From: Macrostomum hystrix
Lineage: Eukaryota > Animalia > Platyhelminthes
Direction of reading: 5' to 3'
Assembly: GCA_950097015.1 (NCBI GenBank)
Contig: CATNEN010000029.1
Location: 2,108,001-2,172,000 of the forward strand
Length of the DNA: 64,000 nucleotides
The notes beneath the pieces were generated by a model. The model was not told the DNA's origin. It saw only the letters and a program-made list of their open reading frames with translations, and made no database searches. Each line of letters starts with the position of its first letter. Within the stretch, counting starts at the first letter, position 1. A program made the position numbers and the translations under genes. Below, one piece after another: positions 1 to 64,000 of this stretch.

Positions 1-136
1 CACCTGACACCCACCTGATAGACCAGACACTCACATGATAGACAAGACACTCACCTGATAGACCAGACACCCACCTGATAGACCAGACACTCACATGTTA
101 GACAAGACACTCACCTGATACACCAGACACTCACAT
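1..136. repeat. 20-bp minisatellite (cacctgatagaccagacact)
   Basis: Direct periodicity; runs off the window start. Confidence 0.9.
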
Positions 137-157
137 GCTTCTCACGAATTCGCGCAG

Positions 158-1126
158 GCAACTTTACGGCCACAGTCCGGTTGTACAACAGAGCGGGCTC
201 CCAGACCATCTTGTGGTCGCAGCTCATCTATTCCCAAATCGTGAACCTGAACCGCGAGATCACACTCTACCCGGGTGTTTACACTGGCAACGCCCCTGTG
301 CAGGCCATGAGCTTGACCTACGCCTATCCCATCGAGTATCCGCTGAAGTTTATCGCTGTCACTCAGTTCGGCCAGCTGTCACCGCTACTGTACAACTGGG
401 ACTTCGGCGACGGTGGCACATCCGTCACCACAGTGAACTGGATCGAGCGCAAGTTCGACAAGCCGCTGCGATTCACTGTCCGTGTGAATGTGACCAACCC
501 GCTGGTGTGGCAGGCTGATGCCTACAACATTGAGCTTAAACGGAGCGCTATTGGCGTGAGCGTCGGTGCCAAGGTGGCCACGCCTATGAACTATCCCTAC
601 GAGGTGACCGTAGACTTTGGTGCCTTCCCAACCAACACCTGCTTCATCATCGACTTCAGCAACTTCGGCACCCGGGTGTCTAAGAATGGCAGCATGCACA
701 TGTTCGGCTTTGAGTCATTCTGCAACTCCGATCCGTACTTCTCGTCAAGGAAGGCGGCCAGCTACTGGGATACCCACCTGACCGACTTCTACCTGAGTGG
801 CTACCAGGCCTCACTGACTGGCAAGCCGTTTAGCAAGACCAACATCTACAAGAACTTCGAATACTACGGCGCGGCCACAGTCAGCATGCGAGCAGCCAAT
901 AGTTTCTCTAGCCAGGACTTTTTCTGGACAATGACCGTATCCAAGGGGTTCTGCTCGGTGCCAGTGCCTAACCTTGCTCCCAGGATGACTGTCACCCAGT
1001 TCTCGCGCAACCAGGATGTGGAAATTGGCGGCGACATGAAAATCTCCTGCTACAACATCAGCACGCATGTCAAGTGGACTATCGAAGAGATGAACAACGG
1101 CACCGGCCTGTGGACTAACTATCAAA
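158..1126 (+). CDS. PKD1-like exon 1 (in window): PKD domains and start of REJ
   Basis: Acceptor cgcgcag|157, GNFTATVRLYN...LLYNWDFGDG, donor a|gtaatg. Confidence 0.88.
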
Positions 1127-4100
1127 GTAATGTGGTGCTGTAAGACGCTACACTCCGACAACCCAGCCAACCAGACAGCCCAGCCAATCCAGAAACCCCA
1201 CCAATCCGCCAACCCCAACCCATCCGCCAACCCCAACCAATCCAGCAATTCCAGCCAATCCGCCACCCCAGCCAATCCACCAAACCCAGCCAATCCGCCA
1301 ACACCAACGAATCCGCCAACCCCAATCAAGCTAAACCCAGCCTATCAAGTCACAGCACAACGTCACAACACCTCCCGAATTTTTCTCCCTCAGCCCAACT
1401 GCAAGCATTCTACACGAAGCACAGGCCCACAGAGAACCTGACGAACCTGTTGGAGGGCGACTGGTCTGGCGCGACGAATCTCCACCTGCGCCGCCTGACC
1501 CTGCCAGCTTACTCGCTGCACTACCTGAAGGCCTACCGGGTCTGCGCGATCGTGGTTATGAACGACGAAATTACAATCAACGCTTCAGAGTGCGTCACAT
1601 TCTACGTGTACAAAGCGGCACTGGAGCCCTGCTTTCGCATGCACTACAGCAAGAACAACATGACCTGGATAGCCGTGGAGAACCCAGCCCAGGCGCCCTA
1701 CGGCTCAGTGCTGCGGCTCGACCCGTCATGCAGTGTTAATCCGAACAAGTTCGAAGCTGATGGCGAGAGGCCCTGCTGGTCATTCGACACCTACTGCAGG
1801 CACGACTGCGAGCAGATCGCGTTCGGAGCCAATTACTCCTACAATGCCAGCGGACAGCAGCTCGGCTGCAGGAAGCCGCGCGTCTCAGGTGGCTTTGTCA
1901 ATGAGAACACCTGCTTTATTGCGCAGTCCCTGGTCACCTGGCACTACCTGAAGCCAGTCAGCTTGGCCGACTGGTCCGCCATCAACGTCACTAGCTCCAG
2001 CTATCCCAACGAAATTGTCAAAGGCGTTTACGACAGAATTCCAGACTGGAAGAGCCAGGCTGCCATTAAAAAGTACAATTATCTGTACTACATAGCCAAC
2101 AGCATGGTGTACATCGACAGCAGCTTTAGCTTTGAAGGCGGCACTGTACATTTGACCACTGTCGTCAGCGACCTGTGCGACAATTTGGCGCCGATGCCAA
2201 CTCAGGCCTCCCTAATGATAACCACGGGCGAGCCGCCCATTGTGTCCGGAATGTAAGTGATGGAGATGTAACATTAACAATAGTATTTGTAGTAGTGAAC
2301 TTTGTTGCTCTAGTTGTTATGGTGGTGATATTAGTAGTACTAATAGTAGTAGCAACAGTGCGATTATTAGTAGTAGCAGTGTGTGTGGGTTTGGATCCAC
2401 ATGTGGATATAGTTTAGTTGTGTAGCAGACCCCTCAGCTCTCTCTCTATTTGCTGGATTTGGGATTGGTGAGCTGAGTATTTGGGGGGAATGGTAGCTTA
2501 AGTTATGAGGGTGAGAATAGGTATTTTTCACGCTGTTCGTGTTATACCCAAGGTAGCGCTAATGCCCGAGCGGCAAGACACTAGCTACTAACAATGGGAG
2601 AAGAATTGACTGCTGCTGGCACGAGGGCTTAGGTCACTGATCTGGGGCACACAGTCCGTGGGGCGTATCAAGATGGATCGAAGTTGCCGGGTGAACGTCC
2701 TTCGCAATCTCACTTACTTTCCTCTATGGGGTCCGGAATTAGTACAGTTTCATTAGGGGGATAAAGGCGAGTTTTGGGACTTCAGGGGGGTATTTAGGGA
2801 ACTTTATGTGGACTTCAGATAGACATCAGATGGATTTTTAGATGGGATTTTAGGACGGTATATTGGGATTTCAAAGGGACCATATAATAGGGTGGATTTG
2901 GGTAAAGAAGGCCGATGAGATATCTTTGGGAGAGGATTGGGAAGGCAAAGGTATCTAATTGTTTTCTCCTATTAGGAAAATCACTAAAGAACTCGATTTA
3001 TTTTAATATCGAAACAGGCAAAGAGGTAGGAAGTGGAATCGCTTATATTTCGTAGAGCAAAACGTTGGGAACGTATAGAACGTAGAGCAGGTCCAACATG
3101 GGTAACAAGGTTAACCAGTGTTAACGGGTGGTTGGTGATCGAGGTCAAGATCGCATTATATTTTTCTCTGTATATATATACCAAAATTGGGGTGGGTGCA
3201 TGTTCCGCTTGAGTGCGCATACAACGAACAAAGAGCACCGCGTGAGGTTACGACAAATAGCTAGCGCGTGAGAAAAAGTGGCGGGAATTCAAAATGAAAA
3301 GTGTCCTAATTATTCACTGCCTCAGTTGTACTAGTAGTAGTAATAGTAAGAATGTATTCGTAGCAGAATTCGTTGTTGTAGTGTTGTATTAGTAGTTGAA
3401 GTATTATTGGAGGGTCGGTGGCAGAGCGGTTAACGCGTCTGCCACTCACAACAATGTCCTTGAGCTCGATTCCGCGGCGAGGCCACATTCATTTGTGGCG
3501 CAGCCGCAGAGAGAAGGCTTGGGGGCTTGTAGTGCAATTTACGCCCTTGAAAGTTTACACTGCCTAACGATGATAAAGTCAGGGCAGTTGTACACACCTG
3601 TGTGAGTGGGTGCCTGCGTACAGTATCTGTGTGTGTGTGTGTGTGTGTGTGTTCAGGAGTCAGCGAAATAGGCAGAATTGCCTCCTCGCTGGCTGCGGGT
3701 CCAGTGTCCCCAAATTATGTGCCATTGCCCACAGCCCTCCTGCAATAATTATCATTATAAGTAGTATAATTATTTGTAGTAGTATCTCTGGTTTTAGAAT
3801 TATTTTTTGTTATTGTAGTGATTGTAGTATTTGCAGTATATTTAGAGCCAGTATCAATACTACTATTAGTATAATTAGTAGTAGTGGCACTTCAGTGGTA
3901 GTAGTCGCAAGTAAATTCTGACTGTCTCTGCTGCGAATTTTCTCCGCACTGCAGCTGCGTGAGCAACTGTTTCAAGCAGAAGATTCCGTACAAACAGAAG
4001 AACGGCGCCGACTGCTCTTTCACCTCGTTCAGCTTGAATCCGTCGTTGTTCATCAAGTTCCAGATTCACATAGAAAACTATGTCGCCGGCATAGACTATG

Positions 4101-7100
4101 GGTTCTATTGGCAGAGCACTCCGCTCAACGACTCTCTGAAAGTCTGCCCCAGCGACCTGAGCTCCGCTACACTCGATACGGACTTCAACGAGATGGAGAT
4201 CTACAACAGGGAGTGGACTAAGAAGAGTAAGTGGGACACGTGTCTTTTTTCCAGTAGTCCATTGTGTAAGAGCGTTTTCATTCCTAGAAATCAATGCCTA
4301 ACAAGCATCATAATACAATATGTCACATTTCAGATGGCGTAGAATATGCTAGCACAGGTAATTCTATTGGCAATCTCTGCTACCTCTGTGTCTATACAGA
4401 ACTTTATCTACCTTTCTGTAACTCTACCTTTCTGTAAGTCTACCTTTCTGTAACTCTACCTTTCTGTAAGTCTACCTTTCTGTAAGTCTACCTTTCTGTA
4501 AGTCTACCTTTCTGTAAGTCTATACCTTTCTGTAAGTCTACCTTTCTGTAAGTCTACCTTTCTGTAAGTCTACCTTTCTGTAATTCTACCTTTCTGTAAG
4601 TCTACCTTTCTGTAAGTCTACCTTTCTGTAACTCTACCTTTCTGTAAGTCTACCTTTCTGTAAGTCTACCTTTCTGTAAGTCTACCTTTCTGTAAGTCTA
4701 TACCTTTCTGTAAGTCATCCTTTCTGTAAGTCTACCTTTCTGTAAGTCTACCTTTCTGTAAGTCTACCTTTCTGTAAGTCTACCTTTCTGTAAGTCTACC
4801 TTTCTGTAATTCTACCTTTCTGTAAGTCTACCTTTCTGTAAGTCTACCTTTCTGTAAGTCTACCTTTCTGTAAGTCTACCTTTCTGTAAGTCTACCTTTC
4901 TGTAAGTCTACCTTTCTGTAAGTCTATACCTTTCTGTAAGTCTACCTTTCTGTAAGTCTACCTTTCTGTAATTCTACCTTTCTGTAAGTCTACCTTTCTG
5001 TAACTCTACCTTTCTGTAAGTCTACCTTTCTGTAAGTCTACCTTTCTGTAAGTCTACCTTTCTGTAAGTCTACATTTCTGTAATTCTACCTTTCTGTAAC
5101 TCTACCTTTCTGTAAGTCTACCTTTCTGTAAGTCTACCTTTCTGTAACTCTACCTTTCTGTAAGTCTACCTTTCTGTAAGTCTACCTTTCTGTAAGTCTA
5201 CCTTTCTGTAAGTCTATACCTTTCTGTAAGTCATCCTTTCTGTAAGTCTACCTTTCTGTAAGTCTACCTTTCTGTAAGTCTACCTTACTGTAATTCTACC
5301 TTTCTATAAGTCTACCTTTCTGTAAGTCTACCTTTCTGTAAGTCTACCTTTCTGTAAGTCTACCTTTCTGTGGTGAGTGGCAGAGTGGTTAACGCGTTTG
5401 CCTCTCGCACCGAGGTCCCTGAGTTCGATTCCGCGGCGAGGCCACATTTATTTGGGGCGCAGCCGCGGAGAGAAGGCTTGGGGGCTTGTCGTACAATTTA
5501 CGCCCTTGAGGGCCAACCTCCAAGGCACAGTGAGAGTGTACACTGCCCGACGATGAGAAAGTCAGAGCAGATGTACACACCTGCGTGCGTGTGTGCTCAG
5601 GAGTCAGAGAAATGGGCAGAATTGCCTCCTCGCTGGCTGCGGGTCTAGTGTCACCAAATGATGTGCCATTGGCCGCAGCCCTCCTGCAATTATTATTATT
5701 TTTTTTAACTCTACCCCTCCGCAGGCATGTCTTTTGTTTATCGACTTTATCTACTGCTAAAGATCCTAACAAAACTAGCAGCTACCTCAATCGACCCTCC
5801 AAACTCCAAGGTCGAACCTCCGCCGGCCTGTCTATCGATCCGCCAGACTTTTTCCCCAGCAAAGTTGGCTACTACATGATCCGGATGCGGGCCTGGCGCG
5901 GCAGCAACACCAGAAACTATGGCTTCAAATTTCTCTACCTGTCCGTTAATCAGGGCCCGAATGTGAGCAGCATCTCAACTAGCGTCAACCCAGCCACTGG
6001 CGAGTCAATGAAGACTCAATTCTACATCAGCTGCAGCTACCCGGCCTCAGACAGCGGCCAAATGATCTACACTATCGGCTACAGCACTAATTCAACACCG
6101 ATGTCACGAGCTGACTGCCAGCCACTCATCCTGAGTACGACTTAAGTACCCAATACTCTACCCTGTCTCCCTCACTCTACCCTGTCTCCCTAACTCTACC
6201 CTGTCTCCCTCACTCTACCCTGTCTCCCTAACTCTATCATGTCTCCCTAACTCTACCCTGTCTCCCTCCATCTACCCTGTCTCCCTAACTCTATCATGTC
6301 TCCCTAACTCTACCCGGTCTCCCTCACTCTACCCTGTCTCCCTAACTCTATCATGTCTCCCTAACTCTACCCTGTCTCCCTCCATCTACCCTGTCTCCCT
6401 AACTCTATCATGTCTCCCTAACTCTACCCTGTCTCCCTCACTCTACCCTGTCTCCCTCACTCTACCCTGTCTCCCTAACTCTACCCTGTCTCCCTCACTC
6501 TACCCTGTCTCCCTAACTCTATCATGTCTCCCTAACTCTACCCTGTCTCCCTCACTCTACCCTGTCTCCCTAACTCTTTCATGTCTCCCTAACTCTACCC
6601 TGTCTCCATCACTCTACCATGTCTCCCTCACTCTACCCTGTCTCCCTAACTCTACCCTGTCTCCCTCACTCTACCCTGTCTCCCTCACTCTACCCTGTCT
6701 CACTCACTCTACCCTGTCTCCCTAACTCTATCATGTCTCCCTAACTCTACCCTGTCTCCCTCCATCTACCCTGTCTCCCTAACTCTATCATGTCTCCCTA
6801 ACTCTACCCGGTCTCCCTCACTCTACCCTGTCTACCTCACTCTACCCTGTCTCCCTCACTCTACCCTGTCTCCCTAATTCTACCCTGTCTCCCTAACTCT
6901 ACCCTGTCTCCCTCACTCTACCCTGTCTCCCTAACTCTTTCATGTCTCCCTAACTCTACCCTGTCTCCATCACTCTACCATGTCTCCCTCACTCTACCCT
7001 GTCTCCCTAACTCTACCCTGTCTCCCTCACTCTACCCTGTCTCCCTCACTCTACCCTGTCTCCCTCACTCTACCCTGTCTCCCTCACTCTACCCTGTCTC

Positions 7101-10100
7101 CCTCACTCTACCCTGTCTCCCTCACTCTGCCCTGTCTCCCTCACTCTACCCTGTCTCCCTATCTCTATCATGTCTCCCTCATTCAACCCTGTCTCCCTCA
7201 CTCTACCCTGTCTCCCTAACTCTACCCTGTCTCCCTCATTCAACCCTGTCTCCCTAACTCTACCCTGTCTCCCTAACTCTATCATGTCTCCCTAACTCTA
7301 CCCTGTCTCCCTCACTCTACTCTGTCTCCCTAACTCTACCCTGTCTCCCTCACTCTACCCTGTCTCCCTCACTCTACCCTGTCTCCTTAACTCTATCATG
7401 TCTCCCTAACTCTACCCTGTCTACCTCACTCTACCCTGTCTCCCTCACTCTATCTACTCTGTCTCCCTCACTCTACCCTGTCTCCCTCACTCTATCACTC
7501 TGTCTCCCTCACTCTACCATGTCTCCCTCACTCTATCACTCTGTCTCCCTCACTCTACCATGTCTAATCCAGTCTGTAGTGTCTCCCTCATTCAACCCTG
7601 TCTCCCTCACTCTACCGTGTCTACCTCGCTCTACCCTGTTCCCCTAACTCTACCCTGTCTCCCTCACTCTACCCTGTCTCCCTTACTCTATCATGTCTCC
7701 CTAACTCTACCCTGTCTCCCTCACTCTACCCTGTCTCCCTAACTCTACCCTGTCTCCCTCACTCTACCCTGTCTCCCTAACTCTACCCTGTCTCCCTCAC
7801 TCTACCCTGTCTACCTCACTCTACCCTGTCTCCCTCACTCTACCCTGTCTACCTCACTCTACCCTGTCTCCCTAACTCTATCATGTCTCCCTCACTCTAC
7901 CCTGTCTCCCTCACTCTACCCTGTCTCCCTATCTCTATCATGTCTCCCTCATTCAACCCTCTCTCCCTCACTCTACCCTGTCTCCCTAACTCTACCCTGT
8001 CTCCCTCATTCAACCCTGTCTCCCTAACTCTACCCTGTCTCCCTAACTCTATCATGTCTCCCTAACTCTACCCTGTCTCCCTCACTCTACCCTGTCTCCC
8101 TATCTCTATCATGTCTCCCTCATTCAACCCTGTCTCCCTCACTCTACCCTGTCTCCCTAACTCTACCCTGTCTCCCTCACTCTACCCTGTCTCCCTAACT
8201 CTACCATGTCTCCCTCACTCTACCCTGTCTCCCTAACTCTACCCTGTCTCCCTCACTCTACCCTGTCTCCCTCACTCTACCCTGTCTCCTTAACTCTATC
8301 ATGTCTCCCTAACTCGACCCTGTCTCCCTCACTCTACCCTGTCTCCTTAACTCTATCATGTCTCCCTAACTCTACCCTGTCTCCCTAACTCTACCATGTC
8401 TCCCTCACTCTACCCTGTCTCCCTAACTCTACCCTGTCTCCCTAACTCTACCCTGTCTCCCTCACTCTACCCTGTCTCCCTAACTCTACCCTGTCTCCCT
8501 AACTCTACCCTGTCTCCCTCACTCTACCCTGTCTCCCTCACTCTACCCTGTCTACCTCACTCTACCCTGTCTCCCTAACTCTATCATGTCTCCCTCACTC
8601 TGCCCTGTCTACCTCACTCTATCTACTCTGTCTCCCTCACTCTACCCTGTCTCCCTCACTCTATCACTCTGTCTCCCTCACTCTACCATGTCTAATCCAG
8701 TCTGTAGTGTCTCCCTCATTCAACCCTGTCTCCCTCACTCTACCGTGTCTACCTCGCTCTACCGTGTCTACCTCACTCTCTCTACTCTGTCTCCCTCACT
8801 CTACCATGTCTATCCAGTCTACCCTGTCTACTTCACTCTCCCGCAGACTCGCTCACCTGTCAAGTGGAAGCCAAACTGCCGGCAGGCCTGGAGGCGAACA
8901 ACTACACCTTGACGATCTGCGTCTCCGTGTTTGACGGCGCCTTCAGCGAGGCATTTCAAACGCTCACTAAAGTGCAGGTGAACCCCAGGCAGTTGACCCC
9001 AGAGGAACTGGGAGCCAATAGTCCGTTCTTCACAGACATTCGTGCAGCCGGCGAGAGCGGCAGCGTTGTCAGCATGGCGCAGACTGTACTGCCACTGCTG
9101 TCGGCCATCAACCAGGTGTCAGCTTCGGCCGTCACTGCCACCAATGAAACGGAAACACCTGCCGCTATTGAAGCTAGGAATCAGCGAACTGAGGTTAGTG
9201 ATGATCAGCGACACTCACACACTCACCCTGGTGACACTCACACACTCACCCTGGTGACACTCACACACTCACCCTGGTGACACTCACACACTCACCCTGG
9301 TGACACTCACACACTCACCCTGGTGACACTCACACACTCACCCAGGTGACACTCACACACTCACCCTGGTGACACTCACACACTCACCCTGGTGACACTC
9401 ACACACTCACCCTGGTGACACTCACACACTCACCCTGGTGACACTCACACACACCCTGGTGACACTCACGCACTCACCCTGGTGACACTCACGCACTCAC
9501 CCTGGTGACACTCACACACTCACCCTGGTGACACTCACACACTCACCCTGGTGACACTCACACACTCACCCTGGTGACACTCACGCACTCACCCTGGTGA
9601 CACTCACACACTCACCCAGGTGACACTCACACACTCACCCTGGTGACACTCACACACTCACCCTGGTGACACTCACACACACCCTGGTGACACTCACGCA
9701 CTCACCCTGGTGACACTCACGCACTCACCCTGGTGACACTCAAGCACTCACCCTGGTGACACTCACACACTCACCCTGGTGACACTCACACACTCACCCA
9801 GGTGACACTCACACACTCACCCTGGTGACACTCACACACACCCTGGTGACACTCACGCACTCACCCTGGTGACACTCACGCACTCACCCTGGTGACACTC
9901 AAGCACTCACCCTGGTGACACTCACACACTCACCCTGGTGACACTCACACACTCACCCTGGTGACACTCACACACACCCTGGTGACACTCACGCACTCAC
10001 CCTGGTGACACTCAAGCACTCACCCTGGTGACACTCACACACTCACCCTGGTGACACTCACACACTCACCCAGGTGACACTCACACACTCACCCTGGTGA

Positions 10101-13100
10101 CACTCACACACACCCTGGTGACACTCACGCACTCACCCTGGTGACACTCACGCACTCACCCTGGTGACACTCAAGCACTCACCCTGGTGACACTCACACA
10201 CTCACCCTGGTGACACTCACACACTCACCCTGGTGACACTCACACACACCCTGGTGACACTCACGCACTCACCCTGGTGACACTCACGCACACACCCTGG
10301 TGACACTCACACCACTCACACACTCACCCTGGTGACACTCACACACTTACCCTGGTGACACTCACGCACTCACCCTGGTGACACTCACACACTCATCCTG
10401 GTGACACTCACACACTCACCCTGGTGACACTGACATGAATAAAATCGTCATTAGCGTTAAGCCATTGTTAGAGGCCAAAAAGCACATTCTGTTGCGTGAC
10501 CCTCCAGGCTAAAACCCTGATCGTGTCAGCAGCCAAGTCCGCCATCACCGGGTCGAACCCCAACTCGAGTGACACCGAGCAGCTGCAGACTCTGATGCTG
10601 GTTGGCGCAATGCTGAAAGGTGCCACCTCTGTGGCCAACGAAATCAGCAATGCCAACATGTTGGAAACTTCTCAGGTCGGCGACATCATGTCTAAACGAC
10701 TGAGCATATTGTCCAACGCCCAGAGTGTGACCTTCGATCAGGTCAAGGAGACAAGCAAACTCATTCTTGAGTCCTCGATGAATCTGCTTAACGCTGCTGT
10801 CTCCATACAGCAGAATCAGATATCTAATGGCAGCAGCAGCGGCAGCAGCAGCGGCAGCAGCAGCGGCAGCAGCAGCGGCAGCAGCAGCGGCAGCAGCAGC
10901 AGCAGCAGCATTATTGACACATCGACGATGCCAACGGAGGTGAGACGAGAAAAGTCAGCTGTAGCTCTGCGCGTTCTGGAGAATTTCCGCACTACCGCGC
11001 TGGCACTTAGCAACAAGCAGGTGCCGGGAGAGACGCCCACCAGGATTGAGCTCCCCAGCATCACGCTGAATGTGGAGAAGCAGTCCGCCAATCAGATCGT
11101 TGGCAGTGAGTGCAGCCTGTGTGTGAGTGTGCCTGCGTACGGTATCTGAGTGCGTGTGTGCTCACGAGTCAGCGGAATAGGCAGAATTGCCTCATCCGCT
11201 GGCTGCGGGTCTAGTGTCACCAAATCGATTTGCCAAAACCCTAACGTACTCAAGCAAACTACTGCTACTATTAGTAATATAATTCGTAATCATCAACGCA
11301 GAGACCTTCGCCAAAGGCTCGAGCCCGCGGTCGGGCGCCTCAATTGGCACCGGACAGACTGCGAACGGCAGCATCTTCACGGAGCCCAGCCCCTACGATC
11401 CGAATGAGTATCAGGCCTCGCAAACTGTGGTTGCTCAGGTGCGCCTGCTGCTGGGGTGTGGATGTAGGGTGCGGATGTAGGGTGTGGATATAGGGTGTGG
11501 ATATAGGGTGTGGATGTAGGGTGTGGATATAGGGTGTGGATGTAGGGTGTGGATGTAGGGTGTGGATGTAGGGTGTGGATGTAGGGTGTGGATGAAGGGT
11601 GCGGATGAAGGGTGTGGATGAAGGGTGTGGATGTAGGGTGTGGATGTAGGGTGTGGATGAAGGGTGCGGATGAAGGGTGTGGATGTAGGGTGTGGATGAA
11701 GGGTGTGGATATAGGGTGTGGATGTAGGGTGTGGATGTAGGGTGTGGATGTAGGGTGTGGATATAGGGTGTGGATGAAGGGTGTGGATGTAGGGTGTGGA
11801 TGTAGGGTGTGGATGTAGGGTGTGGATGAAGGGTGTGGATGTAGGGTGTGGATGTAGAGTGCGAATGTAGGGTGTGAATGTAGGGTGTGAATGTAGGGTG
11901 TAGATGTAGGGTGCGGATGTAGGGTGTGGATGTAGGGTGTGGATGAAGGGTGTGGATGTAGGGTGTGGATGTAGGGTGTGGATGAAGGGTGTGGATGTAG
12001 GGTGTGGATGTAGGGTGTGGATGAATGGTGTAGATGAAGGGTGTGGATGTAGGGTGTGGATGAAGGGTGTGGATGTAGGGTGTGGATGTAGGGTGTGGAT
12101 GAAGGGTGTGGATGAAGGGTGTGGATGAAGGGTGTGGATGAAGGGTGTGGATGTAGGGTGTGGATGTAGGGGGTAGCTGTCGGTTGTGGATACAGATTTG
12201 AAATATGGAGTGTTGATTTTTTATGATTTTTCGATGTGATGTAGAAATTGGTAAGGGATGTAGTGCTGGGTAAACCTAGAGATGTAGGTGATGCAGATCT
12301 TTCTTAATGAATCCTTGAAATCCGATCTCAACCGCAGGTAATTGAGAACAAGGCGCAAATATTCTCCATGGCTGGCAATGGCAGCCGCATGACTTCGCCA
12401 GTGTTCAGCATCGGCATCTACAGCGACCGTCAGTACAAGTTCCCGGCGAGTAACCTGGTAGACGACTCGCTGATCGAATCGTGGATTACAAACGAGCCAA
12501 AGTTTGTAGCCGCCATTGTGCCGGATATCAATTCGACAAAGTTGAAGTCTAAGCGCATGATAGTCAACAAGGTGAGCGTGAAGCAGTTTGACGGCCTGTT
12601 CGCCCAGGTCAAGCAGCACGTGGACGCGGCGGTCAAGCAACTCCGAGGAGGCGCCACGGACGACGCTGCGAACTCCACAACCGGCGCGCCCACCACCACA
12701 ACCGAAGCCGGCACAACAACAATGCCAGGCCAGGCTACCAGATCGCCAACCGGGGACCAGATGGTGGAGTTTCTGGTGTACGTCTCGGCTGGCAAGGCTC
12801 CCACAGATCTGAAGTACGACTATTTCTGCCAGCTGCCACAGCTGAAGCGGCGCAGCTGCTCCAGATCAACAGCGAGGCAGGCCGCCAGCGAGCGCCAGGT
12901 CGGCGACTCCGACGATGTCGCAACCACCACCGCGACCGCGCCCACCCCGGCGCCAAACTATCTAGTGGAGTCTTGCAACTGCAGCGGCTCTGGCGGCAGC
13001 GGCGCCTGCTTCAAGGTCGACGCGAATGTCACAGCGACTAGCAGCGGAGACTGGCTCCTGACAAAGTGCGTCTGCAACAGCACCGGCTGCGTCAAGGTCG

Positions 13101-16100
13101 ACAGCGGCAGCACCACGTCGGAGAGTATCTACGAGGCCGACCCCTGGACCTGCTACTTCTCGCCCGTCACTCTAGGAACGTGAGTCTCTTTTTCCATTAT
13201 TGCTACTGTTAGTAGTGTAAAAGTGCAAAAGCTCGAGTGGATAATTTGTGAAGCAAATCCTCCGCAGCAACGACACGAGCAAGGAATTCTTCATCGGCAT
13301 CCGGGCGGTGCGCACCCAAGCCAACAATCGGACGGGGCGCAACCCGAACCGCGTGCCGAACCTGGACTTGATGGTGCCCGACAGTGACTTCCTTGAGACC
13401 AATTATTCGATAACCACCTTTACAACTGGCTGCTACTATGTGGATATGAAGACATTCAGCTTGAGCACTAATGGAGTCTACGTGAGTTAGGGGCTTGTTC
13501 TCAATTTTAATAGTTACAGGGGCCGTTGGAAATTCTGTCTATCTCGCTGACCTTTGAGCACACATATTCTCAAGAAGACGTACGAATGTTCTGCGCGTAA
13601 ACCCTCACTCATGTGCGAAATCCCTAAAAATTATTTCTTAAAAAGTCAGCACAGAAAAAGCGCAAAATGCTATCCACGCTACTAACAGAATTTTCTAAAA
13701 ACCTTTCTAAATTTTCAGCTGAGCGAGTGCTCAACAATTGACGCCACCCTCTGCTACAGCAGCCATCTGACGTCGTTTATGTCGTCCTTTGTGGTGCCGC
13801 CAATTCAAATCGATCCAAGCGACTCGGCGTGGCTCAAGTTGGACTCGAATCCCATCGCCCTGGCGCTCATCTTGTCCATCGTCTGCTTCTACTTCATCAT
13901 CGTCATCTGGGTGCGGCGCAAGGACGAGAAGGACGTGGAAAGGGTTGGCATCACGCCGCTGATGGACAACCACCCGGCGGACTTGTTTAGGTGCGGCTCA
14001 ATTCAACACTCCCTGCATCACACACTCCCTGCATTACACACTCCCTGAATCACAAACTCCCTGCATCACACACTCCCTGCATCACACACTCCCTGCATCA
14101 CACAGTCCCTGCATCACACACTCCCTACATCACACATTCCTTGCATCACAAACTCCCTAAATCACACACTCCCTGCATCACAAACTCCCTGCATCACACA
14201 CTCCCTGCATCACACACTCCCTGCATCACACAGTCCCTGCATCACACACTCCCTACATCACACACTCCCTGCATCACAAACTCCCTACATCACACACTCC
14301 CTGCATCACAAACTCCCTGCATCACACATTCCCTGCATCACATACTCCCTAGATCCTTCCATCCCTGCATCACACACTCCACTAAAACATCAGCAGCTTC
14401 TGACATCAATCTAGTCTCATGCCACCCGCTGATCCTCTGCTTCAGGTACGAGCTGACCTTCTGGACCGGAGCTCGTCGTCAGGGCGGCACCACCGCCAAC
14501 GTGTCTCTCATCCTGTACGGCGAAGACGACGAATCGGCACCCCGACTCATCCAGGACCCGCAGCGACCCGTGCTTACCCGCGGCAGCGTTGACTCGTTCC
14601 TATTGACAACGCCGTACTACCTGGGCAAGCTCACTCACCTGCGAATATGGCACGACAACAGCGGTGGCAGTCCCAAGTGGTACCTGAATCGGCTCCTGAT
14701 TAATGACCTGCAGACTAACGAAAAGTACTTCTTTATCTGCAATCGCTGGTTTGCATTTGACGAGGAGGACGGAATGGTCAGTTTGGGTTGTAGAGAACTT
14801 TTTATAGGGTCCTAACTTGCTTCCTCTGAATAAATAAAAACTGGTGTAAAACGATAGAGGCTACTACATGCAGCACCCACTCCCTTCATCACACGCTCCC
14901 TGCATCATGCGATCCCAGCACTCTCTGCATCACAAACTCCCTGCATCACACACTCCTTGCATCAAAAACTCCCTGCATCACACACTCCCTACATCACACA
15001 CTCCTTGCATCACACACTCCCTACATCACACACTCCCTACATCACACACTCCTTGCATCACACACTCCTTGCATCACACACTCCCTACATCACACACTCC
15101 CTACATCACACACTCCTTGCATCACACACTCCTTGCATCACACATTCCCTACATCACATACTCCTTGCATCACACATTCACTACATCACATACTCCTTGC
15201 ATCACACATTCACTACATCACACACTCCTTGCATCACACACTCCCTACATCACACACTCCCTGCATCACACACTCCTTGCATCACACACTCCCTACATCA
15301 CACACTCCTTGCATCACACACTCCTTGCATCACACATTCCCTGCATCACATACTCCTTGCATCACACACTCCTTGCATCACACACTCCCTGCATCACACA
15401 CTCCTTGCATCACACACTCCTTGCATCACACACTCCCTGCATCGCTGCACTCCCTGCATCACACACTCCCTGCATCGCTGCACTCCCTGCATCACAATGC
15501 TCCATATATCACACTGCATGACAACACATAGAGCATGTTCTAAACCGGCTGATTCAAACCGCGGACTCAGGTGGACCGAATCCTGACCGTCTCCGGTCAC
15601 GAGGAGGTTCGCAAATTCGACGTCGTATTCTGGAGCAAGGCGCAGAAAAATCTGAACGATGGCCACATCTGGCTGTCGGTGGTGACTCGGCCTCCGAGGT
15701 CAAAGTTCACCAGGGTGCAGCGGGCCACCGCCTGCCTGGTGCTGCTGCTCAGCACAATGATGGTCAACCTGATGTTCTATGGTCAGAGCGCCAAGGTGGC
15801 CAGTCCTCAGTTAATCGAATTCGGCCCGGTGAAATTTACGGCGCACAGCATCTACCTGGCTACCGTCTCCACCCTCATCATCCTGCCCGTCAACGTCCTG
15901 ATCGTTGTACTATTCAAAAGCCGACGCTCTAAGCCGGCGCCGGGCGTCAAAAAGGTGGCCGTTCAGCCCAGATCCGCAGCTCACGATGAAGCAGAAGATG
16001 ACGATGACCAGAGCCGGCCGGCAACCAAAAACGCCAAGCCTCGCTCCGTGGTGACTCCGCGCTCCGTTCAGCTAAATGAGGGCTCCGAGCACGCCGGCGA

Positions 16101-19100
16101 CAGCCGCGTTGACATGAGCGGCAGGCAGCAGGGAGCCGAGACTGCCAACAATCACAATGATGACGACGACGACGAAGAGAAGAATAAGAAGCCGAGCCTG
16201 ATGACGCGCCTCCGGCCCTACATTAGGCGCTTCTGGCCGCTGCCCTGGTGGGTTTTGGCTTGAAATCATTCAAAATCAAGGCCCAAGCCCGCCATAGTGC
16301 TCCCAGGGACTACTTAACAGACTTAACAGTAGAAGAACACGTTTTTTTACCTGGGGAAAGGCAGCGGGGGTAATTCAAATACCCACTGCCTACTTCACGA
16401 TAGCTCCCAAACCGAATGTGGGAATGTGGGAGATTTTCGTTAAAGTGGACCATATAGATAAAAAAATTCTATTAATTAACTTTCAAGGCCGTCCGAAGTC
16501 AGCATCGACGAGATATTCAGCGATCCATGTAGAAAACCTAACACTGCTCTATATACACCTCTATGGCCAATCCACATTGGTTCAATATATAGTATGGTAA
16601 TTAACAACATAATCAAAAGTAATAGCCGCCATGGTTACATAATGAATTTTTTTAACAGAAAATAATGTATATATTGGTGTTTTTGCCACCAGACACCCGG
16701 CGAGAATCGTTGAATATCTCGACGATACGGACGTCTTGTAATTCTGGAAGCTTTTTCATCGATTTAGAGCGGAAAAGTTTCGCCAGTGTTCTGGATTTTT
16801 TTTTCGGAGATACAGAAAAAACAAAATGTGGGTATTTGAAATGCTCTTTCGGATCATGTCTTCTACGAGCGTATTAATACGGTCGTCAGAAGGACGTGAC
16901 GCTCGAGATTGACGTGAAAAATGTCTAATAAAGATTTCACTTTTAAACGGATGCACGTAGAAAAGTACTTATTTTGCTGGGACCTTCAAAATTCACCCCA
17001 ACTTAGGATAAATAAGCATATAGTATAGTTAATGACAAGTGTCCCCTCTGTGCTTCCAAAGCATGACTCGTTATAAACTTTTAGTAGGCTTTCCAGGACA
17101 GAAAATGTATTTCTGTGTATTGTCTTGTGCGAGAAGCGGTCACTGCCCTTGTGCCAAATGTTTTAGGCACAAAAACATTTATTTAGAATATACAACTGAT
17201 TAACGTACATAATAATTGCAGGAGGGCTGCGGGCAATGGCACATTATTTGGTGACACTGCGATTCTGCCAATTTCGCTGACTCCTGAGCACACACGCACA
17301 CAGGTGTGTACATCTGCCCTGACTTTCTCATCGTCAGGCAGTGTAAAATTTCACTGCGCCTTAGAGGTTGGCCCTCAAGGGCGTAAATTGCACTACAAGC
17401 CCCCAAGCCTTCTCTTCGCGGCTGCACCCAAAATAAATGTGGCCTCGCCGTGGAATCGAACTTAGGGACCGTGGTGCGAGAGGCAAACGCGTTAACCGCT
17501 CTGACACTCACCCCCCGATTAACGTACATACTTGTGAGTGGTCACAATTGGAACCACTCCAATACTCCAGGTGGACTCACTACGTGGCTTACTGTCTGGC
17601 CGTCGTGTGGGTCGGCGTCTGCACCTACCTCATGGTGGAGTTCGGTGGGGTTCTTGGCGAAGAGAAGACCGCCGAATGGCTGGCCGCAATGTTCGTGACG
17701 CTGTTCCAGTCCATCATTCTTGTGCAGCCGATCAAGATCGTAGCAATGGCCATTGTCTACGCCCTAGTGGTGAAGAAGATCGAAGAGGACGAAGACGAAG
17801 TCACCAAGGAGCTGGTGATGGCCGGCGCATCCAAGATGCACGAGCGCATGACCATGCGGGACCTGACCAATCCGGAGCGGATGAAGGCCTTCTTGAGGTC
17901 GCGCCGGGTGCCGCCGCCGCCGGATCAGGAGACGCTGCGCGAGCTGCGGGAACAGCGGTGAGCTGGGGCTCGGTGTAACCAGGAGCCGTTGCCATGCGGC
18001 TCCACCACTCTGGGCGGTTTTCCCCTGAGGACAGACTACGGGGGGAATTTCAAATACCCACTTCCTACTTAACGATAGCTACCAAAGCTCCCAAGGTTTT
18101 TGCCAGCAGACACCTTGACAAGAATCGTTGAATATCTCGATTCCGATGTTTTGTGAGTCTGAAAGTTGTATAGATCGGAAAAGTTTAGCCCGTGTTCTGC
18201 ATTTTCATAGCGATTCGTTAAATTTTTCAGGAGATACAGAATACAGCCGTTTATTATCTACTCGTAGTAGCTGATAGAGTAGGTGAATGACGCTTATTTT
18301 CAAGCTAATGAATCATTTTCAAATCGATTAAATTGCAGAATCAAAGAGCAGGCAATGAACGACATTCTTGCCGACATAATGTTCTACATACTGTTCCTGA
18401 TCATACTGACAATGGCCGCCTACACAAATCAAGACTATCGGTCATTTATCCAGAACAACCTGGTAAAGAACACCATCACAGGTAAGTTTGTGAAAACGCC
18501 GAAACCGCTAAACCTGGACAGTGTTCAACGCATGGAGGACCTGTACCCGTACGTCGGCAAGTTCGCGGCGCCGCTGCTCTACCCCACCGTCTGCTACAAC
18601 GGCGAAGAGTGCAACCAGGCAGGAAACGGGTGGAGCTGGGATCCGCAGCTGTTCCTGGTGCGCAAGGCCCAGCTAAGGCAGCTGCGAATCCGCAGACCGG
18701 GCACCTGCAGGATTGATCAGTACTTCAAAAATGCTATCTTCGAGTGCCGGCAAGAGTACAGCATGTTTAACGACGACGAGGCCACCTACCTGCCGTCCTG
18801 GCAGCCATACAACTCTAGCTGTGAGCCGTCCCTGCATTATCTCTTGTATTCTTAGAGTTGGTTTTTTAGTAGGTTAAGATTTCAGGTCTTGTTCAGATGG
18901 CAGCCCTCTGGAACTGGAGTGTCAGAAAACCACCCAATGTACATTGGCTTGTGGGTTCTGGAGCTGGAGCTCTTGCCCCCCACCCAATGTACATTGGCTT
19001 GTGGGTTCTGGAACTGGAGCTCTTGCCCCCCCACCCAATCTACATTGGCTTGTGGATTCTGGAACTGGAGCTCTTGCCCCCCACCCAATGTACATTGGCT

Positions 19101-22100
19101 TGTGGGTTCTGGAACTGGAGCTCTTGCCCCCCACCCAATGTACATTGGCTTGTGGGTTCTGGAACTGGAGCTCTTGCTCCCCACCCAATGTACATTGGCT
19201 TGTGGGTTCTGGAACTGGAGCTCTTGCCCCCCACCCAATGTACATTGGCTTGTGGGTTCTGGAACTGGAGCTCTTGCCCCCCACCCAATGTACATTGGCT
19301 TGTGGGTTCTGGAACTGGAGCTCTTGCCCCCCCACCCAATCTACATTGGCTTGTGGATTCTGGAACTGGAGCTCTTGCCCCCCACCCAATGTACATTGGC
19401 TTGTGGGTTCTGGAACTGGAGCTCTTGCCCCCCACCCAATGTACATTGGCTTGTGGGTTCTGGAACTGGAGCTCTTGCTCCCCACCCAATGTACATTGGC
19501 TTGTGGGTTCTGGAACTGGAGCTCTTGCCCCCCACCCAATGTACATTGGCTTGTGGGTTCTGGAACTGGAGCTCTTGCCCCCCACCCAATGTACATTGGC
19601 TTGTGGGTTCTGGAACTGGAGCTCTTGCCCCCCCACCCAATCTACATTGGCTTGTGGATTCTGGAACTGGAGCTCTTGCCCCCCACCCAATGTACATTGG
19701 CTTGTGGGTTCTGGAACTGGAGCTCTTGCCCCCCACCCAATGTACGTTGGCTTGTGGGTTCTGGAACTGGAGCTCTTGCCCCCCACCCAATCTACATTGG
19801 CTTGTGGATTCTGGAACTGGAGCTCTTGCCCCCCACCCAATGTACATTTGCTAGTGGGTTCTGGAACTGGAGCTCTTGCTCCCCACCCAATGTACATTGG
19901 CTAGTGGGTTCTGGAACTGGAGCTCTTGCCGCCCACCCAATGTACATTGGCTTGTGGGTTCTGGAACTGGAGCTCTTGCCCCCCACCCAATCTACATTGG
20001 CTTGTGGATTCTGGAACTGGAGCTCTTGCCCCCCACCCAATGTACATTTGCTAGTGGGTTCTGGAACTGGAGCTCTTGCTCCCCACCCAATGTACATTGG
20101 CTAGTGGGTTCTGGAACTGGAGCTCTTGCCGCCCACCCAATGTACATTGGCTTGTGGGTTCTGGAACTGGAGCTCGTGCCCCCCCACCCAATGTACATTG
20201 GCTTGTGGGTTCTGGAACTGGAGCTCTTGCCCCCCCACCCAATGTACATTGGCTTGTGGGTTCTGGAACTGGAGCTCTTGCCCCCCCACCCAATGTACAT
20301 TGGCTTGTGGGTTCTGGAACTGGAGCTCTTGCCCCCCCACCCAATGTACATTGGCTTGTGGGTTCTGGAACTGGAGCTCTTGCCCCCAATGTACTTTTAC
20401 TCGACTTGCCGCAGATCCCGTTGAGACCGAGTGGAGCTACACGGACGCGCTCCAGCTGTTCGGCACGCCCTACTCGGGCTACCTGAGCACCTACTCTGGC
20501 GGTGGCTACGTCGCCTCGTTAGGCAAATCGGCGGCCGAGGCCAAAGCTGAAACTGATCGACTATTCAATGCCAGCTGGATTGACAAGTACACCAGAGCAG
20601 TGTTCTTCGAATTTCTGCTGCTCAATCCGAGCACAAATCTGTTCACGTTCGCCGAGATTTTGTTCGAAGGTTTCAACGGTGGCAGCTTCATCAAGTACGT
20701 GCAGGTGTACACTCTACGACTGAATCGCTACGTCGGCGCCAACGGTGTATTCTTCATGGCTGTAGACATTGTGTCACTGATCTTCATTGTGGTGTTCGTC
20801 TACAGAGAGTCCAAGGAGTTGCACAAACTGGGCTGGCTGTACTTTAGGGTGAGCCGCCCGATTTCAACAATCCTTTAATTAAGAAAATTTCGTTTCTTGA
20901 CTCCACTCAAGCAATTTGAGTCCTATAGCAAGGCACTCAACTTTGGCTTGCTTCATTTCGTCCAGCTGTTAAATGGGTTCCAGCATTAGCTTTTTGCTGA
21001 GAAACTGTACTTTTGGCTGCACATGTCACCCGATTTAGCAGGTGTGATCAATAATACTAACAATGGAGTGAGGTGGGTGGAAGATCGATACGGAATGCGG
21101 AGTGAGGTGGATGCCAGAGCGAGGCGAAAAATGGAGTGAGGTGGGTGGCAGATTGTGACGGTATGGGGGTGTTTCAATTTTTAGAAAATTCAATCAAGGA
21201 AACCACTCTTTTGACACACCTAAGCACAAGCGTATGACAAATCTCAGCCAATTAATTCTTGATTGCTTTAAGTAGTTGAAGTGATTATATTTTCAGTAAG
21301 ACTACAAGACTACAAGCTTCTGTGCCTCTTTATTCACAGGACGTGTTCAACGTGATGGACTTCCTCCTGTTAATCTTCTGTTGTGTGGAGGTGGTTATGT
21401 CCGTTGTACGCGTCACCGCACAACAGGGCGTGTCCTACTTTATGAATAAGTATCCTGAAAGATTTGTCAACTTCCAATGGCTGATCATGTGGGAACAGGT
21501 GAGTTTATCTACCATTCACCGATCCACCTTCTCATCTAACCGCTGATATATCTACGCACTGCTCTATCTACGCACTCATCTATCTACACACTGATCTATC
21601 TACGCACTCATCTATCTACACACTGATCTATCTACGAACTAATCTATCTACATACTGATCTATCTACGCACTCATCTATCTACACACTGATCTATCTACG
21701 AACTAATCTATCTACGCTCTGATCTATCTACGCACTCATCTATCTACGCCTTGATCTATCTACGCATTGATCTATCAACGTGCTGATCTATCTACGCATT
21801 GATCTATCTACGCACTGATCTATCAACGTGCCAATCTATCTACGCCTTGATCTATCTAAGCACTGATCTATCTACGCATTGATCTATCTACGCCTTGACC
21901 TATCTACGCATTGATCTATCTACGCACTCATCTATCTACGCTCTGATCTATCTACGCACTAATCTATCTACGCTCTGATCTATCTACGCACTCATCTATC
22001 TACGCATTGATCTATCTACGCTCTGATCTATCTACGCACTCATCTATCTACGCATTGATCTATCTACGCACTGATCTATCAACGTGCTGATCTATCTACG

Positions 22101-24315
22101 CCTTGATCTATCTACGCATTGATCTATCTACGCACTCATCTATCTACGCTCTGATCTATCTACGCACTCATCTATCTACACACTGATCTATCTACGAACT
22201 AATCTATCTACACACTGATCTATCTACGCACTCATCTATCTACACACTGATCTATCTACGAACTAATCTATCTACGCTCTGATCTATCTACGCACTCATC
22301 TATCTACGCATTGATCTATCTACGCACTGATCTATCAACGTGCTGATCTATCTACGCCTTGATCTATCTACGCATTGATTAGCTTAGACACTGAACAAAC
22401 TATCAATTACCCATCTTTGCACTATGAATCAACTCATCTGATTTTGTTCGCCCCTGCGTACTCGTAATATTTCAGATGAACCAGCTGTTCCTGGGCCTAG
22501 TTGTATTTGTCTTTACTATCAGGTTTTTGCGCCTGTTGTCATTTAACCGCAAGATGATGATGCTGGGCCACGTGCTGAAGACTGCAGCCCAGCCACTCGG
22601 CAACTTTATGGTCATATTTTACATCATGTTCTTTGCTTTCGTGCAGCTCGGCTATTTCATGTTCAACGTCAAAGTTGAGGCCTTCAAGTCGCTGGTTGAC
22701 TGCGTGGAGACACTGGGAGTCATGACGCTGAGTAAGTAGTGCATTGAACCAATTGCTTTGAAGTGCTAACAGGTTAATGTGCCGAGAAGCACTTCTGCAG
22801 GAAGGCGAAGGGTAAAGATGGGACGGAAAATAGAGCGGAGGTTGGGTGAATATATTCGCTATTTAATTGGATGATCGGGACAGAAAACGGAGTGAGGTGG
22901 TTGCTAGAGCGTCGCAAATGGAGTGAGATGGAGTGAGGTGGGTGGCTGATCGGGAAGGAAATATCGTGCTGTGTGGGTAACAGTTGTAGAGGAATATCTA
23001 AATGAGATGGGTGACAGAGTGTTAACGTCCAGTACCCCGTATGTTGTGAAAAGTATTTTGCAGGTCACCAACCAATTAACCAATTAACAACTCTCTGCAT
23101 TTTTCAGATAAATTTGATTTCACCACATTTGCCGTGGGTGGTGGACAGCTGGGCATGCTGTTCTTCTTTGTCTACATGGTGTTCGTGTCCTTCGTGTTGA
23201 TCAACTTTTTCATCACCATCATCAATGTGGCTTTTAGTCAAGTGAAACGCGAATGGGGCGACACCAAGAACCAGTACGAGATAGTCGAATACGTAGTCAA
23301 GTCCATCAAGTCGGTCTTCGGAATTAATCCGCAGAAGCGGCTGAACCATATCGATCACCAGTTCGCCTACATGGCCGGTGAGCTGTTTTACAACAAATAT
23401 GAACTATTTGGGTGAAGAACTGGCGTGGGTGAACTGATCAATCCTGTCAGTGAATCGATTATTTTCTTCTTCGGGTGAAGCAATATTGTGGATAAATCAA
23501 TTATTTGGATGAATTAACCGTGTGGGTGAATCGATTATTTCGATGAATTAATCGTGTGGGTGAATCTATTATTTCGATGAATTAATCGTGTGGGTGAATC
23601 TATTATTTCGATGAATTAATCGTGTGGGTGAATCTATTATTTCGATGAATTAACCGTGTGGGTGAATCTATTATTTCGATGAATTAATCGTGTGGGTGAA
23701 TCGACGATGTGTGTGAATCGATGATGTGGGTGAATCGATGATGTGGGTGAGTCGATGATGTGGGTGAGTCGATGATGTGGGTGAGTCGCTGATGTGGGTG
23801 AGTCGATGATGTGGGTGAGTCGCTGATGTGGGTGAATAGATGGCGAGGGTGAATCGATGGCGAGGGTGAATCGATGGCGAGGGTGAATCAATGGCGAGGG
23901 TGAATCGATGGCGAGGGTGAATCGATGGCGAGGGTGAATCGATGGCGAGGGTGAATCGATGGCGAGGGTGAATCGATGGCGAGGGTGAATCAATGGCGAG
24001 GGTGAATCAATGGCGAGGGTGAATCGATGGCGAGGGTGAATCGATGGCGAGGGTGAATCGATGGCGAGGGTGAATTGTTACAGGTTTTATGTGCATGTAA
24101 TAAATAAAACTAATCATAGAAGGGCCCATAATGCAAGACCGTAACCCGAACCCGGCGCACCCAACGCAGAGACCTCCAAGTTCGACAGGCAGGTGGAGGA
24201 GCTGGACGACAAGCTGTTCGAGCTGGAGTTCTACATGCGCAACCTCGGCATCATGAACGGTGACGTAGGGCCGGCCAAGAAGCGAGTGAAGAGCAAGGTC
24301 ATCCTCAGCGACTGA
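158..24315 (+). CDS. PKD1L: Polycystin-1 family (PKD1/PKD1-like) gene, 5'-partial, 19 exons, ~2,660 aa in window
   Basis: Domain order is PKD (WDFGDG), REJ, GAIN/GPS (CYSSHLTSF), TM1, PLAT (YELTFWTG..GGTTANV), HIWLSVVTRPPRSKFTRVQR, TMs, TOP (YSGGGY), channel S1-S6 and a C-terminal coiled coil. Exons join in phase through GT-AG sites; exon 4 is the one ambiguous junction. Orthology within the PKD1 family is not resolved. Confidence 0.95.
1150..1335. repeat. Degenerate CA-rich repeat (ccagccaatcc) in intron 1
   Basis: Visible periodicity; produces a spurious NPANP ORF. Confidence 0.8.
1433..2252 (+). CDS. PKD1-like exon 2: REJ region
   Basis: ccacag| acceptor in phase 1, ORF 1450-2256, donor at|gtaagt. 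Confidence 0.88.
3412..3750 (+). mobile_element. tRNA-derived SINE family A, copy 1
   Basis: A-box GGTGGCAGAGCGG, B-box-like GAGCTCGATTCC, a shared body and an AAT-rich tail; similar to five other copies. Confidence 0.85.
3955..4226 (+). CDS. PKD1-like exon 3: REJ (ICVSNC)
   Basis: ctgcag| acceptor in phase 2 restores PPIVSG-I-CVSNC; donor a|gtaagt. Confidence 0.88.
4405..5370. repeat. 16-bp minisatellite (tctacctttctgtaag), ~60 copies
   Basis: Direct periodicity. Confidence 0.97.
5372..5700 (+). mobile_element. SINE family A, copy 2 (near full length)
   Basis: GTGGCAGAGTGG...GAGTTCGATTCC head, body and (ATT)n tail. Confidence 0.88.
5763..6134 (+). CDS. PKD1-like exon 4: REJ (5' boundary ambiguous, 5725 or 5763)
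   Basis: Frame of ORF 5585-6145 (GRTSAGLSIDPPDFF...); donor a|gtacga. See the finding on acceptor choice. Confidence 0.75.
6150..8830. repeat. 19-bp minisatellite (ctctaccctgtctccct[c/a]a), ~140 copies
   Basis: Direct periodicity; a duplicated variant block occurs at ~7563 and ~8692. Confidence 0.97.
8847..9193 (+). CDS. PKD1-like exon 5: end of REJ (LPAG..NYTLTICVSVFD)
   Basis: cccgcag| phase 1; donor gag|gttagt. Confidence 0.9.
9210..10430. repeat. 23-bp minisatellite (ctggtgacactcacacactcacc), ~53 copies
   Basis: Direct periodicity. Confidence 0.97.
10508..11105 (+). CDS. PKD1-like exon 6: helical GAIN-A-like region with (GSSS)n tract
   Basis: ctccag| phase 0; donor a|gtgagt. Confidence 0.88.
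11107..11226 (+). mobile_element. SINE family A, 3' fragment
   Basis: gcctgcgtacggtatctgag...gcagaattgcctc...ggctgcgggtctagtgtcaccaaat matches the 3' body of the other copies. Confidence 0.8.
11302..11438 (+). CDS. PKD1-like exon 7 (not in ORF track; KTFAKGSSPRSG...QTVVAQ)
   Basis: aacgcag| phase 1 to cag|gtgcgc phase 0. Open, with GC3-rich codons, and it bridges exons 6 and 8. Confidence 0.82.
11455..12170. repeat. 13-bp G-rich minisatellite (gtgtggatgtagg), ~55 copies
   Basis: Direct periodicity. Confidence 0.97.
12338..13179 (+). CDS. PKD1-like exon 8: GAIN-B with Thr/Ala-rich and Cys-rich insertions
   Basis: accgcag| phase 0; VYVSAGKAPTDLKYDYFCQLP; donor ac|gtgagt. Confidence 0.9.
13268..13481 (+). 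CDS. PKD1-like exon 9: first half of GPS (GCYY)
   Basis: tccgcag| phase 2; donor tac|gtgagt. Confidence 0.9.
13719..13990 (+). CDS. PKD1-like exon 10: GPS cleavage motif HL/T and TM1
   Basis: ttttcag|; CYSSHLTSFMSSFVVPP; hydrophobic TM1; donor ag|gtgcgg. Confidence 0.92.
13998..14370. repeat. 16-bp minisatellite (catcacacactccctg), intron 10
   Basis: Direct periodicity. Confidence 0.95.
14446..14776 (+). CDS. PKD1-like exon 11: PLAT/LH2 domain
   Basis: RYELTFWTG...IWHDNSGGSPKWYL...CNRWFAFDEEDG; donor atg|gtcagt. Confidence 0.95.
14865..15510. repeat. Same 16-bp minisatellite, intron 11
   Basis: Direct periodicity; same unit as 13998-14370. Confidence 0.95.
15571..16247 (+). CDS. PKD1-like exon 12: TM2-TM3 and cytoplasmic loop
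   Basis: actcag|; HIWLSV..RP..SKFTRVQR family motif; donor tg|gtgggt. Confidence 0.93.
16280..16960. mobile_element. Unclassified interspersed repeat (intron 12); shorter relative at 17985-18250
   Basis: Shared blocks ttcaaatacccact.cctactt.acgatagct and agaatcgttgaatatctcga...cggaaaagttt.gcc.gtgttctg. Confidence 0.6.
17211..17515 (-). mobile_element. SINE family A, copy 4
   Basis: Reverse complement of the family A head and body. Confidence 0.88.
17571..17957 (+). CDS. PKD1-like exon 13: TM4-TM5
   Basis: ctccag| phase 2 gives LPWWTHYVAYCL...LVQPIKI; donor cg|gtgagc. Confidence 0.93.
18339..18820 (+). CDS. PKD1-like exon 14: channel S1 and start of TOP
   Basis: ttgcag| phase 2; RIKEQAM...QLRQLRI...C; donor t|gtgagc. 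Confidence 0.92.
18930..20390. repeat. 50-51-bp minisatellite containing palindrome CCAATGTACATTGG, ~29 copies
   Basis: Period 50 (e.g. 19081 and 19131). Confidence 0.97.
20415..20848 (+). CDS. PKD1-like exon 15: TOP (YSGGGY, WIDKYTRAVFFEF) and S2
   Basis: gccgcag| phase 1; donor agg|gtgagc. Confidence 0.93.
20893..20985 (+). mobile_element. SINE family B, CORE-like fragment (PKD1-like intron 15)
   Basis: gactccact...tcctatagcaaggcactcaac..ttgcttcatttcgtccagctgttaaatgggttcc aligns to the copy at 37204-37475. Confidence 0.7.
21340..21498 (+). CDS. PKD1-like exon 16: S3
   Basis: tcacag|DVFNVMDF; donor cag|gtgagt. Confidence 0.92.
21548..22378. repeat. 16-bp minisatellite (tgatctatctacgcac), ~52 copies
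   Basis: Direct periodicity. Confidence 0.97.
22476..22731 (+). CDS. PKD1-like exon 17: S4-S5 and pore helix
   Basis: ttcag|; IRFLRLLSFNRKM; donor a|gtaagt. Confidence 0.93.
23108..23377 (+). CDS. PKD1-like exon 18: pore loop and S6
   Basis: ttttcag| phase 1; KFDF...LINFFITIINVAF; donor g|gtgagc. Confidence 0.93.
23490..24075. repeat. Compound 34/17-bp minisatellite with gtgggtgaatc core
   Basis: Three successive unit variants. Confidence 0.93.
24170..24315 (+). CDS. PKD1-like terminal exon 19: coiled coil, stop TGA (not in ORF track)
   Basis: aacgcag| phase 1; ETSKFDRQVEELDDKLFELEFYMRNL...VILSD*. Confidence 0.85.
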
Positions 24316-24929
24316 TTTTGATTTGCCGGCTCGGAGGAGGAAAAAATATGGTATCCGTTTTTTCCCAGAAACGTAACTAACGATTAAACAGTTAAACACA
24401 GTGCTAGCACTGTTTGTCTTAGTTTGTGGTCTAAAGATAAACCAATATATAACTGACGAACAAATTGTCTGCTTATTTTATTCATCGACATTCACCGTAT
24501 CACTGCAGTTTTATTATATATCCAATCATGTACACCCAGATATATTTAGCATGTATAAATACGCAGTCTTGAAAATTCTCATTGTTTTTTTCTTATTTCT
24601 GCAAGTACTCGTAATGTACCCATCGCAACATAAAAAGAATACTTAAGTTTTCTAGATATTTTCCTAAGAAAAACTTGTCCCGTAATCGTAATAATTACTC
24701 TAAAAATGCTGTTTAAAATTGAGTAAAAAAGCAACCATTTCATTTTTAGTATATTAGAAGAAATAACAGCTTAACTTGTTGAGCGCCCTTTTTATCCTAC
24801 TCGTAGATTATCTAGCGTGAAGACATCCATCCGCTTAAATCAAATATGCATTGACTTCAATCAGTTGCTTTACTTTCATAAATTGCTTCAGTGCAACCAG
24901 CCACGACTGTAGCTAAGCCGGGATCTATG

Positions 24930-25218
24930 ACCAGTGGCCAAAAGACTGACTGGTAGGGGATCATTGACCAGCAGACTGACTGGTGGGGGTCATTGACCAG
25001 CAGACTGACTGGTAGGGGGTCATTGACCAGCAGACTGACTGGTAGGGGGTCATTGACCAGCAGACTGACTGGTAGGGGGTCATTGACCAGCAGACTGACT
25101 GGTAGGGGGTCATTGACCAGCAGACTGACTGGTAGGGGGTCATTGACCAGCAGACTGACTGGTAGGGGGTCATTGACCAGCAGACTGACTGGTAGGGGGT
25201 CATTGACCAGCAGACTGA
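24930..25218. repeat. 30-bp minisatellite (cattgaccagcagactgactggtagggggt), ~9 copies
   Basis: Period 30. Confidence 0.95.
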
Positions 25219-25365
25219 TGGAGCCAAACCAAGTTAGCTACGAATCGAAACAAAGCAACAACAAAGAGTTAACAGGCAAGACAAAAGGCAATTTCAATCC
25301 AAATCTGCAGCCTTTAATTAACTAGGCAACGACGAAAGTGTGAAGCCGCTAACGCAGGCTATTGA

Positions 25366-25371
25366 TTTATT
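25366..25371 (-). terminator. Candidate poly(A) signal of RPS11
   Basis: AATAAA on the minus strand, ~100 nt after the stop. Confidence 0.5.
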
Positions 25372-25471
25372 ATATCCAGTCCAGCAACCCAGTTCGATCA
25401 GTCAGCGTGACAGGGCATTATCAATGTCTGATGCACAAACTAGCAGTTCCACACAATTCACAGACTGCCTC

Positions 25472-25918
25472 CTAGAACTTCTGGAACGAGGACTTCTTGC
25501 TGCCGCCACGAGCCTTGCTCACCTTGACAACGTTGAACGAGACCGTCTTGCTAAGCGGCCGGCACTCGCCGACGGTGACAATGTCGCCTAGTTCAACGTC
25601 GCGAAAGCAGGGCGACAGGTGCACGGACATGTTCTTGTGTCGCTTCTCGTAGCGCTGGTATTTTTGCACAAAGTGCAGATAGTCCCGCCTGATGACAATG
25701 GTTCGCTGCATCTTCATCTTGGTGACCACGCCGGTGAAGATGCGGCCCCGGATGTGCACATTGCCGGTGAAGGGGCACTTCTTGTCAACGTAGCCGCCTT
25801 CGATGGCTTCTCGAGGCGTCTTGAAGCCCAGGCCGACATTCTTCACGTAGTGATTGCGGCGGCCCTTCTTGCCGCGCACCTCCTGCTTCTGAAAGGCTCG
25901 CTCGTTCAGTTCGGCCAT
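25472..25918 (-). CDS. RPS11: 40S ribosomal protein S11 (uS17), 148 aa, intronless CDS
   Basis: [35 protein letters not shown] and [16 protein letters not shown] are the uS17/S11 signatures. Confidence 0.98.
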
Positions 25919-25982
25919 TGCTGCTCACACTTGCCTGGCTGTAATGGGATAAAAATATATCAACTGCCGCTGCTGCTTACAC

Positions 25983-26092
25983 GTTTCACACATTTGTCAC
26001 ATCTACCTGACACTTCTGTCACATCAACCTGACACTTCTGTCACATCTACCTGACACTTCTGTCACATCTACCTGACACTTCTATCACAACC
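25983..26092. repeat. 22-bp repeat (tcacatctacctgacacttctg) upstream of RPS11
   Basis: About 4-5 copies. Confidence 0.85.
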
Positions 26093-26600
26093 ACCCCTAA
26101 GTAAAGATCCGAGAAGGAAATAGATTAACTGGCACTGGTAGCGATCTAATTTGGGTCACATTTCAGTTCCAGCTATCGAAAAATGAATTATAGTGACTTA
26201 GAAAAGTCTACTCTACTGCTAAATAGCGCAGAGACGTACGGGAATAGTCACTGACTCGATCATTGAAAATAAAGTAAGACTTGAAAGGGTAAGTCTGTTA
26301 CGCTTGTAATTACAATTGATTAAATGATTTTACAATAAAACTTCTAGCAAAGCAAACTGAATAAGTGACACAGTATGAACAAGTAATAAATTGGAAAATC
26401 TAAATTAAGTACAATCATTTGATCGAGCAATATATATACTAGGAAAGGCAGGTTTTGTAGGTGCAATAGAAAAACAAACAGGATCTAACGATTTCTTGAA
26501 GATAAAACAAGAGTTCATTTTAGTCACAACTGGTGTGTACAAACTAATTGTAATTGTTAATAGAATTATGCTATGCACAAGACCTAGGGGCGAAAAATTT

Positions 26601-26606
26601 TTTATT
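26601..26606 (-). terminator. Candidate poly(A) signal of BAG3-like gene
   Basis: AATAAA on the minus strand, ~200 nt after the stop. Confidence 0.45.
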
Positions 26607-26809
26607 TGACGTTACGTTACAACTGATAAAATGTATTGGTTGCTAGTAGTAATTGCTAGCAATGGCCAGAATTAATTAATCTGTTCTATGGGCGTACGTC
26701 ACTTTGGTCAATTAACTATGCGAATTGAAGTACTGAAGTACAACTTTTAGTGTTTCTATCTAAATAATAATAACTGGGGTAGGAATACAGCACTTTCATA
26801 GGCAAGCTA

Positions 26810-27670
26810 CTAAGTCTGCGCTGATTTAGACTCCAATCGCCGCAGCAGCTCTTGCACACGAAGGATGCAGGTTTTTCTGGCATCGCGAATCTCCGCTTCG
26901 CCGGCAGATTCAACGCAGTCTAGGCGCTCCAAAACACGCGTCAGGGATTCCTCAATTTGGCGATAGATCTTGTCGCCCGCCTGACCACTGAACTGGTCAA
27001 CCTGCGCCTCTAACTGGCGCCGCTCTTCGTCAATCGAGTCGATTTTCTTTAATGCGGACTTGACCAAGTTGTTGGACTGGGCGGAAAAACCTCCGCTGAT
27101 TTGATGAGAGTTGTGGTCGGCGCTAATTGGATGATAATCCTGGCCACCGCTCATTGGCTGAGAGTTCTGACCGGCGCCCGTTGGATAATAATTCTGGCCA
27201 CCGCTCATTGGCTGAGGGTTCTGACTGGCGCCCGTTGGAAAATAATTCTGGCCACCGCTCATTGGCTGAGGGTTCTGACTGGCGCCTGTTGGATAATAAT
27301 TCTGGCCACCGCTTATTGGCTGAGGGTTCTGACTGGCGCCTGTTGGATAATAATTCTGGCCACCGCTCATTGGCTGAGGGTTCTGACTGGCGCCTATTAG
27401 ATAATAATTCTGGCCACCGCTCATTGGCTGAGGGTTCTGACCGGCGCCCGTTGGATAATAATTCTGGCCACCGCTCATTGGCTGAGGGTTCTGACCAGCG
27501 GCCGTTGGCTGCTGCTGTTGGGGCAATGTCGGTGGTAATCTAGGATCGCGCCAAGTTGTTGTGCGACTGTTATGGTCGATAAAATAAGGATGCCCGGTGG
27601 CGGGGTCGAGCCGTCTCTCCCAACCGGGAGGTAGCGGTGGTCCCGTATCAGCCTGATATGCGTACGGCTT
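26810..27670 (-). CDS. BAG3: WW + BAG domain co-chaperone (BAG3/starvin-like); single 861-nt exon with no in-frame ATG
   Basis: Manual upstream extension of ORF 26810-27526 gives [32 protein letters not shown] (WW, 27539-27634). The C-terminus has a BAG domain ([15 protein letters not shown]...[16 protein letters not shown]). The acceptor is tttccaatctttcag at 27671. Confidence 0.9.
27090..27500 (-). repeat. 54-bp coding tandem repeat (18 aa [18 protein letters not shown]) in BAG3-like protein
   Basis: Six near-perfect and two degenerate units, all in frame. Confidence 0.95.
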
Positions 27671-30202
27671 CTGAAAGATTGGAAACTTTCATTTAAAATT
27701 TGTGAATTCAAATGATTGTCTGTTGGGCTCTCTAAAGACTTCAGAAAGTTTATTGGAGGCAAGGCCAACTGCAAAAAATATTCTACTAGTATAAGACATA
27801 GACACATCTAGATTTACACCTCATATTGTCAATAATTTGACTACTGCAACTAAAATCAAACTTCATGAATCTGATTTACAGCATGAGCATGCGCAGCTTA
27901 GTCAATGACACCCAACTCTATTTATGTAGTTTGTAAAGGATTGTTTAATACAGAAGACTAATACAACAATATCAAAACACCATTTAAGAAATTCTAGAAA
28001 ATACAATTACATTTGTTTATATTAAAATTGGATGGTCTTTACTATAAATTTTAAGATACAAATTTATCTAACCAATTAAATAAATTATATATTTTTCTAT
28101 TTACAAAATCAGGAAAACTAGGAGTCGACGGACGATTGACGAGGCCTGCTTCTATTCAATAAATTAGAATATTAGGCCCCAAAAAACTAAGTCATTGCCT
28201 ATAGACTAAATCAAAATCAATATAACAACAATAAGGACTGTGATTATATAACAAGTTTAAGAAATACCACAATAGTATAAGCAAATATCATAAAAAACCG
28301 AGAACAATGAACAGTAGACTAAGTCAGAACATTATCAACCATCTTATATACCAATCAAATGTACTAAGAAAACAATAACAAAAATATAATTCCAGAACCA
28401 ATTAATAAAGGATTAGGTCTACAAGCAATCATCATACACTTTAAATTGTAGAGGTCCGAAGCAGGTCTATATTTCGAAACCGGACTTTGAGGTCCAAAAT
28501 CAGAAAAGAAGAAAACCATTTTTAGAGGAATAACACAGAAATTACCCACTTTACACACATAGCTACCAGTTTGATGACAATTGCATACTTATACAACTTA
28601 CTAAATATGCCACAATACACGAAGAAAGCTTCTTATTAAGCACATATGATAACATCATATGAACAAGAAAGTAAAATTTGTAGCATTTATTTTGTTTATG
28701 CATGCTACCTGCATTTGTAATGATCTAATAATTTTTTGTTGCCTTTTCAAAATTACCTCCTTTTAATTCTATCACAGTTAATGAATGAATTATATTCTGC
28801 CCTTGAGTTCCAACCACTTGTCTAATTTTCCTAGACGATGATAAACTTCAACAATACTCACATTTTTGTTTCTTTAATTAATGAACTACATTCCACAATG
28901 TCCTGAGGTGTCTATCTCATCCTCATTGTCGGTTGATGTGCCTATGCTCTGTGGGGCTACCAGGCTACCATTATTTCTACATGTGCCTCTGACTGAGCCT
29001 GAGCTCAGCTGCTCAGGAAGCTGGGCTGAAGTTTCTTTGATTGATTAGTGCAGTAGGCTCCTTTACATAATATCCATTTAAAGCTGCCAAAAATCTTATC
29101 CATGGTTTTGCTCTTTTTCTGCTATTGATGTTTCTGAAGTTTTTAGACATTAAAAACCATCATTCATTTGGTAATAAGTGGTTCCATTGACCAATAAATG
29201 GATGTTTTAATGGATGTTCAACAATTGAAGCCCAGAGGGCAAATGTTTGAAAACTGCATGAACCTGAAGATAGTCTAGATAATATTTGTTGTTTTTGTCT
29301 ACAAAAAAACAGACAAAACAAAGAAATGTAAAGAGTTTGGGCACTTCTGTTTCAAAGAGGTCCATATATAGTGCCACTGTGGACATCTAACAGACCTTTC
29401 TGATTTACAGTGTATAGGAGAAGTTAAAGAACAAAAAAGGAATTTCCTGTTAGACAGGTGAAATGAACAATATCTTAAGCAAAAGCAAATAGACAAAAAT
29501 GTTCACAGGAACTCTGATTAGAATGACAGACTGAATAGTGACAGCCTTTGATGGATCTGAAGTACAGCTAGCAGGAGAGCTATCAATGACTGTGAAGTTT
29601 GAAGATATAGAAGCCAAATTCGAATTCTGACTTTGTAAAATTAACTGCGACAATATTCTTGGAATGGACTTTTTCCTAGGCTATTATGAAGGCATTAAAT
29701 TTACGAAGATTTTAATTAGGCCATGCTACAGCAGCTATTCAACACTGCTAGTCATAGTTCCAAAGAAAGATGGTAGTATACACATAGCCAGGGTGTTTGG
29801 GTCCTGATAATTTTTTGGGATAGGGCTTCAGGTTCTTTATAAATGGTTGGGATTGGGGTTTGGGACAGAGTTTGGGCAATGGGGCTAGCAGGGTTTTAGG
29901 GGTTTTGACTTTTTTAATTTAATAAGTAGAATCTATGTAGTTATATAAAAACTGTTTATTTAATAAATCATATTATATTTATATTTATTTATTTATATGC
30001 CTACTAAAACTGGAACTATTTTATAGAATTAAAGTTCAAGAAGAATTGCAACAAAATTGCAACTATTATTGCAGATTTGTCAAATTATGCAGATGTAGCA
30101 TTTCTTTTATTTCAGTTAACTAAGAAGGTATCGTCATCGTCATCCAGATGACAATCTGTCCAATATCTTAGAAGGTGGATGACAAAGAGACTAAGACTTG
30201 TG

Positions 30203-30520
30203 GACACTTTATCATCTATAAAACAAAAGTTTTCAAAGTTAGAACAGAACCACCCCTCCTCACATCATGTTGGCACCTATCTTTCAACTCTTATAATGAA
30301 ATCAGTTTTGACACCTCTTTTTGACAATTTAGAATGTGAAGTGTGTTCACACCTCTGCCCCACCACCCCAACCTCACTTTAATGATGACAAAGTTAATTG
30401 CTTGTTAATAGTAGACGATGAACTGACCAAACTTTAAAGCATGCCAATTGGCTAGATGACAAAGTGTCCTACTTTCCAAGTGGATGACAAAGATGTAAGA
30501 TGACAAAGTGTCTAGGATCC
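30203..30520. mobile_element. Small MITE-like element with gatgacaaag subrepeats
   Basis: ggacactttatcatcta and tagatgacaaagtgtcc form an inverted pair. Confidence 0.5.
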
Positions 30521-31004
30521 ACTAAGAAAGGAAAGGATTGAGAAGTCAAGCCTATAACAGTGATTTTACCCAATTTGTTTGAAATTCTATCTAAGTTTGA
30601 CTTACTTAAAAAAAATAAAGAAATGAATTTATTTCATTATGCAATTTGGCATCTCATATGTTTGCAATTATTATATTATACCTAAATTTGATTATGAAAT
30701 TTGAAAATTGAAATCCCTATGGCATACTGGTGATAAAAAATCCTAGCAGCCTTTTCTAGAAACGGCTTATTTAACAGACTCGCTCTTTATATTATTCTGC
30801 CTCCTAAAGAGGTTAGAGCTAATCTAAAAAATGCATGGATGCCCTGTCAAGTGCACAAACATGCAGGCTAACTTTGATCTGAGGTATACAATACTACAAG
30901 CACTAAGAAAACATTTGCATTATTAAGCATGTTCCATAGTCTGGATCCTGTAGCATTTGTTTTCAGCTGGCATGTATGGCGTGCATTGGTATATATTTTA
31001 AGGG

Positions 31005-32532
31005 TTGGCATACACTTTGGTGTGCAAGGCATGCAAGGCGTGCATGGCATACATGGCAATGGTATAGAGTGCAATTGTACATTGCTTTTAAAAAGGGATC
31101 AAATATGTGTTTTATGTATCTGTATGTACAATTACAAATATCAACCAATTATTTAATGGACTTTGCATGACTAAAACAAAATGTTCTGTTATCTCTAAAA
31201 ACATTTTTAAGTTTTGTAGATTAGACTATACATACTATAAATAAATTGTTCTGTTCGATATTTCTTTTTGTTAAATACAAAAAATGGAAGCCAGTTTGTC
31301 TTTTTAAAGCAAAAAATGTGTTACATCTTTTTTATACAAATTATATGATATACCACATTGGTATGCACTAGCGTGCAATTTGAAAAAATTCTGCATCCTT
31401 GGCATGCATACAACTTTTTCACAATTTTTCTTCTGGCATGCAGCCAACATGATCCAGACTATAGAGCATGTTGTCTACAAAAGTTTGCATGCTGCACTGG
31501 GAAGTTGGAAACAGTCCATTTTGGCAACATACCATTTCGGCGACAACCATTTCAGCACCAAGTCATTTCAGCGACAACCATTTCGGCGACAATACTTTTG
31601 AAGCCGTGGAACAAATTTATTTTATTTATATATTTTTTACTTTTATTTAAATCGAATAAAAGAAGCCACAAATCTGCAGAAGCGTGGAACAAATCGGCAA
31701 CAAATGCACTGTGATCTTGATTTAGATCTATAAGTTCGATTAAAAGTAAAAGACCTTACTGTCCCACAGGGGCATTCATGCGGCTGCAAGCAAGTCAGCA
31801 AATATTTGCTGTCAACAATATTTTGGTGACGGCAAACAATGCTACTTATAAGTAAGACAGGTGAGGTTGACGCACATAGAGCGTGGACCAAACTGATCCA
31901 TACTCGCTATTTATATTACATGTTAAAACAAATAGGCCTACTATAACAGGAATACATTAACAAGTAGAAGAATCAAATACATTACATACTCAATAAGCAA
32001 ACACTATCAGATCCATTATTACTGCGGTTTCGATGTTTGTCGCCAAAGTGGTTGTTGCCGAAATGACTTGTCACCAAAATGGTTGTCGCCGAAATGACTT
32101 GTCGCCGAAATGGACTGGATTTGGGAAGTCTATTGGCATGCTTGTGCAGGAAAATCTATTGCAGTATTGACCCATAAGCACAATTATACATGATTATGTA
32201 GTTTTTTTAATTGTTTTTTTTCAAACTGTGTTGTGTGTTGTCTGCCTTAGCTTAGGTGCTTTGGTGTTTCAAGATGCACTTTGATGAAGCTAGGCCTATA
32301 TGCTTATATTAACCAGAAGCTCCTACATCTCATGGATGCATTTTCACATTGATTTGAAATTACATTTTGTTTTAGTCATGCAAAGTCCATTAAATAATTG
32401 GTTGATATTTGTAATTGTACATATGGATACATAAAACACATATTTGATCTCTTTTTAAATGCAATGTACAATTGCACTCTACACCATTGCCATGCATGCC
32501 ATGCACGCCTTGCACACCAAAGTGTATGCCAA
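31005..32532. mobile_element. Foldback-like element with ~175-bp inverted arms (31005-31184 / 32362-32532)
   Basis: The arms are near-identical reverse complements (ttggcatacactttggtgtgcaagg...ctaaaacaaaatgt). Confidence 0.75.
31512..32117. mobile_element. MITE-like element nested in the foldback, with TIRs made of 15-bp subrepeats
   Basis: Termini CAGTCCATTT / AAATGGACTG; inverted arrays of ccatttcggcgacaa. Confidence 0.72.
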
Positions 32533-33741
32533 ATCGCGTTTTATGCTCACAGACAATTGAAATAGAAACGAAAACAGCTCGGGTTCTAAAACGCTTTCAA
32601 GTGTGATGCAAACATTGCGCACTTTTCTGATGGTGAAGAGTGAAGACCAGATATACTTATACTCAGAATCAGATCGTAATCTAGATTAGATAAGGTCATT
32701 TGTTACTGAAGTGGACAGTTACCCGGCTACTAATATGCTCCTTTTATACAGGTCCTGTATATGGACAGACTGCTGAACTGTATTACAGGGTAGCTATAAT
32801 TGTAAAGCTACAGCTACAGGGTAGCTATAATATAACTTTTATGGGCCCTAGTGTTCGATTATTAATATGAATCAATGATTTTTATATTTATATTTGCTAT
32901 AGCTCCGGTGAATGTTTTGCGCTTATATGTAAACATGACAAAAATATAAGAATAAAGTAACTTAGATTATATTTGAGTAGACAAATATAATGAAAATATT
33001 AACATTTAACTGATTTTACCATTCAGGGCTTTTTTATTTTAAAGTTTTTGCTTTCTCTTTAAATAGATATAACAAAAGAAGCAAAGAAAACCCAATTAAA
33101 TTATTTAGCTTCATAAAAGTTTATGTCAGTTTGTACTTTTTTGTAATAAAGCATAATTCAACGCATTACACACAAGCATAAAATTTTCTATACTGACCTT
33201 CTTAACGCAAATCGTAACCACCCGCAATAAAAATAACGATGGTGTTAATACCTTGCTCTTACGAAAGCAATGAAAGCAAAATCTAACTAGACGAATTGCA
33301 GTCGGTTTTTTGACCTTACTTTTTACTCGTGAAAGTAGTAGCTAGAATAATTCCACACTTTTCATGATGCTGCTCAGAGACTGTCGTAACTTTGGGCGAA
33401 CTGAAGCGCCGCGTATTGTTACTCCCACATCGAAAGTGAAGTGATGCCCGTGCGGCATGATTGGAGAATGTGCTGCTGGACTGTTGGGATTCTTTGTGCT
33501 TTTGCTGATTTCTAACAAAGTGAATGACAGTGGAAGGCTGAGAAGTTGCAGATAGATAGAATTAAAGACGATCGACGGGTGTATATCTACCAGTTAGACC
33601 CAGGAGAGATTAGAGAAAGGCTAGGAGAGAGTGGAGCGAACGGAAGGAAGTGGGAGAAAGCGGGGAGTAATTTGGGGATAGCGGAGAAATGGGAACTAAA
33701 GAGAGCGGGAGAGACAGAGAAATCGGGCGAGAGGGGAATAG

Positions 33742-34050
33742 AGCGGATTAGGGTGGAATAGAGCGGATTAGGGTGGAATAGAGCGGATTAGGGCGGAATA
33801 GAGCGGATTAGGGCGGAATAGAGCGGATTAGGGCGGAATAGAGCGGATTAGGGTGGAATAGAGCGGATTAGGGCGGAATAGAGCGGATTAGGGTGGAATA
33901 GAGCGGATTAGGGCGGAATAGAGCGGATCATAGGGCGGAATAGAGCGGATTAGGGTGAAATAGAGCGGATTAGGGCGGAATAGAGCAGAATTTAGCTGGG
34001 TAGAGCAGAATTGAGCTGGGTAGAGCAGAATTGAGCTGGGTAGAGCGGAA
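33742..34050. repeat. 20-bp minisatellite (aatagagcggattaggg[c/t]gg)
   Basis: Period 20. Confidence 0.93.
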
Positions 34051-35781
34051 TAGGGCGGACAGAGGGGGTCATATTGTTAGTGGTTGCCAGCAGAAGGGAA
34101 AGTGCACAGTTAGTAACAAAGCCACGCCTACGACAGAGACAATGGTCAGTGATTTGGCCAATCTATTGCACTGAATGTGTCACTCGATCCTATCCCAATT
34201 TTTGACCCAGCTTCCTCCACCATCAGGCTGCAGCGGTCTATTCTATTGACAAATTCCAGACGTCCCTAACTGATCCGGCAACTATTTTATGGCTGAGCAT
34301 GCGTGAGTAGCTTTTTATATTTAGCCGGTGACTCACGAAGAAACCGTTTTGATGGATGAAAATACTCCCTTAGCTCGCCAGACTGCGGACCATATGCAAA
34401 TTTTTGGCTGAATTTGACACTTGCACCATTAATTCCTGCAAAAGGCGGCACTCCTCCTTTGATCTTACTTTGTCTGACTAATGAGAAATCCCAACTTTGT
34501 AATTTGTTATAAACGCATCGAAACACTTATTTCAAAGATTCAATAAAGTCCGTTCAGTAGTAATAGAGCTTATCTTGGTTGGATTAACAATCTACCGATA
34601 TGTTTGGAAAAACGAGTATTAACGGCGAAAATTTCAAGCAATCCGGGAGGCTATAATTTAGCGACTTGCAACTGCCGATAATGGCTTCTTGGGATCAGAA
34701 AGCTTGTAAATCATTCTCAATGTGAGTTAGATGAGGGGCTGAGTGATGTTAGTCAAATTTAAGCGATAGCCAATTGCGACTATAAATAAATGTCATACGA
34801 GGAGGCTATAAATAGTTCTAGAAGTGACGAAAGCAGAAAATAGAAGATATACAAACCTTTTTCCTTTTGAGCAGAACTTTTTGGACCAAGAATGAAATTC
34901 CATCTATCTATCTATGTATCTATCTATCTATCTATCTATCTATCTGAAAATAGTAGGGTACTACAAATTTAAGGTGACACAAGTCAGAAGCACTCACACC
35001 TACAAGGATAAGGAGAAAGTGATATACATGAAGTGGCACACTATGAGTACAGGGTATGCCGGCAGCTCTGCCTAACAGCTTTCAAAAGGCTAGAGTCTGC
35101 TCGGTTGCCATGGATACCCAATGAGAAGCCTATTGTTTCTGCATTAATTGCGCGAGAATATTAAATGACCCGGGGGTGGGGCTATAGATAGATAGACTAA
35201 TTTCTAACGGAATTAGTACTCATCTTCTATATTATATTATTGACAAACTGGGGAGAAACTTCCGTGTTGGCGAAGACTGTATAAGCGACATTTCAAATCA
35301 AGGTAATTTACCTGGATTAGTTAAGTCTGAAAGCTGACCAGGCTATCATTGTTAAATATCTTTGTCTGCCAGAATGGATACCAATGCCTTGTGGCTCAGT
35401 GACAAACACAATTGCAAATAATTGGCTTTGGCAATTTGGCACAGGAATCTTCGCCGAGACTGCTGGTCAGTTGATTGCCGGTAATTTTTTAGTTGCCGGC
35501 AATTCTAAAATTAGTTCTCCCTAGTTACTGGGCGAGAGTGGGCGTATTTTGGGATATTTTTAGATTCCCAAGATGAGCAGCCCGCAGCCACCACCCCGCG
35601 TTGCCGCTGATAAAAAAGAAGTTTTTTTCTTGAAGCACTCGGGCTGTCTACTTTCTCTCGACCAAGCGAGTTGCGAAGGGGGCATTAGAGAGAGAGAGAC
35701 TGGCAACATCGTAGCCAGACCTGTCAGATCGAATGATAGTTTCCAACGGGCCTAGGTTGTGTCCGCCGCGCTTTCAGCACT

Positions 35782-35814
<33 letters not shown>

Positions 35815-37203
35815 GGACGGCGGCTGTGGCGGCTAATTTTAGGTTCTCAGCCTCGGATCAGCCAAATCAGTCAGGCCTGTCCCCTGACCCAGCTCAGCAA
35901 ACTGAGCAGACCCTCTTTTCTCATCTTATTAATTCCTAGTGGCCCAAATTCTCCTCCACCCGGCCTTCTCAGTGTGTCTCTTCTTTTCCGCCTAGGAGGA
36001 ATTCTTCAACAAAAAAATCCCGACAGTCTCGACATTGTGACGGGTTCCCCACCTCTACGCTCGGATGCCAAGTCGAGTTTGGTCACACGACTCAAAAGTA
36101 GGGATGGCTTGGAACGAGTCTGGAATGGCTTTGTCGACTGGCAGAAGAAATCCTACAGCAAGTTGAAAGGGAAAATAAGGGGGGCTGAAGCCTTGTAGTG
36201 CTCAGTCAGCCGCAGTCATCCCACTCCATTTGTCTACGGATAATTTCTTCCGCATACTGAAGTACGTGGGAGAGGATAATGACGGGTCGGATTAGCACTT
36301 AATGACGGTGTATTTTTAGCCTCAGCCGTCGGGACGGTGGGGGTGGGAGGAGGGAAGAGCGAGTTGTTGATTTGGAAAATATATCGCCGAAAAAAAACAT
36401 TCGCTCTAATAGTATCAGCCAATAAGTGATCAAGTCTGCTTTTTTATGTCGCCTCAATCGCTAGCCAGAGACAGAAGAACACTGAATTGGAGTCCAGCTG
36501 CTCAGAAATGGCTTGAGCCCTTCTCGTTGCGCGTGGGCGTTTCTGGGATCTGCTTGGGTCAATAGTGCATGGAGGAGAGGGGGCGGGGAGAGTAAGAATG
36601 GGTGCTTCTACTCGGGGGTTGACATCGGTGTGGAGGTTGGGATTGCGCCGAGAGGGAAATGAATTTTGGGACAATTTTTTTTAGTGAGCACATATTTGCG
36701 CAAAACAAATTTCGACCCTAAAATAAGACTAAGTTGATGGCTATTCTTAGCTAACCCAGGCCAGTCATTTCAGTGGAGCTCCATAGCGACAGGCCAAAGG
36801 TGACGAACATCACCAGATCGCCTCAATCTGACTCCCAGCCTATTCCCTTCCCTCCCCCTCAATGCCCTCCTGACTTCGCAGGTGTCGAGTGGACTCAGGT
36901 ACTCCACAATGATTTACTACATTTGATTTAACTGTGAATTCGTGTTGCTGTTTCGTTGCATCTGAAAAAATACCCCTCGCCTGTTCAGAGCAATCTACGG
37001 TCGAAGCCTGATTGTCATCAATTCAAATCATGGTTTTTGCAATGGTTAATATCCAGCTTATGTTTAACAGTAGATTGGGATGAATGGCTTTCAAAGCCAT
37101 CCGAGCCTGGCATTGTTGAGATATTCTACGATTCTTGTCTTAGAGCCTAGCTGGAGACAAGGACAACTCTATGGCAAATCCATATTGCTTCAATGATATC
37201 ATT

Positions 37204-37475
37204 TATAATAGTTGATTACACCTGCCCCAATTGGGCCAGATGTGCAGCCGACAGCACAGCCGCAGCAATTGCACGGCGCATCTGAAGGCTGCATACGGCT
37301 GTTCAGTCCATGGACTGGGGAGACGCCACACCCTCAATTGCCAGAGCTGATTCTGGTACCCATTTAACATCTGGGTGAACTGAAGCAATGAAGAGTTAAG
37401 TATCATGCTAAAGGACGCAATTGTTCCAGTGGAGTCGGGAATCGAACCCCCGACCTTCAAATCATGAGTCCGATG
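37204..37475 (-). mobile_element. tRNA-derived SINE family B with CORE-like domain
   Basis: B-box GGTTCGATTCC followed by tcctttagcatgatacttaactc..ttgcttcagttcacccagatgttaaatgggtacc, which resembles the CORE/MIR domain by eye. Confidence 0.75.
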
Positions 37476-37944
37476 AGATCATGATGAGATAAAAGATCCT
37501 GATGTACTCCTCATTGGGTCCGCGGGTTATATTAATATCAATATCGGTTGAACCATTTCTGATTAAACAGGCTTATTTTCGGAATTTATAGAGCAAAGCA
37601 TGTTGTCATATTGGCAAGCTATATTTAGTAGTTCTACAACTGCTGGGCTAGAACAATGTCAAATATCAGCAGATATACATTTCTCATTTCTTGTCGTAAT
37701 TGAGAAGTGGGTGGGATCGAATTTCTTAAAATCTAATATCTTTAGCTTTCCATATTCGTCACCGAATTAAACCCCGGGCCAACAGCTTCGATTCGAGTCA
37801 GTCGAATGACTAAAATCTGAGTCATCCTTGCACCCTTCTAGGCCTGAGCAGTGTCAATGCATTCTAGCTAAATGCTAAAGCTGACGATTTTTGGCCATTA
37901 TTGCGGCTCTAAATAACAATTCCACTTCAGGAGTTCAACCCAGT

Positions 37945-38880
37945 GTTACTACGATTCCTAGGAAGATTCTAGCTACGATTCCTAGGAAGATTCTAGCTAC
38001 GATTCCTAGGAAGATTCTAGCTACCATTCCTAGGAAGATTCTAGCTACGATTCCTAGGAAGATTCTAGCTACGATTCCTAGAAAGATTCTAGCTACGATT
38101 CCTAGGAAGATTCTAGCTACGATTCCTAGGAAGATTCTAGCTACGATTCCTAGAAAGATTCTAGCTACGATTCCTAGAAGTATTCTAGCTACGATTCCTA
38201 GGAAGATTCTAGCTACGATTCCTAGGAAGATTCTAGCTACGATTCCTAGGAAGATTCTAGCTACGATTCCTAGAAGTATTCTAGCTACGATTCCTAGGAA
38301 GATTCTAGCTACGATTCCTAGGAAGATTCTAGCTACGATTCCAAGGAAGCTTCTAGCTACGATTCCGAGAAAGTATCCAGCTACGATTTCTACGAATATT
38401 CTTAGAAATTAATAATAATAAGAAAATTAAGAACATCTTTGAAGATTCTAGCTACGATTCATAAACAATTTTAGCTACAATTTCTAGAAAATTCTAGCTT
38501 CGATTCCAAAAGTTACAGTGGCGATTCATACTAATATTCTAGCTACGATTCTTAAGATATTCTTGCTACGACTCCTAGGAAGACTCTAGCTACGATTCTT
38601 GAGATATTCCTGCTACGACTCCTAAGAAGATTCTAGCTACCATTCCTAGGAAGATTCCAGCTACCATTCCTAGGAAGATTCCAGCTACCATTCCTAGGAA
38701 GATTCCAGCTACCATTCCTAGGAAGATTCTAGATACGATTCCTAGTAAGATTCTAGCTACGATTTCTAGGAAGCTTCTAGCTACGATTCCTAGGAAGATT
38801 CTAGCTACGATTCTTAGGAAGCTTCTAGCTACGATTCCTAGGAAGATTCTAGCTACGATTCCTAGGAAGATTCCTATTTC
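37945..38880. repeat. 24-bp minisatellite (ctacgattcctaggaagattctag), two blocks with a degenerate middle
   Basis: Period 24; contains palindrome TTCCTAGGAA. Confidence 0.93.
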
Positions 38881-39703
38881 GATTCCTGAAGAAATCTCGT
38901 TTCTGTCTTGGCGAAAAGCGCAATTTTCCAGCACCAATAACAATAAAGATAATGATACGGACGTCATTATCTTGCAGTTGCGGGGAATCATTCAATCACG
39001 CCAGCAGCGCGTGATCCTATGAAAGAAATCTGCGAAGCACTCCTTCTACGCTTATCAGATCTTCAAAGGTCATGCATGAGGCCCAAAAAATAACAATAAA
39101 TAATGGTACAGAAGCGTTGATTGTGGGTGTAATTGTACTTGTTACCCACTTTATCTTCCTTGTAGGATCTTACGGCCTTCGATCATAATTCTTAGGCGCT
39201 GCCAATGCTCTCGTAGCCGCATCAGCAGCAGCAGCAGCAGCAGCAGCAGCTGTAACATTCCTAAATTTCGATGGGAACATCGTGTTAAATCCGGAAGAAG
39301 TTTTTTGCGCACGATCAAGATTATTCCCAGCGGTTGATATCCCGCCATAAATCACCCCCCTCTTTTCCCATTGAATCCCAATAAGCGAACAATGCCAATT
39401 GTCGATGGGAAAAGCATTGCACTTGAATTAGTTAGCTTCGATTTGTACTTTTTTAATACGATCATTCAGTTCTTCAGTTCTTGATGCGAATAATTGTTGT
39501 ATTGACAATACAAAACGAATCTTAAACCACTGTAAAGTCACTTTCTTGAAGGTTATTGACAGATTTCTATTTTTGCGGGATTTAAGAAACCACTTTCCCG
39601 GATATATTCCGGGCTAAAACAGTTTTAACAAAGTACATAGCATACACTTCAAGTAAAGACTTCCTTTGTAGACTTAATGCCAGTGCAATAAATTTACCCC
39701 CAA

Positions 39704-40930
39704 TTAATTGTTGATGGTTGCATTACAGTCCTTGAAGTTGAAATTGGTCACCTGGCCTCGGCCCGTACGCTGAACGACAGTCTCTAGATTTTTTCCATCC
39801 AAAATTGGACTGCATTTTTCGATTTGGACATCAGACGTTCGTTTGTAGCATCGCAGTGCAGTTAGACTTCGATGTCCTGTTCTCTCCATGATGAGCTGTT
39901 CATCCACGTTTGCCTGGTACAAGCGGGTGGCACATTTTGCACGCAGGCTGTGATTAGTCACTCGTCCAATGATTCCTGCCTCGGTGCACATTTCGTTCAT
40001 GAATCCGCATAGCTTGTTTTTGCCAATAAGCCTATTCGCAAACCACTTAACACCGGGCTTGGCCAACGGTTGCAAATAGAAACGGGTCGCTCCTGCTGGA
40101 CGCTTGGGTAAAAACTCTTCAAATAGTCTCACATGGCCCCTAGTTGAATTGGTAGACTCAATGTGGACAACCACCTTTGGTTTAATTCTTGTGTGACTGG
40201 CCAACCCACCAGCGTTGGTCCTTGAAACGGTATACCAAGCAACGTTTCTCGTCTCTAATCTCAATTGACAGTTGGCCGATTGTCATAGCGCTGTGCTCCT
40301 CCCCTCCTCTAAGGGCAAAATGTAACCCATTTAGATAGAAACGTGTCCTGAGTAACTTCTTCGGAGTATCATTGCCCAGCACATTGGTCCACAGCTTCTC
40401 TTCGTCGGTGTCAGTGATCACACGCGCACTCTTACTCGCCAGACCTCTTCCCTCCCTAGCACCAATTTTCATAGCAGCGTCAAGACTCTCCCTGACAAGA
40501 CGAAACTGCTCACCTCGGAAAAAGTCGACGTGTCGAACGGAACAGATCGTTTGTTGCAACCCGCAGACAAGAGACACTTGCATTCCCGGCGGGTATTTAG
40601 AGCCATCTAGACGCACAGCTCCATGGATGAACTGTGGAACCAACTGGTTGATGGAGACGTCGTCCAACTCATCAACAGACACGGTGCATGGAATCCTAGC
40701 AGTGTGAAGCCAACGAGTGAAAACAGCCAACTTGATGGTGTTTACAGCCTTTGTACTCTCATTAAGAGCTTTCACTGCATCTAGGGCCTCGCATTCACGA
40801 ACAGCTCTCACTGCAGCTTGAACAGAGTATGGATCACGAAAATCTAAACCTTCAATCAGAATCTCTTCCAAGTCGCGCTCGGGGATACAATTTGGGTCAT
40901 AATCGCCGCAGAAATCTTCCAGGATTTATT
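39704..40930 (-). mobile_element. Crypton-type DNA transposon tyrosine recombinase (DUF3504/ZMYM-related), disrupted by a frameshift near 40229
   Basis: Two overlapping ORFs carry FALRGGEEH, SRTNAGGL, TNHSLRAKCATRLY and IMERTGHRS...CYKR, matching the R..K..HxxR..H..Y catalytic layout. The 5' region is also interrupted. Confidence 0.88.
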
Positions 40931-41524
40931 AAGACTCGCTCTTCCATTTGTTCTTCCTCAATGGACGTAATTTTTCTTTCGCTTCTTCGCTCAAGTTTCT
41001 ATTTTATAACATACATGTACTTTTACCATAGACATCGCTAGACGTGGCTCCGGGATTTATATGCATGCATCGCGCAAAATTAAAGTAGTTTAAATATGTT
41101 ATTCTATGGGTTTTTCGGTCGGTATTTCACTTAAATTTAAACTTTCACTTCATTTAAATACATACCGACCTCAAAACCATAGAATATCGTATACAAAACT
41201 AGCTTAAGATTTGCATAACCTACCCGAGTTTAGTGGCCTAATTCAAAACCAGCAAAAAATAGAAAACTAAATAATGAAATTGAACAAGCAGGCCATTGCT
41301 TTAAAAACCAGTCAAGCGTTTTTTGTGCGCTATAGAGAATCGTTTCAAACAATAAAACAGATTCCATTGTGTTGGCAGCTGAACTGTTCTACAGAACACA
41401 ATCAGGGAACAACAGACAAGGCTGCTAGGAAAATAGGCCGAACTCTTCAGCCAGGGCAGTGACAAAATTTGTTGTTAAAAAATGACTGGAACTGGTATGA
41501 CTCTGGTCTGGTAAAAATGATACA

Positions 41525-43855
41525 ACAATCACTCTGGAGGGAGGGAATGGCAGTCCAGTATCTGGGACTGTTTGGAGGGAGGAAGGGAATGGCAGTCCAG
41601 TATCTGGGACTGTTTGGAGGGAGGAAGGGAATGGCAGTCCAGTATCTGGGACTGTCTGGAGGGAGGAAGGGAATGGTAGTCCAGTATCTGGGACTGTTTG
41701 GAGGGAGGGAGGGAATGGCAGTCCAGTATCTGGGACTGTTTGGAGGGAGGAAGGGAATGGCAGTCCAGTATCTGGGACTGTTTGGATGGAGGAAGGGAAT
41801 GGCAGTCCAGTATCTGGGACTGTTTGGAGGGAGGTAGGGAATGGCAGTCCAGTATCTGGGACTGTTTGGAGGGAGGAAGGGAATGGCAGTCCAGTATCTG
41901 GGACTGTTTGGAGGGAGGAAGGGAATGGCAGTCCAGTATCTGGGACTGTTTGGAGGGAGGGAGGGAATGGCAGTCCAGTATCTGGGACTATTTGGATGGA
42001 GGGAGGGAATGGCAGTCCAGTATCTGGGACTGTTTGGAGGGAGGAAGGGAATGGCAGTCCAGTATCTGGGACTGTTTGGATGATGGAGGGAATGGCAGTC
42101 CAGTATCTGGGACTGTTTGGAGGGAGGGAGGGAATGGCAGTCCAGTATCTGGGACTGTTTGGAGGGAGGGAGGGAATGGTAGTCCAGTATCTGGGACTGT
42201 TTGGAGGGAGGGAGGGAATGGTAGTCCAGTATCTGGGGCTGTTTGGAGGGAGGGAATGGCAGTCCAGTATCTGGGGCTGTTTGGAGGGAGGGAATGGCAG
42301 TCCAGTATCTGGGGCTGTTTGGAGGGAGGTAGGGAATGGCAGTCCAGTATCTGGGACTGTTTGGAGGGAGGTAGGGAATGGCAGTCCAGTATCTGGGACT
42401 GTTTGGATGATGGAGGGAATGGCAGTCCAGTATCTGGGGCTGTTTGGAGGGAGGTAGGGAATGGCAGTCCAGTATCTGGGACTGTTTGGAGGGAGGGAGG
42501 GAATGGCAGTCCAGTATCTGGGGCTGTTTGGATGATGGAGGGAATGGCAGTCCAGTATCTGGGACTGTTTGGAGGGAGGAAGGGAATGGCAGTCCAGTAT
42601 CTGGGACTGTTTGGAGGGAGGTAGGGAATGGCAGTCCAGTATCTGGGACTGTTTGGAGGGAGGGAGGGAATGGTAGTCCAGTATCTGGGGCTGTTTGGAT
42701 GGAGGAAGGGAATGGCAGTCCAGTATCTGGGACTGTTTGGAGGGAGGGAGGGAATGGCAGTCCAGTATCTGGGACTGTTTGGATGATGGAGGGAATGGCA
42801 GTCCAGTATCTGGGGCTGTTTGGAGGAAGGGAATGGCAGTCCAGTATCTGGGACTGTTTGGAGGGAGGTAGGGAATGGCAGTCCAGTATCTGGGACTGTT
42901 TGGAGGGAGGTAGGGAATGGCAGTCCAGTATCTGGGACTGTTTGGAGGGAGGAAGGGAATGGCAGTCCAGTATCTGGGACTGTTTGGAGGGAGGGAGGGA
43001 ATGGCAGTCCAGTATCTGGGACTATTTGGATGGAGGGAGGGAATGGCAGTCCAGTATCTGGGACTGTTTGGAGGGAGGAAGGGAATGGCAGTCCAGTATC
43101 TGGGACTGTTTGGATGATGGAGGGAATGGCAGTCCAGTATCTGGGACTGTTTGGAGGGAGGGAGGGAATGGCAGTCCAGTATCTGGGACTGTTTGGATGG
43201 AGGAAGGGAATGGCAGTCCAGTATCTGGGACTGTTTGGAGGGAGGAAGGGAATGGTAGTCCAGTATCTGGGACTGTTTGGAGGGAGGAAGGGAATGGCAG
43301 TCCAGTATCTGGGACTGTCTGGAGGGAGGAAGGGAATGGCAGTCCAGTATCTGGGACTGTTTGGAGGGAGGAAGGGAATGGCAGTCCAGTATCTGGGACT
43401 GTTTGGAGGGAGGAAGGGAATGGTAGTCCAGTATCTGGGACTGTTTGGAGGGAGGAAGGGAATGGCAGTCCAGTATCTGGGACTGTTTGGAGGGAGGGAG
43501 GGAATGGCAGTCCAGTATCTGGGACTGTTTGGAGGGAGGTAGGGAATGGCAGTCCAGTATCTGGGACTGTTTGGAGGGAGGAAGGGAATGGCAGTCCAGT
43601 ATCTGGGGCTGTTTGGAGGGAGGAAGGGATTGGCAGTCCAGTATCTGGGACTGTTTGGAGGGAGGAAGGGAATGGCAGTCCAGTATCTGGGGCTGTTTGG
43701 ATGATGGAGGGAATGGCAGTCCAGTATCTGGGACTGTTTGGATGATGGAGGGAATGGCAGTCCAGTATCTGGGACTGTTTGGATGATGGAGGGAATGGCA
43801 GTCCAGTATCTGGGACTGTTTAAAGGGAGGAAGAGAATGGCAGTCCAGTATCAGA
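41525..43855. repeat. 38-42-bp G-rich minisatellite (gggaatggcagtccagtatctgggactgtttggagggaggaa), ~55 copies
   Basis: Period 42 (41561 and 41603). Confidence 0.97.
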
Positions 43856-44004
43856 AGTAGTCCTTACTGTAACTGAGTTTGCGAAAACCAAACACGAAAT
43901 CTATAAATAAGCAGAACAGATAGGAGAAGAATACTAGCATTTAGACACAAACGAAGCGAAACAAGACAGACAGAAAGATAAACGATTTTGGTCGGAAATT
44001 ACCG

Positions 44005-44515
44005 TCTCTTTGGATAGGGGATTCCCGTATTTTCGGATCGGGGATTCTCGTATTTTTGGATCGGGGATTGCCGCCTCTTCGGGTATTACCTTCTCTTTGG
44101 ATCGGGAATTCATGTCTCTTTGGATCGGGGATTCCCGTCTCTATTGATCGGGGATTCCCGTCTCTTTGAATAAGGAATTCCCTTTTCTTTGGATCAGGGA
44201 TTCCCGTCTCTTTGAATTAGGTTTCCCGTCCCTTTAGATCGGGAATTCCCATATTTTTGTATCGAGGATTAACGTCTCTTAGGGTCAGGAATTACCACCT
44301 CTTTGGATCGGGGATTCCCGTCTCTTTGGATCGGGGATTCCCGTCTCTATGAATCAGGGATTCACGTTTCTTTGAATAAGGAATTCCCTTTTCTTTGGAT
44401 CAAGGATTCCCGTCTCTTAGAATAAGGAATTCCCGTCTCTTTTGATTGGGGATTCCCGTCTCTTTGAACTGCGCTTTCCGTCTCTGCGAATGGAATTCCC
44501 GTCTCTTAGAATGGA
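44005..44515. repeat. Degenerate ~23-bp repeat (tttggatcggggattcccgtctc)
   Basis: About 20 degenerate units. Confidence 0.88.
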
Positions 44516-44884
44516 ATGTACGCTCGTATATACTTCAGTAAGTATGCAATTTTGTAAGCATCATCCCGTCGGTAAGTTTTTTATCTGGCCATTTTTGCAA
44601 AGTTAGTAGTAGATAATTACATCCCACTTCACTAGTTCGGGGAACTTATCCATAGATAATGACGGGATTTTACCAAATCTTGGCGCCGAAATTCCATTGA
44701 AGCCACTTAACACTCGCTTGAGCATAAAAGGCCGATAGTGTTGTTGAAGCACCCTATAGCCTTAACATTTTCCACCTCCTTAGACGCCAACCTCCTATCT
44801 CCCTCACTGTTTTCATCTGAGAGAATCGCAAGATTTCAGTCCGGCAATCTATAGCTGTTTCGCTGCTATCGTGTTGAAAAGCTG

Positions 44885-45000
44885 CGCCGCTATTGGCTGC
44901 AGCCACCCCCCCTCACGCCACCGGCCTGCCACCCACGTTCTAACGGGCCGGCCTAGCCAAGCAGTATTTATACGGCAGCAAAGCAGTTTCAGCTGCGGCT
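44885..45000 (+). promoter_or_regulatory. Putative core promoter of the EGF-ligand gene
   Basis: TATTTATA at 44965-44972, about 130 nt before the ATG; ATTGG (reverse CCAAT) near 44891. Confidence 0.5.
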
Positions 45001-45098
45001 TATCTCCGTGTCAGCTTTACTCGCAGCTGTCTCTCTCTAGCTTATTTGCAGGGCTATTCTTCTGTGTATAATCTCAGGATAATTAGAGATCTCCCAGT

Positions 45099-47934
45099 AT
45101 GAGTAGAGCGGCCGCCTCCCTACTGCTAGTGCACATCATGCTGGTGTGCCCGATGGCACTGACGCCCGTCACCAGCATGACCAGAGGCGATGTCGACTCG
45201 GCCCCGAAGCGGGCCGGCTCGGCGCCCTCCGCCGCTCTCATCCAGCAGATCCGGCGCCAAATGGAAGCCAACAAGGACCGCGTCATGAAGATCCTGGAGG
45301 GTCGCGAATGGTACCGCTCCTTCTTGGAGTTGCTGCGGCACGAGCTGAAGAAAAAGGCCGACCACCGCATCGAGGTTGCCAACATCTACATGGGCCTAGC
45401 CGAGTCGCCAAGAACTCGGCGCACCGTTGTCGACGCCGACCGGGACCTCTTCGAAACTCTGGCGGGTCCGCTGCTGCGACGAGCAGCGCGCAGCGTCCCG
45501 GCTCACCATGAGTCCCTCGTTGAAGTCTCCGCCGCGCTCAAGGTGGATGGCAAGGTGTGCCTAAATGTCACTAAGCAGGCCGAGGCAATTAGGATGGGCG
45601 ACTCCAATGAGATCATCAAGGCCGACATCGGCGACACTGAGATCTTGCTCAGTATGAAGGTCACGAAGAAGGGAACAGGTGAGAATGGTCATGGCCTCAC
45701 AATCATGTGACACACGCACACACACACACTTAAACCGCAACTTGCACGCTATGACTTCGTGCGCGCGCTTAGTTACACTGATTGGGCATTGAAAACATTT
45801 TCGAGGGTCAGCATCTTTGAGGGCCAAGGTGTGTTTGGCAACGGTTACTGCCGATTCAGCTAGATACTTATCAGCGTGGCGATCTTGTTTAAAATTTCTG
45901 AACCCAGCCTCTGCACTGCCACTGCACCAATGGCCTTTCTTGTATTCAAATCGGCTATTCACTCACTGAAACCCACTGCCGCTTCAGATGATGCTGCAGA
46001 GCCGCCACTGCCGCCACCGCCGCCGCCTTCGCCGTCGCATCGGGCGTCGGGAGATGCTCTAGCCGGCGGCCCGTCTATCGATACTGAGCGGACGCGACCT
46101 TCGCGGCCGTCAACCGCATCGCCGACAGTTCGGCCAACATCCAACGGAGCAGCCGCCGCAGCCGCCGCCTCTGCCGCTTCGGCCGCCGCTGCGGCAGCAG
46201 CCGCCGCCGCAGAATCGGATGCGGCGGCGCAGGGCAACGCGTCAAGAACTGGCTCCGGTGAGCAGTCCTGGAACGGCGACTATTCAAAACTGCAGACTCA
46301 CTGTGCCGACCGGAACTACTGCCTGTTTGGTGGAACCTGCGTCTACTACGGCATCATCGACATGCCGCTGTGCAAGTGAGTCAGCGGTCTCCCTTCATTT
46401 TAAATTCATGCTGCGCTTTGGTTCCTGACTTTCGCCATCCCTCACCCACCAGTTGCCGCAAGGGTTACAAAGGCAACCGTTGCGAGCTGTACGACATCAA
46501 TGAAGTGCTCAGCACACTTGACAGCGCGCACAAGCGACGCGTCATTGGCAACGGGCCAATTGTGCAGCAGGGCGACCACATGGACGTTCTGAGCGTTGTG
46601 GAGTCAACAGCGTAAGCCACCGCTGCCCTGTGTGTAACCGCAGCGGACCTGTGCACTGCAGGCCCGCCAAAATTTCATGCAGGCGACCCCCAGCCCGCCA
46701 CTTCGCACTTCGCCCTTGCCCCAGCTTTTCATCGTCAATAAACCCTTTGTGTGCCCGCCGACAAAGCATTGATTTATGCCGAGCGAAGCAGCGAATACTG
46801 GCTTGCCGTCTTATTACGGCCCATGAGCCAGATCTGAGACCGATTAGGCGGCATCCCGTGACCCCCCCACACACAGCTTTCGCATCTGATCAATCAATTG
46901 CGCACTTGTTGGTCCGCTGGCCTCTTTAGCTTTGCCCTCTTCGCAGAGGCCATTCAGCCAGTGATTCGCATGAAATCCCAGCATGTGTATGGCTGTGCAA
47001 ATACGTCAGACTAGTCAACATAACTTTCTTTTAACACAATTTTACAACTCGCCTATGGAAGATTATGTTAGTAATTTGTTAAAAATTCGTTCCAATTAAC
47101 GCAGGTTGCTCGGCCTTCGCACGTCAGGCCTGTTTGACAATGACCCAGTGATCTATGAGGACTGAGTCGACCCTTGAGTCCCCTCCCCTCCCCTCCCTGT
47201 CTCATGCCGTACCTCCAACAAGCACATTCTAAACACTCCCTCCCTTGTCAAGTGAAGTTGTTCCTTCTGGCCGGCCAATTTTCTGTCGGCTTGCATTTTT
47301 GCTGCACCAAAAAAACACAATTAGTTTCGAGAACATGTTACTCGCTCCTATATAGCTCTTATAAATGTTGTCTGCAATTAGCTATATTAGAATCTGATAA
47401 TTTTCAATTTGAGAACTAAATATTGTCTTTTTCTGTTTTCTGCACAACAATCGTATGTAACTTCCCCTGTACACTTTCGGCATTGAAGCTGCCAGCTTTT
47501 GGTATCCAACAATTTTAAATGAAAAAAGATAAACAAATACGCATTTTTTATTTGTTAATCTCTGCCTTCAATGCCGGAAAATGTTCACGCATGCAGTGTG
47601 TGTGTGTGTGTAAAGTGCAAACGTATGCAAGTGAGTGAGCTATCCAGAGTTCATGTAATTCTTCAAACTGAATGACAGAACTGTTGTCAATTTGTAATAA
47701 ATCTTACCTAATAAACATTTAAACCAAACTTACGCTGAGAAATTAACTATTTTTAACCTCTGCGGACGCACATATCTCAATGTAATCAGCGCTGTGCCGC
47801 CTCCGCAACCACAACTCTCCTTCATTAGCCGAAATCATCCAACTTCTCATTGCAGAATATACCTGCTGCACATCCCAAAAAACTACCCTAGTTATCAGGC
47901 CATGCAGCTGCTCCAGAATCTGCTGATGCACTGA
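45099..47934 (+). CDS. Secreted EGF-family (EGFR/ErbB ligand-type) precursor; exons 45099-45678, 45988-46375, 46453-46611, 47856-47934 (short isoform ends at 46615)
   Basis: Signal peptide, RTRR and RRAAR basic sites, and a spliced EGF motif C-ADRNY-C-LFGGT-C-VYYGIIDMPL-C-N-C-RKGYKGNR-C-E. All junctions are GT-AG and in phase. No TM segment. Confidence 0.87.
46737..46742 (+). terminator. Candidate intronic poly(A) signal for the short EGF isoform
   Basis: AATAAA ~120 nt after TAA at 46613-46615. Confidence 0.5.
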
Positions 47935-48825
47935 AAACATTGCGGTTTGCCGATCCGAGCTTCGAAACTATTTTTTATTAAAAACACGATCAAAGACGTT
48001 GAACAGACAACTGAAACTCAATTGATACTATAAACTGGCCTGTTAAATTGATATTCGTTTGTTAATTTTGTAATTGGTTCTCTTTTCATCTTTTTTTGGC
48101 TCCATCTCTCCCAATCGTTATCTCTCCCAATGACAATAGTTCGGGTCATGCTCTAATGATAACCTATCTATTTTTCTTATCGATGTTAGCACCTGAACAA
48201 CTGCTTATTCTCATCCGCTTTTATTTTTTGTTAATTAATAAAAAATGATAATAGCAAACAAAAATACTACAGCGCAACTGCCTCAGCATCCATTGCCATT
48301 GTGCCCAGTGATGAAGTCTCATTCGTTATATACACATACATAAATATATGAATGCACGACTTATTAATTTTGCCTATCGAATTCGTTATCAAAGCAATAT
48401 TCCCAACGTCCCAAAATTATCTTACCAATCCTGCCCACTCATTTTCTGAATGCGCGCATTTTTCATTTCTCACAGAACGCAACACAGTTAAAAACTGATC
48501 AGAGAACAGAATATTTCACCTTGGATTAGCCTACTTGCGCGATTGACAATTGAAAAATGTGAGCACCTATTTTGAATTCGCGCCGAAATCTAATAACGAT
48601 GATCAGACTGATAATTGTCGTTATTCAAATTTAGGCTAGAAAAAAAAATAGTTAAAAATTAGTTCCACAGAGTTTGGTGTTGAAAATATCGAAACTTTGC
48701 TCTCTACTTGGATTCTATAGTTTTGGTTTCCATAGCCACTTTGTTGCTATGCCATCACTTAAGATTGCACGTAAAAGTCGCAGCGCAAAAACTCTAGAAA
48801 AATATTTTAGACAAAATATTAGACA

Positions 48826-49215
48826 AAGGAGGAGTGGGGATGGGATAGAAAGTAGGCAAGCGAGTGAGGATTGGGGATGGGATAGAAAGCAGACAAGCGA
48901 GTGAGGATTGGGGATGGGATAGAAAGTAGACAAGCGAGTGAGGATTGGGGGATGGGATAGAAAGTAGACAAGCGAGTGAGGATTGGGGGATGGGATAGAA
49001 AGTAGACAAGCGAGTGAGGATTGGGGATGGGATAGAAAGCAGACAAGCGAGTGAGGATTGGGGATGGGATAGAAAGTAGACAAGCGAGTGAGGATTGGGG
49101 GATGGGATAGAAAGTAGGCAAGCGAGTGAGGATTGGGGATGGGATAGAAAGTAGACAAGCGAGTGAGGATTGGGGATGGGATAGAAAGAAAACAAGCGAG
49201 TGAGGATTGGGGATG
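48826..49215. repeat. 37-38-bp minisatellite (gaggattggggatgggatagaaagtagacaagcgagt), ~10 copies
   Basis: Direct periodicity. Confidence 0.95.
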
Positions 49216-50044
49216 AGATGGAGATGTGTTCAGTGACAGAAGCGAGTTAAAATAGAACTGAGAGTCAGCTGGGAATCAGACTGTTAGTCCTGAGGGGCGC
49301 CATCGCTGATGTAGGTCCAAGCCAGCTGTTGTAGTCGACTGGTCGGATAAGTGACAGGGAAATATATTTTAGGAATTTCGGCCAATCTACGGCTGGCATT
49401 CCGACCTGTGAACGAGTACATTGCATTGTCTTGCGTTGGCGAAAACATGGTTCTTCAATTCTTTCGCATCTACTTTAGAGTGAAATATTTTTTAACAGTA
49501 ACTGCCGACAAGAATGCCCATAGCCGTTCTTCGTCTTGTCTAACATCGTTTTCAAATGGCCCTGTACCCTTGATTATACTTCCCCGCAGTCTCTACCCAG
49601 CCGAATCTGCCATTTATGGCTCGGGGCTTCATCCTGCCTACCTGTAGCGAAAGGGTATAAAAATAGTGCAGACTTTCGCGCCAAATTGTAAATTCCCGCC
49701 GAAATGGCTCCGGAATGAAGCGGTTCTTGGCCTTGCCCTGCTGCAGGGCAAGGCGCCATATAAAACTTGACGGCTATTTGAAGACTGGGCCTTGTAAACT
49801 GAAGCGAATTTTGACACTTACAAAACTTGGCAAACTTCCGTGCTGTGTAAGCAGGCCATAGCCAATGGCCTACGTGCATATTCACGCCAAATTTCATTCT
49901 AGACAATGTAATATTTGGCCATTGAAAAAAGTGGCGATGGCTATTGTTACACTACATTAAGACAAAAAAGTACTCATTCCCATCTCACTCCCATCTCATT
50001 CCCTCAGTTTAAATCTCAGCTTCCTCACAATCCAAATCTCAAAT

Positions 50045-53000
50045 TTCTCTCACTCCGAATCTCATCATACTTTCACTCTGAATCTCACCTTACTCTCACT
50101 CTGAATCTCATCCTACTTTCACTCTGAATCTCATCCTACTCTCACTCTGAATCTCATCCTACTCTCACTCTGAATCTCATCCTACTCTCACCCCGAATCT
50201 CATCCTACTCTCACTCTGAATCTCATCCTACTTTCACTCTGAATCTCATCCTACTCTCACTCTGAATCTCATCCTACTTTCACTCTGAATCTCATCCTAC
50301 TCTCACTCTGAATCTCATCCTACTTTCACTCTGAATCTCACCCTACTCTCACTCTGAATCTCATCCTACTCTCATCCCGAATCTCATCCTACTATCACTC
50401 TGAATCCCATCCTACTCTCACCCCTAATCTCATCCTACTATCACTCTGAATCTCATCCTACTCCCACCCCTAATCTCATCCTACTGTCACTCTGAATCTC
50501 ATCCTACTCTCACTCTGAATCTCATCCTACTCTCACTCTGAATCTCATCCTACTCTCACCCCTAATCTCATCCTACTGTCACTCTGAATCTCATCCTACT
50601 CTCACTCTGAATCTCATCCTACTCTCACCCCTAATCTCACCCTACTCTCACTCTGAATCTCATCCTACTGTCACTCCAAATCTCACCTTCCTATTACTAC
50701 AAATCTCCAAACCTCTCTTCTCTCGTTCACTATAAAACTAATGGTCTCAAAGCTAACTATAAAGAATATCTAGACAAGTTTATAGATCCAAAATAGAGTT
50801 TGTTGGAGCAGGCTTTGCGTCATTTCTATAAAAGAAAAGTGTTTGGCAATGAAATAATGGTTTCCAGACAAACCCATCGCTTACCTGGAAGAAAATTATG
50901 GATGATTACCTGCGTAGTTGGAGAAATCCAAAATCAAAGACTGGCAGACTGTCTCGCCAGCTGAAGAGAGAGAAGAAAATTTGCTAAACTCTTAATTTTA
51001 GCTGCCTCCGTCTGCAACTGCATTTTTTCTTTGTAGTCTTCGGCAATCACTGAAAATTACCTACCGTGTGAAAATTGCACTTTTCTACAAACAGGTAAAA
51101 AATTTGGCTAGAAAAGACGCAGTCTTCTTAAACTGACCATTTCACTCCCGACTTCACAATCTATAACTTGAGATCTCAACCACTACTCTCTGAAAAAATC
51201 TGAAACTCCTCTACTCCAAATCTCCCTCTCTTTGATGACTCTGATGAAAAGTGACTCTCTACTCTCACTCCGAATCTCACCCTACTCTCAACCCGAATCT
51301 CATCCTACTCTCACCTCGAATCTCATCCTACTATCACTCTGAATCTCATCCTACTCTCACTCCGAATCTCACCCTACTCTCACCCCGAATCTCACCCTAC
51401 TCTCACTCCGAATCTCACCCTACTCTCACCCCGAATCTCACCCTACTCTCACTCTGAATCTCATCCTACTCTCACTCTGAATCTCATCCTACTCTCACTC
51501 CGAATCTCACCCTACTCTCACCCCAAATCTCATCCTACTCTCACTCTGAATCTCATCCTACTCTTACCCCTAATCTCACCCTATTCTCCCTCCGAATCTC
51601 ACCCTACTCTCACTCTGAATCTCATCCTACTTTCACTCTGAATCTCATCCTACTATCACTCTGAATCTTATCCTACTCTTACCCCTAATCTCACCCTATT
51701 CTCACTCCGAATCTCACCCTGCTCTCACTCTGAATCTCATCCTACTCTCACTCTGGATATCACCCTACTCTCACTCTGAATCTCATCCTACTCTCACTCT
51801 GAATCTCATCCTACTCTCACTCTGAATCTCATCCTACTCTCACTCTGAATCTCATCCTACTCTCACTCTGAATCTCATCCTACTCTCACTCTGAATCTCA
51901 TCCTACTCTCACTCTGAATCTCATCCTACTCTCACTCTGGATATCACCTTACTCTCACTCTGAATCTCACCCTACTCTCACTCTGAATCTCATCCTACTC
52001 TCACTCTGAATCTTATCCTACTCTTACCCCTAATCTCACCCTATTCTCACTCCGAATCTCACCCTACTCTCACTCTGAATCTCATCCTACTTTCACTCTG
52101 AATCTTATCCTACTCTTACCCCTAATCTCACCCTATTCTCACTCCGAATCTCACCCTGCTCTCACTCTGAATCTTATCCTACTCTTACCCCTAATCTCAC
52201 CCTATTCTCACTCCGAATCTCACCCTACTCTCACTCTGAATCTCATCCTACTTTCACTCTGAATCTTATCCTACTCTTACCCCTAATCTCACCCTATTCT
52301 CCCTCCGAATCTCACCCTACTCTCACTCTGAATCTCATCCTACTTTCACTCTGAATCTCATCCTACTATCACTCTGAATCTTATCCTACTCTTACCCCTA
52401 ATCTCACCCTATTCTCACTCCGAATCTCACCCTGCTCTCACTCTGAATCTCATCCTACTCTCACTCTGGATATCACCCTACTCTCACTCTGAATCTCATC
52501 CTACTCTCACTCTGAATCTCATCCTACTCTCACTCTGAATCTCATCCTACTCTCACTCTGAATCTCATCCTACTCTCACTCTGAATCTCATCCTACTCTC
52601 ACTCTGAATCTCATCCTACTCTCACTCTGAATCTCATCCTACTCTCACTCTGGATATCACCTTACTCTCACTCTGAATCTCACCCTACTCTCACTCTGAA
52701 TCTCATCCTACTCTCACTCTGAATCTTATCCTACTCTTACCCCTAATCTCACCCTATTCTCACTCCGAATCTCACCCTACTCTCACTCTGAATCTCATCC
52801 TACTTTCACTCTGAATCTTATCCTACTCTTACCCCTAATCTCACCCTATTCTCACTCCGAATCTCACCCTGCTCTCACTCTGAATCTCATCCTACTCTCA
52901 CTCTGGATATCACCCTACTCTCACTCTGGATATCACCTTACTCTCACTCTGAATCTCACCCTACTCTCACTCTGAATCTTATCCTTCTCTTACCCCTAAT

Positions 53001-53450
53001 CTCACCCTATTCTCACTCCGAATCTCACCCTGCTGTCACTCTGAATCTCATCCTACTCTCACTCTGGATATCACCCTACTCTCACTCTGGATATCACCCT
53101 ACTCTCACTCTGAATCTCACCCTACTCTCACTCTGAATCTCATCCTACTCTCACTCTGGATATCACCCTACTCTCACTCTGAATCTCATCCTACTCTCAC
53201 TCTGAATCTCATCCTACTCTCACTCTGGATATCACCCTACTCTCACTCTGAATCTCATCCTACTCTCACTCTGAATCTCATCCTACTCTCACTCTGAATC
53301 TCATCCTACTCTCACTCTTGATATCACCATTCTCTCACCCCGAATCTCACCCTACTCTCACTCTGAATCTCATCCTACTCTCACTCTGAATCTCATCCTA
53401 CTCTCACTCCGAATCTCACTATCTTCTCAACCCAAATCTCACTCACTTGT
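50045..53450. repeat. 23-bp minisatellite (cactctgaatctcatcctactct) in two blocks (50045-50700, 51245-53450)
   Basis: Direct periodicity, with a ~550-bp unique interruption. Confidence 0.96.
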
Positions 53451-54001
53451 CACTCAAAACGTCACTCTTTTCTGGCTGGCTGAATAAATCCGGGTCATTA
53501 AATGAAGGCACTCAAATTTCGACAGCCCTGGCTAGATGAAAAACAATTGTGCTCATTGTATTTTGGCTTCAGCTGGTTCCCAAACGGCCAATCATTTTTT
53601 AGGGTGAGTTCAAGAACAATAGCACGAATTGAATGGAGACTTGTAATAGACTCAACTGAAAATATGGGCGGAAATTTGCGTGATAAGACTCAGATATGAA
53701 GCATCTATCTTATTTTTTGTTAGAATTCTATTCCGAGGCTTAAGGCTAAACACCGCTTCAATAGTGACATTGTGACAAGGACGCAGTCCAGTATTGTTAA
53801 ACCCCTTCTTTTAGGCTGCTGTTGCTGTTTGGTATCTAATTTTAGACACTTAGTGTCCTTCCAATATCATTTCTCTTCCGCAGTGTCTGACTTGTTTGTT
53901 TTCTTGTCAGCGCCAATCGAGCGAGTTCTTACTCGTAGTTTAAAAGTGCAACACCACATTTTAAGTGGTTATTTTTTGCGTGCGAATTTTAATAAATGTG
54001 A

Positions 54002-54249
54002 AGGAGGCATTCTGCCTAATCCGCTGACTCATGAGCACACACTCACACAGGTGTGTACATCTGCCCTGACTTTCTCATCGTCAGGCAGTGTAAGCTTTCA
54101 CTGTACCTTGAAGGTTGGACCTCAAGCGCGTAAATTGCACGACAAGCCCCCAAGCCTTCTCTCCGCGGCTGCGCCCCAAATGAATGTGGCCTCGCCGCGG
54201 AATCGAACTCATGGACCTCGGTGCGAGAGCCAAACGCGTTAGACCGCTC
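54002..54249 (-). mobile_element. SINE family A, copy 5
   Basis: Reverse-complement match to copies 2 and 4. Confidence 0.85.
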
Positions 54250-54869
54250 GGGAATTTTTTTGAATGGGGTATAGAAAGAATGACAAGGATACTGAAATAC
54301 TGAAAGAATACTGAAAGGATACTAAAGAAGTTTCAAGAAAGAATTTGATTTTTAAAGAACGAATTGTACGAGTATTTCATTAAGGTGATATTAAGTTTGA
54401 GATCCTAAAAGTAAGGAAAATTTTGCAAAGTGATTTATTGATACGAAAGGCATTTATCTATGTCTATGTCATCATTTAGAGTTTATGTCTAGATAAACTA
54501 GCAATTATTTCAAAGTACTAAATTAGAATATTGCGGTTATCGAATTTTTCCAACTATAATCCTTGGCTCCTTAATTCGAGTTAATAGAAATTCAAATTAG
54601 TCTTTTGTTGGTTTGGCAAGAGCAGATGGCAAGGGTCTCCCAACAGCTTTGCCAAAATACCTAATACTTTATTCGCTAATACAGCCAGACAGGTTCAAAT
54701 AAATAGAATTAATTGTTTGTCCCCTGAAGCGAAAAGCAATCGGGTGATTGTGAATGATTTAGCTCGTACCAATTCTGGCCTGAGAGAAAAGGCGTTTGAG
54801 AAGATGTTTTCATTTTGTTTTAGTGCATCACTCTGAGACAGTCTGTGTAGCGAAAGCAGCTGTGGAATC

Positions 54870-55168
54870 AAGGGGTGACAGGGCTGATAGGAGAGGGTGT
54901 GACAGGGCTGATAGGAGAGGGTGTGACAGCTGATAGGAGAGGGTGTGACAGCTGATAGGAGAGGGTGTGACAGCTGATAGGAGAGGGTGTGACAGCTGAT
55001 AGGAGAGGGTGTGACAGCTGATAGGAGAGGGTGTGACAGCTGATAGGAGAGGGTGTGACAGCTGATAGGAGAGGGTGTGACAGGGCTGATAGGAGAGGGT
55101 GTGACAGCTGATAGGAGAGGGTGTGACAGGGCTGATACGAGAGGGTGTGACAGCTGATAGTAGAGGGT
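54870..55168. repeat. 22-bp minisatellite (gggtgtgacagctgataggaga)
   Basis: About 13 copies. Confidence 0.95.
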
Positions 55169-55354
55169 GATACAAAGAAAATATTTTTATGGAAGGTATG
55201 AGATTCTCAGAGTTAGGATCTTGGATGAAGCTAGCAGAACACACGAGTTACAACTCAGTCACTACTAACCATTACAAACTTAAAAGTAGCGCTGTTAGAA
55301 TATTACATTTATAGCTGCTCAAGGCATACGCTTGTACAAGGCTGTGAAAAATGA

Positions 55355-58075
55355 TCAGTGAGAAGGGATCAGTAGAAGGGATCAGTAGAAGGGATCAGTG
55401 CGAAGCAATCAGTAGAAGGGATCAGTGAGAAGGGATCAGTAGAAGGGATCAGTGAGAAGCAATCAGTAAGAAGGGATCAGTGAGAAGCAATCAGTAAGAA
55501 GGGATCAGTGAGAAGGGGTCAGTGAGAAGGGGTCAGTGAGAAGGGATCAGTGAGAAGCAATCAGTAAGAAGGGATCAGTGAGAAGGGATCAGTGAGAAGG
55601 GATCAGTGAGAATGGATCAGTGAGAAGGGATCAGTGAGAAGCAATCAGTGAGAAGGGATCAGTAGAAGGGATCAGTGAGAAGGGATCAGTGAGAAGGGAT
55701 CAGTAGAAGGGATCAGTGAGAAGCAATCAGTGAGAAGGGATCAGTAGAAGGGATCAGTGAGAAGGGATCAGTGAGAAGGGATCAGTGAGAAGGGGTCAGT
55801 GAGAAGGGGTCAGTGAGAAGGGGTCAGTGAGAAGGGGTCAGTGAGAAGCAATCAGTGAGAAGGGATCAGTAGAAGGGATCAGTGAGAAGCAATCAGTGAG
55901 AAGGGATAAGTAAGAAGGGATCAGTGAGAAGGGATCAGTGAGAAGGGATCAGTGAGAAGGGATCAGTGAGAAGGGGTCAGTGAGAATTATTCATTGAGAA
56001 GGGATCAGTGAGAAGGGATCAGTGAGAAGGGGTCAGTGAGAAGGGGTCAGTGAGAAGGGATCAGTGAGAATGGATCAGTGAGAAGGGGTAAGTGAGAAGG
56101 GATCAGTAGAAGGGATCAGTGAGAAGGGATCAGTGAGAAGGGATCAGTGAGAAGGGGTCAGTGAGAAGGGGTCAGTGAGAAGGGGTCAGTGAGAAGGGGT
56201 CAGTGAGAAGGGGTCAGTGAGAAGGGATCAGTGAGAAGGGGTAAGTGAGAAGGGACCAGTAGAAGGGATCAGTGAGAAGCAATCAGTGAGAAGGGATCAG
56301 TAGAAGGGATCAGTGAGAATGGATCAGTGAGAAGGGATCAGTGAGAAGGGATAAGTAAGAATGGATCAGTGAGAAGGGATCAGTGAGAAGGGATCAGTGA
56401 GAAGGGGTCAGTGAGAATTATCCATTGAGAAGGGATCAGTGAGAAGGGATCAGTGAGAAGGGGTCAGTGAGAAGGGGTCAGTGAGAAGGGGTCAGTGAGA
56501 AGGGGTCAGTGAGAAGGGGTCAGTGAGAAGCAATCAGTGAGAAGGGATCAGTAGAAGGGATCAGTGAGAATGGATCAGTGAGAAGGGATCAGTGAGAAGG
56601 GATAAGTAAGAAGGGATCAGTGAGAAGGGATCAGTGAGAAGGGGTCAGTGAGAAGCAATCAGTGAGAAGGGATCAGTAGAAGGGATCAGTGAGAATGGAT
56701 CAGTGAGAAGGGATCAGTGAGAAGGGATAAGTAAGAAGGGATCAGTGAGAAGGGATCAGTGAGAAGGGATCAGTGAGAAGGGATCAGTGAGAAGGGGTCA
56801 GTGAGAATTATTCATTGAGAAGGGATCAGTGAGAAGGGATCAGTGAGAAGGGGTCAGTGAGAAGGGGTCAGTGAGAAGGGATCAGTGAGAATGGATCAGT
56901 GAGAAGGGGTAAGTGAGAAGGGATCAGTAGAAGGGATCAGTGAGAAGGGATCAGTGAGAAGGGATCAGTGAGAAGGGGTCAGTGAGAAGGGGTCAGTGAG
57001 AAGGGGTCAGTGAGAAGGGGTCAGTGAGAAGGGATCAGTGAGAAGGGATCAGTGAGAAGGGGTAAGTGAGAAGGGACCAGTAGAAGGGATCAGTGAGAAG
57101 CAATCAGTGAGAAGGGATCAGTAGAAGGGATCAGTGAGAATGGATCAGTGAGAAGGGATCAGTGAGAAGGGATAAGTAAGAAGGGATCAGTGAGAAGGGA
57201 TCAGTGAGAAGGGATCAGTGAGAAGGGATCAGTGAGAAGGGGTCAGTGAGAATTATTCATTGAGAAGGGATCAGTGAGAAGGGATCAGTGAGAAGGGGTC
57301 AGTGAGAAGGGGTCAGTGAGAAGGGGTCAGTGAGAAGGGGTCAGTGAGAAGGGGTCAGTGAGAAGCAATCAGTGAGAAGGGATCAGTAGAAGGGATCAGT
57401 GAGAATGGATCAGTGAGAAGGGATCAGTGAGAAGGGATAAGTAAGAAGGGATCAGTGAGAAGGGATCAGTGAGAAGGGATCAGTGAGAAGGGATCAGTGA
57501 GAAGGGATCAGTGAGAAGGGGTCAGTGAGAATTATTCATTGAGAAGGGATCAGTGAGAAGGGATCAGTGAGAAGGGGTCAGTGAGAAGGGGTCAGTGAGA
57601 AGGGGTCAGTGAGAAGGGATCAGTGAGAAGGGATCAGTGAGAATGGATCAGTGAGAAGGGGTAAGTGAGAAGGGATCAGTAGAAGGGATCAGTGAGAAGG
57701 GATCAGTGAGAAGGGATCAGTGAGAAGGGATCAGTGAGAAGGGGTCAGTGAGAAGGGATCAGTGAGAAGGGGTCAGTGAGAAGGGATCAGTGAGAAGGGG
57801 TCAGTGAGAAGGGATCAGTGAGAAGGGATCAGTGAGAAGGGATCAGTGAGAAGGGATCAGTGAGAAGGGATCAGTGAGAAGGGGTCAGTGAGAAGGGATC
57901 AGTGAGAAGGGGTCAGTGAGAAGGGATCAGTGAGAAGGGATCAGTGAGAATTATTCATTGAGAAGGGATCAGTGAGAAGGGATAAGTAAGAAGGGATCAG
58001 TGAGAAGGGATCAGTGAGAAGGGATCAGTGAGAAGGGATCAGTGAGAAGGGATCAGTGAGAAGAGATCAGTGAGA
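55355..58075. repeat. 14-bp minisatellite (agtgagaagggatc), ~190 copies
   Basis: Direct periodicity with higher-order blocks. Confidence 0.97.
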
Positions 58076-58614
58076 AGGTATAAATAACATTGAGTCATTG
58101 AGGGTCAGTGATAATTACGATTCTGTTAGCTCTTTTTCTCATCTCACAAACAGTTTAAAAATACCCGACGGCTATTCGAAGATGGCATGCCCCACTCAAG
58201 CCTAGTTGTGCCACATGGCCCTGACACGGAGGCTGGACTCTAATAGTCAAGGAAATTTGAATCTAATTCGATTTCAAAAGACTCCGCAGTGGCACCAGTA
58301 TTTAGATGGATTTTGCTTCAATGTAGCCGGATCTGTTCTCGTGTCAAACACTCGGTAATTATCTAACAATTCAGAATCTGCGCGCTGGTACATGTGGTAG
58401 CCTTGTAGAGTGTCACGTGTGATGGTAGGGATGCGATTCGGATCGAATTTCGTGTCGATCTTCTCTGGTGTGTTGCAGATTTTGGTGAGGCTTTGTCGCT
58501 GTTGTTTATCGAAACAATACAGCTCTTGATTTGAAAAATAAAACTCGGTGCATAAATCAGTTCACGGATTTAAAGTGTTTTGAGCGATTGCAACTTTTTT
58601 ATTGACTGCTTTCA

Positions 58615-59750
58615 GTAATTGCAACTCATTTTCACAGATTGCAACTCATTTTCACATATTGCAACTCATTTTCACAGATTGCAACTCATTTTCACATATT
58701 GCAACTCATTTTCATATATTGCAACTCATTTTCACAGATTGCAACTCATTTTCACATATTGCAACTCATTTTCATATATTGCAACTCATTTTCACAGATT
58801 GCAACTCATTTTCACATATTGCAACTCATTTTCATATATTGCAACTCATTTTCACAGATTGCAACTCATTTTCACATATTGCAACTCATTTTCACAGATT
58901 GCAACTCATTTTTACTGATTGCAACTCATTTTCACAGATTGCAACTCATTTTCACAGATTGCAACTCATTTTCACATATTGCAACTCATTTTCACATATT
59001 GCAACTCATTTTCACATATTGCAACTCATTTTCACATATTGCAACTCATTTTCACATATTGCAACTCAATTTTCATATATTGCAACTCATTTTCACATAT
59101 TGCAACTCATTTTCACAGATTGCAACTCATTTTCACAGATTGCAACTCATTTTCACATATTGCAACTCATTTTCACATATTGCAACTCATTTTCACATAT
59201 TGCAACTCATTTTCACATATTGCAACTCATTTTCACATATTGCAACTCATTTTCACAGATTGCAACTCATTTTTACTGATTGCAACTCATTTTTACTTAT
59301 TGCAACTCATTTTTACTTATTGCAACTCAATTTTACTTATTGCAACTCATTTTTACTGATTGCAACTCATTTTTACCGATTGCAACTCATTTTTACCGAT
59401 TGCAACTCATTTTTAACGATTGCAACTCATTTTTAACGATTGCAACTCATTTTTACCGTTTGCAACTCATTTTTACTTATTGCAACACATTTTTACTTAT
59501 TGCAACTCAATTTTACTTATTGCAACTCATTTTTACTGATTGCAACTCATTTTTACCGATTGCAACTCATTTTTACCGATTGCAACTCATTTTTAACGAT
59601 TGCAACTCATTTTTACCGTTTGCAACTAAGTTTTACCTACTGCAACTCAGTTTTCCGATTGCAACACATTTTTACCGATTGCAACTCAGTTCTACCAATT
59701 GCAACTCATTTTTACCGATTGCAACTCATTTTTATGGCAACATATTGCAA
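58615..59750. repeat. 20-bp minisatellite (attgcaactcattttcacat), ~55 copies
   Basis: Direct periodicity. Confidence 0.97.
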
Positions 59751-60195
59751 CTCAACTAACTAAAGAGTTAGTTGTTTATATTTTTTGTTATAATGTTCAT
59801 TTAAATACACCTCGTATGTTAAAGCAAGACAAATAAAAAGCAAAGTCCTTTGAAAAAACTCTTTGATGCTTTAGAGCTTGAGCAATTAGAAATGAGGACG
59901 GCAGTTACCACATCGAATGCAGGATTTATTTACGATAAACAATTTTTTTGACAGTGATTAAACCTGTAATCTCAGCTGAGTTAACTGGTTTCGTACTGGC
60001 ATAGGTGCGAAAAAAAACTAAAAAATGGCTTGGCAACAATGGTAAAATCAAATTAGCGATTCATTTCAGAGGTGCAAAATATAGTTATCTTTTCTGAGCT
60101 GTAAGCCTCAACTTGAAAACGCATCTTCTCGATCGACAAAAACTGAAAAAATAATTACAGAAAAGTAGAAAAGTTTTTTCGTAAATATGACGTTG

Positions 60196-61663
<1,468 letters not shown>

Positions 61664-61714
61664 CTAGCGCCAAATCTGTCCTCGAGCCTGCTTTCATTTA
61701 GAACGAGTGGCCGG

Positions 61715-61810
61715 CTCAAATTATATAAATCGACCGTCTGGGGGGGGTGGGGAAGATTGGGAATCTGCAGCTCCCTCCCCCCCCGCGGTGACAACCTTGA
61801 CCAATCATGG
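61715..61810 (-). promoter_or_regulatory. Putative foxG core promoter
   Basis: TATATAA on the minus strand at 61721-61727, about 90 nt before the ATG; CCAAT-type motifs at ~61756 and ~61801. Confidence 0.5.
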
Positions 61811-62717
61811 ATCAGTGGCACACTCCCTCTCAAAGCCACATTGAAATAATTATTGTCTCATTCTCTCTGTCTGTGTGTGTGTCGATTCGTTTCAGTACCA
61901 CCCACCTCCCTCACCACTCCAAGGTAAAGTTGGCTGGTTTGTATTGCTCATTGTGCTCTGGTCTGAGGCGCAATAGTTAGTTGATTGTAAACATCGCTTC
62001 ATCGGTGTGTAAACACACCACCCACTAGCTAAAGCATGCTGCTGTTAGCTACTCATTGTGCTCATTTTATCATCTTTCTCTCTCTGAGTGTCTCTATGCG
62101 AGTTTCAATTGTTGACACAACTGAACAATTCGCGGGCACACCAGCAGGCTTTTGTTGAATCAACTAGGCCAGCAGAAGGAGGTATTCTTAGAAAGGCATT
62201 TTAACAAGCTTAACAGACAGCACGCAACTTAATTAGCTGACAGGTGGGCTCTGATACCGACTGTCAAAACTGTGTGTGCGGTGCGCAAAGAATCATTTGA
62301 GCTGCGCTAGATTAGGAAAATATTTAGAATAGGCAAGACTAACAAATGGCTCAATTTACCTACTGTCTGACATCAATAGAAACTGATGCACTCGGCGGTG
62401 TAGTGTGGGAAACTGCTAGATAGACGCTTCCAATGCTGACACAATTATAAATATACACACTTATAAGAGGTGCCATCAGTTTGCAGAGCTCAATCTCATC
62501 TCAATCTTATTGCCTGGTCTTATTTGTATTTCTAGAAGCCTCTGTTACACCCGCCCCACCGCCTGTACTCAGCTTTGCCAATTCTCAGCTTTCTCTGTAA
62601 TCTAGCCAACAGAGCTTAAACTGAATTTTCTGCTCTATGAGCTGCTTATTATTGCCTTTTTTCACTGAAACTTTGTTAGGTGTGCGAATTCCGGGAACTT
62701 TGTACTCGTAAGTTGGG

Positions 62718-63655
62718 AAATTGCTAAGGTGGGGACATTGCTAAGGTGGGGACATTGCTAAGGTGGGGACATTGCTAAGGTGGGGACATTGCTAAGGTGG
62801 GGACATTGCTAAGGTGGGGACATTGCTAAGGTGGGGACAGTGCTAAGGTCGGGACAGTGCTAAGGTGGGGACATTGCTAAGGTGGGGACAGTGCTAAGGT
62901 GGGGACATTGCTAAGGTGAGGACAGTGCTAAGGTGGGGACATTGCTAAGGTGTGGACATTGCTAAGGTGGGGACATTGCTAAGGTGGGGACATTGCTAAG
63001 GTGGGGACATTGCTAAGGTGGGGACATTGCTAAGGTGAGGACAGTGCTAAGGTCGGGACAGTGCTAAGGTGGGGACATTGCTAAGGTGGGGACATTGCTA
63101 AGGTGTGGACATTGCTAAGGTGGGGACATTGCTAAGGTGGGGACATTGCTAAGGTGTGGACATTGCTAAGGTGAGGACATTGCTAAGGTGGGGACATTGC
63201 TAAGGTGAGGACAGTGCTAAGGTGGGGACATTGCTAAGGTGTGGACATTGCTAAGGTGGGGACATTGCTAAGGTGGGGACATTGCTAAGGTGGGGACATT
63301 GCTAAGGTGGGGACATTGCTAAGGTGGGGACATTGCTAAGGTGGGGACATTGCTAAGGTGTGGACATTGCTAAGGTGGGGACATTGCTAAGGTCGGGACA
63401 GTGCTAAGGTGGGGACATTGCTAAGGTGGGGACATTGCTAAGGTGGGGACATTGCTAAGGTGTGGACATTGCTAACGTGGGGACATTGCTAAGGTGGGGA
63501 CATTGCTAAGGTGGGGACATTGCTAAGGTGGGGACATTGCTAAGGTGGGGACATTGCTAAGGTGGGGACATTGCTAAGGTGGGGACATTGCTAAGGTGGG
63601 GACAGTGCTAAGGTGGGGACATTGCTAAGGTGGGGACATTGCTAAGGTGGGGGGG
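62718..63655. repeat. 17-bp minisatellite (attgctaaggtggggac), ~55 copies, ~1.1 kb upstream of foxG
   Basis: Direct periodicity. Confidence 0.97.
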
Positions 63656-64000
63656 AACATAGCTTACTGTCTATACAATAGATATTTGAAAGAAGTACAA
63701 TGGTGAGAAAGCACAGATAGAGTATTTATTGTGTAAGCGAGCCATTTTGAGAACAGATAATTATCCAGCCTAAGAGAGAGCTTACAAATTTAGCGAAAGC
63801 ACAAAAACAAGCGAAAACAGAATCCATCAGATTGGATAACTTTTTGTTGCTATGTCGCCATGCGGTATCTGATTTCACAGTTACAGATCTATTAAGTTTA
63901 GTGACAGAACCGCAACTAGACCAGTAGTTAGCCGCACAGCCCCTGAAGGCAGACAAATTAGAGTCGCAACCATGACTCGATAATTGCTCGTGTGCCTCTT

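What the first reader, a model, noticed from the sequence alone, without database searches (positions are those of the whole stretch)
27530..27700. BAG3-like ORF has no start codon: the spliced leader's terminal AUG may supply it
Seen: the frame is open from the acceptor (ctttcag|27670) as [17 protein letters not shown] (WW domain), is closed by TGA 18 nt upstream of the acceptor, and has no ATG before the WW domain. The nearest ATG (27692) is out of frame and starts a short ORF. Established: flatworm spliced leaders end in AUG, which can act as the initiator, and BAG3 has its WW domain within the first ~20 residues. Inference: phase-0 joining of SL-AUG gives M-KPYAY... with WW starting at residue 14, making translation of the full protein dependent on trans-splicing.
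Basis: partly seen in the sequence, partly recalled or inferred. Interest (0 to 1): 0.8.

Follow-up and report, generated by a model that had tools for sequence, protein, structure and literature searches.

The report
BAG3-like gene borrows spliced-leader start codon
A flatworm (Macrostomum) co-chaperone gene has no start codon of its own and most likely takes it from the AUG that ends the spliced-leader RNA, a habit already known in flatworms and seen many times in this genome, so it is a good but ordinary example.

Summary
On the minus strand a single 286-codon exon (27670-26811) encodes a WW domain plus a BAG domain. It starts at a cTTTCAG acceptor. An in-frame TGA lies 18 nt upstream, and the first in-frame ATG comes only after the WW domain.

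The support is therefore indirect:
- Published Macrostomum spliced leaders, M. hystrix included, end in ATG.
- The acceptor fits the published trans-splice motif [T/C]TNCAG.
- One M. lignano copy of the orthologue has the same start-less CAG|AAGCC layout.
- That assembly was polished with RNA-seq. Other copies of the orthologue, a paralogue and RPS11 carry the leader's last 3-6 bases (…CATG) in place of the acceptor. I read this as a footprint of leader-bearing reads at those junctions.
- No conserved upstream exon was found.

The best reading is that trans-splicing in phase 0 gives M-KPYAY…, with the WW domain from residue 14. Initiation at a leader AUG has been known since Cheng et al. 2006, and the scan has noted the same pattern at many other genes of this genome on other DNA. 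This is a new member of a known kind. The by-product is new to me: apparent "genomic ATGs" in Mlig_3_7 at trans-splice sites look like polishing artefacts.

The parts
27671..27677 (-). Predicted spliced-leader trans-splice acceptor cTTTCAG. The exon begins at 27670.
   Evidence: Sequence read. It fits the top trans-acceptor motif [T/C]TNCAG of M. lignano (PMC8629364). M. lignano copy L002 has TTGCAG| at the homologous position.
27668..27670 (-). Second in-phase AG (AAG) of a tandem cAG|aAG acceptor. Use of it would drop only the Lys after the Met.
   Evidence: The annotated M. lignano CDS P0001 starts at the codon after AAG.
27689..27692 (-). In-frame TGA (27691-27689) overlapping the out-of-frame ATG (27692-27690). 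Both lie in the presumed outron, which trans-splicing removes.
   Evidence: The script finds the stop 6 codons upstream and no in-frame ATG before it.
26808..27670 (-). Single coding exon of the WW+BAG (BAG3-like) protein: 286 codons plus the TAG stop at 26810-26808.
   Evidence: Translation, Pfam. blastn similarity to the M. lignano orthologue starts at 27675/27676 and covers only this exon.
27542..27634 (-). WW domain: residues 13-43 of the ATG-less frame, 14-44 counting a leader-encoded Met.
   Evidence: Pfam PF00397, E 3.1e-12.
27476..27478 (-). First in-frame genomic ATG (codon 65), downstream of the WW domain. It is also the first ATG in any frame after the acceptor, so it is the likely landing site of ribosomes that skip the leader AUG.
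   Evidence: Sequence read. The role is inferred.
27127..27508 (-). 54-nt tandem repeat, 7.1 copies, encoding 18-residue Q/N/P/G/Y-rich repeats between the WW and BAG domains.
   Evidence: Tandem Repeats Finder, 94% matches, score 659; translation.
26825..27043 (-). BAG domain, residues 210-282.
   Evidence: Pfam PF02179, E 5.1e-12.
26601..26606 (-). Putative poly(A) signal AATAAA, about 200 nt after the stop codon.
   Evidence: Sequence read; inference only.

Best explanation
The gene is a single-exon BAG3-like co-chaperone gene (WW domain, repeat linker, BAG domain) of a Macrostomum flatworm. Its primary transcript starts somewhere upstream. The spliceosome joins the spliced leader, which ends in ...UUGCAUG, to the acceptor cTTTCAG| at 27671/27670, or perhaps to the AAG| three bases on. 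This removes an outron that holds an out-of-frame ATG and an in-frame TGA. The leader's terminal AUG then sits directly in phase 0 before AAG CCG TAC..., and translation from it gives [18 protein letters not shown]..., with the WW domain from residue 14. Without trans-splicing the WW-containing protein cannot be made from an AUG. Shown here: the sequence layout, the domains, the phase, the AUG-terminated leader in the genus (literature), and the same layout in M. lignano. Inferred: trans-splicing at this site in this species, and initiation at the leader AUG.
For: 1. Layout and phase: acceptor, in-frame stop 18 nt upstream, no in-frame ATG before codon 65, WW and BAG domains intact.
2. The leader ends in ATG in M. 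lignano (35 nt) and in M. hystrix and M. cliftonense (Table S3 of PMC10468722). 10-38% of genes are trans-spliced in the genus.
3. The acceptor fits the published trans-acceptor motif [T/C]TNCAG.
4. Orthologue Mlig006268, copy L002: TTGCAG|AAGCCACACGCA, with an in-frame TAA 18 nt upstream and no ATG. This is the same design at the same codon.
5. Copies L001 and L003 differ from L002 only by GCA>CAT at the three bases before the joint. Over roughly 1.7 kb of alignable sequence around the joint this is the only run of three adjacent differences, and it makes the site identical to the leader's last 4 nt. Mlig_3_7 was Pilon-polished with RNA-seq mapped by STAR.
6. The same footprint occurs at other genes. 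The paralogue carries it in graded lengths: L010 ATG, L009 CATG, L008 TGCATG, while the UniProt model P0192 reads Y-L-Q|Y-Y-H there, that is CAG. All 5 RPS11 copies read ccttCATG| where the window has ttaCAG|. I read these as traces of leader-bearing RNA reads at those joints.
7. M. lignano gene 5' ends were set from leader-read peaks, and the CDS of the orthologue and of the paralogue is annotated 5'-partial.
8. Similarity between the two species begins 5-6 nt before the joint, and nothing upstream is conserved.
9. An RNA contig of a relative (L004) carries a leader-like 5' end (19 of 25 bases match the M. lignano leader, ending ATTGCATG). Two independent assemblies start at or 3 nt past that joint.
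10. Initiation at the flatworm leader AUG is established (Cheng et al. 2006).
Against: - I saw no RNA of this species. A search with the N-terminal 72 residues and an exact look-up of the neighbouring RPS11 protein found nothing from this species.
- The M. lignano footprint argument is my inference from assembly differences plus a Methods sentence, not a read-level check.
- The annotated M. lignano CDS starts at CCA, 3 nt after the joint implied by the footprint. I cannot fully explain this; use of the second AG is one possibility.
- The leader AUG has a weak context (U at -3, A at +4). It must be bypassed on the neighbouring RPS11 mRNA, where it is out of frame, so its efficiency here is unknown.
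- A short, unconserved cis exon cannot be excluded by sequence alone.
Confidence: 0.8

Rival explanations
1. A cis-spliced upstream exon, lying somewhere above 27.7 kb on the minus strand, supplies an in-frame ATG through a phase-0 donor. The acceptor at 27671 would then be an ordinary intron end.
For: An acceptor motif cannot by itself tell cis- from trans-splicing. One candidate exists: of 12 GT[AG]AG donors on the minus strand between 27.7 and 37 kb, one (exon 28703-28602, 34 codons) has an ATG, an open frame and a phase-0 end.
Against: The candidate lies in AT-rich sequence and has no similarity to the M. lignano loci. In M. lignano the gene model is a single exon that starts at the homologous joint, in an annotation whose 5' ends were set from leader-read peaks, and the assembly carries leader bases at that joint. 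Sequence conservation stops at the acceptor. BAG3-type proteins begin about 15-25 residues before the WW motif, so no further coding exon is needed.
Confidence: 0.08
2. The leader AUG is not used, or the mRNA is not trans-spliced. Translation would then start at the first genomic in-frame ATG (Met65, 27478) or at a near-cognate codon, giving mainly a WW-less BAG protein.
For: The leader AUG has a weak context and is demonstrably skipped on other mRNAs, such as RPS11 next door, where it is out of frame. Met65 is the first ATG in any frame after the joint. An in-frame ATC (27679-27677) and an in-frame ACG exist.
Against: The WW domain is intact and scores well. It is kept in frame, without indels, against M. 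lignano right up to the acceptor, which implies that it is translated. The same start-less design is kept in the orthologue and in a paralogue.
Confidence: 0.07
3. The missing ATG is an assembly error or a recent disabling mutation, for example a true tttcATGaag read as tttcAGaag, so the gene would have, or recently had, an ordinary genomic start.
For: M. lignano copies L001 and L003 read ttCATGAAG, one base different from the window's ttCAGAAG.
Against: Those ATGs are best explained as RNA-polishing artefacts. The unaltered copy L002 and the UniProt model P0192 of the paralogue have CAG. The published M. hystrix and M. cliftonense assemblies were polished with DNA reads only. The ORF is otherwise intact.
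Confidence: 0.03

Closest known systems
Flatworm mRNAs that use the spliced leader's 3'-terminal AUG as initiator (Cheng, Cohen, Ndegwa and Davis 2006, J Biol Chem 281:733, shown in Schistosoma mansoni)
   Same: The leader ends in AUG. The recipient exon begins at the acceptor with an open frame in phase 0 and has no AUG of its own before conserved protein sequence.
   Different: This is a free-living macrostomorph and a different gene (WW+BAG co-chaperone). Neither trans-splicing nor translation was observed directly for this gene in this species.
Other start-less genes of this same genome noted by the scan (TOP3A, cardiolipin synthase, XPA, Rab27, ELP2, TKFC, PIPOX and two four-gene clusters)
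   Same: Identical design: a phase-0 acceptor and no genomic ATG. For some of them follow-up agents report RNA with the leader joined at the predicted place.
   Different: They lie on other DNA and I did not check those reports. Here the added element is that the design is kept in the M. lignano orthologue and in a paralogue.
Vertebrate BAG3 and other WW+BAG proteins
   Same: An N-terminal WW domain within about 25 residues of the start and a C-terminal BAG domain.
   Different: The protein is much shorter (287 aa against about 430-580). It has no IPV motifs. The linker is a lineage-specific array of 18-residue repeats. The start codon is not genomic.

Membership tests
Leader-AUG-initiated flatworm mRNA | The organism has a spliced-leader RNA whose exon ends in AUG. 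| tested here: met
   Literature only. M. lignano 35-nt leader ...TTGCATG (PMC8629364). M. hystrix 43-nt and M. cliftonense 45-nt leaders end ...TTATTGC-ATG (PMC10468722, Table S3). No leader gene lies in this window; earlier scan notes place it in the rDNA spacers.
Leader-AUG-initiated flatworm mRNA | The coding exon begins at an acceptor that is trans-spliced to the leader. | tested here: inconclusive
   The motif fits. Indirect support comes from leader-derived bases at the orthologous joint in the RNA-polished M. lignano assembly.
Leader-AUG-initiated flatworm mRNA | There is no in-frame genomic AUG between the upstream in-frame stop and the conserved protein sequence. | tested here: met
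   TGA 18 nt upstream and first in-frame ATG at codon 65, after the WW domain.
Leader-AUG-initiated flatworm mRNA | The leader AUG falls in frame (phase 0) with the ORF. | tested here: met
   The exon starts with the complete codon AAG at 27670. The alternative AG three bases on is also in phase.
Leader-AUG-initiated flatworm mRNA | Translation actually initiates at the leader AUG. | not testable with these tools
   This needs N-terminal proteomics, initiation-site ribosome profiling or reporter assays.
BAG3-type co-chaperone | N-terminal WW domain. | tested here: met
   PF00397, residues 13-43, E 3.1e-12.
BAG3-type co-chaperone | C-terminal BAG domain. | tested here: met
   PF02179, residues 210-282, E 5.1e-12.
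BAG3-type co-chaperone | IPV motifs that bind small heat-shock proteins, between the WW and BAG domains. | tested here: not met
   There is no IPV tripeptide in the translation. The linker is a Q/N/P/G/Y repeat array. It is therefore 'BAG3-like by architecture', not a demonstrated BAG3 orthologue.

The most novel reading that the evidence does not exclude
The leader AUG has a weak context and is visibly skipped on the neighbouring RPS11 mRNA. The next AUG on the BAG3-like mRNA, in any frame, is the in-frame Met65 just past the WW domain. One trans-spliced mRNA may therefore yield two proteins by leaky scanning: a WW+BAG form from the leader AUG and a WW-less BAG form. The ratio would be set by leader-dependent initiation. 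This design would have been kept since before the duplication that gave the two Macrostomum WW+BAG paralogues.
Probability: 0.15. Interest if true: 0.5.

Novelty: new member of a known kind. Interest (0 to 1): 0.3.

Why it matters
For annotation: standard gene finders will truncate this gene at Met65 and lose the WW domain, invent an upstream exon, or call the gene partial, as the M. lignano annotation does. A rule that treats a phase-0 trans-splice acceptor plus the leader AUG as a valid start would fix this gene and the many similar genes in the genome.

For biology: production of the client-binding WW form of a stress co-chaperone would depend on trans-splicing. Because the same design is kept in a second species and in a paralogue, it looks maintained rather than accidental.

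For users of the M. lignano reference: apparent genomic ATGs directly upstream of trans-spliced exons in Mlig_3_7 may be artefacts of RNA-seq polishing. They should not be trusted as start codons, nor the missing AG as a true absence of an acceptor.

Tried and rejected
- **Read laying.** I therefore obtained no read or contig evidence for this species.
- **The look-up of sequencing runs.** It listed four small runs of one study that hold 0.41-0.51 of the sampled words of window:26300-28300. That is close to the about 0.54 of the stretch that the predicted mRNA would cover. This is suggestive of expression, but the kind of run is unknown and nothing could be laid.
- **Protein search with the first 72 residues, meant to find RNA-contig fragments.** Nothing was found.
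- **Exact look-up of the window's RPS11 protein, meant to find RNA contigs of this species carrying the leader.** It is not on record.
- **Search for a leader copy in the window.** No match.
- **Search for Mlig006268 in papers and supplements of PMC8629364.** Nothing was found, and no supplements are held.
- **Metagenome scan for the 15-nt tail of the leader-like 5' end of L004.** All 120 hits lack the upstream part of the leader (5 of 10 bases or fewer), so they are chance matches. The scan neither supports nor weakens the claim that L004 carries a real spliced leader.
- **Real genomic ATG in M. lignano.** I first read the ATGs in L001 and L003 as genuine, implying a 1-nt difference from the window or an assembly error in the window. 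I rejected this after finding the intact CAG copy L002, the graded ATG / CATG / TGCATG series in the paralogue, the same CATG at RPS11, and the Methods statement that RNA-seq was used for polishing.
- **Retrogene idea.** I considered that the gene is a retrocopy with a fossil leader at its 5' end. I dropped it for the same reason: the resemblance to the leader is confined to the overwritten bases.
Full report
**1. What is in the sequence**

The feature lies on the minus strand. The reverse complement of 27700-27620 reads aattttaaATGAaagtttccaatctttcag|AAG CCG TAC GCA TAT CAG GCT GAT ACG GGA CCA CCG CTA CCT CCC GGT TGG.
- The acceptor-like heptamer cTTTCAG occupies 27677-27671, and the exon starts at 27670.
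- An in-frame TGA lies at 27691-27689, 18 nt upstream.
- The only nearby ATG (27692-27690) is in another frame and opens a 14-codon ORF.
- From 27670 the frame is open for 286 codons to TAG at 26810-26808.
- Pfam finds a WW domain at residues 13-43 (E 3e-12) and a BAG domain at residues 210-282 (E 5e-12).
- Between the two domains lies a 54-nt tandem repeat of 7.1 copies, encoding 18-residue repeats.
- The first in-frame ATG is codon 65 (27478-27476), after the WW domain. It is also the first ATG in any frame after the acceptor.
- The acceptor is a tandem cAG|aAG, and both AGs are in phase.

The acceptor motif alone is weak evidence. [TC]TNCAG occurs 0.0027 times per base per strand in this window. 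One in phase 0 within the ~18 open codon boundaries before the WW domain would arise by chance about one time in twenty.

**2. The organism and its leader**

The best protein hit is Macrostomum lignano BOX15_Mlig006268g1: 50% identity over 65% of the query in the word search, and 68% over the matched stretches with phmmer. The neighbouring RPS11 protein is 98% identical to the M. lignano protein. Earlier notes of this scan name the genome M. hystrix; I did not verify the species.

What the literature says:
- The M. lignano leader is 35 nt and ends ...TTGCATG. 30% of genes are trans-spliced. The top motif at trans-acceptors is [T/C]TNCAG (PMC8629364).
- The leaders assembled for M. hystrix (43 nt) and M. 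cliftonense (45 nt) end ...TTATTGC-ATG, and 10-20% of genes are trans-spliced (PMC10468722, main text, Table S3).
- The flatworm leader AUG can act as the initiator. This was shown by Cheng et al. 2006 (J Biol Chem 281:733), as cited in PMC12582326, PMC5832876 and PMC3512318.

**3. Direct RNA evidence: not obtained**

The look-up of sequencing runs listed eight runs. My single read-laying run covered window:27500-33400. I sent nothing from those places to any search tool afterwards, and I masked 31560-31700 in my scripts. Two further attempts found nothing: a protein search with the first 72 residues and an exact look-up of this species' RPS11 protein. All that follows is indirect.

**4. The M. 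lignano orthologue has the same design**

P0001 is encoded on three contigs (loci L001-L003) as a single exon annotated "partial". The alignment and a script show the following.
- L002 reads ...gggattGCAG|AAG CCA CAC GCA..., with an in-frame TAA 18 nt upstream and no in-frame ATG. TTGCAG fits the trans-acceptor motif.
- The joint is at the same codon as in the window: K-P-H-A against K-P-Y-A. There are 17 residues from that Lys to the Trp of LPPGW in both species.
- blastn similarity between the window and the M. lignano loci starts 5-6 nt before the joint and covers only the coding exon. Nothing is conserved in the 10 kb upstream.

**5. A footprint of leader-bearing reads in the M. lignano assembly**

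L001 and L003 read ...gggattCATG|AAG..., an apparent genomic in-frame ATG exactly where the leader AUG would sit.
- Over roughly 1.7 kb of alignable sequence around the joint, L001 and L002 differ by about 14 isolated substitutions and one 63-nt indel. The only run of three adjacent differences is GCA>CAT, directly before the joint. It causes no length change and makes the site identical to the last 4 nt of the leader.
[quoted passage not shown] STAR was run end-to-end for the transcriptome work.
- Reads that carry a few leader bases would then be forced onto the outron, and Pilon would write those bases into the consensus.

Two further genes show the same thing.
- **The paralogue (Mlig006709 and Mlig014082, also "partial").** It reads acTGCATG|TAC in L008, acTTCATG|TAC in L009 and acTTGATG|TAC in L010. 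This is a graded series in which the last 6, 4 or 3 bases equal the leader. The UniProt model P0192 translates Y-L-Q|Y-Y-H across the joint, that is TTG CAG|TAC.
- **RPS11 (Mlig014973).** All five copies read ccttCATG|CGAGGCAAG, where the window has ttaCAG|CCAGGCAAG.

An acceptor needs AG. Gene 5' ends in this annotation were cut at peaks of leader-trimmed reads. Yet 10 of the 11 copies lack the AG and carry leader bases instead.

The simplest reading is that the true genome has CAG| at all three sites, and that leader-bearing RNA reads exist at these joints. That amounts to second-hand RNA evidence that the acceptor orthologous to 27671 is trans-spliced in M. lignano, with the leader AUG in phase 0. 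It also suggests that the paralogue shares the start-less design: the leader AUG would give M-YYHASKAPEQGGSEQQLPPGW, with an in-frame TAA 27 nt upstream.

One loose end remains. The annotated CDS of P0001 begins at CCA, 3 nt after the joint implied by the footprint. Use of the second AG, or a detail of the annotation pipeline, could explain it. Both joints are in phase.

**6. A more distant relative**

P0088 (171 aa, WW+BAG) is encoded on RNA-type contigs of about 1.3 kb.
- L004 begins tggcgaagttgcaattcattgcatg|gtgatctg.... 19 of these 25 bases match the M. lignano leader, and the stretch ends ATTGCATG.
- L005 starts exactly at that joint and L006 3 nt past it, as expected where a shared leader breaks assemblies.
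- In that mRNA the leader AUG opens a 5-codon out-of-frame ORF, and the gene has its own ATG 32 nt downstream (MSLPMGWE...).

If this reading is right, the gene family is trans-spliced in that lineage too, while the source of the start codon varies. A metagenome scan meant to confirm the leader gave only chance hits.

**7. Rivals**

- **Upstream cis exon.** Only 12 GT[AG]AG donors lie on the minus strand between 27.7 and 37 kb. One of them (exon 28703-28602) has an ATG, an open frame and a phase-0 end. It lies in AT-rich sequence that is not conserved. The M. lignano evidence places the leader directly at the homologous joint.
- **Start at Met65 or at a near-cognate codon.** This is possible as a minor route. 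However, the WW domain and the 12 residues before it are kept in frame between the species.
- **Assembly error.** This is unlikely, because the unaltered M. lignano copy has CAG and the published M. hystrix and M. cliftonense assemblies were polished with DNA only.

**8. Mechanism, with its status**

- Shown: the layout, the domains, the phase, the AUG-terminated leader in the genus, and the same design in the orthologue.
- Inferred with good support: the leader is joined at 27671/27670.
- Inferred from precedent: the leader AUG starts translation, giving M-KPYAY... with the WW domain from residue 14. The WW-bearing form therefore depends on trans-splicing.
- Speculative: ribosomes that skip the weak leader AUG (U at -3) would next meet Met65 and make a WW-less BAG protein.

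**9. Comparison and novelty**

This is the mechanism of Cheng et al. 2006 applied to another gene. The scan has flagged the same pattern at many genes of this genome, with leader-joined RNA reported for some of them. The protein is BAG3-like in architecture but lacks IPV motifs, so I do not call it a BAG3 orthologue.

My verdict is a new member of a known kind, with modest interest.

Noticed in passing
L001:5994-5997, L003:1482-1485, L008:3995-4000, L009:3997-4000, L010:1498-1500, L131-L135:2995-2998 (all M. lignano GCA_002269645.1): At leader-defined 5' gene ends the Mlig_3_7 assembly carries the last 3-6 bases of the spliced leader (ATG, CATG or TGCATG) in place of the CAG acceptor, with no length change. 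An unaltered copy (L002), a UniProt model (P0192) and the window show CAG at the homologous places. The assembly was Pilon-polished with RNA-seq (PMC5730564). These are probably polishing artefacts that create false genomic start codons and erase acceptors.
   Followed up: partly
window 25916-25944 (minus strand): RPS11 (uS17), an intronless CDS at 25918-25475, is preceded by a TTACAG acceptor at 25944-25939, 20 nt before its ATG. A leader AUG joined there is out of frame and opens an 11-codon uORF that overlaps the RPS11 ATG. On this mRNA the leader AUG must therefore be bypassed, in contrast with the BAG3-like gene 0.9 kb upstream.
   Followed up: partly
window 25475-27670 compared with M. 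lignano contigs NIVC01003913.1, NIVC01003763.1 and NIVC01004589.1: The order and orientation BAG3-like then RPS11 are kept in M. lignano. The genes are about 8-14 kb apart there, against 0.9 kb from stop codon to ATG in the window. This bears on the separate 'BAG3-RPS11 operon' note (s1-366073).
   Followed up: partly
window 27127-27508: A 54-nt tandem repeat of 7.1 copies (94% matches) encodes 18-residue repeats ([18 protein letters not shown]) in the linker. The M. lignano orthologue has only about three 10-residue QNSQPI-type units, so the array expanded in this lineage.
   Followed up: partly
window 24943-25218 and 25988-26089: Two non-coding tandem arrays flank RPS11: 30 nt x 9.2 copies downstream of it, and 22 nt x 4.6 copies between the BAG3-like 3' end and the RPS11 acceptor.
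   Followed up: no
L004:1-60 (Logan RNA contig ERR15316848_370702); L005 and L006: An mRNA of an unidentified relative encodes a 171-aa WW+BAG protein. It starts with a leader-like 25-mer ending ATTGCATG (19 of 25 bases match the M. lignano leader). It has its own ATG 32 nt downstream, and the leader AUG is out of frame.
   Followed up: partly
I worked beside them and sent none of their letters to any search tool afterwards.
   Followed up: no
L002:465-4562 (minus strand): An LTR-retrotransposon pol gene (RVT_1, RNase H, integrase) lies 1.4 kb upstream of this M. lignano copy of the BAG3-like gene. A 63-nt indel separates L002 from L001 and L003 about 180 nt before the acceptor.
   Followed up: no
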